From Euprymna scolopes (Eukaryota), in the NCBI GenBank assembly GCA_053919585.1, contig CM132783.1: a stretch of DNA of 64,000 nucleotides; one strand, given 5' to 3'. Below are positions 1 through 64,000 of this stretch, in pieces. Each line of letters starts with the position of its first letter. Positions within the stretch are counted from its first letter, which is position 1. The notes under the pieces are model-generated. The model saw nothing but the letters and a program-made list of their open reading frames with translations, was not told the DNA's origin and did not search any database. A program made the position numbers and the translations under genes.

Positions 1-590
1 CAAAGAAGTCATCTCCTATCAAGGCTTGGAAATCACTCGAGGATAAGGATTAATGAGTGTACAGTAGTCAATGGGGAAATATAGTAATCGTTAGTAATCG
101 TAAATTTGGTAAATTGGATTACTTAATAGGATGGCTCATCAGGAACTTGTTTACATTGAATTTGAAGACGACCATATTGTAGTCAGTTGGAAAGCAGGCA
201 AACAGAACAGAGTTTCACAGACAAGCAGTTCTTAGTTTTGTTCATAGAATCCACGTTTAGGTTTAGGCACAGGTAAAGAGTGGAGGAAATTATTGATAGT
301 GGTTTTGGCTAGACAAATTTTTTTCCGTGAAAGTTTGGCAAGGGGGAAGACCATAGATTGGAGCTCAAAAGAGCACTTGCCATGAAAATAACGATAAAGC
401 AGAGACAGGCTAGCAATGACTCTTCCGTGGAAAAGAGGTTACAGGGAAGAGAAAAGAGAATCCCCACTAGATTACGAAGTCAGTTTAGAACTGTGTCAAG
501 GCAGGATAGGATGCTTCAAGCAGCTCTTGCCCAAATGTGGCAACAGTACTCAATCCTAGGACGTGCTTAGCTCTTATACAAATAGAGAAT
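1..590 (-). mobile_element. CR1-group LINE family B, decayed 3' fragment
   Basis: Minus strand gives ILYLYKS..RPRIEYCCHIWA-like remnants plus the 3' UTR shared with 29025-30955 (actaacgattacta...ccttatcctcgagtg...ccttgata). Confidence 0.85.
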
Positions 591-1029
591 TGTATATACA
601 TAAAAAAATATAATGGTATATTTTTTTTTATTGCTTATGAATAGTAATGAATAAGTAAATTCAGAGAGAATGAAAGGAACATGAGTGCTAACTGGAGTTG
701 ATCTCTTAAATTCGCTAGTTATCATACAGAAAGATTAGTAGAATTCTATTGACCTTTTTATTATGCAACTATAAAAAAAAACAGTCATACTTAAACATGC
801 TATCAGATTATCTTAAAAGTGCATTCTCTCATTGGTCGGTATGATTCAGGAGAGACAACTTCGATATAGTCAATGGGCGATCCTTCTAATTCACTAAAAT
901 ATTACCAGTTTTTATTTGCTTTGTTCTGAAACATATGATGCTTGGGAAGCGCCACAGTCTACAGATATATTTAGTCAACTTTCATATATTGCATATTACT
1001 GCTGTACAACAGAACACTTATTTACCTCA

Positions 1030-1595
1030 ATAGGAGGTTAGACACAAGAGCAGAGATTCTGATGGTATGGTCACATTGAAAGAATGAATGAGAGTTCTTG
1101 TGTTAGTAGATATAGAACAGTTGAAGCAGCAGGTTCTGTCCACAGGAAAAGGCTATTTGCATTGTTGTCCAAGATGATCATGATAAACACATGGTAATTA
1201 AATCTGTATGTGTACACAGTGTGATGTTGTATGAAAGTGAAATCTGAATTGAGGACATGCGTTGCATGGAGATAAATGATATAAGAATGATATGAATGTG
1301 TAATGTGAGGCTTATTTCTGATGACCTCAGAGGAAGATTAAATCTGGGCAGTACAGGGAGATATGTGTAGAACAGGAGATTTTGATGGTATGGTCACGTT
1401 GAAAGAATGGATGAGCGTTCTTGTGGCTGTAGATGTAGAAGAGTTGAGGTAACAGATTCAGGCTAAGGAAAACAGAAGAGGACTGATAAAAATAAAAAGA
1501 GGGATGAATAAATACCTGGTCAGAGATAGGTTAGTCTGAAGTCAATTACTTAAAGTCGTCCATTGCAGACTTTAAACCGATAATGGTGATGATTA
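1030..1595 (+). mobile_element. RTE-clade LINE 3' fragments (two partial copies)
   Basis: gatggtatggtcac(a/g)ttgaaagaatg (WYGH(I/V)ERM) at ~1061 and ~1385, a VMLYESE-like motif at ~1222, and a (tga)n-like tail at ~1580. Confidence 0.7.
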
Positions 1596-2034
1596 TTTAT
1601 ATCCAGTTCTTCAAGGCTAAAATGTATAATAACTTATGGGGCAAGGATATGCTTCTGATGGTAGGGTTGACCATGAAACTGCAGTAATGTGTTGCGATAA
1701 ACCTCTATTTTCATTATTTGTTAGTGTTATTAATGCGGGCCCAGGTTGAGGCCATGAAAGACAACTCGGAGCACAGTATAGGTCTTAAAGATATATTGAA
1801 AAAGGAAAAAGATACAGAAAAAAGTGATGACGTAAGCTAGGCTTACTTGTCAGTCAGATATCAGTGGAGTCCCATATCCCCGAGAATACTTGCCTCTCGA
1901 TTAATGCAGTATTTGGAAGAGTCCATCAGTAAGTAGATAACTGTTCCATAACAGTTATTAAGCTCTATTTGAAAGGATATCGAGCCATTCTTGTACGCAA
2001 AATTCAGCGCTGTTCCAATGTCAAGAAATTGATT

Positions 2035-2038
<4 letters not shown>

Positions 2039-2077
<39 letters not shown>
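2039..2077. repeat. (TA)n microsatellite
   Basis: Direct. Similar tracts at ~2437, 3819, 4490, 5332, 12763, 13218, 14698, 23700 and 39909. Confidence 0.98.
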
Positions 2078-2079
<2 letters not shown>

Positions 2080-3479
2080 TATATCATTTTTCCTTATTTT
2101 AAAAATCATTCTATTTTTTCTAATAAATTACCTTTTCCATTTATCCAGACTAGTTTTTCGCCACCAAACCATACACCTATCCCTTGTTAAATCATGAACT
2201 TAATCTTGCATGTAGACACGCTCAATTTTACACCTCAATTTTTCCGTTTCGCAGACATCCTTTCATATTCTGATACAATCACTGGTTGTCACAATAACAA
2301 TTTTTCATATCACAAATCCTACATACATATGTACACATTCAGTTGACAACTTCTTGCAAAGCATTTCTTTTCTTTCTTTAAATTGGGTAAATTAATAATA
2401 AAAAGAAGTTGCCATTTACCGTGTCTCTTTTTATTATATATATATATATATATAAGTTACTATTATTTTATGTATCTATTTTTATTTATTTTTAGTTTAT
2501 TCTTTACGTTTCTTTTTTGCTATCATTCTCTAATCTTACCTAATTCATTTTAAAATGTTTTCTCTGAATTAATAAGCTTTTCCTTTTGGCTTTTACATAT
2601 CTGAGAGCAAAATAAATTTTAACAAAATACCATACAAAATAAAGCATATTTGAGATGTTTTTCAAGTCATTTATATCATTAAATTATACAATGTGTGTGT
2701 GTGTGTGTGTGTGCACGCGCGTATGACTGCATAAGCATGAAACACTAGTGTCTGTAGGTAAAAATAATTAATATATATATGAATATAAGCCCTTTCAACA
2801 AGGCTTGGGCCTCTTTAAGAGAGTTATAATTAGCTGTTAATCTTAGTATAAAAGTTACATTCGGGTGTCTGTCATACAATCTGACTAGCTTTCTATCCGC
2901 TTGCCTTGACATTATATACAGAACTTAATTCTTTTTTCTTTTCCTGTGATCATTCTTGGTGGTCTAGGGGTCGAATCGGTTCGTATCTTTTGATCAGTAG
3001 TAATTATCACTTTCTACACTAATGATTGCATAAGAATGAAACACTAGTATCTGTGCATAAAAATAATATTTATTTATAAAAACACAAATATATATGTATG
3101 GATCCTCCCATCGATTTCAACATATGAGCTCCACCACAACAACTTGCTCAGAAATCCACACAGATGATTTGTTTATAGTGGTGAAGGCTTTGTGCAGAGC
3201 CAACTGCACATTTTGGTACAACTGCTACTCTCTGTCGGTGCAGTGGCTGCCACAAGACAGAACAGACAGTAGACCTCAGGTTTTACATCATTTTTTTCCT
3301 CCTTTTATGTTTTAATGTAGACTCGGAGTGCATCCCTCCCAGTGAATTAAATGCGCCGCCTGATACCAACCTGGAAATTTTTACATTTCAGACTCGTTTA
3401 TTGATTATATTCCCTGAAACAAGAGATTGGATTCTTTCTGGTAATCCTTATGCTAAGTCTCTGATGACAACGATTATGG

Positions 3480-3800
3480 GGGATTCATGGTGTCCATTTG
3501 CCACTGTTTACAGCCTTGCCTGTCTTCCATGTCTTCTGAGATCACCTAGCTGTCCAGCTTTAACTTTCTACAAGCACCATCCCTTGCTTCTTTCAATGTG
3601 GCTTACGACGGTTTACCTTTATTAAAACATCAAGTTTTGGGATGGCCAATTTCTCAAGTCATATATCTGACTTACTGTTTTGGGATCGGATTCATTGCCC
3701 TGTTATTTCTCTAAAGTTGAGCAAGTGCGGTCTGGCATTCACTGCCATGCAACATCATGTTTCTTGCATAGTTATCATAAACCTTAGCCCTTATAATAAT
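3480..3800 (-). mobile_element. RTE-clade LINE 3' fragment, decayed
   Basis: Minus strand resembles the RTE ORF C-terminus (VMLHGSE, W..H, GK..KPH..AR motifs); broken frames. Confidence 0.5.
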
Positions 3801-3814
3801 TGGGATGATTCAGG

Positions 3815-3861
<47 letters not shown>

Positions 3862-3991
3862 TCTTTTCAGATTTCAAACTCAAATAACAACACATCTAAC
3901 GTATCAATATTTGATTCTGACTAACCATTTCAGCTTTTTTCCTTCCATCATATGTTTTGTGATAATAAAATGTCATTGGCTTCAGTTTGTT

Positions 3992-4201
3992 CCTAATTAC
4001 TTGCTTCCCCACGAGGGCCGAGTTAGATACAAGGTCGGTTGTTAATGCGGGGAAAATCCAGCTCCCCAAAAAGGGGCACTCTGAATAGAAACAAAAAGTT
4101 CTAAAATGTCTCAGTCATGAGGATTTCTCCTCCACCAATCAAGGACAGGAAAGGTGAAGTGTAGAATCAGAACAGATACTACACTGCGATCTTGGCCCGA
4201 A
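3992..4201 (-). mobile_element. U2 snRNA-headed SINE-like element, copy 1, with 14-bp TSD
   Basis: Minus head gccttcgggccaagatcgcagtgtagtatctgttct aligns to U2 nt ~12-46. Flanked by ggcttcagtttgtt at 3978-3991 and 4202-4215. Homologous copies at 27300 and 56524. Confidence 0.8.
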
Positions 4202-4488
4202 GGCTTCAGTTTGTTTAAGAATTTTTATTTCAGTTACAAATAATGTACGGGAGACAAATCTTTGCCTGTTAAAATATAATTTACAATATTTGATACATTA
4301 TTCAATATATCTTCCGTTCTTCTGTTTAATATTTTATGGCTACTTCAACTGTTTCTATATTTTTTCCATTTATTATGCATCATTATTTCGCTTTGTTTCA
4401 CACCTTTTTGACCATTTTACTTTTAATCTAAATTTATTTTGAAATGTATAATAAATGAATCCCAACTAACGTCGAGTATAGACAGCTA

Positions 4489-4546
<58 letters not shown>

Positions 4547-5328
4547 GTATTCCTGTCTTTGTTCACAATTTGATTAACATGCACAAAAGGCATACTGTTC
4601 CACAAATTCATTTTCATGCTGGAAACGAACGTTTACACACTTACATTCCATCATGATTTCTATATATACTATTTATTCAAAAAGAATGCAAAGTCAAGGA
4701 ATATCGTCATTTGTATATTACATTACAGAAAATCTATTTTAATAATTAGCTCCATGTTATTAATTGTTTGTTCTAATAGAATTGTCTTCATTGTTCAAAA
4801 ATATTATTTAAAGTTGATTTATTTAAATTTATATCTAATGTATTTTTTTAATTATTACTAATTGCCTTAAAAAGCGGAAGTAAGTTTATTTAAGCTGTGA
4901 GAATTATTTTTTCCTTTAAGCTATTTCCCATTTAATTTTTTTTGACAAAAATTGGTGTATCTTATGCTTCCACAAATCCACCATGATCCGGATGTTTGAT
5001 GTATCTTTACTGGTATGCAACTAAAGCCACTGTTTACCAATATTTCTCACCCTGGCAACACCGGGTATTAACAGCTAGCATGTTACTTTTTTTTCTTTTG
5101 GTAAGATACGTTTTTTTAATTATATTTCACTCTTTGCATATACCAATCGTTTTTGCTTGGAAGCTTAATGTATATTACATTCAACAGAGCATTTATAAAA
5201 GAATAACAGTATAGCTACATTGCAAGATTCAAATATTAATTTTTATGCAAAACAACTCTAGCTTGTAAAAATTTTGGTACTTTTTACAGATGTTTGTTTA
5301 AATGAAGAAAATGCTGCCTAAATATACA

Positions 5329-5373
<45 letters not shown>

Positions 5374-5387
5374 TAAAATATAATTAT

Positions 5388-5428
5388 CCACTGACACGTG
5401 TTTCGTCGTCCACGACTCATCAAAGAGG
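5388..5428 (-). ncRNA. Minimal type I hammerhead ribozyme motif (U3 core variant)
   Basis: Minus: cctct TTGATGA gtcgt gg acgac GAA acacgtgt C agtgg. Stems I and II, palindromic stem III and GUC cleavage triplet are all present. Confidence 0.8.
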
Positions 5429-5430
5429 CT

Positions 5431-5506
5431 GAATCTAGCGAGATTCGAAATCGGCACCCTGTGATAAGAAGCCTAAACCTCTACCATGGTGCTAACCTCG
5501 CCGGAC
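5431..5506 (-). mobile_element. tRNA-like Pol III head immediately upstream of the hammerhead
   Basis: A-box-like TAGCACCATGG, B-box-like TTCGAATC, and acceptor-like pairing tccggcgag/ctcgctaga. Confidence 0.65.
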
Positions 5507-5937
5507 TACTAAATGTATCACTTTTACGTAGATGTTTTTATTTGTTTTTGTTAGCGATACTTTCTTGAATGAATTCAAGTATTTATACGAAAGTGCATTT
5601 TTACCTAAATGCTTGTTGGGAATAATTTTTCCATTGACCAATCTGGTACCCTCTTTTAATGGGGAGCGGCATATATATTATTTTTTAAATAGAACAGGTA
5701 ATATTAATTCATCATACAAAACAGTTTGGCACTTATTTTATGTCTCATTACAAAAAAATCAAAATATAATAACACTGAACCTTATATCCAGAATCCTTAT
5801 TCCAATTTTAATAAAAGTTCATTGCATGTTCAAAAATATTGAAATTCAGAGAATATTGTTTAATTTGTGTCTATGGATCAAATTTAATATAAATCTGAAA
5901 TAACTGAATTTTCACATGGGATGTTGTGAGCAATACT

Positions 5938-5938
<1 letters not shown>

Positions 5939-5969
<31 letters not shown>
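5939..5969. repeat. Poly(A) tract, about 31 nt
   Basis: Direct. Confidence 0.95.
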
Positions 5970-5973
<4 letters not shown>

Positions 5974-6039
5974 AATTTGGGGAATATTTAATAAAACCTG
6001 TTAAAATATTCAACAGAAAATGTGCAAATCCACCAACAT

Positions 6040-6300
6040 TATGTGTTGGGTTTAATCAGATTTTACTGTACAGATGCATCTAATCATGATTCTGTGATTG
6101 CACTGCAGTAAGGTAGGAAAGGGCTGAATTCGGGTCCAGCATTTTCTGCCATATAACACGACGCTCCTCATACAGTTACTATAAAACTTACCCACCCCTC
6201 CACGATGTGGAGGAAGGAGAGGGCAACTCTCGCTACAATTGGCCCTGATAAATTCTAAGTTTTCTATCATTACTAATGTCAGGCAACACCGAATTCTTTT
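6040..6300 (-). mobile_element. RTE-clade LINE fragment
   Basis: ORF 6052-6312 contains GKFYSNCMRSVVLYGRKCW...MIRCIC, matching the RTE C-terminal VRS.MLYG.E.W...MIRW.C pattern. Confidence 0.7.
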
Positions 6301-6960
6301 GCCAAGCAACAAAACAAAATATACATCTATTTTAATAATAACTTCTGCAAATTTTTATTTCTTGTTTCATAACAGAATTCGCTGAACGATATCAACGAAA
6401 ACAAACAGCGCATTTTATTTTGTGAAAATTGTTTTTATCAGCAGCATGTCAACAATAAGCTGTTTTTTATTATCTTTCTTGCGATACAACATCATTAAAA
6501 ACTGTTGACAATGAGAAGCAGGAGTGTTCAACACTTCCGTCTCCTTGCATTGTTAATCTATTTTTATTGGTTGAATCCCTGGAGAGTCTGTGAACGATGT
6601 TAGAAATAACAGCGCGTGTATGCATCCAAGAACGTGATAACATTAACTCGATTTTTTTTATTGTACAATACACCTCAAAATATGGCGATAATTATTTCTT
6701 AACTTGAAAGAATTTTTGCATTCTTTTACACGATAAGAAAATGTCTACGTTTTTATCTATTTGTTGCTGAGAGATTTTAGCTACAATAGAGATTTTGTGT
6801 CGATATGTTTGTAAATATTGTAACGTTGTAAGCTTCAAATTCCTCGTCGCCAGTATTATAGCTTTATATAGCTACAACAGCCAGTAATAATCAAGACAAA
6901 CACAATGGCATAGTTAACAAAAAGGTGTACTAGTAAATACGGAATAATTCATATTGATAG

Positions 6961-7058
6961 ACTGGTTCCCGTTAGATCATCAAAGTTAAGCAACGTTGAG
7001 CTTGGTTAGTACTGAAGTGGGTGACCATTTGGGAAGTCCAGGTCATGTATGTGCTCTC
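6961..7058 (+). mobile_element. 5S rRNA-derived SINE (SINE3) family A, head only, abutting a LINE tail
   Basis: ggttcccgttagatc..aagttaagcaacgttgag..gttagtact..tgggtgacc..tgggaa matches 5S. It continues into tgtatgtgctctc, as in the copies at 14085, 33751 and 45660. Confidence 0.85.
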
Positions 7059-7060
7059 CA

Positions 7061-9157
7061 CTTTTTTTATTTTTTTATTTTATTACATTTTCACCCCAAA
7101 CAAGGCAAATTGCCACTTTGGTGTAGGGGGCTACTATCAGGGGCAACAACTACTGGGGTACTATGTAGGGATTTGGGCAGCAAGGTGTCGGTTCACGTTA
7201 CACTTGAACTTCTGCACGTCAGTACTGTTGGGGAAGCAGGGACCTGGAATGGAATTCCAGAGTCTTGCGGTTCTGGGGAAGAAACTATTGGAGTAAAAAG
7301 ATCTTTTACATCTAGGGACCTCTACAGTGTGGGGGTGGGATCTAGTAGCCTGTCGGGTTTGTCGAGGGTGCTCGCGTCGTGGGGGCACAAGTGATTGCAG
7401 TTCATCAGAGCATTCACCACTAAAATACTTGTAGAACAGGCAGAGGGATGCAACATTTCGTCGATGGGACAGAGGCTGAAGCTTAGATGCCAGTTCAGGG
7501 CCTATCAGATTTGCGACTCTCTTTTGAACCTTGTCAAGGAGCGAGAGACTAGTAGCAGATGCACCAGCCCAGATGTGGCAGCAATACTCCATACATGGGC
7601 GAATGGTGGCCTTATAGAGGTACAGAATACTTTCGGGTGTTAGTAGTTTTCTAGCACGGTAGAGAGAGCCTACCTTTCTTGCAGCGGCCCTGGCAATGCC
7701 TTCAATGTAATTGTTCCAACTCATGTTTCCTGTGAACGTTAGGCCAAGGAGTTTGAAAGATGGACTCTCAGATAAAGAGTCGTTGGCCATTGCTATTGGT
7801 GGTAGAGAGGGTTTCTTGTAATTATTGAATGAAACTAGTTTAGTCTTGGCAGCATTGAACGCGACCAACCACTTTTGTCCCCATTCCACTACAGATTGGA
7901 GGTCTTCCTCTAGTGTTTCTGCCATTTCTTTAGAAATGTGTTCATTCGTCTTCCTGTCGTGTCTGCCATAGAGTGTAGTGTCATCAGCATATATACCCAT
8001 CTCAGAGGCAATGTTGTCGGGGAGGTCATTTATGAATATCAGGAACAATAGAGGTCCAAGGATAGAACCCTGGGGCACTCCCGCATTTATATCATATTGT
8101 TTGGATGTGCGAACGTCGAGGACTACCTGGATTTTTCTCTTATCTAAGAAGGATTTAATTATGTTAAGTATTCTACCAGTGATACCGTATGATCTGATTT
8201 TACTGAGGAGACCCTCATGCCATACCCTGTCAAAAGCCTTAGATATATCTAGAGCTACCGCTCTGCCTTCCCCCGCTTTGTCCAGTGATTGGTATATACG
8301 TTCAGAGATCACGGTGAGGCTGTCTGCTGTGGAACGGGCTTGTCTAAATCCATATTGTTTGTCAGTCAGTAGTTTAGCATCTGTAAGATGATGGACTAGA
8401 GCATGGTTAATTATGGTCTCAAATATTTTGGCAAAAAGTGGGAGGAGGCTAATGGGGCGATAATTTGATGGGTCTGTCCTTTCGCCAGAATTCTTGAATA
8501 CTGGTACAACAGAAGCAGTTTTCCAACAGCCCGGAAAGCAAGCTTCATTAAGACATTTGTTGTAGAGTTTGGAGAGAACTGGAGCTACTTCGGCTGAGCA
8601 CTTTTTTAATAGCACAGCTGGGATAAGATCGGGTCCACATGCTTTTGAGGTGTCAAGGTTTTTTATGATAGCATGCACCTGAGCAGGGGTGGTTTTCAGA
8701 TCGTCTAGTGTGGCGTCTGTCCGCATAGGAAAGTCAGGTAGGGGGTGGTTGGAAGGGTCCAGTGTGGAGTTTGAGGCAAACCGACTGGCAAGCATGTTAG
8801 CCTTGTCGGTTGCTGAGGAGACAACCTCGTGATTGTTGGTTAGTGGGGGAATTGTTGATTGCCCATTATTTACTACACTGTTGTAGATTTTCCAGAAGTC
8901 TCGAGTTCCTAGTTTTTGTGCTTCGATGCGCTTTTTAGTGGTTTCCGTAAATTCTCTCTTAGCTGTCGCTATTTCTTTCTTAACGTTATTTCTAGCTTCT
9001 ATATACTTCAGTCTGTTTGAACTGGACCTATGTCGGTTAAACCTACGGTATGCATGCTGCTTTTGAGTAATGGCAGTTGCACAAGTCGACGTAAACCATT
9101 GGGGAGAGTGGGGCTTACTATAAAATTTCCGCATGGGAACATGCGCTTCGATTGCAG
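7061..9157 (-). mobile_element. CR1-group (Zenon-like) LINE family A, 5'-truncated, with 3' UTR and A-rich tail
   Basis: Uninterrupted RT frame. The 3' UTR (ccaaagtggcaatttgccttgtttggggtgaaaatg) and poly(A)-like tail are shared with the copies at 53315 and 63600. Confidence 0.95.
7161..9157 (-). CDS. Non-LTR reverse transcriptase (LINE ORF2 lacking the endonuclease domain)
   Basis: Motifs [46 protein letters not shown] and FFPRTARLWN. The first ~60 aa of the listed 724-aa ORF are flanking DNA. Confidence 0.92.
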
Positions 9158-9344
9158 TTATCTTACTTACTAGTAAAAGTATATTATAGAAATACACGTT
9201 ATGATTCTCCCAGCCATAACTGCCATGAATAGCTACATCGATATTCATCATCACCTCTGAAATGGGTAGATTATAAGCAAAACTCGAAACATTATTATGA
9301 AAGTAAACAGTGAACCTTGGGTTAAATTTTCGCAACTTTGTGAC

Positions 9345-9535
9345 TCGCGCTTCTCTTATTTCATCCTTTAATCATCGCATTCCAGGAACGATGTTTCGGA
9401 CAAAGAGATGAAAATTGCTGTGAAACTATCCATCTAGCATTTATTGTTGGCTAGTTTCTGACCTTGAAGTATTTTTCCTTAAACTACTTACATCAAGTAG
9501 CTTCATGCCTTGTCTAGGGCGATTTCCATAAAAAT
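9345..9535 (+). mobile_element. CR1-group family C 3' UTR fragment
   Basis: cctttaatc..cattcca..cgatgtttc.gacaaa...catcaagtagcttcatgccttgtctagggcgatttccataaaa. The tail recurs at ~26150, 42100, 42430, 52600 and 56900. Confidence 0.7.
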
Positions 9536-9554
9536 GGTTTTAAATGACATCAGC

Positions 9555-9670
9555 TTTGTATTATGTGAATTATTCGGACAACCGTTCTCATCTTGAATGT
9601 TATTCTCACGTTTCAGCAGATGTAACATCCAATCTTCTTCAATTGTGTCTTGTCGAACAGAGGAATAACA
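9555..9670 (-). mobile_element. Degenerate hammerhead-containing repeat (same family as 46012 and 57228)
   Basis: Minus: gttcgacaagacacaaTTGAAGAagattgg..ctgctGAAacgt...ataac..aagatgag..gtccgaata. Tail shared with the other two copies; stem II is eroded. Confidence 0.55.
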
Positions 9671-10414
9671 TCCAACATTGACAGGATTGAAAATGGGACA
9701 TTAGGAATCTGGGGAAAATGGGACAAAACAACCTTTTAGAACATTGTGAAACAAATTGAAAGATATAAGCCAAAAAGAATGGTTAAAGTAAAATATGGTT
9801 AGGGAAGGAGTTCTGTTAGTTGATGGAATGTGATGACGTCATATTTGAAAAACGATCTGCATAAGAACAAACGGAAACAGAATGTATCCTTTGATGATTA
9901 ACGACCAATCAAAAAATCACAAGTCATTCAACAACTCGTCTAGCTACAATCACTGTAAATAATCTTTTTTCCTCGAAACTTAGAAAGATGTATGCTTATT
10001 ATATATTCCTGCGTATAAGGCACAGTCCTAAAATAATTAACAGATCATTATGAATTTTGGAATGAAGCAATCAAATATAAAGGTGAAAAATCAGGACTGT
10101 ATTTAGCTTAATTTAGTTTTATGCAAAGGGGCAAAGTGTGTGTTGGGTGGACATTTGTGAAAATGTAGATATCTTCGATATTTGTAAAATTTTAACAATA
10201 TCTATTAAACATCAATTGATACATATTAAGACCAAAATACACGTCTGTTCCGGAGACCTGCAAAAACCCAACTGATTTTCTCTGGCTGTTTTGTTGGATT
10301 ATATATATATAGATATTGGACACATTTGGGTTTAGACAACACAGTTATCCTGCTCGAAAATGAACAACTATTTTATCACTAGACATAAAAACCTACTGAA
10401 CAGGAATCCTATCT

Positions 10415-10840
10415 TTCCTTCACCTTCCTTCATCTGCCCCGTATTGGTTGCCGTTGGGGCACTACAGATGACCTGTCAGGCAGGCCTCTCCATCCTTCCC
10501 TGTCCTCCACACATTTGACCACCTTACTAAGCTTCAATCCTGTCCATTCTATGATGTTGTCTTCCCATCTCTTCCTCCCTCATCTTACTGTTCCCTAAAG
10601 GACAGTCTTGGCAAGCCTCTCTACTCTTGTTATGTGGCCGAACCATTTTAGTTTGTGCCTCCTGATTGTGGTAAGAAAATCTTCATAAGGACCAATGGAG
10701 CCATTCTGTTTTTGACTTTCTCATTAGTTATGTGTCTTTGTAAGAAATGCCAAGCAGTCTTCTGAAGCATCTCATTTCCGAGGCCGGAATCCTCTTCTCT
10801 AATTCTACTGGAAGGGTCCATGTTTCACAAGCATAAATGA
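10415..10840 (-). mobile_element. RTE-clade LINE 3' end
   Basis: Minus strand gives ACETWTL..RIPASEMRCFRRLL..KLKWFGHITR..RWEDNIIEWTG, followed by a (gaag)n-like tail. Confidence 0.8.
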
Positions 10841-10984
10841 AAAGTTTCCTATCTTTAGTAGACAAAAATTAAGTAGTTCACGATCAAAACATTGGAATTT
10901 TGTATCTAGGAAGTCATTACCATTTTAAAGATGCCAACCCATGTTTGGTGTAGTCTTTTTTTCTTGACTAAATATATGTATAAT

Positions 10985-11145
10985 TTTTTCATAAGTAGTC
11001 ACCACTTATCAAGGCCCAAAAGCCACTTGAGAATAAGGGTTAACTGAGTGTTAGGTGGACGGTGAGACAACACAGTGATGATTGGGCAGAATTTGATTAA
11101 GAGAGCAGCTCAACAAGAATTTGTTTACATTAAACTTCAAAATTA
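10985..11145 (-). mobile_element. CR1-group family B 3' UTR fragment
   Basis: caccacttatcaaggccc..gccacttgagaataagggtta terminal motif. Confidence 0.75.
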
Positions 11146-12580
11146 TCATGCTATAGTCAGGGGGGAAGCAGCCTCACAGTATTGTGTCCCAAAGGCAATC
11201 CTATGAAATAAACTTTTCGCACAGAAGTTTTGTTTAGTTTTCGATAGAAAGAGAAAGGGAGAGATGAAGAGAAGTTTCCTCCATTGCAGGTCTGCATGAA
11301 TGTATTCCACTAAATATGCAGTATATCGCAATGAAAATATTTTCTGTATCACAAATGAGAAGTTTCAATTTAGTTAGCTTTGGCAAATGAAATCCTCAGT
11401 TCATTTCAGCCATTTTGAAAGTCAATAGCTCAACCCTGTGATACTTAAGCTCACATAGAAAATTACAGTTGGTGGCCATCCAAAAATAAATTGATTTCCA
11501 AACATGACCTCTCTTTTAACACTAGTATAATTTCAGGCAAGATTCTAATTTCCATAAATGGAATGCACTTGATAACCTGTGTGCATAAGGTGTTTGAACC
11601 AATTCAGCAGAATTGAATGTGTCAGAATTCCAACTTTCACCTTCTTGTAGAATAGAATTTAAGAGCATAAAGTAAAAGCACAAGAATCTTGATGAGAATT
11701 GAATACAAATCGTTAAAAAGGAAAAGAAAAGTAAAAATGTTCAATAAAGTTTAATTACTGAAATGTTGATAACTTGGTTATTATTGATTAACAACGTAAA
11801 GGAGAGAGAGAGAGGGGGTAGAGAGAGAGAAAGAGGGGGGAGGGCGAGAAAGTTTTAATACAGTGATTAAATCCCTCTTTTTATTACTTTCATTTATCCA
11901 TATAATAAAAAGTGAGCGTATGTGTGCCCGGTTTGTTTCAATAATCACAGACGCAAATTTACTTTTATGGGTAAAGAGGTTTAATCTCATTAATATCTGA
12001 TAATAAAAAAAAAGGAAAATAATTTCCTACGCTTTTAATATAGACACGGGGATATTCCAGTATTATTATTATTAGCTCACAACGAGCTTTTACACAGGTC
12101 CTCAAAGATCTCTCCTCGAAAACAGCCTGTGGTGTTCCCTGGAAGCTAAGTGACAACTAGTCTCCCCAGGTTTCCAGTACTGTCCACCTCTTTCGATAAC
12201 AATTGCAAATAAATTTGTATTATCGCAACAGCTGCTTTCCATTGATTTCTCGTTGGTAGCGGCTATTGGTCTTCACTGGAATTTGAGTGGCAATAAGCCT
12301 CCCCAAGGTCCCAGTTGTCTTCGCACTTACATATAAGTAAAGGACTTATTATTTTACTATCTAATTTACATAAATATTTGTGGCATGTCCAAACACGTGT
12401 AAATTAGATGACAACATTGGAGAAAGAAAAAAAAGTCATCCTTTCTCTAAATGCTCACCTTACGGACCCTTACACCTAGACACAGTGTGCTAAAATTCAT
12501 AATGATCGGTTAATTATCCAGGGAGTGAATCCCATGTATACAATTATGAATTAAAAAAGGGAAATGCGGAAAACCTAAAA

Positions 12581-12623
12581 GCTCAACGTTTTCGCCCACC
12601 GTTTTGCAGGCTTTATCAAGAGC
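12581..12623 (-). ncRNA. Minimal type I hammerhead motif with U3-A8 core
   Basis: Minus: gctc TTGATAA a gcctgc aaaacg gtgggc GAA aacgt T gagc. 4-bp stem I and 6-bp stem II with G-U pairs. Confidence 0.7.
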
Positions 12624-12740
12624 AAAAAAATAAAAGGGTCACATAATGTGAAGATCTTTAATTTTGGAGAATACGTAGATATAGAGTTACAGTAGATTTA
12701 AATTATGTCAAGAGATAAGTTAAACAGATACGTACACACA

Positions 12741-12787
<47 letters not shown>

Positions 12788-12890
12788 ACTACTTCATTTA
12801 TTCACATAAATTTAATATACGAAAGTATAGATTTATGCGTAAACTTTAAGTATTTACTTCAAAAGTGCTCAATACGTAGGTAGAGCTAGT

Positions 12891-13214
12891 TAGTAATTTA
12901 TAAAATATATATGGCGATTAAGCTACACTGAATATTCTGCATTTCATCCAACTATAGGATTCGTCAGGCTTATGCGCGAATTCTGTCGTTGCTTCTTGTT
13001 TTTATATATGTTGAGGATTTCTAGTTGGCCAATCAGCTTTCTAGTATCCACCGCACCCCTTCCTATCAGCCAATGGGCATGCATTTTATCAAAAAAAGGA
13101 TCTGTTTTAGAACTAGGTTAGTGGTTTTAGGTGGCCGTTCTCCTTTCTTTTTTTTTTTTTGGATGAAACGCAGAATATTCAGTGTAGCTTAATCGCCATA
13201 TATATTTTATAAAT

Positions 13215-13219
<5 letters not shown>
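12891..13219. mobile_element. MITE/foldback with 61-bp terminal inverted repeats
   Basis: 12891-12951 and 13159-13219 are reverse complements with one mismatch. No TSD is visible; the right end abuts (TA)n. Confidence 0.85.
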
Positions 13220-13276
<57 letters not shown>

Positions 13277-14084
13277 CTTTATTTATAATGTTTGTATGAA
13301 TAAAGGAATTTATAGTATACTCCTGCTTTATTTGTTATTGAGATATAGACATATCAGACTTTAGAGATTGAATGTGAACTCAAAAACCATTACACTACAT
13401 CATTTTTGGAAATTCCAGAAAAGCCATTTTATTAATAAAAGCAGATAACATTGGCCATATATGTATATTGATTGCATCATCTGTAATCTTTATAAGCACT
13501 GGTATTAATGACATTTAAAAGTACAACACATGGGTCAGCAGAAAAACGATGAAATATTTTTAAAAGACCATAAAGATAGAATTTGCAATTCCTTGTTGAG
13601 TAATTAAATAGTCGTATACAAGCCATGATGGTGAAAATAGGCAGCACAGAGAAATTGATTTGTCATAAATTTATACCCAGATTATAAAATAAAAAGAAAA
13701 TAATACTTGAACAAATGGAACGGGTTCAATTCAAATATAAGCCACTAGCCTTAATTTACATACGAATATTCAACCAAATTAATGAGATTGAACACGCAAC
13801 ACTAACTGAAGTACTTCTAATGCTTCAATCTATGTCCAATCTTTCGTAAAACATTCACAGCAAAAACTCGTCTACCTACAACCACTGTCAATAGTTTCTC
13901 TATTTAAACGGAACAAACCATTTTTTTTAACCCAATCCACAACCGAACCCATATCTAATTCTGCTCTTATGAGGGTTGCAAGTCAATAGTGACTAGCAAC
14001 CAATCAAAACCAAGATAAGAGATTTGTCCATCTAAGCACAATAGAACATCTCACTCTGCTTATATACTGTCTGTTTTCTGATGT

Positions 14085-14386
14085 ATAACTACTCCATACT
14101 TCCGTTCAGTCTTGAAAGACAAAGGATACCCCTTAGGAGCAGTAGCTCGTGTAATTGTGAGGCAAGGGTTGCACAATTCACAACCACACTGCTCCTGAAT
14201 CGGCACGGTTTGAGTCCAGTGGCAAGGAGAACACCAGGATGACTGAAAACAACGCCGAGATAAACAGAGAGCACATACAGCACCTGGAAGTTCCAAATGG
14301 GCACCCATTTAGCACTGTCCAGGTTCAACATTGCTTAACTTCAGTGATCCAGCAGGAACCGGTGTGTCAACGTGATTATGCCGTAT
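14085..14386 (-). mobile_element. 5S rRNA-derived SINE3 family A, full length
   Basis: 5S head (acggcataatcacgttgacacaccggttc..gaagttaagcaa..aatgggtgccc), then a non-5S body ending aagactgaacggaagta that is shared with 33751. Confidence 0.88.
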
Positions 14387-14494
14387 ATCTCTATTAGTTC
14401 TAGCTGAACTAATCAAACAGATAAGTACTGACCACCACATTCAATACTATTGATATTAGCATAATCCTCTACAAGATCTTAATACTCTTTTGCA

Positions 14495-14698
14495 TCACTG
14501 CTAGCTGACTATAATATGGTTGTCTTCAAGTCTAACGTAAACAAGTTCCTGATGAGCTGTTCCACTTGTTAACAAATTTACCGAATTTCCATTACTAACG
14601 ATTACTATATTGTTCAATTTCTACTGTACACTCTTTAACCCTTGTCCTTGAGTGGCCGCTTGGCCTTGATAAGTGGTGATGCTTATGTAAAAAAAAAA
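14495..14698 (+). mobile_element. CR1-group family B 3' fragment with poly(A)
   Basis: gtcttcaagtc.aacgtaaacaagttcctgatga...ccttgataagtggtgatgcttatgt(A)n. Confidence 0.85.
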
Positions 14699-15554
14699 TA
14701 TATATATATATATATAACATATGCCTCCAAAATTAATGTTTCAAAACGGGTAGCAGTGTTTGTTAGCAATGTTTACTCCTTTATATCGGTTGTGTGAACA
14801 TATATACAACTTGACAGAGTCATGGAACCAAAGATTAATAATACAGCATCCAATTCTTACGTGACTCAGCAAAGAATGGTAGTATTCCACCAGAATCCAA
14901 AACTTCTATAGAAATTAATGCCTAAAAATAAGTTGAAATGTCATTCATTCAAATTAAAAAAAAAAAATCTTCATAAATTAATATTACGAGAAAAAATAGT
15001 AAACGTTGAGTTTATTAATTTTTATGGGGGAAGCAGGAACTACTGGATTGACCCAGGCAATAAATACAGTTACATCTAAAATATTTTGGCAGTTATGGCT
15101 ACAGAAATACGACGTGTACTTCTGTAACATAGTTTTGCTTATACGTTTTTGTTAATTATACCACTGTGTCTTTATTACCGCCTGCAAGGTCACAACGCTA
15201 ATGAACAGATGACTATGAAAATTTCTTATTGACATATGCTACCATAAGAAGAAGGTAATGCTAAGGAGAATGATTTGTGTTATCAAATCCAGCTGTTTGA
15301 TTATACCCACTTCCTAACATAAAATACAGCAAACATTAATGTTATTTTTTCCTTTCGTTTCGAAAAACTCAACCATGTTCTGCAAAGTCAGAAACAAAAA
15401 TAAAATTTCCTCTACAAACTAAGCACTATAAATAAATATTTGAAGAAAAAAAGAACTTGAAGCATAAAAACATTTACTAAAATTACTGGATTTAGCATTA
15501 AATAACCTGAAAAGGGTTGGTATGCCGTTAAACAAAACAACGAAACAACTAAAC

Positions 15555-15770
15555 CGGGAGAAAGGTATGACAAGAGAAGAGATTTCACCCCCCCCCTAAA
15601 AAACAAGGAGATAGTAATCCCTGGAAAGAATGTATCATGATCACAGAAGAGATATTGCACCACACCCAATCAAAACGTTGGAGTAATGTCTAGGAGGATG
15701 GTATTATGATAACAGAAAAAAATATTACAATATTAATACTCCTTCTCTGAATTGAGTCTTAAAAGATATG
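15555..15770 (-). repeat. Degenerate ~65-bp U2-motif array, about 3 units
   Basis: Reverse complement of the unit seen at 53858-54951, with the same ctcaattc leader. Confidence 0.55.
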
Positions 15771-16434
15771 TTAGGATTTTCCCAACTACAGACGGTAACA
15801 AAATAATGTGATGATGACAAGAAGAAAGGAACACAACAGAAATTAAGTTGTTGTAAGAAAACTTGTATTGACAGGAAAGAGGGGGAAGAAAGAATGTTTC
15901 TTTGCAAAAAACGTCGCTTTTGCGGAACTTATCTATGATTCGTCCTTTTAACGTTGTTTGTTTCCTGTGGAGTTTGGCCGGGTTAGGGTAAAAAATAAGG
16001 AAGTCTTGAATTTTTTGGTGCTGCAATTGCTGTCGGAACTTTGCCCACGTGTCTGGTATGAATGACGGAGAAGACTGAATAACACGTGTTGTCTTCGAGG
16101 CCTTAATAGGCAAAAGAGAAAGAGAAGTCAAATAATCACTCTCGGGGGTAAGAAGGAATCTAAAAAGGGAGGTCTGTGATTGGTTGTTTTTCATCCAATC
16201 ACAAGGCACCCGGTTAGTGACTCCTTAATAATTCCAATAGATAGTCTAAAATATAACAGTAAACTGAATAGGAATAAAAGATAATAGAATAGGATAGTTT
16301 CTGCTTTGAGCAGACAGATATCGAATCTCCATTAAAAATAGCTTAGTTACAACTCTTGACAAAAAACAAAAGGCATAAAAAAAACTTTTAAGCTTACTAT
16401 TTCCCATCCAATCACGCACGCATACACACGTTAG

Positions 16435-16700
16435 CCGGAAGAGGACAGAAATGGAGAAGGTAACAAAGTATCAAGGTCTCATGTATGATATGAAGAGAAA
16501 CTGAGCTCTTAAAGACATCAACATGTTCACAGTTATAATAGAAAGTAAAGGTATTCCCAGAAAACAAAGTTCAATAGAAATCCAAATAATTGCCCTTAAA
16601 TGGATGACCAAAATCCTTAAAGGAGCACTTGGTTGAAGCCTCTAAGTAGCAGGCGATTATCTGGCATTTCAAAGAATAACCTGCCCCCATGCTAATGGAA
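16435..16700 (+). mobile_element. R4/NeSL-type (RLE) non-LTR element, C-terminal remnant
   Basis: KYQGLMYDMKR...VII...IQIIAL...KILKGALG* resembles the KY.DL..E.K...P(V/I)II...IQK.AL....IL end of RLE domains. Confidence 0.5.
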
Positions 16701-18206
16701 GAAAAAGAAATAAGAGAAATAAAACATGTACTCAAACAAGATACATTTCCTGCTTCTCTCTTTCCCTCACATATGCAAACGTATAAGTGCAGAGAAAACG
16801 TTTTCTCCTCATGTTAAAATTCTAAGAAAAAATTATTTAGACTGAAAGCAAGTAATACAGTAAAACTAGCTACTAAATAAAAAAAAAAATACATATTTCA
16901 GAATAATGGTTCTAAGATCGCCAACAGAAAAAAAAAATGTAACACCTTGTCCATGTAAAGACAGAACGAAATCGAATAGAAAAAAATGCAATAAATTGTC
17001 TATTATAAATACAAGCATTGTAATTGTTCAGCTCTACGAGGATTCAAAATAATGGATAGGAAATGTCCAAAATGTTTTGAAAAGATTTGGATAGTATGAG
17101 AATGGAATATAGTTCTGTGGTAGTTACCACCTCTAAATAAACGGACAATATGGATTTGTCTGGCTTATACATTTTAGTAGATAGGTTGTGAATTTGCCAT
17201 ATTTATTTTATTAGCTACAAATATTAATATTAATTATATTTATTTCAGTTTTTAATTTATATTTTTTTTTATTTGATTGTATTATTAAATTTATAATAGT
17301 TTTTTTTTCTAGTCCACGAATGTACTTATTTTATCTGGCAAGCTGATTTTAAATATAGCATAAATAGATCCGACAATTTTATTCTCTGCTCGCCCGCTGC
17401 ATGTTGTATCCTTTAAAATGACACTAGTCCAACAGCCAAATTATGGCGTGTTACGATGTTTTTTTTTTAAAAATCTTGTTGAATGCAGAGCTGTATTCAA
17501 GCTAAGACGATCCTTAATAGTTATGCATTGAAGACGGGCGCTTTTAGCAAATAAGTTATGAATTTGCGATATTTATTTATTTTTTATTAGATGTAAATGT
17601 TAATATTATATTTATTTCCGTTTTTAATTGATATATTTTTTTTATTGCGTTTTCTTACATGTGTTAAAATTTATTATTGGAATTTGTCAATTCGCAGTTT
17701 GTGATTCACTTGCTATTGCCTCAAAATAAATGCATTCTCTAATTTTGTTTGTCCACGCGTTCTTTTGCAAAATAATTATTCATTCTTTACAAGACACTAT
17801 AAATAGTCATACTATTAAAGCGCCGCCTAGCGTCGAATATGTGTGCAAAAGGGAAAGATAAATTCCATAAAAATAAAGTCGGAAATGACTTGAGGAAAAT
17901 AGCAGAATTGCCGTACGTAAACTTTGCTAACTGAGTTCTTTCTTTATTTCAGTTATTGAGAGAGGAACCTATTGCCATACTTCCCCTAAACATGTCGATT
18001 GAACTTAAATAAATAGAATACTTATTATTACTATTATTAATGGAGAGTAGACAATGCATTGTGGATACATTATCGGCAGCTCTCATAACTCTTGCTTATC
18101 CTCATTTAGAATGAGTAATATTTCTAACAAAAGAAAGAAGAAAAAGCTGTCTATGTATTTATCATAAATTGAACTCATTAATAATGGAACATTAAAATAA
18201 AATGGT

Positions 18207-18278
18207 AAGGTACACCCAGGCTTGAAGAGGGGATGATTCAGTCTGTAGTCAAATGCTCTACCACTAAGCTATATCTCC
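18207..18278 (-). pseudogene. tRNA-Cys-derived pseudogene
   Basis: ggagatatagcttagtggtagagcatttgactacaga...cccctcttcaagcctgggtgtacctt (72 nt) is collinear with tRNA-Cys(GCA). Anticodon is mutated to ACA and the T-arm is damaged. Confidence 0.75.
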
Positions 18279-18982
18279 AGGTTATAATACATCTGTTTCT
18301 TTTCTTTTTTTTTTTTAGGAGAAATGATTTGCTGAAATTTTATTATCTCCCTTGGCCGGGTAACGGAAAATATTTCGCTGTAAAAAATATTCTTTTTATC
18401 TATAAAAGAGATAAGCTATTTTTAAGATCGGACTTTTGCTATTTTCGATACTTATTGGATGGATTTCTGTACAAAATATATCTAAGAACACTGTCAAACA
18501 TATATATTAGCTTTGTGTGAAATTTGTAAAAGATAGGCTGTTATATAATAGTAGATAAGCGTATAAATATATATTTATATGATAGAATAATATATAAAAC
18601 ATAAGGAGGGGGTATATTATTAGCTTGATATAGAAATTTGTATTATTCATCAGTCTGCAAAAAGTGAAAAGACGCAGAAATAGCAAATGTAATATGGAAG
18701 AAAATAGGAAAAATAATACAAACATTTGAGCAGATTGCTATTTATGTATGTAATAATTTAAAACATTCTAAATGAAATTGATTCGCAGAAACTGAATCGT
18801 TGACCATAAAAATAATTGCTACCAATAACATAGATTTTGCTGTAATATATACTAGAAGGAAGACTCGACATTCCCAGTGATTAAATAAGGATCACTATGT
18901 ACTTTTTAACTAAGTTGTTATGAGTTACATTACATTCTTTGCTTTTACTACCCCCTCTTTATGTTTTATCTCTTATATAATA

Positions 18983-19664
18983 CTAGCGGGGGTGTCCGGC
19001 GTTGCCCGGGTGTTTGGAGAAAAAAAAATTGGTAGTAGGCAAGTAGGTACCCGTGGCGTGAAAGCGGAAAATAAAGTGAAAGAAAAGCTGACATCTTATC
19101 GCTACGCTACGACGCGAGAGGAAGTGAAGAACGTTCAAATTTATCGATGGCAATCAAAAAGTTGACTTGAAATGAATAAGTTAATAATCACGCAGGCACA
19201 GAAATGAAGGTTGGCTGCAGGCCAGTTTCTGCTGTATTTTGATTCCCCATGATGTTGGGGAAAATCAGCTCTCTCCTCCAAAAAAGGAGGAGCTCTCCAA
19301 ATGAATAGCAATTGTTTGATATGAAGCGTCCCCCCACATTGATCAAAGCTAATTGCCTTTCTGAAAGCTTGGTGTTTCACTTTGCTTCAATTAGTTTTGC
19401 TTTATTTATACGGCAAAGATGAACAAACACGTGAAAGGACGGAATAGAAGGAATTCTTTAAAAGTCGATCAAAATAAATGTAGAAACGACGTTGGTTCGC
19501 AAATCGTAGATATTATAATCTATTATATTATATATTATAATCTATTATATTATATATTATAATCTAGGAAGTCTAAATAAATGTAACCTCGTCGAGAATC
19601 CCGGTGAAAAAAGGCTTTCCCAGACATACAAAAACATGCGCAGCCGTTTTGCCATATATATAGA
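18983..19664 (-). mobile_element. Non-autonomous Helitron
   Basis: Minus 5' TCTATATATATGG; 3' hairpin ccgggcaacgccgg then CTAG; inserted between A and T. Subterminal sequence shared with 38027-38932. Confidence 0.85.
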
Positions 19665-20814
19665 TTATAATTTGAAGAGATTGAAATGTAAGAAAATTCA
19701 AGAAATTAGTGTCTCAAACATATGATCTAAATTTCATTTTAACTGGATATAATATATTATATTTTTAAATCGCTTCAAACAAGGCATAAAGCCATTTGAT
19801 GTAAGAAGTTAAAAAATACTACTTCAAGGTCAAAAACTAACCAGATAAGTGTGAGATGGACAGATTCCGACTCCATAAACAGCAACTTCCTTCTTTGTCA
19901 AAACATATGGAACATATTACAACAGGACTGCTTCATTGCAGACTACAGCATGGTCGTCTTCAAGTCCATTATGAAGAAATAGTTGCTGCATTGTCCTCTT
20001 AAGCAATCAAATTTCGTCCATTCCTTCCATCGTTTTCAATACTCTCATCATACAACTCATTAACCCTTACACTCAAATGACTTTTGGCTTTTTAAAGTCG
20101 TGGTACATTCATCAGATTTGATTTAATGTCTTTTTTACATGCTGACATGTGTTGGCTTTAAGAAAGTGTCATTCAAACTAATCTATCTCTGCCCAGGTTT
20201 TTATTTATCCCTCTTTCTCTCAAATCCAGCCTTATTAGTCCATCCCATGTTTTCCTTGGCCTTTCTTGGTGGGATGACTTTAATTATTTTACATTTAATA
20301 ACCAATAACATATTGATATAAGTAATAAAAAAGGCAATAATTTATCATCTTAGCAATATTACCCAAAACAAAAAATGGTTATGACATTATTGATGGATAG
20401 AATTTTTCTTTCTAAATGGGTTGAAAATATTATACAATTTCTTTGTAATTGCCAAAATTCTGAATATATACTATTATGGAATAAGATGATTTACCTATTT
20501 ATGGAATAATGGGCTTGCTCAAAGTCTATAAATATAGTAACATCAAACACATTATTGGGTAGCGATTCATAGCAGTTATGGCCCCAGAGTTTTGACGGAT
20601 ACATCTGTAATGTACTTTCGTTTTTTGTTCGTCTTTATTGGCCTGCAAGGCTCCAACATATCTATCTGGTCGGGCTCCTTGCCCAAACCAATATGACTCT
20701 CTCTCTCCAAATTTACCTGTTTTCCATTAGCTGCCTCAGATCTTCGTCACAGTTGACATCATGTGCAATTTGCTAGATTTACGTGGATCTAGGTCGTCCT
20801 ATGTTCATAGCTGA

Positions 20815-21150
20815 CTGACAAACTGAAAAGGCAGTTCTTCAGAGCAGTGGTGAGTTCTGTCCTTGTTTACGATGCTACAACCTAGACACTCATTAAAAGA
20901 GTAGAAAGAAGGCTAGACAGCACATACACTTGTATGTTACGAACAGTGTTAAATATATCTTGGCAAGATCATCTCATCAAGCAGCAACTTTATGGCAACC
21001 TACCTACCATATCTACTATCATCACGAAGCGACATCTACGATTTAACGGTCAATTCCAGAGGAGCAAGCAAGAGCTGGTGAGAAATGTATTGCTGTGGAC
21101 TCCACAGCCTGTGCACATTACAAAAGATACTCATATAAAACCAATGTAGA
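20815..21150 (+). mobile_element. RTE-clade LINE fragment
   Basis: FRAVVSSVLVYDA...MLRTVLNISWQDH..QLYGNLP...RHLRF.G...LLW.P motifs. Confidence 0.8.
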
Positions 21151-21460
21151 ATCGACTTACCTTCTTTGTTTATGGTCGTCCACAGAAATTAAGTTCAATG
21201 ATTTGATTTTCTAAAATAAAAATAAATAAATAAGAAGTCAAAAAGAATGATAATATCAACGGATATAGAAAAATATCAATAAAACTTTATAAAGTTTGTC
21301 TATTTATGAAACAATAAAGGAAAAAATATTATCCTCAGGCAAGATAAAGTTTTCTTATCCCTTTCAGAGTTTCTGTTTATAAAGAGATAACTAAATTGAA
21401 TTGTCAATTTAGACTTGTTTTCTGATAAACGATTTTACATCAGAACTTTAGTGACATTTA

Positions 21461-22629
21461 TTAGGTTGAAGAGAAAGTCCTTGCGGAATTTTGATTTCAA
21501 ATGATATATTTTCAAATAAGTTTTCATTATTTTATATATCATCGTTCTATCCAATCATTTAAATTACAATCGTTTTAAGACAATTGTCTTCTTTATAGAA
21601 CGTTGAATTTTCTTATTTCAATTCAAGCTAGGTAAAAAAGTTGTTGAAACAGTTTGCAAGACCAACAAAGCATTTAGCCCAGAAATCACTACTAAACGCA
21701 CAGCACAATGGTGGTTTAAGAAATTTTGTGGTGGCGACGAGAGTCTTGAAGATGATGAGCATAGTGGTTGGCTATCGGATGTTGACAATCTATTAAGAAG
21801 GTTAGTTGAAACCAATCCCAGCAAAACTGTTTGAAAACTTGCTTCTGAATTAGACGTAACATATCTGACGATTTTAAACCACTTGAGAAAAATTGAAAAA
21901 ACAAAAAAAAAAAAACAAAAAAAAACACTGTTATGAAGTGTCATTTTATCTTCTTTTACACAGCAAGAACGACCTGTTTCTTGACCAGGTTGTAAATTGC
22001 AATGAAAAGTGGGTTCTTTACGACAACCAGCAATGTTCAGTTCAGTGGTTAAATGCCAATGAAGCTCCATGACACTTATTGAAGCCAGAGTTGCACCAAA
22101 AGAAAGTCATGCTGATTGTTTGGTGGTTTCATCCATTACAATCTTTTGAATGCAGGCGAAACTATTATGGTGGAGAAGTACTGTCAACAAATGGATGAAA
22201 TGCATCAGAAACTTCAACAACACCCAGCATTACTCAACAGAAAAGGCCCAATTCTCCTCCACGACAATGCCCAATCGCACGTTGCTAAACCGACCCTGCC
22301 AATGTTGAATTAATTGGGCTCCAAAAGTCTGCCTCATCCGCCATACTCTCCAGACCTCTCACCTACTGACTACCACTTTTTCAAGCATCTCAGCAACTTT
22401 CTGCTTGAGAAATAGTTAAAAACTTCAGCGATATCAAAAATGCCTTCAGTGACTTCACCGCCACCAGAACACAAGATTTTTTATATTAAGGGCATAAATA
22501 CATTTGTTTTGCGTTAGCAAAAGTGTGTTGATTCTGATCGTGCTTATTTCGATAAATTTTTATTTGAGCCAAGATATATTCATCTAAATTTAAAAGTTAA
22601 AAACCGCAAGAACTTTCTTGTTAACTTGA
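21461..22629 (+). mobile_element. Full-length degenerate mariner (DD34D) transposon
   Basis: TIRs ttaggttgaagagaaagtccttgcgg / ccgcaagaactttcttgttaacttga with TA on both sides. Transposase remnants NEKWVLYDN, LLHDNAQSH and HPPYSPDLSPTDYHFF with stops and frameshifts. Confidence 0.92.
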
Positions 22630-22950
22630 TATATTACTCATGGAAATTTAGGTATCTGTCTGTCTGAAGCTAAGACTATACTATTACTGTAATTAATGGA
22701 CTATTGTAACTAATTTTAATGCTAAATATAACATATGATGATTATAAAATTATTCTCATTTTTGGATCAGTTAATACTAAAAAAAGTTAGATTAGTTTTG
22801 TAAATAGCCTTTCTTCAATTAATAGCCTGGATATTGAAGGTCAGGCTATGGAGTTAAAGGTGACTTTACAATGCTTTTATTACACTGGAGGTTATCTGTA
22901 AGTAGAAAAAAAAAACAAATAAATATTTAAAATAAAAATATGTTTATCGG

Positions 22951-23087
22951 AATTTAAAAGTTAAAAACCGCAAGAACTTTCTTGTTAACCTGATATATTA
23001 CTCATGGAGATTTTGGTATCTGTCTGTCTGAAGACAAAACTACACTATTACTGCAATTAATGGACTATTGTAACTAATTTTAATGCT
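22951..23087 (+). repeat. Diverged duplicate of 22587-22723 (mariner right TIR plus flank)
   Basis: Direct alignment at an offset of 364 bp. Confidence 0.9.
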
Positions 23088-23330
23088 CAATTCGAGATGG
23101 GGGCAGGACAGTATAGTACCTGTTCTGTTGTCATGAACCAACGTCCGAAGCATTATTTAAAGGAGTAATGTTTGTTAGTCATGTTATTAACCTCACAGGC
23201 ATTATTTTATAATTTTCTCGAGGGAGGGATAGTATAATATCTATGCTGTGATCTTGATACTATCCTCTCATAATTGCTATCACTCTTTTTGGGAGGAGGA
23301 ATGTAGTATCTGTTCATGTTTCATGAGACG
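23075..23330 (+). repeat. Degenerate ~65-bp U2-motif array, about 4 units
   Basis: aatgctcaattc leader and units containing (g)tagtatctgttc. Interrupted by a CR1 tail, resuming at ~23575 (attacctcctccttgggag). Confidence 0.7.
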
Positions 23331-23570
23331 ATAGAACTGTACGCCTGTGGAACTCTGTTCCGTCTGCCTGCTTCCCACCTGACTACAACCTGTATGTCTT
23401 CAAGTCCAACGTAAACAAATTCCTAATGAACTGCCACCTCAAGTAAACACTTCAATAAATCTCCACACTAACGTACTGTACTTGCAATAACCCTTATCCC
23501 TGAGTAGCTTCCGGGCCTTGATAAGTGGTGACCACCGTGTAAAAAAAAACAAAAAAACAAAAAAAAAAAC
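23331..23570 (+). mobile_element. CR1-group family B 3' fragment
   Basis: RTVRLWNSVPSACFPPDYNLYVFKSNVNKFLMN, then 3' UTR and an A-rich tail. Confidence 0.9.
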
Positions 23571-23698
23571 TCTTAGCCATTACCTCCTCCTTGGGAGTAG
23601 AGTGGCATAGATGAATAAGAAAGTGTCACAATTAGCTGTTCATTACAAAAATCAACACTTACTTATAAATATGTGACCAGAGAAGAATAGCTTTGCTA

Positions 23699-23741
<43 letters not shown>

Positions 23742-23745
<4 letters not shown>

Positions 23746-24713
23746 ACATGATAAGGGCTGTCCCCCTTTTCATGTAAGTATAAAAATAGGGAATTAGTTA
23801 AATGTAAAAATGAAATAGAATAGACGAAATTCGAACCTCGTAATTTAGGTTTAGAAATAGATTACGAGAGAGAATTAGAAAATGGAATGTAAAAACAAAC
23901 CATTGTTTAGAGATAAAATAGTTTTAAGAAAAGGAATGTGCATTTGTCAATTCTGTTATGAAATTGAATTGAGGGATGCAACTATAGGATAATTCAATAA
24001 ACATGTTTTTAACATATTGGAAATATAGGTTACTGGAAATATAGGTTAAAATTCCTTTTGTAAACAAAGGAAAATGTTTTGGACACGCATTTACAGAACA
24101 CGTGAAAGAAGACACATGTTTTAACATGTGTATGACGTCATGGAAAATGGGAAGTTCTCGATATAGTTAGAAACTTTAGAGTTAAGCAGAGAGAGTCTGA
24201 GGACGACAGACGACAGTCTGGAGTGCAAAGATGGACAGTCGAACGTCTGGAAGCGAGACGGTCACCTTTGAAAAATAGAATGTAAAACTTTGAATTCCTG
24301 ACTAAGAAACCCACCGACCGGTCCATGGAAATAAAAGTGTCATGTGTTTCTATAAACGTCGTCTTTGTGTTGTAATTCTACCAAAAGGTAAAGTGAAATT
24401 GTCATTATATGTCTTATATATCCTGTGTTTTAAAATGTCTTCACATACACAATGTCTCTACATCTCATATCTACAATGTGAACACTAAGACTGTCTCAAC
24501 ACTGTCTCCTCACTCTAAGAGCTTCTACTACACTTCTAAGTATGAACATTTTATATACATGAATCTCTTCATAACACGAACACAGAACGCAACATCTCTC
24601 TTAATAAGACTCTCTAAGACTCACTTTTAATAAGACTTCCTAACAACGAACAATAACAACAAGAATAATAACAACAATAATAATAATAATAACAACAACA
24701 ACAAAATATAACA
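23742..24713. mobile_element. Solo LTR inserted in a (TA)n tract
   Basis: Termini TGTTACAT...ATATAACA (imperfect inverted repeat), TATA on both flanks, internal AATAAA at ~24330; architecture like 55054-55764. Confidence 0.6.
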
Positions 24714-25379
24714 TATATGTTATATAAATAATGATTATGAAGTTGAAATATTTTAAGCCAGGCCAGCATAAAGAAAACAATTAGTATAACTTGAGAATTT
24801 CAGGGTAAATTTTAGAATACAGAGGTTTATTTATGTATGTTTTTGCATGCATTTCCTAAGAAAATATCAATCAGCTTGTGGAAGGCAATGGTTAAGAATG
24901 AATTTCTAATTTTGAAGTATGAAAAAGACTTGTGTATGCATGGTATGAGAGAGTAAATTTAACTTTTGTCTCTTTCTCACTTTCCGAATTTTTGTATACT
25001 GCTGACTCCGTGTCGACAGACTTACTTTCTTGACAATAAGATGGGACTCCCAGCGTGATACCTTTTTCCCCACAAAGTAAGTTGTACTCTATTTTACATG
25101 CCGAATACATTCTCCGTGTTTACCTCAGCAACAGATGTTTATTATTGATTGTGTTTAGAGACTTAAAATTTAGACTTTTAAGTACGAATTAGGTTTATTC
25201 ATCTCTCTTTTATGTATAATGTATTACATTCTTCTCTTGTGTCGGTAAAAAACATTCGGCAAAAATTTATTTTTTTATTCAGTCGTTTCTTCTTCATCGT
25301 CTTTATTACTGTTTATTTTCGACTCTCGTATGTATGCAAGAAAATACTTATCTAATATGGCAATCAATTCACCAAAGAG

Positions 25380-26320
25380 CTGCTTCCAAGCTGACTACAA
25401 GTTGAATGTTTACAAATTCATCTTCAGCCACCCCCTTAAATAATCAAATTCTGCCCAGATCCAACCATGGTTTGCAATCCTCAAGATGTTTGTCTCACTA
25501 TTCACCTGATACAAACCCATTAACCATTGTCCTCGAGTGGCCTTATACCCTTGATGAGCACTGGCTTATTAGTGAAAAAGAAAATTTTGTAGCCTATACG
25601 TGTTGTTATCATATTTGGGCTGGTGAATCTCTATACTATTAGAGGGTTCTTGTTAAGGTGCAGTAACGTATCTGTGATTTGATAAGCGTTTCTTCTTTGC
25701 AACCCGTTTCTCACAGACGTGATGTTGCTAGTCTCAGTCTTTTCCATAAATACTATTATGGTATATGTTCTTCAGAATGGTCTGATCTTATAACCTGCTT
25801 GATTCGTTGGTCTAGTGATCTTCATCAGATCACTATTTAGATACCTCATTGTAATACCATTTCTTATTCCAGTAGCTTCTTTCCAAGAACCGCAAGCTTG
25901 TGGAACTCATAGGCGATTACATAATTAGTAGCCTGAATTCATTTGAGGTTTTTGTTTTGGTGAGCAAAAGTTGAAAGTCAGTCACCAAATTCCTGTGTGC
26001 GCACAAGAAAGCTGTCATTAAATTTTTATAAATTAAGGTGGTGTCATTCTTCTGAGCAACTTATAACCTTGGTCTTTTCAAGACTTAGGTCAATAGGCAT
26101 CTTTTGTCTTTGTAATAATCATCTTTTGATCTTGTTAGCTCCTCACATAAAGTCGGAAGCGATTTGCATAAAAAAAACAGCAATTATTATCATTATTATA
26201 AGTAGTAGTAGAATATTTTAATTTTCTACTCAACTATCTCCATCATCCATCGAATAATCATTTACCTTTATACTCGAGTAACTTTTGGCCTTGGTTAGCA
26301 GTGTCTCATTAGTATAAAAA
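25380..26320 (+). mobile_element. Cluster of CR1-group 3' fragments (families B and C)
   Basis: YCCHIWAG-like, HRRDVASLSLF and FFPRTASLWNS remnants, plus both family tails. Confidence 0.75.
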
Positions 26321-27299
26321 GAATAATAAAAAAATAATGGAACAAGATGTGGACAAGACGTCAATAATGTAAATAACAATTCTTTATTGAATCTGAGAGA
26401 AAAATATTTTAAATGAAAAAAAAAAAAGAGCCTGCATTAAGGTTTCATTTATTTTGAATTGCACTCGAAGATAACACGAAAAAAAGAGAGAACAATAAAT
26501 GTGCCTTGGTTTCTTAGGAGAAACTCGTGAGCATGATTCGATGATTTCTTTCGAACAATTATTCCTAATCATTGAATCATATGAAATTTGCACATGATGC
26601 GATTTGCAGATTTTTTTTTCTTTTACCAAAGAAAACAACATGAGAATTTAGAAACCAGAGAAAGAAAACAAAACAAAACAAAACAAAAAAACTAAAAATA
26701 AAAGAATCAGGTCTTTGGAATTGGAAAAAAATAAAAATAAAAAAAGGCTTGGAACTAGTAAAAGAAAATTGTTTTGTTTTTTAAATTGGCTTCAAAAATG
26801 CACATTTGAATGAACGATTCCTCATACCAATTCATCCACGTGCAAAATTTCCAACCAAAGAACTCTTGTGAAATTAATTACATCATATGTGTTTTTTTAT
26901 GTTTTATTAAACCTTTGTAACTAGCTGAAGTACGCGTAATCAATGTAAATACCAACACCACCTCATTATAGAATGGAGGAAAGTACAGCACTTATCCCTG
27001 GCCCACAAAATCAACAGAGATTAGACCATTCCTGTAATAATCAGATCCATGTTGATTTTGTGGTGGGAGTTTAGTTCTGTGCTTTTCTAGAATGTCCACC
27101 CTCCCAGACTTGGCCTTCTCTTTTTGAAAAAGACTTAGTTTATTGCAAATAGCCTGAGGAATGCCGACGGGGCTGCTGAGGCACTTTTTGCACACATTCC
27201 GACCCTGGTGTCTAAGTTCTTGCAGTGGGAGAGAACTGAAACCCTACATATATATATACTCATTAATACACACACGTATTATATATTTGTCTATATACT

Positions 27300-27512
27300 T
27301 TTATTTACTTGCCTCCCCACGAGGGCAGAGTTAGACACAAGGTTAGTTTTCAATGTCAGAAAACCCAGCTCCTCAAAAAGGGTCACTCTGGATCGAAGCA
27401 AAAATAAAAATTGTCTCAGTCAAGAAGGATTTCTTCTCCACTGATCGAGGGCAGAAAAAGTGAAGTGTAGTATCAGACAGATACTACACCTTGTTCCCAG
27501 CTGAAAGGCTAA
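27300..27512 (-). mobile_element. U2 snRNA-headed SINE-like element, copy 2
   Basis: Collinear with 3992-4201. Head gcctttcagctgggaacaaggtgtagtatctgt-ct; tail accttgtgtctaactctgccctcgtggggaggcaagtaaataaa. Confidence 0.8.
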
Positions 27513-29024
27513 GCTGCAGTACGGAATCACTAACTGGGTGCCCTGTGATTGAATGAAAAATGACCAATTACAGGCTTCCTCTTTTTAGAGTTTCAGCAAA
27601 CCCTAGAAAAGCGAGTTTTACAAACGCCATTCCTCTTTTGCTCATGCGAACTCCCAGCGTCAACACGTTCTCGTCTGTTCTCTCCGTCATCTAAACACCA
27701 GAACACGTTTATAGTTTTCATACAGCAACTGCAGCACCCAACTCAAGGCTCTATTTCTTCAACCCAGTCAAAAGGACACAAGAAATATAAAACTGTTAAA
27801 CGGACTGTTTGCAAGCACCTTTCTTTTTTTTTTCCAGATTTTCTGTGTAAATACAATTTTCATAACATTTACAACTGTGTTGTGTTTCTTTCTTATTGCT
27901 AGTATCACTATATTTTGTTACCAAATATAATTGGGAAAAATCACAAAAAATTTGCAAACAACCATTTTACACTAAGAAAGTTAAAACCATGTGAAATAAT
28001 TTAACACGAAATTGATTGGTGTAAATAGTGTCGTTTGAGGAACGGGCATACGGACCCATTTTGATCTTTAATATATATATTTACTAGATTTGTGGAGATT
28101 TCGTTCATCCTTTTTGTTTTTGATTTGTTTGTGTATGTATTCGCTCAGAAAAATGAATGATTATAAGCAGATAAAGGGGGTGATAGCCTTACTTTTTTTT
28201 ATAGGGATTCGTTTAAAAGGAAAATTACTTCTGCCTTAAAATTAATCTCAGCAGAAGCATCCTTAAATGATACTGGTTTTAAAAAACAAGTTTTATAAAT
28301 AGATGGTTGATGGAGGTCGACACAATGAAAACAAAAAAATATGTGAAGTTTGTGAAAAGGCCGATATTAATTTAGAAAAGAGCATTATGTTGGAAGACGA
28401 ACAGTGAGAAGCAGAGTTCGTTTACAACATATTAAAAAGGCTCACAGGACTGGAAGAGAATATTTCTAGTTCCAATAATGAATTCGTCCAAGTGAAAATC
28501 CACAAGTGCCTCTCGCAGCCTTGTGCGTTTCAATCCCACAGTAGCGGTGTGTTTAATTCAGTGGGATACAAACTGGTAAATTTCAATTTAAACATGTTCT
28601 GGTTCAATTTGAAATCTGTGTGGACACTGTACACTGGAAAAAACAAAACAAAAAAAACAAAACAAACGTCCCAGTTAGATTTTAATCTTTCGTTAGAAGA
28701 TGAAAACTTTGAAGTGGCCATCAATATATTGAAAAAGGATTTTTTGGATATTAGTCTCATTATTGACGAAATTCTTAGCAATTGCTAGGCACCAGCCGTA
28801 AATATAACTCGGAGTTTATTAAAACAAAAAGTTTTTGTCAAAAATTAAAGTTAATCTATCCGGATTAAAAACTGTATAAGTTGATATTTTTACAACAAAC
28901 ATGCAAGGCTCTGAACTAATTAGCCATATAATATTTTTCAAAATTATCCCCAACTCTTTAAAAAGAATTAATTCGTATAAAGTTGAGAATAACTACCCGA
29001 AGATCAATTAGAGTTTTGATTTTG

Positions 29025-30955
29025 AAAAATGCAAGAGAGCTATATGCTCAGGCTGTTAAATCCAAAGCAGCTGAGCAGCGGCTTGGTTCTCACCAGTTTT
29101 GGTAAATAGCAAACAGGATCCTGAACAGAAGCGTGCGTTCTATCCCAACTATAATCAATGGACCTGAAGTCATCTCGTCAGCATCAGACAAGGCCAAACT
29201 ATTTGCCAAGAACTTTGCAGCTAATTCTACCCCATGCGACGAAGGCCATCAACTCCCCATATTTCCTCCTATAACAGACAACACGCTATGCAACATACAA
29301 ATATCTGTGCGTAAGGTCGCCAAGCTAATCAAGAACCTTGATTCCAGTAAAGCAATTGGCCCTGACGGCATAGCAATTATAGTGTTGCAAAAGCTTCAAC
29401 CAGAACTTGCTCCCATACTTACAAAACTGTTTAAGCGTTGCCTTAAGGAGAAGTGCTTTCCAACACCCTGGAAAACCCCATCAGTATGCCCTGTATTTAA
29501 GAATTCAGGTGATAAGTCCTCTCCCTCTCAGTACAGAGCAATGTCTCCTGTGTGTCATGAGTAAGCTGCTGGAATCCATATTAAATAGAGAAATAGTCAA
29601 CCACCTCAGCGGAAATAACCTTCTTAGTGAGATGCAATATGGTTTCCGATCTGCTAGATCTACAGTAGATGTGCAAACGGTTATATCTCATAGGATTAGT
29701 GAATCTCTTGACAAAGGCTTCCTTTCTAGAGCAATTGCTCTTGACATATCAAAGGCCTTCGATAAGGTATGGCATAAGGGCCTACTACACAAGATTTCTA
29801 GCTACCGTATAATTAGAAATGTTTCCTCAATTATTAAATAATTTCTCTCTGATAGGCTCATAAGAGTAGTGGTTGATGGGCAGAAGAGGCCCACAGTATT
29901 AATGCTGGAGTCCCTCAGGGGTCCATCTTGGGCCCAACTCTCTTCCTGATCTACATCAATGATATCCCAAAACATACTTAAATCATTCGTTGACATCTAT
30001 GCCGATGACACGACCATCTATGGCAACACATCAAAGGCCAAAAATGACAACGTTCTCTCTGATTCTCTCTCCTCTGATCTTAAGTGCATGGTACAATGGG
30101 GGAAGAAGTGGCTGGTTACTTTTAATGCATCTAAAACCAAGCTCCTATCTTTACATCATCAACGCTCTGATCCCCATCTGGCATCAATTGAAATGGATGG
30201 CTCTCGTCTTGGGGAGGCTCCATGTTTTGACAAGGTTCTGGGTTTGACCTTTTCTCCTGATCTGAAATGGAACATGTACATCAAGTCTCTTGCCAAGGTC
30301 GCTGGGAAAATGGTGGGATCCTTCTACCACTCCAGAAGACATCTCACTACTGATGCAATTCTCTATCTATATAAAAGTCAAGTACGTCCAGATGGAGTAC
30401 TGCTGCCACATCTGGGCAGGAGCTGCTAACAACAGCCTATCCTGCCTTGCCAGAGTACAAAATAGACTTCGTGGCTTAGTGGGGGATGCCCTTTTCTCTT
30501 CCCTGCAACCTCTCTCCCACAGAAAAGACGTTGTGAGCCTGTCTTTATTTTATTGTTATTTCCATGGGAAGTGCTCGTCTCAGCTCCAATCTCTGGTCCC
30601 TCCCCCTCGCCAATCTTTCACAATAAACACCCGTCTAGCTCAAACCACTGTCATTAATTTTCCCCACTCTTTATCTGTGCCTAAATCAAAGCGTAGATTC
30701 CATGAACAAAGCTTCTTTCTTAGAAGTGCTCGCCCATGGAACTCTCTTCCATTTGCCTGTTTCCCACCTGACTACAACTTGGATGTCTTCAAGTCCAACA
30801 TAAACAAATTCCTGATGAACCGCCCCCCCCCTTAAGTAAGACACTTTATCAAATCTCCAATACTAACGATTACTACCATACCATCCCATTGATTATTGTA
30901 CACGCAATAATCCTTATCCCCAAATGGCTTCCAGGCCTTGATAACTGGCGACCTC
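29025..30955 (+). mobile_element. CR1-group LINE family B, 5'-truncated, frameshifted RT
   Basis: ORF pieces 29133-30835 carry QYGFR, LDISKAFDKV, YADD and YCCHIW; the family B 3' UTR follows. Confidence 0.93.
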
Positions 30956-32025
30956 CTAATTCCCACCAAGATAATGGCAAGTTGCAAGAAGGGAATCATA
31001 ATAAAAGCAATAATGGTAAAGAATGTTCCAATATTGGAAAACTTTGCAATAAAATCTACCAAAATTACTAGGCATTGTGGATTTTGCAACATTGATGGGC
31101 ATATCATGAATCGTTGTTCAAAATATTCCTCCCTTGATTCGAGACATATGGGCTTATGTCTTGTGTGTACAAGTGTTGGTCACAGAACTGAAGACTGTTA
31201 AAGTAAAGGGAATAAATTACCTTAAAAGTGTGCAAATTGAAAATCCCGGGGCCACGTTACCTCCTCCCCCCTTGTGATAAAGCAAGTAAGTGTGGAAGCA
31301 GTTGAACTGCTTCCATGCACGTGTGTACTAACACTGGCACACATGAACAATCGTATATTTTACCGATAGTGGCAATTATTATTTCAAAAGGGAAACGAAA
31401 ATATAAATTAAACTGTCTCTTTGATACAGGCAGTTAAAGGACTTATTTCTTCAATAAAGTTATTAAAAAATTAGGCTATTATAGACATTTATTCACTCTA
31501 GTTGAATATAATGTTAAAACCTTTTTAGGCTCTAAAAAGAAAATTAAATCAGGTTGTAGTGAGGACTGAAGTAAATTAGGGAAATTCTTTATCTCTACCT
31601 GTTCGTATCGATGATGAATTTGATATGAACTTAAGATTCAATAACTTTAAACCTGTTGAGAACAATTTACTTAAATTATAAACTGGCCTTTTGTGCACAG
31701 GACGAACGATATTCATGTACATGTTTTTTAGAAATTGATGTGATTCAAGAAAAACATCAAAATGGTGGACTGCATGAAGGGCTCTGCTTTGTACTTTCTT
31801 ACAGACATACCCCCGTTAGGCACTTGCCAACATTTTTTATATGAAAATCAATGTACCCCTAAAAAGATACAGAATAAAAATGTTCAACACAATTATGCCA
31901 TAGTGACTAAATATTCTACATACTCAAACACTAGAGCAAATTTATCTCTTTACACTGACCCCTTTGCCTAAATTTAAAGAAAATGTTTGATGTGGATTCT
32001 CTGGGTATATCACCAGAAGATATGT

Positions 32026-32522
32026 GATTTTTTTTTTTTTTTTTTTACACAGTGATCACCACTTATCAAGGCCCGGAAGCCACTCAGGGATAAGGGTTAT
32101 TGCAAGTACATTACGTTAGTGTGGAGATTTGATGAAGTGTTTACTTAAAGGGGCGGTTCATTAGGAATTTGTTAACATTGGACTTGAAGCCATCCAAGTT
32201 GTAGTCCGGTGGGAAGCAGGCAGACGGAACAGAGTTCCACAGGCGTGCAGTTCTAAGAAAGAAGCTTTGTTCATGGAATCCACGTTTTGATTTAGGCACA
32301 GATATAGAGTGGGGGAAATTTTTCACAGTGGATTCAGCTAGACGGGTGTTTTTCGTGAAAGATTGGCGAGGGGGGACCAGAGATTGGAGTTCAGACAAGC
32401 ACCTGCCATGGAAATAACGATAGGCTCACAACGTCTCTTCTGTGGGAGAGAGGTTGCAGGGTAGAGAAAAGGGCATCCCCCACTAAGCCACAAAGTCTAT
32501 TTTGTACTCTGTCAAGGCAAGG
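32026..32522 (-). mobile_element. CR1-group family B 3' fragment with poly(A)
   Basis: Near-identical to 30440-30950 in reverse; T-run at 32026-32045. Confidence 0.92.
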
Positions 32523-32779
32523 ATTATGATAAAAATAACATTATGGAATTTGAAGAATCCATTAAATGCAAAAATAACACTTATGTTAAGCTTCCCTGGC
32601 ATGAGGACAAAATAAAGTTTATGCCTTCCAATCACAGAGTTGCTCTTTCAGCGCTAAACAGTACATGACAAGCTCAAGCAACAACAATTAGATCGTGAGG
32701 AACTTAAAACCGTAATGATAAAAGATAGAACATGGCTATCAATTAGAGAAGGTTTTAGGATATAAATATTCCATATTTT

Positions 32780-32960
32780 TTTATTTTTTTTACACAGGCA
32801 TTACCACATTATCAAGGCCAAGAGGCCACTCGAGGATAAGGGTTAAAGAGTGTGCAGTAGAAATTGGGCAATATAGTAATCGTTAGTAATGGAAATTCGG
32901 TAAATTTGTTAACTTATACGGAACAGCTCATCAAGAACTTGTTTACGTTAGACTTGAATG
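32780..32960 (-). mobile_element. CR1-group family B 3' UTR fragment
   Basis: Family B terminal motif plus T-run. Confidence 0.85.
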
Positions 32961-33750
32961 CACTTGTAACCTGTCATTATTTAGTGACATAAAAAGAACT
33001 GTGCATAGTTTATTCATACTGGCTTTGCTTGGACCCTATGTACTCTTCGTAACTTTATGTGCATATGTTAAATGTATTAAAAAGTTTGACTCATGTCCAA
33101 GTAACCTACACCTAAAATTTCCAGTGTTTAGACCCAAAATTGGCAGAGGAGTTTGATAGAGCCTGAACTTTGACCCCTTGACAGCCAAATTTCTGACCGA
33201 AAAACTGTTTAAAAATTTTTCCCAAATCTCAATAACCCTTATGTCAAATCTTGACTCTGTAGTACTTAAATTTGACAGTTCTGTAGGGATATGTACACGG
33301 ACAAACAATTTCACTTTTATAGATAAATAGATTATGAGACATTGATACACATTATATACTCCAGTATGCAATAAAAAGTTTAAGAAGAAGTAATGCCTTT
33401 CATTTGTAATGATTAAGGACAAGGAAGGATTAAGCCCTTCACAAGGCTTAAGCATTTAAGATTTTTGTGCCCACGTGGTTAATTCAAATTATAAACAAAA
33501 ACCTCACATAAAACATCCATCAAAATTAAACAAAAATATCCCTCGCCCCTATAAAAACAAAAAAAGACAATATTCATTTTGTATAATTTACTTATGCTTT
33601 AAAAATTTCCTTCCGTTTTAAATTCTATTCTCAAAACAGATATTTCTAACTCACTTCAGAAATGAATTTCTTAAAGTCATCCCAAGCATGTTCATTGCAT
33701 GTATTTAAACACAAATACTTGCAACATCTTATAAAAAGAACTTTGTGTAC

Positions 33751-34049
33751 TTAATAGTAACTTCCGTCAGTCTTGGCACACTATGGATACCCACTCTAAG
33801 GATGCCGACGCATAGAATTTTTGGGGCAAAAATTGTGCAATCACCACCCAAACCTCTTCTGAGTTGGCGTTGTTAAATACAAGTAGCAAGTGGAGGTTCA
33901 AGACAACTGGAAACAATGCCGAGATAAGCAGAGAGCACATATAGTGCCTAGAATCACCAAATGGTTACCCATTACTAGCCAGGCTCAACGTTGCTTAACT
34001 TTGGTGATCTGATGAGAAATTGGTGTTTTAATGCATTATTATGCCGTAT
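33751..34049 (-). mobile_element. 5S rRNA-derived SINE3 family A, full length
   Basis: 5S head and body collinear with 14085-14386. Confidence 0.85.
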
Positions 34050-34181
34050 ATAATACATTATGTATTTTATACACATATTATAAGAAACGCATTGATACAC
34101 TTTATATGTACATTCTTTACTCCAGTATGTAACAACGTGATTTTTGTTATCTTCAATTTTGATAGAGTCCATATTTATATA

Positions 34182-34258
34182 CAGGGTGTTTCAAAAGTCT
34201 TGGGAACATTACAAGTTATTAAAAATCGTTATGTTCCCAAAACTTTTGAAACACTCTG
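34182..34258. mobile_element. 77-bp Tc1/mariner-type MITE
   Basis: 28-bp TIRs cagggtgtttcaaaagtcttgggaacat / atgttcccaaaacttttgaaacactctg with a TA TSD. Confidence 0.9.
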
Positions 34259-34421
34259 TATTTATATACCCCACTGAAATTAATTTGAAAGGAAATCACC
34301 CACTTTTAAATAAAAAGTCAAAAACAAGTGTTTTTTGCCCCTTCACGTCATCAAAATGATGGTAATAATTTACTTATTAAAAATGAAATTACTGACATAC
34401 TTTTATCATTTTATGTAAATA

Positions 34422-34692
34422 CTAGCAGGGTGGCCGACGTTGCCCGGGATTGAATGATGATCAATAAATGTTTTATACTCCCATATTTTTATTGTCATCG
34501 AAATCGATCAAATCGCCCATTTTTTAATCAAATTGATAATCAAAATTTCCTCATCTAGTTGAAGACCAATCGCAGTGCACTTGAAAGAAGCTCCACATGC
34601 CTCTCGCAGTGACTTAGTCTACAATACAGTGTAGTCTACATTGCATTATAGAGAACCTATTGTTGATTTTATAACATTATTTATATATATAA
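34422..34692 (-). mobile_element. Short non-autonomous Helitron (H1 of the stack)
   Basis: 3' hairpin cccgggcaacgtcgg + CTAG; TATATATATAAA head at the other end. Confidence 0.7.
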
Positions 34693-34823
34693 CTAGGAAG
34701 GGTGCTTGGCGTTGCCTGAGTGTTTAGGTGATGTCCTAAGGAACCCGGAGGGGGGGGGGGTTAAAAACAACAGTAGCGGAGGTGTTCTGGTGTGTATAGA
34801 TGATGTAGTAAGGAACCCCGAAA

Positions 34824-35999
34824 AAAAAAAAAAGTGGTAGTAGGGGGGATCAAAACACTAGTAGGCAAAGGTGTTAAAAAAAAAGTGGTAGTAGGGGGGA
34901 TCAAAACACTAGTAGGCAAAGGTGTTAAAAAAAAAAGTGGTAGTAGGGGGATCAAAACACTAGTAGGCAAAGGTGTTAAAAAAAAAGTGGTAGTAGGGGG
35001 GATCAAAACACTAGTAGGCAAAGGTGTTTAAAAAAAAAGTGGTAGTAGGGGGATCAAAACACTAGTAGGCAAAGGTGTTCAAAAAAAGTGGTAGTAGGGG
35101 GGATCAAAACACTAGTAGGCAAAGGTGTTTAAAAAAAAAGTGGTAGTAGGGGGATCAAAACACTAGTAGGCAAAGGTGTTAAAAAAAAAAGTGGTAGTAG
35201 GGGGGATCAAAACACTAGTAGGCAAAGGTGTTTAAAAAAAAGTGGTAGTAGGGGGATCAAAACACTAGTAGGCAAAGGTGTTCAAAAAAAGTGGTAGTAG
35301 GGGGGATCAAAACACTAGTAGGCAAAGGTGTTAACAAAAAAAGTGGTAGTAGGGGGATCAAAACACTAGTAGGCAAAGGTGTTAAAAAAAAAAGTGGTAG
35401 TAGGGGGATCAAAACACTAGTAGGCAAAGGTGTTTAAAAAAAGTGGTAGTAGGGGGGATCAAAACACTAGTAGGCAAAGGTGTTTAAAAAAAAGTGGTAG
35501 TAGGGGGATCAAAACACTAGTAGGCAAAGGTGTTCAAAAAAAGTGGTAGTAGGGGGGATCAAAACACTAGTAGGCAAAGGTGTTAACAAAAAAAGTGGTA
35601 GTAGGGGGATCAAAACACTAGTAGGCAAAGGTGTTTAAAAAAAGTGGTAGTAGGGGGATCAAAACACTAGTAGGCAAAGGTGTTCAAAAAAAGTGGTAGT
35701 AGGGGGGATCAAAACACTAGTAGGCAAAGGTGTTAACAAAAAAAGTGGTAGTAGGGGGATCAAAACACTAGTAGGCAAAGGTGTTTAAAAAAAGTGGTAT
35801 TAGGGGGATCAAAACACTAGTAGGCAAAGGTGTTCAAAAAAAGTGGTAGTAGGGGGGATCAAAACACTAGTAGGCAAAGGTTTTAAAAAAAAAGTGGTAG
35901 TAGGGGGGGATCAAAACACTAGTAGGCAAAAGTGTTAACAAAAAAAGTGGTAGTAGGGGGGATCAAAACACTAGTAGGCAAAGGTGTTAAAAAAAAAAA
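34824..35999. repeat. ~51-bp minisatellite, about 23 units
   Basis: Unit gtggtagta(g)5-7atcaaaacactagtaggcaaaggtgtt(a)n; variation is almost confined to the homopolymers and the junction. Confidence 0.97.
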
Positions 36000-36192
36000 C
36001 GCGCGTTCACTCGTGGTGTTACAATTTATATTATTAACGTATTTTAACAAACTGAAAATATGGATATAAAAAAATGATTTTGCATGTTATTTTTGTTATG
36101 TGGTGAAATAATCTTAAATAAGAAACATGATTTTTTCTTTAGGTTAATTATTTTTTTTACTGAGCAATACTTCATGAATTTATTAATGTTTT

Positions 36193-36575
36193 AAAAAAAT
36201 GGTTAAATATGAAGAATAACTCCACCTTCGAGAATTCCTTTAAAATTACTACTTTTATAAGTTTTCGGGTGCGCTGAAAACGAAAATAACATTTAAAATT
36301 AAGGCAAATATATTTTTAAAAAGAAAAAAACTACTTGTTTCCTGGAATTTTAAAGGATTTTCCGAGGGTAAATAGTGGCCACAAAGTGGATGGTCAGTTT
36401 ACGTTAATTTATAGAAAAGTGATCCCCCACTTTTTTAACTAACATTTCTTGGAAACTACTCGTTTGCCTTAATTTTAAATGTTATTTTCGTTTACAGCGA
36501 CCTCAAAAATCTATAAAATTAGGAATTATAAAGGAATTTTCCAAGGTGAAGTAATTCTTCATATTTACCAAAAAC
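36193..36575. repeat. Diverged inverted repeat, arms about 140 bp
   Basis: For example aacgaaaataacatttaaaattaaggcaaa (~36279) versus tttgccttaattttaaatgttattttcgtt (~36463). Confidence 0.8.
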
Positions 36576-37059
36576 TGTTTATGACTATTTTAGTCAACAA
36601 CAACAAAAAAAAGTTCATTAATAATTATTTTTCTATCTTATCGTTTTTTTTTGTCATGTAATTTTGGGTTTGTATTACTGTACACATAGATTCGAAAAAG
36701 TTGTCAAAAAACAAATATATAACAAATAAATGTTATCAAAGGCAAGATAAGTTACTTTTCTACCAAACTGGATATATTTTTCGTGTTTTTATTCAATGTA
36801 ACATGTTGACTCGTGTGATGAGGGTCACCCTATACAACAAATTGAAAAAATGCTCATATGGAGTTCTTCGAATTCCCTCATAAATAATTTTTGTCGCAAG
36901 GAGAATGACAACATTAATAAAAAAAAAATTTCAGAAAAATTCAAACTTTTAATTAAATTCCACAATGGATTTTTATAATGTCTGATGTATTTAATATTTG
37001 AAATATTTCTGCATTAGTAACTTTGTTTATACTAACATTATTTGTTTGATTTTAATTTT

Positions 37060-37250
37060 AACTTATCGTTTGTTCTTCAGTTAAACTAATTTATTGTTCG
37101 TTTTTCAGTTAAACTAATTTATCGTTCGTTTTTCAGTTAAACTAATTCATCGTTCGTTTTTCAGTTAAACTAATTCATCGTTCGTTTTTCAGTTAAACTA
37201 ATTCATCGTTCGTTTTTCAGTTAAACTAATTCATCGTTCGTTTTTCAGTT
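37060..37250. repeat. 28-bp tandem repeat, about 7 units
   Basis: Unit atcgttcgtttttcagttaaactaattc. Confidence 0.95.
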
Positions 37251-37329
37251 TTGATTTAAAAAAATATTGTTCAAATGATTTAAAAAATATTCATTTCGAT
37301 TTTTAAAAATATTGTTTTTTTGATTGTGG

Positions 37330-37497
37330 TTCATTTTGATTAAAAAAAATTCATTTTGATTAAAACAAAATTCATTTTGATTAAAAAAAACAACTCATTT
37401 TGATTAAAAAAAAAATCATTTTGATTAAAAAAAAAACTCATTTTGATTAAAAAAAAAAATTCATTTTGATTAAAAAAATTCATTTTGATTAAAAAAA
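37330..37497. repeat. ~20-bp tandem repeat, about 8 units
   Basis: Unit ttcattttgatt(a)n. Confidence 0.92.
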
Positions 37498-38026
37498 TAG
37501 TTTAATTTTAATATTTGTTTATTGTCTTAACTCATATCAAATATTTTGCTTGTGTTCTGCTTCAAATATTCATAATCTTACATGCATAATTTTCATTTAA
37601 TTATATCAAATAAACTTCAAGTTTACTACAAATCAAATCGCGTTCCTTCATTTTTTTTAAATGTAATTTATAAGTAATTAAAGAACGCATTCTAATCTTT
37701 AAAATCTATAATACAACGAAATATTCAATTGCTTATAATACTTAAACAAACAACTTGTGTTTTTTTAAATTATTTTTTTATTATTAATATTAGATGAGTT
37801 TCAGTATAAATCATCGTGTTCTTTCTTTATTTCTTTATTTTAATCCAATTTTGAAGTTTTGTAACGCTGTCTGTAAAAATTACTGTTCATTATTGACAGT
37901 CAAGAGTTCCACATATCTTGCTTGTTGGGACCTCGGCGATGACGTCATTTTTTCAGCTGGCCGGCCATCTTTATAACGAAGGCCACGGTTATACACATAT
38001 ACACACATTTGCACTTTATATATATA

Positions 38027-38932
38027 CTAGCAGGGGGTACTCGGCGTTGCCCGGGTGTTTATAGGTGTGTGTATGGGGGCGGGTAAGTATTAATCCTGTT
38101 TAAATATTATAAAAAAAACGATGTTAAAAAAATCGGAAAAAAACAAAAAACAAACAAAAAAAAATGGTATAAATAACCATGTCGGATCGAACCTGCAATC
38201 TTAAGATAACAAAACTGTGTGTATTGGGGGGGGAGGTAAGCTAAAGAATAAGCGAAGTAATAATCCTGTTTTAAAAAACGTTGCCCAGGTGTTTAAAGGT
38301 GTAAAAGAAAAAAAAAATAGTTTTGGTTGGGAGGCGGGATTGAACCCGGAAGCCTTGACGCTGAGGTGGAAACCACTTAACCGTCTCGGCCACGAGTGAG
38401 AGAAATTGATTTGCGTGTTAAGTCAAGGGGTTTAAAGCGAGTGAAAGAGGTTTGATTGATAGGTAGCCGCTAAATGGAGTCATTGTGGGACGTTACGATG
38501 ATGTGGCAGTATTTTTAGTTTTTGCTTAATCAAGGGTTGGGGGGGGAAAGCAGCTCCCCATTTAAAGGGGATTGTCCAAATCGAATAGCAATTGTCTGAT
38601 ATAAGGAGAAACTCCACATTGATCAAAAGCTGATTGCTTTCTGGACGTTTCAGCGCGAAAGCCGAGAACATGAATCGTTTGAATTTAATTTCACTGTATT
38701 TATACTAAAAAGACAAACAAACAGGCGACAGAGTGAAACAGTGCGAATTTTATGAAAGTCGATGTAAATAAATCTAGATGCGACGTGCGTTTGCAAATCG
38801 TAGATATTATTATTCAGACGGTATATAAAAAGTTCTAATACATAGTAACCCCGTCGAAAATGCTGGCGAAAAAAAACCTTTGTGAGACATGCATAAAATG
38901 ATCACATACATTTTGCCTTTTATATATATAGA
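38027..38932 (-). mobile_element. Non-autonomous Helitron (H3), same family as 18983-19664
   Basis: 5' TCTATATATATAAAAGGC; 3' cccgggcaacgccgag...CTAG; shared subterminal blocks. Confidence 0.85.
38325..38397 (-). pseudogene. tRNA-like sequence inside Helitron H3
   Basis: A-box gTGGCCGAGACGGtta and B-box GGTTCAATCCc at tRNA-like spacing; no intact cloverleaf. Confidence 0.6.
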
Positions 38933-39903
38933 TAGATGGCTTGAAAAGTCAAGTATCATACTCCAATTGTGCTCTACACAGAAACATTAATTTCGAATGC
39001 GTTCCAGTCATATCACAGTTACTGTTGATTTATTATGTCGAGCCTTTCGGCTTGTGTGGTAATAAAACTTCTCAAATGCACTTGTGACGTTAGACTGTGT
39101 AAGGTGTTAACTTTGGTTAAATTCGCCTGTTCTTTCTTTCGTCAGATTATATCGATTATCAATACTTATCGAAGACATTCTGATACAGAACCTATCAAAA
39201 AGCACTGCCAGACATATAAAATACTTTTGTGCGAAATTTCATAAAAATCGACCCAGCCGTTTTCGAGTCCACAGGGACGAACTCACACAACACAAAGTTC
39301 CATGTATGTAACAATAAATGAGAATAAATACTGGCGAAGCATGGTTTTTTTCTTGTTGTTGACATTTGTAATATTACAACGAAAATTAGCACCAAATAAG
39401 GCAAACTCTTTTTGGGTTCGAATCCTGTCATATTCAACCACGGTGGTGAATGACAGTGAAACGTGTTTGTGGATAAATAAATATATATGTATATACATAA
39501 CATTTTTAAAGAGATAGAATTGTGTATAGAAAATACATTATAAAAAAAAAAAAAAACTGGAACAAATTTATTGATCTTATTGATTGAATTTGCTTATGAC
39601 AGGAATAGCTGATGAGTAACAAAGAACTGTCGTGACACAATTTGGGGATAATTTAAAACCAGAAAGCGGATGGCTGATCTGATGCTTCAAAAACCAGAAA
39701 TGGAAATGGTTTATGAATCGATGTGCTCTCAATAAATTCTTATCTGGTTTTTATGTTCCATTTTTCCCAAAGCCGTTAGCATCATTCTGTGGAATATTTG
39801 TATTTCATCACGCAAAGAATCCCCAAAGAAATATTTCAATAACTGATGTATTCAAGTGACGGCTCGATCAACCACTTTCAATATCCTTAGATTATCCTTG
39901 CAT

Positions 39904-39963
<60 letters not shown>

Positions 39964-40084
39964 TCCCCATAATGATGACAACAACAAAATAAGCTTCACT
40001 AGTTTACATACTTGCTATTTAAACATATTACAAGAATTTTAGATCATCATTTCTGCTGACATAAAAAAAAGAAGAAAAAAAAAG

Positions 40085-40327
40085 GCACAATCACGTTTAC
40101 ACACCGGTTCTCATCAGATCACCGAAGTTAAGCAACGTTGCGCCTGGCCAGTACCAGATGAGTGACCATTTGGGAAGGCTAGGTGTTGTATGTACCTTCT
40201 GAGAAGTTTGGGTGTGGAGCCAGCACTCTCACCCCGAAAAAAGAACTCGTTACAAAAGCATCTACAAAATTTGTGGATGGCCTATGCCCTTCCAGAGGCT
40301 CAAGGCTACGGATTGGATGAATGGATA
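40085..40327 (+). mobile_element. 5S rRNA-derived SINE3 family B with RTE-like body and tail, 13-bp TSD
   Basis: 5S head, then ggagccagcactctcaccccgaaaaa..gttac, gtggatggcctatgccc and a (tgga)n tail. aagaaaaaaaaag at 40072-40084 and 40328-40340. Confidence 0.85.
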
Positions 40328-41794
40328 AAGAAAAAAAAAGCCCTCGTTTACTCTTTATAGGGGATTTATTTCCAGTTATTATAGGGCTTATATTAAGGCA
40401 CAATAATAATAATAAATGAAAATTGGCTAGTCGGAATCAAAGTTTATTATGTCAACTTAAATCTTATTAATGTACCAACCTTCAAAATCTCACAGGATAA
40501 CTTTATAAGCTAGATACAACAGATATGTTTGTTATGCATAAACACATGAATATGAAACAAAAAGTAATATGTTTAGTTAATGTAATACTAGCAATTAAGA
40601 CATGTAACAAAATACCGTAAAATGGAAAAAAATATTGGTTTGAGTTCCATCTCTAACTTGTTTTTGCTATGTGACATTGAGCTCTTCTACTAAATGTATT
40701 AGACGTCAGTTAATCAAATTCTTCAAATTTCAGTTTCCTGAGAGTATTTTGAAAGGGTTTTAGAAAGTATTATGTGGAGACAACCTCCATCTGAAATATT
40801 TCAGATTTGCTCTGAATTTGATCCAGAGTGAAAATCCTCAGTCATAGACACCCAAAAAATAAGACTTCATTTTAATTCCTTCTTAAAACCGTTTTAAGCT
40901 TACACACCAAGTTTTAAACATTTTCTAGAAACAATTAATTTTGATTAAAATTGAAATAAGGATTCTAGATATAAGATTAGTATCATTGTATCTTGATTTT
41001 AATCTTTAAAATAGTACATAAAAATGATGTAAAAGTGTTGTCTGTCTGTGGAATTGGGATGAATATTCTTCTAGCATAAAGATATATAAAGAATAAAAAA
41101 TATATAAGAAACAGAGAAAAGATACAAACATACATTTTTCGTATTGATTCTCTCTCTTTCTCTCTCTCTCTATATATATATAAGAGAAAAGTAATATATA
41201 CATTGTACTACTTGTACTTTCTGTTCTAGAATTTTATTGTAGGAAATAAATGACAAAGTCATTTACAGATCGCTGCAACTCATCGTTTTGTTTATTAATT
41301 CCTTCCAGTTTGAAATATTTCTTCCAATGGCGCGCGCGCACACACACACACATGAAAACAAAAGTTATATGTAAACGTGTCTATGTGTGAATCTGAGAAA
41401 AAAAGACTATCCGAGTTGTATTGAAGTAGAAAGGAAATATTGGAAAAGCACATTCGCTTGAGCCTTTGTTTGCAGTACAAGATTGATAGACGTTATAGAA
41501 TAATGCATATTGAATAAAGATTAAATACAAGAAAAAAAGTGCACATATTTTTGGTGTCTGCTTAACCCATCTAGAAAAACTTTTTTTTTTGGTCATGAGC
41601 ATAGACAATTGAAATGATAAATTCTATATCTACTAATATATATAAATAAGAAATTCTTCCATTCAAAACTGTCTTGGCTACAAATCACGGAGTGGCTTCA
41701 TATCGGTTGACTAAAGGAAAAAAAAAACTGTCATAAAATCTATATTACGATAACTAATGTAAAAGATTATTCTTCTTTCTATAAGTGAAATTTG

Positions 41795-42475
41795 TTTCCG
41801 AGAACTGCCCATGCATGGAACGCAATACCAATGACTACAGCATGGTCGATTTCAAGTCCAATGTTAACAAATTCTTACCGAGCCGTCCCCTTAAATAATC
41901 AAATTCTGTCCAGATGGAAATATTGTTAACAATCCTTTGTTTTGTTTTATCCTTTAGTTCTCACATTCCACGAGCTATGTGTCTGACAAAAAGGGAAGAA
42001 TTGCTGCTTTGTGGGTTGTAATCCATCCATATTGCATATATCATTCATTATTTTAGTTTTTCACTCTGCAGTATTATTTTTTTAGCTCCTTGTATAAGGT
42101 AGCTTCATGCCTTGTCTAAAGCGATTTGTACACAAAAAAAAAACAAATAAAAAAACACACACACACACACAAAATTGCCTTATATATTTCCAGTTTCATT
42201 TCTTTCAGCTCACTGGGCTCGTTGGCCTAGTGGTCTTCATCAATTTACTATTTTGATACTTCATTGAAATACAGTTTTCTATTCCAGTAGCTTCTTTCCA
42301 AGAACTGCAAGCTTATGGAACTCTCTTCCTGCTCACTGTTTTCTTCCTACTTATAGCATTAAGCTTTTAAAAACTAAGGCCAATAGGTATCTTTGTGATA
42401 ATCATCTTTTGTTCCTGTTAGCTCCTTACATTAAGTGGCTTCATGCCTTGTCTTTAAATATTTTCATCAAAAGAC
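41795..42475 (+). mobile_element. Cluster of CR1-group 3' fragments (B and two C tails)
   Basis: FFPRTASLWNSLPAHCF remnant and the tail gtggcttcatgccttgtct present twice. Confidence 0.75.
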
Positions 42476-43914
42476 AATTATTTCAGTATGGTAATGGGAC
42501 TGTGTAGGTCACTAAACACATACTCATCAACTTAACTGCTATTTCAAATATGCTTTTCTTATCTAATGTTGTATTTCTTGCTGTGATTAAAAGAATGACG
42601 ACAAACACTGATGCATAAAAATATAATATTTTTATTATTGTTGGTGGCAGTGAATGAGTGTGGGTGAATCAGAGGAGTGTAAGGAGCATGAAAATTGATG
42701 GAAGTTGAACTCTTAATTGGGCTAGTTTATATAACGTTTTTTGATGCCCACGCATTCATCTATAAATATCCATAGTTGCATTAAAAAATGATGGTTGTTT
42801 GGTTTTACGGCATATGACCTCTTTTTAGATTATTTAATGCTGAGCTCAGTCATTTTAGTAAAAAGTTTTAGAATAGAAGATCTTGACTAAAATCAGTGAT
42901 GATGTTCATAAAGGAGTTTGAAAAAAAGAAGAAAATAGCAACGAGTGACAACAAGACGGTATAGAAAATTTGCTTATATTCTTTTTTATTAAAAGGTAAA
43001 TAGGTGAAGTTTATAACTCTAGACCCCCTCAACTAGGCAAATTTAGCTTCTTCTCAAAACTTTTTTCTTTCTGGAGAGGGAGACCTATCTCCAAGCTTAT
43101 CTTTAAAATAAATGTGAATCATACGAAGTGCAATACCTAGTTGTCCTTTTTTTTGTTTAAAATAAAAAAAAAAAAAAAAAAAAATAGGAAAGTAGAAAAG
43201 GTATTGTAGATGATTTTCGGCAGTCCAGAAACTCTCACTTGCCCTATTTTGTTCTTCAATCCTCATCTTCAACAAATGAGCGATGTTTCTGACAAAGGGG
43301 GAAGAAAAACGCTGTATACTCGGTCGACTGTTTTGTGTTAGCAGTCGCTAGAGATGACTAAATTCTTTTTTCATTCTATTCTTGTCGCCATGTCACTAAT
43401 AAGGTTGCTGAAGGTAACCGTTTTCCTGTGTTAACGTTATCCACCTGGTAGTCAGGGACCCCAACCTTAAAGTAATTCCCAAGAAGACCGTCCTATCAGA
43501 AGGTGCAAAATACCAGAACTGCTGCATTCAATGGAATCTGGAACATGCAGAAGCTTTTGGTAGAGTCTTTCAATGCCATATATTAGTGGAACTGCTACAG
43601 CTTTTCCTTTTCAATAATCAACAAAAATCTTTCTTCACTTATTCTTTCATCCCTATATTTTCTCTTGCTTATCTTCTGTTCTGCGTTAAACAACTCTGCT
43701 AACTTCTTCCACAAACTCCCCAATCTAATAATGGAAAATTCCAAAAACCAAAGCAAGATAAAACCCAGAATCAAAACTTCCAACAAGACTCCCACAATAA
43801 GGTCTCCTTCTCTAACATCAACTCTGACTTTGAACTTCCAGAGATCGAAATACAAGGTGAAACGATAAATTCGTTGCTCTAAAGAAAACAACACTACACC
43901 CCTATTTTAAAATT

Positions 43915-44400
43915 TTTATTTAAAAAATCAATTCGGGTAACTGGATTATGTAGTAGAGCTGACATCTATTCAGCCTGAATCACCACCTCGAATGAGTCCG
44001 GAACTAGGAATGTGCCTTTTCTACAAGTGCCGGTGGGAGCTTGGCAAATACTCGGCAGAGGGAGACTATCAGGCTGGCTTTGATGTTGTGGGAGGTCATA
44101 TTGGTGATGTTCTCGACGTATGGCCAAATGAAGTAGTCCAGCAGGTTCAGGTCAGGGGAGGAGGGGGCAGTGAAGGAAGTGGTTTGCACCAGAGGATCAC
44201 CATACTCTTCGGCATATCCAGGTACACTTTGGTGTTGACTTTGAAGCCGACTTCGAAGATGTGAGGTGGCATGATGTAGCCTTCACTTAAATCTACACCA
44301 AAGACATAACCATGGCCTGAAACTTCATTGAGCTGTGCCCTTAAGGGTTGAACCATCCGGATTTACATTTTAGGATGCTGGCAATGGTCCTCTTGTCATA
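43915..44400 (-). mobile_element. Tc1/mariner superfamily transposase remnant (maT/DD37D-like)
   Basis: VFGV..SEG.IMPPHIFEVG.KVNTKVYLD and PSSPDLNLLDYFIW motifs. Confidence 0.75.
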
Positions 44401-44429
44401 ACTTGGATCAGTAGAGAGCATGAGTTGTA

Positions 44430-45630
44430 GAGCAGCACATTTCTGATCTCGCTTTTGAACATTAGACATTTCAGACATGCTAGAAGGCTCCTATCGTTCT
44501 TGAGATTTGTACACAACTGGCCAACTAGTAGATGGTCTGCAACCCCCCCCCAAAAAAAAGATCGATTTTCGTCTTATGGGAATAGAATCATATTGTCTTT
44601 TCCAGAGCGATAATTTTATTGTTCCACTCTGTACAATTACAGGAGACAAAACCCGACTTATGTTCTTATGTGAAACTAGAATTAACTTGAATGCTTCCTT
44701 AGCCAATTTCTCCATCAAAGGTTATTCTAACTTCATATACAAACCCGAATCTCAAGATCGCCATGGACATGGAATATGTGCCTACATTAGGGATAGCTAC
44801 CCCTTTGGCAGAGACATCTCTAAAGAAGACCACAAACATCTCTACATGTGCTTTAGAGTAGCACTTACTCACAGCATAGAATTTATATTTTCCCTCTACC
44901 ATCCTAACAATGATGGAGTACTATCTTCTAGACTATTGCTAAGCAAATTGATCATACTCAGTCTGCTCATCCCTCAGCTAATATTTAAATCTGTGGAGAT
45001 TTCAATGTTCACAAGCTTGAATGGCTAGTTCACTCAAAACAGATGACGAGGGGAGATCTAGTCATGATGCCTCCCTTATTTATAACCTAACACACATTTT
45101 TAACAAACTCACTTGTGTACCCGATGCTTATGGACGATTTGCAAGGCTTCTAAATTTTTTCTAACAACATGCCCTGAACTATGCTCATCCTCAGTTTTGT
45201 CTCTGCTAAGATCTTCTGATCACTCGGTTGTCTCAATAAAGATAAAAGCAAAATCTAACAAAACTTGAAGTATCCCTCTCCATCAAACAGTGTAACAATA
45301 TTCAATGGCTGACCGTGACAGTTTCTATAATTTATGTTTAAAACGAACGCGTCCGCTATAGCGTCTAACCTTATATCGGTATAGACAGCTACATATCCAA
45401 CAGAAATCGAACAACCAGCCAGTATACACCTCTGAATGTGCTGCCACCATTGCACACAGAATAAACAGCAATCGCTTTAAATGTAACAGACGTTTTGAAA
45501 TCAAAAGCGCCATTAGAACCGTCAGCAAAAGATTATATAAGAATGCAAGAGAGTCATATGTTCAGTCCATCAAAACCAAAGTGCCCATGTTTTGAACAAA
45601 TGCGAGTTCTCTATTCCAACCATCATCAAA
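44430..45630 (+). mobile_element. CR1-group LINE endonuclease-region remnant
   Basis: APE motifs LMFLCET, GHGICAYIR, CGDFNVH and SDHS across frameshifts. Confidence 0.8.
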
Positions 45631-45659
45631 CTTAACTCTATTGAAGGGTAATAGACATT

Positions 45660-45853
45660 TCTCCTGAATCGGCACTGCTTGAGCACAGTGATAAAAAGTC
45701 TAGGACGACTGGAAACATTGCCGACATAAGCAGAGAGCACATAGTACACCTGGACTTACCAAATCGTTACCCATTTTAGTACTGACCAGGCTCAATGTTG
45801 CTTAACTTAAGGGATCCAACAGGAACCGGTGTACTAACGTGATTATGCCGTAT
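45660..45853 (-). mobile_element. 5S rRNA-derived SINE3 family A, 3'-truncated
   Basis: Collinear with 14190-14386. Confidence 0.85.
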
Positions 45854-45884
45854 ATTCTCAGAATACAATTGCAAATTACTTACA

Positions 45885-46090
45885 ACCTATACCCAATCAT
45901 GGCCAAGGGAACAAGAACATGCTACTCCCATGGATTAAATAAGGGATTCCATTCGAAATTCCATGCAGATTCCCGAGTTTAACAAAAAGATTCTAGCGTT
46001 CAGTAAAAGAGACCTGAGGAAGGCCGTAGGTTAGATCGGTTGAAACGTTGTGAAAATAACATCAAGTCCAAATAATCCATATAATTCTTA
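45885..46090 (+). mobile_element. Pol III-like head plus hammerhead repeat
   Basis: A-box-like tggccaaggg, B-box-like ttcgaaa, the hammerhead below, and a tail shared with 9555 and 57190. Confidence 0.55.
46012..46052 (+). ncRNA. Minimal type I hammerhead motif with canonical core
   Basis: ac CTGAGGA a ggccg taggttagat cggtt GAA acgt T gt. Palindromic ACGT stem III; stem I is only 2 bp. Confidence 0.72.
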
Positions 46091-46733
46091 TTGAAATTTA
46101 TTTATACCAAATATGCTTGGCTTGCAGAAAGGATTGTCGTTGTTAGTAATCATGTCTTGGGTAACATTAAAGAGTACTGGAGAAATATCTGGAATTAAAG
46201 GTTATTAGGTTCTTCTGTAACGAAGATGAAAGTCTGTTTTTTTATAAGCCTATAAAGTTCCGTAATCTAAACTTGATATTGGAAATGTATTTTGGATTAA
46301 CAGAAGTAAATAAGAAAATAAAAAATATAAAAAATCTGCCATCATTTTTTCTACAAGTTCAAGTCTTTAGTATGGTTTCTTATTTTCCTTCCGGAATTCA
46401 TAATGTTCCGGTATTTTTTCCTCTCTCTTCTTTCCTTCAGAGCTTCCTGTAAAGGGTTTTATTTATTGGATCTTTTCCTTCCAAAACCAAAGCTAACATC
46501 ATTTTTAAGGCATCAGTAACTTTCTGTTTTGAAATGAGTCCGGTAGGAGAAAACTATTTTAAGATAAATTTATATAAAATAGAAACTTTCTGAATAAATC
46601 TTTGACAAAATAGATTAAAAAAAAATCTTTTACAAAACTTTGTTTTCTCCGAAAGTAATGATAAAGCAGCAAAATCTATCCATAACAATCGACACCATTT
46701 TCATTTTCTATATTCCATAATACAAAACCTTTA

Positions 46734-46926
46734 GGTACTTATGCAGAATACGAATCGTGTTATTTTTAAATAATTTTTAAGCTAAATTCAATATTTATGA
46801 TGTCTTTTGGTTATTAAATTGTTAAGTGAAAGTACAGATTAGTTACAAAATGCCCTATCCCTCCGCATGTAAAGAACGGGTTTCTAAATTTATTTTTCAG
46901 CAAAGTCCGTATTCTGTATAAGTACC
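46734..46926. mobile_element. MITE with 19-bp TIRs
   Basis: ggtacttatgcagaatacg / cgtattctgtataagtacc (one mismatch). Confidence 0.75.
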
Positions 46927-49900
46927 AACTTTTATACTATTTTGCTTTCCTGGTTCGAACAGTCTTTGTGTATGTTCGATATATCGTTTTTAATTTTTTT
47001 TTTATTAAAATTAGGAGTGATAATAGTATTATTTGGATAACTGAAACTAATCAGGTTTCAAATCCATGTTATGCTCTTTAATCACCAAATTGTAAAAACC
47101 GTTTCTTTGTTTGATGGTATCGGAATTCATAATTAGTGCCGATTCAAGGAGTATACGCGCGCGCGCACACACACACACACACACACATACATACACACAT
47201 ATATATATTATGCAATCTTTAATTGCATATAATTTTTTTCTAGACAAAACCAGATAGTTCAGCTAGTTTTCGATGTCAATAATATGCATGTACAAATGAG
47301 CAATTTGATATTAAACGGTTGGTGTTCATATCCATTATGAAATTATGCAAATAGAAGAAATGAAAATTACGGTTTCCAAAAAGATTACCATTGATAATAA
47401 AATGAATGAAACAAACCGGAAGTTAAGGCAAAATCAAGTCGGATTCGTATTGTCTTTGAACAAAGAAAACGTTCGGTTTTAAGATGTAAATTCATTATCG
47501 AAAAACTATAATGAAACAAAATAACCATTTTTGGTTGATTCCCAAAGATTTTTTTTTTTTTTTTATAAAAGACAGAAAAATTGATGGAGTCAAAATAAAA
47601 ATAAAAGAAAAGAAAAACAAAATGTAATATGTTGGTGTTAATGAGATTGCCAGTTAGATGAGGAGTAATATAGTAGGATTGGAAACAATTAGTGAAATTA
47701 TCAGCCTTTGGTTATGTAAGAGAAAATGTTGATAAAACCGTCCAACACATGCCAGTATGTAAACCGGACATTAAACCGAATATAATGTTTCTTCTGAATT
47801 AGATTTACTCTTTCCTGGTAATTCAATGCTGAAACACAATACTGGTCAAGGATTCATTATATTCGACAATTAATACATAGTTTTGAACTCTTCCACAGTG
47901 ACTGCTTTTGCTGCATTCTACACTGCTATCATGAGGATCAAATATCAACTCAAACTTTCCATCGATCTCCGATCTTTGCCGTCTGTCCATCTCCAATGTC
48001 ATCTAAGATGATGGACTCACCAATATATAATCAAGCACAACCGCCACTTTGCCTATTTTTTACCCATAAATAGCCCTTAAACACCAAATAAACTCATCCA
48101 GAAATTTGAAATAAGTCATTTCGACACTCTTATTACTTGCTATGAATGATGAGGCATTTTTTTTCACACAACGAAAGTTGGCTGTGATGATCAGAGATAC
48201 TGTACTTCTTTAACTAGGTATAACATTTTCAATAATAAAAGAGTTCCGTCTAGTGGTTGCTATGCAAATAAAATCTGTTTGCATGCAAAAACGACATAAG
48301 GAGATGTTTGCTAAGAGTTATTAAAAGGTTTAATTTTTGAAGACCATTGATTTCAGAGAGCGAGACTAATGTTCTTAGCTAATTATTTATTTAGCTTTTT
48401 TTTTTAGCTGAAATGAGTGACATACGAACAAAGACATTGAGGTAATGATTCGTACAGCATTGCCGGTGATGTGTCTCGTACACCTTTCCACTCCAATTAT
48501 TAGCGGTCTTTGTCTTACGACTTCTACAGGAAACTGATTTGACAACCTTTATTTTCTCTCAGCTTGAAAAACGTGACGTCATTTTGTCATTTCGACTCAT
48601 TCCATTGTTTTGTCTAACTGATCTGACGTTTGTTTTTCATTTCACCTCAGATGTCAGTTATCCTTGATTCAACTCTGGGAATGATTCTGTTTTGCAGATC
48701 TGGCTTATTATCGTGCACTAGTGTGATCCTTGTCAAAATCCACACTAGCTAACTTAATCACTATTGACGTAGGGTCCTTAATAGGTGAAATAGGGTCTTA
48801 GTAAAAGTAATTGTAGTTGAATACACGTCTATATTTTATAAAGAGTTGGGGGTTCATACCTTTGCTAATGATATTAGTTTGAATAAGCGAATACAATATG
48901 GAAGGAAAGTAGGTTAAAGAGAAAAGGAAATCAAGATACATAAGAGATAAAGAAAAGAAAGAATCACAGATGTTATATTGAAGTTGGAATAAAATGAAGA
49001 AACGTTCAATTCAATACCAAACAATTGCAGCATCGAATCATTAATAATGAAAGCAGTTTAAAAAAAAATACTTTTCACCTTTTGAATGGAATCTGAAGTC
49101 AGCAGTCGCCTTTGAAGTCCGGCATTTGTATGCGAAAGCTGCCGACAGTTGTCAATTGTCAACATTTCTTTGATTTGGTAAAATCCGATAGAATTATAAT
49201 CACAGGAATTCGCATTTATCGGTGTCTTGCTTTTGAAAACATATCAACTGATCTTAGTAATTATTTGCGAAATCAAACAAAAGTTTCGAAAGGTAAATAA
49301 AAAAAAAATAAAAATAAAAAATATCAGAAAGAAACAAGATAATTCTAAAATCGGAAGAAAGCAGAATCACTGTAGAGCGTATGATTTTTTTTTATGCTGA
49401 CAATTATGTTAAAGAAAAGAAGTAACGATGCTGTACGCTTATGTTTCCTTAATTTTAAATTAAAAGAAACTGAAGATCCAAAACTTTCTGGCCAGAATAC
49501 TTTTCAAAATTCACAAACAAAAATTAAAACGTAACAAGTGTAGAGAAATGCTGATTCTCTCCCTCTTGATTGTGCCCTGGCAATTGCTACAACTTGACAG
49601 ACGCTAGTCACTTCAATGTTCATCATTACTCTCACTGTACTTGTATGAATTGTCAGTGATACTCCCAAATAGCACAAAACATAATTTATCAATGTCAAAC
49701 TTCTCCTGTGAGTCTCCCACAAAATGGAGGACCTAGCTCCCTCCCACCCCCCAGTAACTAATGCTCCAAACCAAGAACTAAATATTTTTTATTGGTTTAT
49801 ATAATATACATTGCTTGTCTTTTCTAATTGTCAACTATAAATAACAGTGTTAATTAACCAGTTCTTCTAATAGGGGATACTAGCGAGACCTATGGAAATT

Positions 49901-49944
49901 CCACAGGGGACTCATTCAAAAAACTGAAAAAGTATTTATCCAAG

Positions 49945-51179
49945 TTAGCAGGGGCGCTCGGCGTAGCCCGGTCGTAAAATACGCTTGAATAGGATATTTT
50001 GATTCTTGCAAATTTCGTATATATTATTATAGAGTTAATGTTCTATCGATTTTTATATATTATAAAGTTGCGATTTCAAAAAGAAAAATATCTATATGAT
50101 GTGAGATTATCAGCTTGAATCGAAACCGAATCCAAAACTTGTGAATATATACAGGGTGTCCGTAAAGTTACTATACAGTCTTACAAGTTACTATACAGAC
50201 ACCCTGTAATATATTAACAGTACAGTAAGATATTGTATTAAAATATTTATTTGTAACAAAAGATGCTTGATTAAATAAACCTGTAAAAAAAAAAATATTA
50301 ACTATTAATACAAATATAATACAATAAAACAATAAGACTGTATAGTAACTTTACGGGCACCCTGTATATATAAACTTTAGTTCCTTCTGCTATAATCGAA
50401 ACCGAAACCAAAACTTATGAAGAATTCTTGATAAAATTATTTATAAAAAAATAGATTACTAAGGTGCCATCAGCAAAAATCAAAACCAAAATCAAGACTT
50501 ATGAAGAATTCTTGATAAAATTATTAAAAAAAAAAAAAAAAAAAAGAAGATTATTGCAGTGGCATCAGCTATAATTGAAACCAAAACCAAAATTATGAAG
50601 AATTCTTAGTAAAATTATTTATAAAAAATTAAATGACTTGAATGCCATCAGCTATATATATTTTATCACGTCGGGGTTACCAATTTTATAGGGGGGGAAA
50701 TGTTGTGCATTTCTTTCCTAATAATTACTTAAATAAACACAAGGCCAAACGACATTGCTTTTAACAAAACAATAATAAAGGGTTTATTAATAAAAGGAGA
50801 GATTGTATCTTAGACATGAGAGAAAGAAAGAAAGTGTAAATATCTGTTTGGCGGTCTCGTCTGCCATCATATTGCAGTCGTCAGAAAGTAGCAGCGGGAG
50901 GGATGAGTGGGAGAGATCTGTATAGGTCGCTTGCTGGCGTCTCTCTGGCAATCGCAGCTGAGATCCCAAAGGGCTAAAAAATAGTCCTTAAGGGGACAGC
51001 TCAAATCAATGCGTCCTGCCAACCGATTGGTCAGTGTGGCCGAATCACTTTGGCACCGGCCATTGATCCGCTTATAGTAAATAGTTTGTTAACTCCTACA
51101 TCAGTACATAACAATTAAATGACCCAGATGCAAGCGTGACACAAAAAATAACACACATGCTATCGTATTAATACATAGA
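49945..51179 (-). mobile_element. Non-autonomous Helitron with internal ~85-bp repeats
   Basis: 3' hairpin ccgggctacgccgag...CTAA; 5' TCTATGTATTAA; about four atcagc..aatcgaaacc.aa.ccaaaactt units at 50105-50655. Confidence 0.7.
50152..50364. mobile_element. Tc1/mariner-type MITE nested in the Helitron
   Basis: 31-bp TIRs cagggtgtccgtaaagttactatacagtctt / aagactgtatagtaactttacgggcaccctg with a TA TSD. Confidence 0.9.
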
Positions 51180-51491
51180 TGCTTAGGATACATGTTTAAT
51201 ACAAAGGATGTGAAACTAGGTATAAAACCAAAATGTTTTAAGGGAAGTAAAAATATGACTCCTTGACCACCTACTATTTAGAGACTGATGTCATCGGTGT
51301 CAATTGAAGGACAACTAATTGTTTAACTGCAATGATCACAGTGGAGGCAGAGGTCTGGTGATGCCTTGGTGATGATATTAATATTACTATTGTATTGAGG
51401 TTCGATGGACCATGTCCCTTTGTTTTATCGTATGTGTATTGATTAGCATTAAGGTCATAAGAAAGCGTTAGCAGATTTGTTATATAGATTA

Positions 51492-51560
51492 CTAGATGGA
51501 CCTATCCGATGTTGCCTGGGATTGTAGTTTTTTATTTTCATTTATTTGCACATCATCTTT
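51492..51560 (-). mobile_element. Helitron 3' terminus (full extent unknown)
   Basis: cccaggcaacatcgg...CTAG, similar to the end at 34422. Confidence 0.55.
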
Positions 51561-52574
51561 AAACTTATATATAAAAAAGAAATAAAAAGGAAACAATTCT
51601 TTTTTTATATATTTTTAAAATTTAAAATAAGAAATGATTTTGATTTTTTGGTCATAATTGAAAAGTATTTCCATATTACCAGTTATCCGTGTGGGGATTG
51701 TATGCATTTATAAATAAACTGTAGCAAGGGACTTTATTATAGTTCTAATAAAAGTGTACAAAAAAATACCGAACGACAATAGTCAGGAACAAAGTTTGAT
51801 ATGCCAGTTTAAATGCGATTCATATCTAACTTTTAATACACAAACAGACAACAGTTTCTGCTGATTAAAATATTAGTAATCACTTATTTTACCTTGTCTT
51901 AACTATTACAGTTAACTATTAGAAGTTGGTTGTGTGTTGAATGTAAGTTACTATGCAAAGCATTGATAACAATAAGTATCAAATAATGTGTTAGATGCGT
52001 CTAAATGGATTTGGTTAAAATGATCAGAATCCTAGAAAAGAATTTAGTAGAAAATGTGATGAAAGACCAACTTAAAAGTAACTTTGAACGTTTTCATTAC
52101 CTTCATGACTACACATTTACTTCAACACATTAGCTGATACCTGTCGACGTGTCGTTAAAATGAACAGATTGTCAGAACATTTTGTTTTTGCCATGTCAAC
52201 ATACGTTGCTGACAGCTTACGAGGAGACGATCTGACATGTACTGAGTTAGGTGAGGGTTGCTGAGTTAATATAATGCAAAACCCAAATTCGCTAATGAGG
52301 ACAGTGCACCATTGAATATCTTCCTGATGGCATCCGAGGAATATATTTCATGATATTGAATCAAATTGAAGAGTACCGTATTGACTGAAACCATGCCAAC
52401 TTCCTAAATCTTAATAATGTCTACATTTTGTAAAGAGTCTCCAGAAAGTACAAGGTGTAAATTCAGATATTTTTTTTTTAGCTTGTTTTAAGGTTTGCTC
52501 ACTTAGATTTTCTAAAATAGATAGTGTTTATTGGTAGATGGACTTTATTCTACACAGTTTTATTAATTTATTTA

Positions 52575-53270
52575 TTATGGAAATCACTCCAGAAAAAGCG
52601 TGAAGCCACTTGATGTAAGGAGCTAACAAGAATAAAAGATGATTACCACAAAAGCAGGAGATGCTTATTGTCGTTTGTCTTGAAACGACCTAAATTATAG
52701 ATAGGTGGAAACAGTCAGCAGGAAGAGAGTTCCACAATCTTACAGTTACTGGAAAGAACCGACTGAAATAGGAAGCACGAGGTATCAAAATAGCAAATTG
52801 ATAGAAACCACTAGACTGGCGAGTCAAACGAGATGGAACAAAGAAAGGAATAGATCAGACAATTCTGAAAAACGCATGCCGTAATAGTATTTATAAAATA
52901 AAAAGACTAATGACATCATGTCTGCGAGAGAAAGGTAGCAGATAAAAAAAAAAGGTGTAATCAAATTACTAATACGTTTTTGCACGTTATCAAAAATGGA
53001 ACAGAGATTCGCCAGCTCAAATATGAAAACTACTTGATGCATGATCTGATAATAGATTTGTAGGAATAAATAGCCTCAGGTGTGAGAAAGTGTTTGGAGC
53101 GAAAGAAGAAAAAAGAACAATGGATCAAATATACGAACTGTAAGAAAAATTTGATAAGAAAAAAAGATCAAGCAAATTTAGAGTCAATTTGAAATCATCC
53201 ATGAGAATCTCAGAAACAAAGGGTCACACTTACGATTGAAAGACACAAACTGAGTCTTAAAAGAATTAAA
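52575..53270 (-). mobile_element. CR1-group family C 3' portion, decayed
   Basis: FVSFNR, HFLTPEAIY, DNVQKRISNLI and FYKYYYG remnants plus the family C tail. Confidence 0.8.
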
Positions 53271-53309
53271 AAAAAATATATATATATAAATAAATATTTG
53301 GTTTTTAAT

Positions 53310-53630
53310 TTTTTATTCTTTTTAATTACATTTTCACCCCAAACAAGGCACATTGCCACTTTGAAGTAGAGGGCTACTATCAGGGACATAAGCTACGTGG
53401 GGACATAAACTATGTGGGGAGTTGGGCAGCAAGATGTCGGGTCACGTTACACTTGAACTTCTACATGTCAGTACAGTTGTGGAAGCAGGAACCCGGAAGC
53501 GAATTCCAAAGTCTAGCGATTCTGATGAAGAAACTACTGGAGTAGAAAGCTCTTTTGCATCTAGGGATCTCAACTGTTAAGGGGTGGGATTTTGCTGCTT
53601 GTCGGAGGGTATTTACGTTGAGGGGGTACA
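53310..53630 (-). mobile_element. CR1-group family A 3' fragment
   Basis: Collinear with 7070-7390. Confidence 0.92.
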
Positions 53631-53673
53631 ATCTACAATCGAACCGAAGTCATCTTAATCAGCTGCATATTTC

Positions 53674-53806
53674 AACTGATCTGAGGAAGATGGGCGAGAA
53701 GAAACACTCCCAGAGAACATTTTTAATAAAATTAATATTTAAACTGATCTGAGGAAGATGGGCGAGAAGAAACACTCCCAGAGAACATTTTTAATAAAAT
53801 TAATAT
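53674..53806. repeat. Perfect tandem duplication with 68-bp period
   Basis: 53674-53738 is identical to 53742-53806. Confidence 0.95.
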
Positions 53807-54264
53807 CTCGACTGATGAACTATTACTTCTATTAATGTATTATTGCACTATTTTTCAATGCTCGATTCAGGGGTATAATGCAACATCTCATCTGTTATGA
53901 AACCATCCTCCAGGCACTACCTCCTCCTTTATGGAGAAGTGTATCATATGTTCATTCATCATGAGACCATTCTCCCAACAATTACTTCCTTTTTGGGGGG
54001 AGAATGATATCTATCTTGTGGTCATGATACTATTCTCCTGTGTATTACCTCTTTCTTTTAGGTAGGGGTGGAGGTAGTGTAATATATTTTGTCATATCAT
54101 TTGCACAGGCATTACCTCCTCCTATTTGTAATATTGTACTATCTTTTAATACTCAATTCTGGGGGAGTTGGGTAATGTAGTATCTGTTCTGTTGTCAGAA
54201 GATCATCCACCCGGGCATTACTTCCACCTATGAAAGGTAGTGCACTATCGGTTTTGAGTCATTG

Positions 54265-54666
54265 TAGACTAGAGGATCAAATAAATACTTTTAAAAAGGT
54301 GATTTTTAGGGCTATTTGGGTACGGTATGAACGAACATCAAGGTTAAATTTGTTGCCCACAAGCAATTTTTATGATGTTAAGTCCTCCACATTTCCATGT
54401 TTTATCTAATATTTTAAAGTGGCCGCCATTTTATTTTATTGTTACATAAGACACTTGAGGCATACGCCCAGCAATACAAAACCCTCCTCTTTCCAAGTGA
54501 AAAATGGCGAGCAGTGAAAACAAAGAATATATTTCATAATGAAGGTGTTAATATCAAAATAATTTCTTGCTGGTGAAAAATGTAACTGTGATTCGCTCAT
54601 ACCAGATCCAAATACCCCTAGAAATCAACTTTTTCATAATGAATCTTCATTTGGTCCTCTAGGTCA
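54265..54666. mobile_element. ~400-bp MITE with ~55-bp diverged TIRs
   Basis: ctagaggatcaaat..aaaaggtgatttttagggctatttgg versus ccaaatacccctagaaatcaacttttt..atttggtcctctag. cattg on both flanks is a candidate TSD. Confidence 0.7.
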
Positions 54667-54951
54667 CATTGACCCTGTACTGTTGTGATGATACCATTTT
54701 GCCATGCATTACCTCCTCGTTTATTGGAAGAAGGATAAATGTAGTATATGCTTGTTCATCCTGATGCCATCCTCACATCTTCCTCATTTTGAGAGGGCAG
54801 GCTTGTAGTATATGTTCATTCATCATGATATCATCCTTCCAGGGATTAGCTCCACCTTTTAGGAGAATATAGTGTAGTATCTGTTTTGTAGTCATCATAG
54901 TATCCTCCCAGTCATTACTTTCACCTTTGGGAAGGAATAGTGTACCATTTG

Positions 54952-56006
54952 CACAATCACGTTGACACACCGGTTCTCATCAGATCACTGAAGTAATGTT
55001 GAGCTTAGCCAGTATCAGATGGGTGACAATTTGGGGAGGCGAGGCCCTGTGTGTGTAATGTGGGCTGTCATCATAGCATAGTATCTGTGTTAGCTGTGGC
55101 AAGCAGGGCCAAAACATTATTACTACTATTATTATTAATTGATTCGAGCGACGGCATGTCGCTGCATCAATTATTATTAGAAAAATAAACAATTAGATTG
55201 GGGAAAGTGATTGACAGCTGAAATAATAATATTGCTAAAAGGAATGTGAAAACAGAAAATAGATGTAAACATGATATTGATTTGCATAAACAAATAACTA
55301 GATTGAGGTTACATCAGCTGTTGGTTTGAGACACGTAATGAGATGTAGATTTGGAGAGATTCTAGTCAGTCATTAGCTGGACATCAGAGAGAACGGACAA
55401 CTCAAAGGGGGGGGTCTCTCTATGACGCGGGGAGCGGCGTTATCTCAGGCAGCCAAGATGTAAAAACGTTGTAATCTTTGAAGATGTCAGATGAAATCAT
55501 GAAAATAAATGTTCTTAAATAATTCAGGTATGTGTTGTGTTATTAACATCTGTTAAAAAGAACTGTTTGTCTATAACTGTTTCGATACGTAAATTGTTTC
55601 CCGTTAGATCTGTTGCATAAATGTTAAACTATACACACTACGCATTTACACGTACATGAATACACAGAAAACGATAAACACCACTATTCAACATGTACGT
55701 TGTTATAGAACATATTCATATACACATCACATAACAGACCCCTTTTTGGTGCCATAATATAACATATGTACCATGAGGTAAAATACCAGGTTGAGAAACT
55801 GGCGTGGTCTATCCTTCTCTCGAAGGTAGATTGGACTCTCCTAAGCTGTGGTAGGCATCCAGTCTAGTGAGGGCGTCAGGATAAAAAATACCCTTGTTAT
55901 ACCCCGGTGAAGCATCAAGTATTCAGCTACCAACAAGATTTGAATTAAACTACAAAACTCGGATAGTGAGTTCAATCTCGGCTATGGGCGCACTGGATGG
56001 TCGATG
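54952..56006 (+). mobile_element. 5S rRNA-derived SINE3 family C, split by a solo LTR
   Basis: 5S head at 54952-55053; body resumes at 55765 (tatgtacc); gatgg tail. TSD gtaccatttg (54942-54951) / gtactatttg (56007-56016). Confidence 0.75.
55054..55764. mobile_element. Solo LTR with 4-bp TSD
   Basis: TGTAAT...ATAACA termini with flanks tgtg/tatg. Removing it restores the SINE junction tgtatgtacc seen at ~40187. Confidence 0.7.
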
Positions 56007-56523
56007 GTACTATTTGTTCTGTTATCATGAGGCTATCTTCTCCAGCCTAATCTCTTCCTTGGGGCAGTCAAGAAAAAAAATCATAATGCCTAACACAACA
56101 CTTGCATTATATATACACTAGTAAAAAAGATAAATATTCTGCTGCAAAAAAAAATTAAAAAACTATAGAGGAGGAGAAAGAGATGTTTACGATAATCTCA
56201 TACAAATAACTCATTCTCAGGAAGTCAAGGTTTGTGAGCTAAATTGATGCATTAATAATTCAAAATTGCTTTTATTACATTATCCATGTTCGGCTTTATG
56301 AAAGAAAGTTCAGCTCTTTTTCCCCTTTTCACTCACACACACAATTTGTGTTGTTGCAAAGTGAGGCCTGATTTATGCAGCCGTGAATAACACAAACGGA
56401 AACGAGGTTCAAGAATAGTTATTCTAACTGGTAAAAACATACACATGTATCTAATATCTTATATATGAAATACGATTTTCTTCTGTTGTTTTACGGCATA
56501 TCAATCCTATTTTGAATCCATGG

Positions 56524-56708
56524 TAACTTTCCCACGAGGGTAAACAGACACAAGGTCGTTTTTTTTTATGGGCAAACTGGATTGCGGCAAAACAAGTTTC
56601 TTGATTCTAGAAGGATTTCTTCTCTACTGAACGGGGATGGAGCAGATGAAGTGTAATATCAGAACATACATTATACTATGATCCTAGTCAAAAAACCAAA
56701 AAAGTGTA
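56524..56708 (-). mobile_element. U2 snRNA-headed SINE-like element, copy 3 (old)
   Basis: Collinear with copies 1 and 2. The head aligns back to about U2 nt 3, with mostly C>T and G>A changes. Confidence 0.65.
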
Positions 56709-56759
56709 ATTTTTTGAGTGATATAATGCCGATACATGACATCTATTGCAAACTCTCAC

Positions 56760-56943
56760 TTCCCTTATTTTGTCCTTTAATCCTCACATTCCATGAGCGA
56801 TATTTCTGACAAAGAGGAAATAATTGCTGTTTTCTGTGCCTGCCTATCTAACACTTGTTGGCTGATTTTTAACGTTCATGTGTTTTTTACCACTTTACAT
56901 CAAGTGGCTTCATACCTAGTCTGGAGCAATTTTCATAAAAAAT
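56760..56943 (+). mobile_element. CR1-group family C 3' UTR fragment
   Basis: Collinear with 9345-9535. Confidence 0.75.
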
Positions 56944-57189
56944 TATTTAAAAGGATTAATTGAACACATAGAGGTGGTGATGGGCAAGTGGCTAACAATG
57001 TGAACTAATAAGGTGGGTGTGCCAAATTCGATTATAGCCAGTTCCATATGTTTGCAATCTCTACTTGGTTCTTCCTATAAGTACCCCAAAGAATCAGAAA
57101 AAGAATTGCCAACAAGAGAATCAAAAAAATGTTGAACACTTTTTGAAATGACGTACATGAAAATGTAGAACTTAAAATAACCATTTATT

Positions 57190-57457
57190 TATTTGCGGAC
57201 TGTTATCCTCATCTTCATAGTTGTTTTACAACGCTTCGGCCAACGATTCCTCTGGCCTTCATCAGGTGGTTAACTGCAACAGGATAGGAATGCTGAGTCT
57301 CTTAGCTGTATCCTCAGTAATTACTGCCTTCCATAGTTGTTGTCTCACCACGTTTTGGACAACTAATCCTCTGGTCCGCTTTGAAACTACTATCTTCAGA
57401 CAATGCTCACCTGAAACCGTAGAGATTCAACATCTCTATCCACTGCACCACGGGCCT
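57190..57457 (-). mobile_element. tRNA-like head followed by two tandem hammerhead-like motifs (retrozyme/Penelope-LTR-like)
   Basis: A-box TGGTGCAGTGG; degenerate motif at 57346-57402; second motif at 57228-57269 (cac CTGATGA a ggcca..tggcc GAA gcgt T gt); tail aagatgaggataacagtccg. Confidence 0.72.
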
Positions 57458-57879
57458 CAAATAAGGCTGAAAATTTGGGTGATTCCTTATTTGTTATGTA
57501 GGTAATAAATTTCAAGATTAAACAAAACATCGACGTTAAAAAATTATTCAAGTTTTTTCCTATCATGCACACGTAGTTGATTTTTCTCTCCTATAAGAAA
57601 TGGTCTACATTGACAGGAAAACTAGCCCAAATGACAGGAACAAGTGCTACTGCTCCATCATGTGCTCGAATGGTATCACCAAGGTAAAACACATTTGGGC
57701 AAACTTCATTTTTCACTTCATGTAATTTAAAGTGTAGCAATTTCTTGAATGGAAACTGGTAGCTAAATTGCCATAATTCGGGGAAAAAAAGTTGATAATT
57801 TTGAATCACAATCGAAGCACAATTTTTTTAAAATCTGATTTGTTCCCAAGAATTTGTAGTTCCTCTATGCAAGGTATTC

Positions 57880-58203
57880 ACAAAAACTCAACTAACTACA
57901 ACCACTATCAATAGTTTCTCTCTCTACCAAAAGCTAATGAAAACTTTCCTAGAACTGCCCATCTATGGAACATTATATTATGGGACCATTTTCCAAGTGA
58001 CTACTACATGCTCGTCTCAAAGTACAATATAAACAAATTCTTGTTAAACTACCTTCTTGAATTATCAATTCTGCCCAATCCTCACCATCATTTCCAATCA
58101 TCACAGTGTTGTTTCACTGTCCACCTGACATTCATTTAAGTCCCTTGTCCTCGAGAGGTCTTTCGGCCTTGAAAGTGATGACGCCTTAGTAAAAAAAAAA
58201 AAA
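57880..58203 (+). mobile_element. CR1-group family B-related 3' fragment with poly(A)
   Basis: FLELPIYGT/RTA.LWN-like remnant and ccttgtcctcgag..ggccttga..gtgatg..(A)n. Confidence 0.7.
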
Positions 58204-58319
58204 CTTAAATATTTCAATTTGCAATGTCAAACACGTTTTATTTTACATTTGAGAAAGGATAACCAATTTGTGAGTGAGAAGTGCAAGATAATGTATAGAA
58301 AGTATATTCAGATAGCAAA

Positions 58320-59160
58320 TCTATTAGGGCGATACCATTGGAGCACAGGGTGGAGCAGGTGTTAGAGTGGATGGTGTAAGTTCAGGGAATTTCTAACCAG
58401 CAGAGTGTTACAACCTTCGACTAAGAAGAGTCATCAGGCATTTTTATGAAATGCGATGATGTATGGAAGCAAAATCTGGCAAGTGAGAGTCTACCAGCTT
58501 TTAAAAATTGATTTCTAAACTAACTCTGCATAGGTATTTATTTATCCCTCTTCCCCTCGGGTCCATTTTAATAACTTCATCCTATGTTTACCTTGGCCTT
58601 CCTCTGTGAATTGAATCTACTACCTTAACTGTTCTTGATCTACAAACCCAAGAACTCTGATTCACTTTAAACGTGGCTATACTGTCCAGATTTAATCTTC
58701 CCTTGAGGTTATCAGAACTAAACTTGTCTTTAAGACTTGCATTAGACATCTAATATATCATTCTCATCTAATTTCTGTCTATGCAATGCGTGTCTCCAAC
58801 TCTCACTTGCCAGCTTTCACTTCCATACTCCATAATACTTCATAAACATGCCAGATGACTCTTCCCTTTGTCAAGAGTGGAAACACTCTGCTGGGTGGCA
58901 ATAGTAAAAGTTCCCTGAATTTACTGCCTCTGTTCTTTACTCTTGCAATTACACCAGTACCTGCTCCATCCTGTACTCCAATGGTATCATCAAGGTGAAA
59001 CACTTCTGGGCAACCTCAATAGATTTGCCATTCAAATAGACATTTTCCACATTCATTATATTATTCTCACATCACTTCTCTCCATGCAACGCATGTCCTC
59101 AACCCTCACATGTTATATATTTTGTATTGGTCCAAATCATCCAATCATGCCAACAACATA
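58320..59160. mobile_element. RTE-clade fragments in both orientations
   Basis: GSKFRELLLL...KGRV..HV...SME and aagttcagggaat remnants on opposite strands. Confidence 0.65.
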
Positions 59161-59499
59161 CAAAAAAACAAAAAATAAAATAAAAATAATAATTTCATAC
59201 TAACAATAAGACTCGACATTGCTCAAGATTTAATGAAGGTCCATATTATGTACTCTTTCATTATGAAATTAAATTTTCTTTGTTTTTACTGCATCCTCTC
59301 CTCCCACTTCGACCTCTAATATAGTCGGAAGAAGCTAAAATGTTGCAAAACTCTCTGAATTAGAGACTGTGTATATGGTTTAATTCGATATAGTTATTAC
59401 AAGTTTTAAGAAAATTTTATCATTTAGAAGCTGGAACGTAGGTATTAGTCACATATACGGTAATGTAGAAATTGAGAACCACTTCCATTGTTTTCTCCT

Positions 59500-59760
59500 A
59501 AAAAATTTTATGAATTAGGATATGAAATTTAAATAAGGTTAGGCTTTCATAGCCCACTTGGGATACACTAAAGGATTCAGAAACATGTCCATTGTCTTCC
59601 TCTATAAATTTTACATGAGAATCCACTTTCAAATTTTCTGTAGATTCTCTAACCTTGCTTTCTATAAGACACAGAAACACATTGATTTATAAACGAAAGC
59701 TGAAGATATCCTCATTAGAAATAGAAACCTACTTAATACCCATAACCCCCATATATTCGC
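59500..59760 (-). mobile_element. Possible Penelope-like RT remnant
   Basis: YGVMG and VDSHVKFIEEDNGHVS resemble the PLE RT GV.MG and IKFT.E.E.NG.L.FLD motifs; very decayed. Confidence 0.35.
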
Positions 59761-60269
59761 ATCTACTAGAAATCTCCCCATATAACTATTTACTGTATTA
59801 TACATAATGTACACGCCATAGCGTATAATTTACTTCCACCTTTACTGTATTGTACTTATCAAAAATGACGTTACTTGTATCTATTGAATATACATATTAA
59901 CCCTTCTGCCATCTAAAATATCCATTGCTTATATAACAATTTTTAGTTAATTAGTAATATAAAGCCATTCTGTAACGCATTATCCTATTCCTGAGCCAAC
60001 AAAAATAAAAGGATGAAAATTTTATTTTATTTTACTTTTTACTCATTTATTTTTTTCTCAATTAGAAATTTAAAGAAAAAAAACATTAAGCCATATTAAC
60101 TCCTTCCAACAGACCTGTTTGCAAATATAGCTGCTTCCACTGCATGAACTCTTACTCAACACCTCCTCCAGTAACAAACAATGAAATAGCAATGTCCCGT
60201 AATCACTTTGAGGAGTATAATTTCTCAGTAGATATATAACCTTTATAAACTAACCCAGTAACAACACTA

Positions 60270-63200
60270 ACCACCCTCACGGAGTCACAGAAATACCTGG
60301 ATTAGGAACCAGGCACGGGGCAAACCCTCTCAGTGCTGATGGACCCGTGGATCTTTCCAGGTCATCCATCTAGGAGAAGGAAAACTCTGAAGCTAAACCT
60401 AAGGGGAGGAAGGCCTCTCCAGCCTTGGATGACAACCTTCCTAGATCTGGTGACTCAAACAAATTACCGGTCTGCAAACCTAAACTGTAAAGGAGTAGAT
60501 AGGCACTGTCTATCGCCTGGCTTCTATACTCCTTCTTTGTCTATTAGCCAGGCATAGAGGTCGAACCACTGAGAGTCGACAGAAACACTCGGTGGTCGAT
60601 CTTATTTCCTGACTAGAGCAATGAACGCCATTTTTCCCCACTCCTGAGACATCCCATCCCTTAAACTGGGCACTTGGGAGTGCTTGAATACCGTAATGCC
60701 AGTGCAAGCAGATTGGGTTGACTATCATCTGATGGGTTGAGTGTATTGGATAGACAGTTCCTAGCTGCTGTTCCTGACTGGTAATACAGGTGCCCCAACT
60801 CTTTGGTAGCGCTTAGAGCAGCTGCTCCATCAACAGTTGTATAATATCGGGGTGTTTGTAGTGCCATGTCACACATGGAAAGGGAGCCTGCACTCATCCC
60901 CGGTAGGCTATCCTGAGGCCACAACCCTAGTAGATGGAGGGACAGCTGATGGTCTGCCTATGTAGCATGTCTTGCATTCTGCCAAACCACTTGCTCAGCA
61001 CCCCTTACCTAAACTGAAACTCTTAAAAGTAAAAATGACAGTACATTAAAAAATAATGCTAACACCAGGCCAAAACTCTAACAAAACCAACCTGCCTTCT
61101 CCCTTGAGGCTCGCATTTACAAACATCCGTGGGCTTAGAACTAATTTAAATGATGTTGAAGCATTTCTCCTAACAAACACCCCGGATATCTTAGCACTAA
61201 GTGAGACTAACCTACACTCCTCCATCCTCTCTAACTACTATAACATGCCTGGATACCTCCCACTCTGCTGTAAGGACTCTAACAGACATATGCATGGCAT
61301 TTAAAAAAAAAAATTTTTTTACATAAGCATCACCACTTATCAAGGCCAAGAGGCCACTCGAGAATAAAGGTTAAAGAGTGTACATTAGAAATTGGACAAT
61401 ATAGTACTAGTTAGTAATGGAGATTTGGTAAATTTGTTAACTCAGATGGAACGGCTCATCAAAATATTTGTTACGTTAGACTTGAAAACAATCATATTGT
61501 AGTCAGCTGGAAAGCAGAAAAACGGAAGACAATTTCATAGGCGTGCAGTTCTAAGAAAGAAGCTTTGCTCATGGAATCTATGCTTAGGTTTAGGCACAGA
61601 CAAAGAATGGGGGGAAACTAGTGAGTGTTTTCTGCTAGACGGGTGTTTCTTGCTAAAGTTTGGCGAGGAGGGACCATAGAATGAAGCTCTGTTCCCACAT
61701 GCAAATTCTATAGCAAACTCCACTCTCTCCAATGGTTCAATAGCGCAAAAGCAGAATGAGTACCGCAAATTTAACCGACATAAGTCCAGTTCACACAGAC
61801 AGAAGTATATAGAAGCCAGAAATAACTGTAAGAAAGAAATAGCGACAGCTAAGAGAGAATTTACTGAAACCACCCAAAGACCCATCGAAGCACAGAAATT
61901 AGGAACCCAAGACTTCTGGAAAATCTACAACAGTGTAGTAAATAATGGGCAATCAACAATTCCCCCACTATCCAACAATCATGAGGTTGTTTGCTCTGTA
62001 ACTGAGAAGGCTAACATGCTTGCCAGACGGTTTGCCTCCAACTCCACACTGGACTCTGCTAAACACCCCCTCCATGACTTTCCTTTGCGGACAAACGCCA
62101 AACTAGACGATCTGAAAATCACCCCTGCTCAGGTGCATGCTATCATAAGAAAGCTTGACACTGTAAAAGCATGTGGACCTGATCTCATCCCGGCTGTGCT
62201 ATTAAAAAAGTGTGCCGCCGAAGTAGCTCCAATTCTTTCCAAACTTTACAACAAATGCCTTAATGAATCTTGCTTTCCTGCCTGCTGGAAAACTGCTTCT
62301 GTAGTGCCAGTTTTCAAGAATTCTAGCAAAAGAACTGCTCAAGTAAATTATCACCCCATTAGCCTCCTCCCACTTTTCGCCAAAATATTTGAGACCATAA
62401 TTAACCAAGCTCTAGTCCATCACCTTACAGATGCTAAACTTCTGACTGACCAACAATATGGATTTGGGCAAGCCCGTTCCACAGCAGACATCTTAACTGT
62501 AATCTCAGAACGTATATACCAGTCACTGGACAAAGCAGGGGAGGGTAGAGTGGTAGCTCTAGATATATCTAAGACTTTTGACAGGGTATGGCATGAGGGT
62601 CTTCAAGAAAATCAGATCATACGGCATCACTGGAGGAATACATAACATAATTAAATCCTTCTTAGATAAGAGAAAAATCCAGGTTGTCCTTGACGGTCGT
62701 ACATCTAAACAAAATAATATAAATGCGGGAGTGCCTCAGGGGTCTATCCTTGGACCTTTGTTATTCCTGATATTCATAAATGACCTGAAAAAATTGTCTG
62801 TGAGATGGGTATGTATGCTGACGATACCACGCTCTATAACAGACACGACAGGAAAACAAATGAACATATATCTAAAGAAATGGCAGAAACACTAGAGGAA
62901 GACCTCTAATCTGTAGTGGAATGGGGACAAAAATGGATGGTCACCTTCAATGCTGCCAAGGCTAAACTTGTTTCCTTCAATAATTACAAGAAACCTTCCC
63001 TACCGCCAATAGCAGTGGCCAATGAGTTTTTATCTAAAAGTACATTTTAAACTCTTTGCCCTAACGTCCACAGGAAACATGAGTTGGAACAATTACATTG
63101 AGAACATTACCAGGACCCCTGCGAAGAAGGTAAGTTCTCTCTACCATGTTAGAAAGCTATTAACGCCTGAAAGTATCCTATACCTCTACAAGGCCACCAC

Positions 63201-63732
63201 TCGCCCATGTACGGAGTATTGTTGTCATATTTGGGCTGGTGCATCTGCCATTAGGCTCTCGCTCCTAGACAAGGTTCAAAAGAGAGTCGCCAATCTGATA
63301 GGTCCTGAACTGTCAGCTAAACTTCAGCCTCTGTCACATCGACGAAATGTTGCATCCCTCTGCTTGTTCTACAAGTGCTTTAACTGTGAATGCTCTGACG
63401 AACTGCGAGCACTTGTGCCCCCCGACATAAATACCTCCGACAAACCCAACAAGCAGCTAAATCCCACCCCTTCACAGTAGAGATCCCTAGATGAAAGAGA
63501 GCCTTCTACACCAGTAGTTTCTTGCCCAGAACAGCTAGACTTTGTAATTCCCTTCCGGGTCCCTGCTTCCCCGACTGTACTGACATGCAGAAGTTCAAGT
63601 GTAACGTGAACAGACATCTTGCTGCCCAACTTCCTACACAGTACCCCTGATGCTTATGTCCCTGATAGTAGCCCCCTACAACAAAGTGGCAATGTGCCTT
63701 GTTTGGGGTGAAAATGCAATAATAAAAAAAAA
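60270..63732 (+). mobile_element. Near full-length CR1-group family A LINE (5' UTR, endonuclease start, RT, tail), rearranged
   Basis: GC-richer leader; ORF 61056 with FTNIRGL and PDILALSET (APE N-terminus); RT pieces at 62016-63480 closely similar to 7161-9157; A tail at ~63720. The link between leader and RT part is inferred from collinearity. Confidence 0.85.
61313..61688 (-). mobile_element. CR1-group family B 3' fragment nested antisense in the family A element
   Basis: HSLSVPKPKHRFHEQSFFLRTARL, the family B UTR, and a T-run at 61313-61320. Confidence 0.92.
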
Positions 63733-63799
63733 GCTTTAAAGCTCTTTGTTTGTAAATAAACAAACAAATCGAGCACTATTAAAGTGTCAGTCAAATGTT

Positions 63800-64000
63800 T
63801 ATTTAAATAGCTATGATACAGCAAAACAGAATGATAAAGATAAGTACATGTAAACTGTTCAAACTTCCAGACTTGAACTTTGGTTTCTTCAAACTACTGG
63901 AATGCTCAGTGACAGGGAGGTCTTTCTTCAGATTACAACAGTAGTTAACCATTATGACTGCCTCCCAGCAACCTTGATACCTGGTCTTCATCTCTTTCAG
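63800..64000 (-). mobile_element. DNA transposase C-terminal remnant (Chapaev3/CMC-like), running off the window
   Basis: LKEMKTRYQGCWEAVIMVNYCCNLKKD matches the KEME.RYQG.W...M.ADYCW.LKRD transposase tail. Superfamily assignment is from memory. Confidence 0.6.

What the first reader, a model, noticed from the sequence alone, without database searches (positions are those of the whole stretch)
3978..4215. U2 snRNA-headed SINE-like family with a clean TSD (three copies in 64 kb)
Seen: a ~210-bp repeat at 3992-4201, 27300-27512 and 56524-56708, all on the minus strand. It starts with sequence aligning to U2 nt ~3/12-46, including an exact AGTGTAGTATCTGTTCT in copy 1, then switches to a shared non-U2 body and tail. 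Copy 1 has a 14-bp TSD. All copies have one extra base before GTGTAG, as in GAUCAAAGUG-type invertebrate U2. Known: snRNA-headed SINEs (SINEU) are rare and described from crocodilians; U2 has an external promoter; Keno and Utopia retrotransposons target U2 genes. Inference: an independently evolved, high-copy U2-SINE whose master may be transcribed from a captured U2 promoter.
Basis: partly seen in the sequence, partly recalled or inferred. Interest (0 to 1): 0.9.

Follow-up and report, generated by a model that had tools for sequence, protein, structure and literature searches.

The report
U2 snRNA-headed SINE family in a mollusc
This is a real, old, very abundant (at least 23,000 copies) short retroposon whose first 43 bases were copied from the host's own U2 spliceosomal RNA. 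SINEs of this type have so far been described only in crocodilians, and the idea that it is driven by a captured U2 promoter is not supported.

Summary
Three minus-strand copies of a ~215-bp repeat lie in the window, and copy 1 has a perfect 14-bp target-site duplication (TSD).

**Head.** The family consensus starts with 43 nt that match the genome's own U2 snRNA nt 8-50 at 39/43 without gaps (z about 22). The match includes the host-specific extra A in GAUCAAAGUG. Rfam's U2 model scores the head at 30 bits (E 4e-5). The body alone gives no U2 match.

**Copy number.** The U2/body junction 28-mer occurs 22,915 times in the 5.9-Gb genome (control 0). This is one founder chimera that amplified, not repeated accidents.

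**Insertion.** Copies end in ...AATAGG with no poly-A. TSDs are 7-23 bp and start with AACA.

**Structure.** Six T-runs argue against pol III transcription. A 12-bp hairpin at the junction locks up the U2 branch-point sequence (p about 5e-6).

**Promoter idea.** Only one copy genome-wide has U2 nt 1-7, so a master transcribed from U2 +1 is not supported.

**Still open.** No LINE partner was found.

**Distribution.** Sequencing runs under at least 8 organism labels, plus a mollusc RNA run, hold words of the family.

It is a new, independently born SINEU-type family. First readers of this scan had already noted the same family in five other windows of this genome.

The parts
3992..4204 (-). Copy 1 (subfamily B: SL-I GGCC-UUCG-GGCC, GATCxCAG). 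The element body runs to ...GTAATTAGG at 3992. Bases 4202-4204 (GCC) are ambiguous between element and TSD.
   Evidence: 87% to consensus over positions 5-220
4202..4215 (-). 5' copy of the 14-bp target-site duplication AACAAACTGAAGCC
3978..3991 (-). 3' copy of the 14-bp target-site duplication AACAAACTGAAGCC
4166..4204 (-). U2-derived head of copy 1 (corresponds to native U2 nt ~11-50), including stem-loop I and the branch-point recognition sequence GUAGUA
4157..4186 (-). Junction hairpin of copy 1. The U2 branch-point region pairs with the first bases of the non-U2 body, and the loop UGUUCU is U2 nt 42-47.
27300..27513 (-). Copy 2 (subfamily A), full length, 89.7% to consensus, no recognisable TSD
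27472..27513 (-). U2-derived head of copy 2
56531..56699 (-). Copy 3, an older and shorter subfamily that lacks about 35 nt of body (consensus ~120-152). About 80% to consensus in the aligned parts.

Best explanation
This is a non-autonomous non-LTR retroposon family of about 215-220 bp, a SINE in the structural sense and of the 'SINEU' type.

Shown:
- Its first 43 nt are a copy of the host lineage's U2 snRNA nt 8-50, covering stem-loop I and the branch-point recognition sequence.
- This head is fused at one fixed junction to a non-U2 body.
- The 3' tail carries a small stem-loop, ends in ...GUAAAUAGG(AACA), and has no poly-A.

Inferred origin: a single founder chimera arose and then amplified to at least 23,000 copies. 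The founder most likely formed when a LINE reverse transcriptase finished copying a progenitor RNA and jumped onto U2 snRNA.

Inferred mobilisation: new copies are made by target-primed reverse transcription by a still unidentified LINE that recognises the specific tail ('stringent' type). The DNA is nicked so that the TSD starts with AACA. The TGTT-3'OH primer can pair with the AACA at the RNA's 3' end.

Inferred transcription: the element has no internal pol III promoter and six T4-5 runs. Source copies are therefore probably transcribed by pol II or by read-through from flanking promoters, not from U2 +1.

The family is old, with copies about 87% identical to the consensus. It has several subfamilies and is shared by several related species.
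For: **Head equals U2.**
- 39/43 identity to native U2 nt 8-50, no gaps, score 66 against shuffles of 16.7 +/- 2.2.
- The native U2 gene was defined at 161 bits.
- The Rfam U2 model scores the head alone at 30.3 bits, E 3.7e-5, and a whole copy at 35.5 bits, E 6.9e-6.
- Subfamilies A, B and intermediates each keep different ancestral U2 states (A24/G24, T27/A27, A30/C30), so their common ancestor carried the U2 sequence.

**One amplified unit.**
- The junction 28-mer matches 22,915 times at up to 3 mismatches, with control 0.
- The tail 28-mer matches 13,357 times.

**Retroposition.**
- 12 of 38 full-length copies have flank repeats above the 95th percentile of mismatched-flank controls.
- 11 TSDs begin exactly after ...AATAGG with AACA, and they span 7-23 bp.
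- 5' truncations are variable, and one tandem insertion was seen behind another copy's tail (L018).

**No pol III signature.**
- T4-5 runs occur at consensus positions 8, 57, 105, 111, 136 and 152.
- Rfam finds no tRNA, 5S or 7SL in the copies.

**Start at U2 nt 8.**

**RNA structure.**
- A 7-bp stem-loop I and a 12-bp junction hairpin; MFE z = -4.5.
- The hairpin arises in 1 of 200,000 shuffles.

**Presence in RNA and in other species.**
Against: - No LINE with this tail was found. A tail pattern filtered against the SINE body gave 46 hits, almost all of them internally deleted or randomly 5'-truncated SINE copies. The partner and the 'stringent' recognition are therefore inferred only from the absence of poly-A and the conserved tail.
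- The template-switch origin and pol II or read-through transcription are inferences. RNA-library contigs show the family at high word depth, but they cannot show discrete transcripts, direction or 5' ends.
- Repbase and Dfam could not be searched, so the family may already be catalogued there.
- The copy sample (about 76) was picked by similarity to window copies and to exact motifs. Divergence and 5'-end tallies are therefore biased.
Confidence: 0.78

Rival explanations
1. The master copy sits inside or behind a U2 gene and is transcribed by pol II from the external U2 promoter. This includes the variant in which the progenitor was a U2-targeting LINE (Keno or Utopia type) co-transcribed with the upstream part of its target.
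For: - The head stops at U2 nt 47-50, about 10 nt past the Keno/Utopia insertion point (nt 38/39; PMC4640811). A U2-inserted element making a ~10-bp TSD would carry exactly such a 5' flank.
- U2 genes are abundant and tandemly arrayed here, with a 764-bp period and 1,187 matches to U2 nt 32-67.
- SINEU-2 copies show that transcription from flanks does occur (PMC4494074).
Against: - Transcripts from a U2 promoter start at U2 +1, but only 1 place in the genome joins ATCGCTT (nt 1-7) to the family junction. That single hit is what chance would give.
- TSDs abut U2 nt 8-11 directly.
- The U2 array units contain no SINE body.
- Insertion sites are AACA in unrelated DNA, not the U2 site.
Confidence: 0.08
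2. The whole element is a degenerate, internally deleted U2 retro-copy (like SINEU-3 or monomeric Alu) with only a short foreign tail. On this reading the body also descends from U2 (stem-loop IIb, Sm site, terminal stem-loop).
For: - The Rfam U2 model aligns a full copy end to end at 35.5 bits, against 30.3 bits for the head alone.
- That alignment places AUUUUUG on the Sm site and a body hairpin on stem-loop IV.
- The best local body match falls on stem-loop IIb (CCTCG..TGGAGG).
Against: - The body alone gives no U2 hit at E <= 10.
- Body against U2 nt 51-199 is no better than shuffles: local score 14 against 15.6 +/- 2.1, semiglobal z 0.55 to 1.25.
- The extra 5 bits are within what any hairpin-rich, T-rich sequence could add.
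Confidence: 0.07
3. It is an ordinary pol III SINE with a cryptic internal promoter in the body, and the U2 piece is merely a 5' leader added later.
For: - The body contains TCGATCAGTGG, which matches the tRNA A-box consensus TRGCNNAGTGG at 9 of 11 positions (reading of the consensus).
- Repeated 5' addition of snRNA pieces onto existing SINEs is documented for SINEU-1.
Against: - Six runs of four or more T, including two T5 runs in mid-element, would terminate pol III.
- There is no B box at a tRNA-like distance.
- Rfam finds no tRNA, 5S or 7SL similarity.
- No headless or other-headed family shares the tail.
Confidence: 0.05
4. The copies are independent chimeric retro-copies, made again and again by template switching from a LINE RNA onto U2 snRNA (like human U6/L1 chimeras), and not a self-propagating family.
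For: Template switching onto snRNAs is a known LINE side reaction (literature summarised in PMC4494074).
Against: - 22,915 copies share the same junction 28-mer and the same 5' start.
- Subfamilies show diagnostic substitutions spread over head and body together.
- No abundant LINE carries the tail.
Confidence: 0.02

Closest known systems
SINEU-1 (especially SINEU-1J) of crocodilians (Kojima 2015, PMC4494074)
   Same: - A short U2-derived 5' piece is fused to a non-snRNA 3' part.
- There are thousands of copies with one shared structure.
- Oligo-T runs occur inside and there is no recognisable promoter.
- No LINE sharing the tail could be found.
- The 5' end does not coincide with U2 +1.
- Tandem insertions occur.
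   Different: - The host is a mollusc (inferred to be a decapodiform cephalopod), not a crocodilian.
- The head comes from the host's own U2 (extra A).
- The element ends in ...AATAGG(AACA) instead of a poly-A tail.
- The target is AACA-led rather than Mariner-N4_AMi.
- Copy number is at least 23,000, against about 7,700.
- A 12-bp hairpin masks the branch-point sequence.
SINEU-3 (internally deleted U2 retro-copy)
   Same: U2 5' end at the head; short; multi-copy.
   Different: In SINEU-3 most of the element is U2 (32 + 83 nt). Here only nt 8-50 are detectably U2.
snRNA/LINE chimeric retro-copies made by template switching (U6/L1 type)
   Same: This is the likely mechanism of birth: reverse transcriptase jumping from one RNA onto an snRNA.
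   Different: Those are one-off products with individual junctions. Here a single chimera became a source gene and amplified.
Ceph-SINEs (SepiaSINE, Sepioth-SINE, OegopSINE; Akasaki 2010, Kojima 2018 PMC5786205)
   Same: Same host group. The genome holds 1,353 matches to the Ceph-SINE RTE-like 23-mer. Both lack a poly-A tail.
   Different: Ceph-SINEs have tRNA heads and the Ceph/CORE domain. This family has neither motif: no match in the window and none on reading the consensus.
Keno / Utopia U2-targeting LINEs (PMC4640811)
   Same: They involve the same conserved stretch of U2 (GUAGUAUCUGUUCU).
   Different: Those insert into U2 genes at nt 38/39. These copies are dispersed in non-U2 DNA, and the U2 part is inside the element.

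Membership tests
SINEU (snRNA-headed SINEs, Kojima 2015) | 5' head derived from U1 or U2 snRNA | tested here: met
   39/43 identity to native U2 nt 8-50, z about 22. Rfam U2 model 30.3-35.5 bits, E 4e-5 to 7e-6.
SINEU (snRNA-headed SINEs, Kojima 2015) | Short (<500 bp) non-coding retroposon flanked by TSDs | tested here: met
   About 215-220 bp. 12 of 38 full-length copies have TSDs above the control 95th percentile, spanning 7-23 bp.
SINEU (snRNA-headed SINEs, Kojima 2015) | Many copies with one shared structure (a retrotransposition unit, not independent chimeras) | tested here: met
   22,915 matches to the head/body junction 28-mer, control 0.
SINEU (snRNA-headed SINEs, Kojima 2015) | No internal pol III promoter; oligo-T runs inside | tested here: met
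   Six T4-5 runs. Rfam finds no tRNA, 5S or 7SL match in the copies.
SINEU (snRNA-headed SINEs, Kojima 2015) | 3' poly-A tail (true of all crocodilian SINEU) | tested here: not met
   Copies end in ...GTAAATAGG followed directly by the TSD, with no A-run.
SINEU (snRNA-headed SINEs, Kojima 2015) | Tx1-Mar mobilisation / preference for Mariner-N4_AMi targets | tested here: not met
   Targets are unrelated AT-rich sites whose TSD starts with AACA. The partner LINE was not found.
SINEU (snRNA-headed SINEs, Kojima 2015) | Common descent with the crocodilian families (homologous body/tail) | not testable with these tools
   No Repbase or Dfam sequences were available. Indirectly, the head equals the host's own U2 including its extra A, which points to an independent birth.
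U2 snRNA gene or pseudogene (Rfam RF00004) | Score at or above the gathering threshold of 46 bits over the whole model | tested here: not met
   No U2 hit in the window at gathering. Copy 1 scores 13 bits and L072 35.5 bits. The true gene scores 161 bits.
tRNA- or 5S-headed SINE (SINE2 / SINE3) | Head homologous to tRNA or 5S rRNA with A/B or A/IE/C boxes | tested here: not met
   Rfam E-value scans of the copies give no tRNA or 5S hit. The window's four 5S-like hits are other elements.
Ceph-SINE superfamily | Ceph domain (CCTTGGGAAAG; RTE-like CCTCCAGCTATGGGTTAAATAGT) | tested here: not met
   The 23-mer has no match in the window at up to 3 mismatches, and neither motif is in the consensus.
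Keno/Utopia-type U2-targeted elements | Insertion inside U2 genes at nt 38/39, with U2 sequence on both flanks | tested here: not met
   3' flanks are TSDs of unrelated sequence. U2 array units hold no SINE body.

The most novel reading that the evidence does not exclude
The 12-bp junction hairpin is a fossil of an intermolecular duplex. On this reading, the progenitor RNA's 5' end (GAUACUACACUU) was base-paired, like a perfect branch site, to the branch-point recognition region of U2 snRNA. A reverse transcriptase then ran off the progenitor and continued on the tethered U2 strand, leaving U2 nt 42-47 as the loop.

The family would then record a retrotransposition event that occurred on a U2-bound RNA. 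Its source genes would be pol II units whose stabilised stem-loop I and masked branch-point sequence are needed for RNA stability. That would make this abundant invertebrate family the first tractable system for the open question of how snRNA-headed SINEs are transcribed.
Probability: 0.12. Interest if true: 0.8.

Novelty: new member of a known kind. Interest (0 to 1): 0.6.

Why it matters
- SINEs with snRNA-derived heads are known only from crocodilians, and their discoverer found none elsewhere (PMC4494074). A second, independently born family, three times as abundant and in a mollusc, shows that the U2 5' domain can be recruited repeatedly as a SINE head although it carries no internal promoter.
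- That sharpens the unsolved question of how such elements are transcribed. It also offers a host with chromosome-scale genomes and plentiful RNA data in which to answer it.
- Recent cuttlefish and bobtail-squid genome papers report 'almost no SINEs' (PMC13218726, PMC8967140). Families with unconventional heads like this one are probably being filed as unclassified repeats. At about 5 Mb, though, this family changes the genome share little.

Tried and rejected
- **Rfam U2 search of the whole genome.** It failed twice. The native U2 was found instead with a U2 nt 32-67 pattern.
- **LINE partner.**
  - The shortened pattern gave 46 hits with no shared non-SINE upstream sequence.
  - A low-stringency blastn of the consensus against all held DNA (about 330 kb) found only SINE copies and U2 genes.
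I did not try to read more genome letters by other means.
- **Body as degenerate U2.** Rejected on present evidence.
- **An 'Sm-like site'.** AUUUUUG-like strings exist in the T-rich body, but nothing beyond chance supports homology.
- **The window's 5S-like elements.** They do not share body or tail with this family.
- **RNA evidence.** Contigs of RNA libraries cover the family at 2-10 times the RNA/DNA depth ratio of neighbouring repeats. Contig word depth is a poor measure, direction is unknown, true U2 snRNA can inflate the head bin, and loose ends show that many RNA contigs run on into diverse flanks. I therefore count this only as 'present in RNA', not as proof of discrete transcripts.
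- **Host identity.** It stays coded. Decapodiform cephalopod is inferred from the 5.9-Gb genome, large contigs numbered up to C46, Ceph-SINE motif counts and a 'mollusc metagenome' RNA run that holds the family.

Full report
**1. The observation**

- Copy 1 is at 3992-4201. It is bracketed by a perfect 14-bp direct repeat, AACAAACTGAAGCC, at 4202-4215 and 3978-3991. It contains the exact 17-mer AGTGTAGTATCTGTTCT.
- Copy 2 is at 27300-27513. It is full length but has no recognisable duplication.
- Copy 3 is at about 56531-56699. It belongs to a shorter subfamily that lacks about 35 nt of the body.

**2. Is the head really U2?**

Rfam's whole-genome search failed, so I located the host's own U2 with a pattern for U2 nt 32-67. 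That pattern has 1,187 matches, most of them in a 764-bp tandem array on contig 9. One unit scores 161 bits against RF00004.

- A consensus of 30 genomic copies aligns over its first 43 nt to native U2 nt 8-50 with 39 identities and no gap. The score is 66, against 16.7 +/- 2.2 for 1,000 shuffles.
- Blastn gives E = 2e-11 in the DNA held.
- The Rfam U2 model scores the head of a full-length copy at 30.3 bits (E 3.7e-5) and the whole copy at 35.5 bits (E 6.9e-6). Both are below the gathering score of 46, as expected for a quarter of the molecule.
- The body alone gives no U2 hit at E <= 10. It aligns to U2 nt 51-199 no better than shuffled sequence.

So the head, and only the head, is U2.

Subfamily A keeps CUUUUGGCU and CAAAG but has AGGAAC. 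Subfamily B keeps AAGAUC but has a UUCG loop and CACAG. Some copies keep GAUCAAAG or GGCUAAGA. The changes are at different positions, so the common ancestor carried the U2 sequence itself. That is what descent from U2 predicts, and convergence does not.

**3. A family, not accidents**

- The 28-mer spanning the U2/body junction matches 22,915 places at up to 3 mismatches, and the reversed control matches none.
- A 28-mer of the tail matches 13,357 places.
- Of the window's three copies, only copy 1 would pass the junction filter. The true number is therefore probably several-fold higher (inference).
- In my biased sample of 76 copies, identity to the consensus averages 87%.
- Full-length copies begin at (C)TTGGCC, which is U2 nt 8-9. 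Others are truncated at scattered points in the first 30 nt and beyond.

**4. Retroposition**

- Copies end in ...GCCCTCGTGGGGAGGCAAGTAAATAGG with no A-run.
- In 12 of 38 full-length copies, the 5' and 3' flanks share a repeat longer than the 95th percentile of mismatched flank pairs. About two would be expected by chance.
- In 11 copies the duplication starts immediately after ...AATAGG and begins with AACA. The lengths are 7-23 bp.
- AACA is present in the 5' copy of the duplication as well, so it belongs to the target. The bottom-strand nick therefore leaves ...TGTT-3'OH, which can pair with an AACA at the RNA's 3' end (inference from the standard TPRT model).
- One copy (L018) sits directly behind another copy's tail. 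Kojima described the same kind of tandem re-use for SINEU-3.

**5. Partner LINE**

I looked for the tail attached to something other than the SINE body. A pattern that demands non-SINE bases at seven body positions upstream of an exact tail core gave only 46 hits. Nearly all are SINE copies with internal deletions, or copies truncated at unrelated points. Low-stringency searches of all DNA in hand found nothing else.

The partner therefore remains unknown, as it does for crocodilian SINEU-1. The absence of poly-A and the conserved stem-loop tail suggest a LINE that recognises its own 3' end. That is an inference.

**6. Transcription**

- The consensus has T4-5 runs at positions 8, 57, 105, 111, 136 and 152 and no tRNA, 5S or 7SL similarity. 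Pol III is therefore unlikely. Kojima used the same argument for SINEU.
Genome-wide, only one place joins ATCGCTT (nt 1-7) to the family junction. That single hit is the chance tetramer ATCG in front of a normal CTTGGC start.
- U2 array units contain no SINE body.
- I therefore favour pol II or read-through transcription of source copies.

Support for this is weak but consistent.
- In three RNA libraries the summed contig depth over the element is 0.3-1.1 times that of a DNA run. For neighbouring repeats the ratio is 0.03-0.27.
- RNA contigs run from the element's 5' end into many different flanks.
- Oligo-dT and poly-A RNA runs hold the family's words.
- None of this shows discrete transcripts.

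**7. RNA anatomy**

A full-length copy folds with z = -4.5 relative to shuffles.
- **Stem-loop I.** U2 stem-loop I is kept, and in both subfamilies it is improved to an uninterrupted 7-bp helix. Subfamily A does this through C10U and A24G. Subfamily B does it through U22C and a UUCG loop.
- **5' end.** The element's 5' end lies exactly at the base of that helix.
- **Junction hairpin.** Directly after the helix, U2 nt 30-41 (AAGUGUAGUAUC, which includes the branch-point recognition sequence) pairs perfectly with the first 12 nt of the non-U2 body. U2 nt 42-47 form the loop.
- **Significance.** A 12-bp perfect stem across the junction arose once in 200,000 shuffles of the body.
- **Subfamily difference.** The A/G difference between subfamilies in the 3' arm changes U-A to U-G and keeps the pair.

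Possible explanations for the hairpin are selection on source RNAs, a fold-back during cDNA synthesis, or capture of an intermolecular U2-RNA duplex at the template switch. I rate that last, most novel, reading at about 0.12.

**8. Host and distribution**

The genome is 5.9 Gb, with large contigs numbered up to C46. It holds 1,353 matches to the RTE-like 23-mer of Ceph-SINEs. Words of the family occur in runs under at least eight organism labels and in a 'mollusc metagenome' RNA run. I infer a decapodiform cephalopod and a family shared by several species. The labels are coded, so this is not proven.

**9. Comparison with what is known**

By structure this is a SINEU-type element: a U2-derived head, short length, one shared junction, T-runs and no promoter. 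It differs from all described SINEU in four ways: the host phylum, the lack of poly-A, the AACA-led targets instead of a Mariner target, and the masked branch-point hairpin. Its head comes from the host's own U2, so it was born independently.

In the literature I could search, SINEU is reported only from crocodilians, and no cephalopod or mollusc snRNA-headed SINE appears. Recent decapodiform genome papers state that SINEs are almost absent. Repbase and Dfam could not be consulted.

First readers of this scan had already flagged the same family in five other windows of this genome and the hairpin in this window. Those notes are unchecked and are not independent evidence.

**10. Verdict**

This is a real feature and a new member of a known, rare kind. 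Interest is 0.6.

Noticed in passing
window 6935-7053 (+), 40078-40194 (+), 14272-14388 (-), 45738-45855 (-): Four 5S rRNA-like sequences (39-63 bits, RF00001) are followed by bodies that differ from one another. They are probably 5S-headed SINE3-type elements or 5S retro-copies. They do not share the body or tail of the U2-headed family.
   Followed up: partly
L041:2175-9998 (G000:C2:148122174-148129997): A 71-bp satellite of about 110 tandem units at 94% identity. Its unit is the last ~60 nt of this SINE (tail stem-loop included) plus about 11 other bases. A SINE tail has been amplified into a satellite.
   Followed up: partly
L041:1-614: 2.7 tandem units of 230 bp, each holding a copy of the short subfamily (the same deletion as window copy 3) plus a T-rich flank.
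   Followed up: no
G000:C9:168.86-168.97 Mb (L034-L040): The host's U2 snRNA genes form a long head-to-tail array with a 764-bp period. Genome-wide there are 1,187 matches to U2 nt 32-67.
   Followed up: partly
window 53900-56100 (e.g. 54173-54232, 54801-54929): Degenerate repeat units of ~65-69 bp that carry TGTAGTATCTGTTCT, the U2 branch-point region, outside any copy of the SINE. This is a second kind of repeat built around the same U2 stretch.
   Followed up: partly
L047, L053, L055 (G000:C1 at 2.27, 25.74 and 37.29 Mb): Three 5'-truncated SINE copies share the same flanking sequence on both sides. This SINE copy was therefore carried along inside a larger repeat or duplication.
   Followed up: no
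L085:999-1568: A SINE copy (93% to consensus) is split between consensus positions 200 and 188-220 by about 340 bp of other sequence, probably a later insertion.
   Followed up: no
whole genome: The RVT_1 search had 271,567 first-look candidates. Dozens of its top hits have identical scores and lie in intact open frames of 1,323 aa or 1,051 aa. At least two retroelement families are therefore very young. This was observed only and not analysed.
   Followed up: no

What the first reader, a model, noticed from the sequence alone, without database searches (positions are those of the whole stretch)
53820..56066. Dispersed tandem arrays of a ~65-bp unit built around the U2 5' domain
Seen: arrays at 15555-15770 (-), 23075-23600 (+) and 53820-56066 (+) share a leader (ctattac..attaatg..tattg..cta.ttt.aat(g/a)ctc(a/g)attc) followed by diverged units. 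The better-preserved units have a CC-TTTT-GG hairpin, ~8 nt, then (A)GTGTAGTATCTGTT. This is the same order and nearly the same spacing as U2 stem I and the branch-recognition region. The best units match U2 over 14-15 nt (~54173, ~54870, ~23302). Inference: a mobile leader-plus-array element whose monomer is U2-derived, possibly related to the U2-SINE or made of multiplied target sites for U2-specific retrotransposons.
Basis: partly seen in the sequence, partly recalled or inferred. Interest (0 to 1): 0.8.

Follow-up and report, generated by a model that had tools for sequence, protein, structure and literature searches.

The report
Old mobile element with U2-like repeats
The three arrays are decayed copies of one old, abundant jumping-DNA family in a mollusc genome, whose middle is a variable run of ~67-bp repeats that each carry a short piece resembling U2 spliceosomal RNA; it looks like dead repeat DNA with an unusual origin, not a working RNA gene.

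Summary
All three places carry the same leader followed by diverged ~67-bp units.

- **U2 likeness.** A unit profile built from 110 to 465 units keeps 16-17 of 17 bases of U2's AGTGTAGTATCTGTTCT. It aligns in order with native U2 nt 13-48, and 0 of 5000 shuffles score as well. The rest of the unit, the head and the tail are not U2-like.
- **Anatomy.** The arrays are the middle of a dispersed non-coding element. It has a ~100-nt head, 1 to 30 or more units, an optional ~70-nt tail, a 15-bp-stem terminal hairpin, and an A/T-rich or microsatellite end.
- **Abundance and age.** I estimate roughly 34,000 units genome-wide. Units are about 77% identical to their consensus, so the family is old.
- **How arrays form.** The first unit is of a consistent type across loci, indels sit in the T/G runs, and one locus has expanded locally. 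This points to arrays copied whole and resized by tandem duplication, not built by insertions at the U2 38/39 site.
- **How it moves.** Flanking direct repeats (p≈0.01) and microsatellites on the 3' side only favour a LINE-dependent retroposon. The architecture also fits mollusc Helentron-type (HINE) elements. This is unresolved.
- **Expression.** No polyA-RNA signal lies over the array.

Earlier scan notes describe other U2-derived arrays in this genome; this family is distinct and older.

The parts
53818..53870 (+). Element A: 3' part of the family head (profile positions 43-88). It is 5'-truncated and abuts a 68-bp x2.2 repeat at 53667-53816.
   Evidence: Head profile hit, E 4.7e-06; head consensus from 88 copies; TRF row.
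53863..54144 (+). Element A: five ~67-bp units. The last breaks off at unit column ~41.
   Evidence: Unit profile hits, E 2e-13 to 0.0085.
54127..54159 (+). Second partial head (profile 59-86). A second element B starts here, in tandem.
   Evidence: Head profile hit, E 0.0057; read.
54158..54261 (+). Element B: two units. The first has 16/17 of the U2 core at 54174-54190.
54262..54653 (.). Foreign MITE-like insertion inside the array. It has inverted ends GAGGATCAAAT/GAGGACCAAAT and a TA on each side.
   Evidence: Read directly. Contigs of related organisms span both junctions (records 9, 10, 3).
54654..54952 (+). Element B: about 4.6 more units. The one at 54841-54908 has 16/17 of the U2 core. 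The last is cut at column 43.
   Evidence: Unit profile hits, E 2e-12 to 1e-4.
54953..56006 (.). Foreign 1054-bp insertion in the U2-like core of a unit, flanked by GTACCATTTG/GTACTATTTG. It is a 5S-headed SINE (head 54949-55055, body about 55765-56006) with nested material.
   Evidence: Split-unit scan; Rfam 5S 28.7 bits; loose ends joining the 5S head to 55765 in other copies.
56007..56067 (+). Rest of the interrupted unit (columns 33-66) and the last partial unit.
   Evidence: Unit hit, E 0.0015; read.
56068..56163 (+). Probable tail and decayed left arm of the terminal hairpin (ACTAGTAAAAAAGATAAATATTC), then an A-rich end.
   Evidence: Alignment to the tail+hairpin consensus scores 41. 20 of 2000 shuffles and 8 of 2000 random window segments reach it. 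No stable fold remains.
22994..23699 (+). Copy 2. Head 23000-23093; units 23099-23332; polyA SINE insertion about 23333-23570; last unit 23576-23605; tail 23602-23667; decayed hairpin ending in GCTAG; then (TA)21 at 23700-23742. A duplicate of the head with its 5' flank lies at 22636-22727.
   Evidence: TRF.
15197..16337 (-). Copy 3. Head 16337-16273; about 500 bp foreign; head end 15769-15749; units 15745-15557; foreign stretch; last unit plus tail 15275-15197, truncated.

Best explanation
These are dead copies of an old, abundant, non-coding mobile element family of this mollusc genome.

**Anatomy (shown).**
- A ~100-nt head starting TCTATTACTAATGGAGATTTGG, with a short (GTCT)n run.
- A variable array of ~67-bp units.
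- An optional ~70-nt tail that begins like a unit.
- A terminal palindrome, ACTAGCAAAAATATGC-loop-GCATATTTTTGCTAGT.
- An A/T-rich or microsatellite end.

**Origin of the unit (inferred).** One unit-sized segment of the ancestral element contained about 35 nt copied from the 5' domain of U2 snRNA: the stem-loop I loop, the branch-site recognition sequence and the start of stem IIa, nt 13-48. It came either from U2 itself or from a U2-headed SINE, for example by template switching.

**Growth of the arrays (shown in part).** That segment was multiplied by tandem duplication in master copies. Whole arrays were then copied to new sites, and they kept expanding or shrinking locally afterwards.

**Way of moving (inferred, about 55-60%).** Retroposition by a LINE that recognises the 3' hairpin and tail, as for stringent-type SINEs. 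The internal repeat region then compares with the VNTR of SVA.

The window's copies show no sign of expression or function.
For: **Family and anatomy.**
- Head, units, tail and hairpin recur in order at unrelated loci.
- The hairpin folds with z -4.6 to -7.1.

**Abundance and age.**
- A 22-mer of the unit with up to 3 mismatches occurs 9050 times against 6 for the control.
- In my sample, profile-detected units outnumber such 22-mer matches 3.76 to 1, which gives about 34,000 units.
- Mean identity to the consensus is 0.77.
- The locus is present at about 92% identity in a related organism.

**U2 origin.**
- The native U2 was read from the genome's own 764-bp tandem gene array.
- The unit profile scores 11.5-12.6 bits against U2 nt 13-48, and 0 of 5000 dinucleotide shuffles reach that.
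- The head, tail and hairpin profiles serve as negative controls.
- U2 is the only Rfam family that recurs on the arrays. It is on the array strand and below threshold.

**Whole-array copying and tandem duplication.**
- The unit next to the head is the C/TG type (GTAGTATCTGTTCTG) in 22 of 35 loci, while inner units are a mix.
- Within-array identity mostly equals between-locus identity (0.65-0.70 against 0.68).
- Some arrays carry private variants, and two loci 4.6 kb apart on one contig (L033, L044) each hold at least 30 units at 96% identity.
- Indels sit in the T/G runs.
- The tail starts as a diverged unit.

**Retroposition.**
- Direct repeats flank 13 complete copies more often than permuted pairs (3 score 9 or more, P=0.0008; mean, P=0.002).
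- The same holds against same-locus shifted controls (Fisher 0.013, Mann-Whitney 0.011). The best case is L045, 13/14.
- (TA)n, (ATA)n and (TTTA)n lie only on the 3' side, where the first 20 nt are 81.5% A+T against 65% background.
- There are 5'-truncated heads, and 5' extensions from a neighbouring repeat.
Against: - **Weak TSD signal.** It rests on three good pairs out of 13 old copies. Two of those lie 13-15 nt upstream of the presumed 5' end.
- **Ends poorly fixed.** The 3' boundary is not sharp, and some copies share sequence beyond the hairpin.
- **No partner LINE found.** The exact hairpin pattern occurs only 8 times genome-wide.
- **No known head type.** The head matches no small-RNA family, and the units contain T runs that would hinder pol III.
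- **The architecture fits HINEs.** Left flank with a (GTCT)n run, central repeats, and a right flank with a palindrome is what is described for mollusc Helentron-type non-autonomous elements (PMC7492417, PMC4067079). The ends read TC...CTAG, as in Helitrons.
- **The U2 match is short.** It was picked after the fact. At column 40 the majority base in the wider sample is A, not the C of U2.
Confidence: 0.5

Rival explanations
1. The family is a rolling-circle element: a non-autonomous Helentron (HINE, DINE-1-like) or Helitron relative that carries satellite-like central repeats, as is common in molluscs. The U2-like segment would then be a captured host or SINE fragment that was multiplied inside the element.
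For: - The order of parts matches the published HINE plan (PMC7492417 read; PMC4067079 read): left flank with a short (GTCT)2-3 microsatellite, central tandem repeats always in one orientation, and a right flank ending in a palindrome.
- A candidate subterminal inverted repeat exists. TTACTAATGGA lies 3-4 nt from the 5' end and TTCATTAGCAA lies before the palindrome, matching 9/11 (10/14 when extended) when I compared the head and tail consensuses by eye.
- The 5' end is TC and about half of the 3' ends read CTAG followed by T.
- By my own count from the flank listings, the base before TCTATT is A in 9 of 12 clear cases.
- Both flanks are AT-rich.
- Tandem or stacked heads are frequent.
Against: - Flanking direct repeats of 9-14 bp exceed both kinds of control.
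- Microsatellites occur only after the 3' end.
- The subTIR candidate is not significant on its own. I estimate about 0.15 by chance, and it is missing in copies where the hairpin follows the array directly.
- CTAG lies inside the stem, not about 11 bp after it.
- The 5' neighbouring base is A, not the T expected for Helentrons.
- No autonomous partner was looked for successfully.
Confidence: 0.3
2. Each unit is a separate unit-length retroposon inserted at the U2 nt 38/39 site used by Keno and Utopia LINEs, so arrays grow by self-stacking, as earlier scan notes propose for a younger U2-derived family in this genome.
For: - The unit core contains the Keno/Utopia target, and U2 downstream of such insertions starts at nt 39 (PMC4640811).
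- Any phase of a tandem array is formally compatible with this.
- One SINE insertion in the window sits exactly in the core, with a 10-bp duplication.
- Earlier notes s1-295489 and s1-247296 are leads only.
Against: - There are no indel or junction scars at columns 38/39 (1.3%), while the T/G runs carry 17-43%.
- The first unit has a consistent subtype across 35 loci.
- Several arrays carry array-private variants, and one locus is a 96%-identical local expansion.
- Only 1 of about 465 units has a foreign insertion in the core. Other copies of that 5S-SINE family sit in unrelated A-rich targets.
- The head and tail grade into unit-like sequence.
Confidence: 0.07
3. The resemblance to U2 is a coincidence. 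The unit is an ordinary internal repeat with a chance 16-17-mer match. This rival is about the unit's origin only and is independent of how the element moves.
For: - The match is short, and U2 was chosen after seeing U2-SINEs in the same window.
- The best shuffles come close (11.0 against 11.5 bits).
- Column 40 is A in 60% of all 396 units and 51% once the L033/L044 expansion is excluded.
- The rest of the unit is not U2-like.
- Rfam scores stay far below the gathering threshold.
Against: - 0 of 5000 shuffles reach the real score with three profile versions.
- The whole-unit alignment is reached by 4 of 3000 shuffles.
- The match is collinear with the stem I loop at the right spacing.
- The head-adjacent unit, probably the oldest, is the most U2-like.
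- Among 4227 Rfam families only U2 recurs on arrays, on the correct strand.
- U2-derived mobile sequence is abundant in this genome.
Confidence: 0.18

Closest known systems
Cg_HINE, pearl and DINE-1: non-autonomous Helentrons with central satellite-like repeats (PMC7492417, PMC4067079)
   Same: Left flank with a short GTCY-type microsatellite, a central tandem array of variable copy number in fixed orientation, a right flank with a terminal palindrome, thousands of dispersed short arrays in a mollusc genome, and occasional local growth into satellite-like arrays.
   Different: Flanks show direct repeats above chance. Microsatellites follow the 3' end. The subTIRs are only 9/11. The 5' neighbour is A rather than T. 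The monomers are ~67 bp and contain a U2-like segment. No Helentron partner was identified.
SINEU: SINEs with U1/U2-derived heads in crocodilians (PMC4494074)
   Same: A short non-coding dispersed element that carries part of the U2 5' region. It has no recognisable pol III promoter and contains T runs. Some copies have 5' extensions from a neighbouring repeat. The partner LINE is hard to find.
   Different: In SINEU the snRNA piece is the 5' head. Here it is internal and tandemly multiplied, and the head is unrelated to any Rfam family.
SVA and other VNTR-bearing composite retroposons (as summarised in PMC4494074)
   Same: A non-autonomous element whose middle is a variable-number tandem repeat that is copied as a whole and changes length after insertion.
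   Different: There is no sequence relation. This element is much shorter, ends in a hairpin plus an A/T-rich tail instead of a plain polyA, and has an unknown partner.
U2_sat, a U2 gene-derived satellite of Ciona, and the Keno/Utopia U2-targeting LINEs (PMC4640811)
   Same: Tandem repeats that derive from U2 and include the nt 38/39 target sequence.
   Different: Here the repeats sit inside a mobile element, only about half of each unit is U2-like, and I found no enrichment of insertions at the target position.

Membership tests
LINE-dependent SINE-like retroposon | Short, non-coding, dispersed in many copies with a conserved 5' start and 3' end | tested here: met
LINE-dependent SINE-like retroposon | Target-site duplications of variable length flanking each copy | tested here: inconclusive
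   3 of 13 copies score 9 or more. Permutation P=0.0008. Shifted same-locus controls give Fisher 0.013. The copies are old and their ends uncertain.
LINE-dependent SINE-like retroposon | Head derived from tRNA, 5S, 7SL or another small RNA with an internal promoter | tested here: not met
   No Rfam family matches the head in 12 loci. The head profile against U2 is not significant: 110 of 5000 shuffles reach it.
LINE-dependent SINE-like retroposon | 3' tail shared with a partner LINE | not tested
   The exact hairpin pattern occurs only 8 times.
SINEU (snRNA-headed SINE) | U1- or U2-derived sequence forms the 5' head | tested here: not met
   The U2-like segment lies in the internal units. The head is unrelated.
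HINE / non-autonomous Helentron | Left flank, central tandem repeats and right flank with a 3' palindrome; microsatellite in the left flank | tested here: met
   criteria.
HINE / non-autonomous Helentron | 12-15-bp subterminal inverted repeats, at least 11 bp identical, 2-4 nt from the 5' end and before the palindrome | tested here: inconclusive
   Best candidate is 9/11 (10/14) between the consensus head and tail, compared by eye. It is absent in tail-less copies.
HINE / non-autonomous Helentron | Insertion in TT or T-rich DNA without target duplication | tested here: inconclusive
   The 5' neighbour is A in 9 of 12 cases by my own count. Flank repeats exceed chance. One empty-site attempt failed.
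Canonical Helitron | 5' TC, 3' CTRR, a palindrome about 11 bp before the end, insertion between A and T, no TSD | tested here: inconclusive
   TC and CTAG are present, but CTAG lies inside the stem and T follows as part of the palindrome. For TSD see above.
U2 snRNA gene or pseudogene (RF00004) | Reaches the Rfam gathering score over the U2 model | tested here: not met
   14.9, 20.3 and 23.5 bits against 46. None at the gathering threshold in the window.
Arrays built at the Keno/Utopia U2 target site | Unit junctions or foreign insertions concentrated at U2 nt 38/39 | tested here: not met
   One insertion in about 465 units. Indels at columns 38/39 are 1.3%.

The most novel reading that the evidence does not exclude
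The ~67-nt unit began as, or still behaved as, a unit-length retroposon that carries the Keno/Utopia U2 target. The head-tail element would then be an ancient landing pad. This old family would be the ancestor of the young self-stacking U2-derived arrays noted elsewhere in this genome, recording long-term activity of a U2-site-specific LINE in cephalopods outside real U2 genes.
Probability: 0.07. Interest if true: 0.65.

Novelty: new variant of a known kind. Interest (0 to 1): 0.33.

Why it matters
I found no description of a transposable element whose internal tandem repeat is built around a U2 snRNA fragment. That rests on five full-text searches; no repeat database such as Repbase or Dfam could be queried. 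Known snRNA-derived SINE parts are 5' heads, and the one U2-derived satellite I found mentioned (Ciona U2_sat) is free-standing.

If the U2 origin and the way of moving are confirmed, the family adds a case of small-RNA sequence being captured, multiplied and spread to tens of thousands of sites. It also gives an older layer to the U2-derived repeats that are unusually abundant in this genome.

Practically, it warns annotators that these arrays are neither U2 pseudogenes nor satellites. For the biology of the host it is most likely neutral, decayed DNA.

Tried and rejected
- **Rfam family search of the whole genome.** It failed three times. I obtained native U2 by a pattern search instead.
- **TRF.** It does not see the arrays.
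- **More 3' ends.** A search with one tail found only 4 places.
- **Partner LINE.** The exact hairpin pattern occurs only 8 times, and no loci could be cut after that. No partner element was found.
- **More U2 homology.** The rest of the unit against U2 nt 49-185 gave nothing. The head, tail and hairpin against U2 gave nothing.
- **Small-RNA origin of the head.** No Rfam match.
- **Empty site.** The one attempt (L085 against L073) failed, because the shared flank is another repeat family that merely ends there.
- **A supposed 'head + short body + polyA' variant.** It turned out to be that other repeat with an expanded A run.
- **Two apparent TSDs.** Those of L070 and L027 proved to be element-like sequence, and I gave them no weight.
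- **A structured RNA unit.** The window's units do not fold better than shuffles.
- **Expression.** PolyA RNA-seq of two studies gives depth 0-5 over the array, while the inserted SINEs collect reads from their paralogues. No small-RNA data were examined.
Full report
**Observation.**
The three stretches were read directly.

TRF reports none of them. An iterated nhmmer profile seeded with one unit (54840-54909) recovers 6+6 units in the main locus, 4 in copy 2 and 3-4 in copy 3.

AGTGTAGTATCTGTTCT with up to three mismatches occurs five times in the window against 0.18 expected. Four are in the arrays and one is in a U2-headed SINE at 4169-4185.

**Is the unit U2-like beyond chance?**
The genome's real U2 was read from a 764-bp tandem gene array holding 1172 pattern matches.

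A unit profile from 110 units has the consensus AGGCATTACCTCCTCCTTTGGGGAGGGGGTAGTGTAGTATCTGTTCTGTTGTCATGATACCATCCTCC. With 396-465 units from 77 loci, one core position becomes polymorphic. At column 40 A is 60% and C 29%. Excluding one locally expanded locus gives A 168 and C 113.

The profiles align unit columns 15-48 to U2 nt 13-48. This covers the stem-loop I loop, the branch-site recognition sequence and the start of stem IIa, with a single 2-nt gap. They score 11.5-12.6 bits, and none of 5000 dinucleotide shuffles of U2 reaches that.

- The head, tail and hairpin profiles of the same element score nothing. They serve as internal controls.
- The remainder of the unit has no similarity to the rest of U2.
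- In permissive Rfam scans, U2 is the only family that recurs on arrays. It is on the array strand, at 14.9, 20.3 and 23.5 bits, far below the gathering score of 46.

I take the U2 origin of this ~35-nt segment as likely, about 80%. It could have come directly from U2 or through the genome's U2-headed SINEs, which share the GTTCTG variant.

**What the arrays belong to.**
Genome searches with the array returned hundreds to thousands of first-look candidates at 68-83% identity.

It reads TCTATTACTAATGGAGATTTGGTATCTGTCTGTCTGAAGCCGAAACTATACTATTACTTCTATTAATGTACTATTGTACTATCTTTCAATGCTCAATTC. Similarity stops upstream of it.
- *Units and tail.* Downstream of 1-13 units (at least 30 per locus at two neighbouring places) many copies have a ~70-nt tail, GTAGCATACATCAACAAGAAATTGTCACAATCAGCTGTTCATTAGCAAACTCAACACTTATATATA. 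Its start is a diverged unit.
- *Hairpin.* The element ends in a palindrome, ACTAGCAAAAATATGC, a loop of about 10 nt, GCATATTTTTGCTAGT. It folds with z -4.6 to -7.1 in preserved copies.
- *3' end.* After it comes A/T-rich sequence or (TA)n, (ATA)n or (TTTA)n.
- *Numbers.* A unit 22-mer with up to 3 mismatches occurs 9050 times against 6 for the reversed control. In my loci, profile-detected units outnumber such matches 3.76-fold, which gives roughly 34,000 units. Mean identity to the consensus is 0.77.
- *Age.* Contigs of a related organism cover the array junctions of this very locus at about 92% identity, so the insertion predates that split.

**Anatomy of the window's copies.**
The main stretch is two elements in tandem.
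- Element A: a 5'-truncated head (53818-53870) with five units.
- Element B: a second partial head (54127-54159) with units up to 54952.
- Element B is interrupted by a MITE-like insertion (54262-54653).
- It is also interrupted by a 1054-bp insertion (54953-56006) that starts with a 5S-derived SINE head and is flanked by GTACCATTTG/GTACTATTTG.
- The interrupted unit resumes at 56007.
- A probable tail and a decayed hairpin arm follow to about 56163.

Copy 2 is 22994-23699, with a polyA SINE inside and (TA)21 behind it. Copy 3 is 16337-15197 on the minus strand, with two foreign stretches.

**How the arrays arise.**
Across 35 arrays anchored at a head, the first unit is the C/TG type (GTAGTATCTGTTCTG, the most U2-like) in 22. 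Inner units are a mix of A and C types. Unit order is therefore inherited from master copies.

Within-array identity is mostly 0.65-0.70, the same as between loci (0.68). Some arrays have private variants. Two loci 4.6 kb apart on one contig (L033, L044) each hold at least 30 units at 96% identity, a local satellite-like expansion.

Indels concentrate in the T and G runs (17-43%) and are 1.3% at the position that corresponds to U2 nt 38/39. That position is where Keno and Utopia LINEs insert (PMC4640811). Only one of about 465 units carries a foreign insertion in the core. Other copies of that 5S-SINE family sit in unrelated A-rich targets.

Arrays are thus best explained by tandem duplication plus copying of whole arrays. 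Stacking of unit-length insertions or a target-site trap explains them less well.

**How the element moves.**
Two readings remain.

*For a LINE-dependent retroposon:*
- Flanking direct repeats in 13 complete copies exceed permuted pairs. Three score 9 or more (P=0.0008) and the mean has P=0.002.
- They also exceed same-locus shifted controls (Fisher 0.013, Mann-Whitney 0.011). The best is 13/14 in L045.
- Microsatellites and A-richness lie only on the 3' side.
- There are 5'-truncated heads.
- A subset has a 5' extension from an adjacent abundant repeat. This recalls the 5' extensions of SINEU-2 (PMC4494074).

*For a rolling-circle element:*
- The plan is exactly that of mollusc HINEs (PMC7492417; PMC4067079): left flank with a (GTCT)n run, central repeats, and a right flank with a palindrome.
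- The ends read TC...CTAG.
- By my count from the flank listings, the base before the 5' end is A in 9 of 12 clear cases.
- There is a 9/11 candidate subterminal inverted repeat.

No partner of either kind was found. The one empty-site attempt failed. I put retroposition at about 55-60% and a Helentron or Helitron relative at about 30%.

**Function.**
PolyA RNA-seq from two studies gives depth 0-5 over the array, while the inserted SINEs collect many imperfect reads from paralogues. The window's units do not fold better than shuffles. Nothing suggests a working RNA. These are decayed relics.

**Comparison and novelty.**
Three things are each known: TE-borne tandem arrays (HINE, SVA), snRNA-derived SINE parts (SINEU), and a U2-derived satellite (Ciona U2_sat, mentioned in PMC4640811).

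I found no description of a dispersed element whose internal repeat monomer contains a U2 fragment. That rests on five full-text searches; no repeat database could be queried. I rate it a new variant of a known kind, of moderate interest to specialists.

Earlier notes of this scan describe younger U2-headed, self-stacking arrays elsewhere in this genome. The present family shares only the U2 core with the U2-headed SINE in this window, and it does not show the stacking signature.

Noticed in passing
window 54953-56006: A 5S-headed SINE (head 54949-55055, body about 55765-56006, about 700 bp of nested material between) sits exactly in the U2-like core of a unit. It is flanked by a 10-bp duplication, GTAC(C/T)ATTTG. 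Its paralogues are abundant in polyA RNA-seq.
   Followed up: partly
window 9299-9534, 18043-18154, 19764-19914, 26094-26174, 41925-42136, 42410-42472, 43188-43370, 52572-52634, 56749-56941; L085, L004, L073: An unrelated ~250-bp repeat family (TTTTTATGAAAATCGCTCCAG...ACTTTCTACTTTC) has ten profile hits in this window. In L085 and L004, and by my own reading at a second place in L085 and twice in this window at about 22600 and 22960, its end lies 0-7 nt before the head of the family studied here, as if a subfamily carried it as a 5' extension.
   Followed up: partly
L012, L016, L056: The 3' end of the young U2-headed SINE abuts the 5' end of the head (L012) and the 3' hairpin (L016) of the old element, and it interrupts a head at position ~60 (L056). 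This could be chance given that SINE's abundance.
   Followed up: no
window 23333-23570; L008 about 1764; L070 about 1940: A polyA-tailed SINE family (starting GATAGAACTG...CTGTTCC) is inserted at nearly the same unit position (after CATGA.AC) in two independent arrays.
   Followed up: no
L033 and L044 (G000:C23:45.83 Mb): Two loci 4.6 kb apart each hold at least 30 units at 96% identity. This is a recent local satellite-like expansion of the old unit.
   Followed up: partly
window 53667-53816: A 68-bp x2.2 tandem repeat (95% matches) directly abuts the truncated head. Its first 20 nt loosely resemble the head's GGTATCTGTCTGTCTGAAG part.
   Followed up: no
window 54262-54653: A MITE-like insertion with 11-12-bp inverted ends (GAGGATCAAAT / GAGGACCAAAT) and TA on both sides. 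Contigs of related organisms span both of its junctions.
   Followed up: partly
head consensus, positions ~34-88: The head contains G-poor motifs (AAACTATACTATTACTTCTATT, TTGTACTATCTTTCAAT) that loosely parallel the U2 core AAAGTGTAGTATCTGTTCTTAT. The resemblance is not significant: 110 of 5000 shuffles reach it.
   Followed up: partly
G000:C9:168.87-168.97 Mb (L023-L025): The native U2 genes form a regular 764-bp tandem array. A 36-nt U2 pattern with up to 1 mismatch has 1172 matches genome-wide. This U2 has GATCAAAGTG, one more A than the Rfam consensus.
   Followed up: partly
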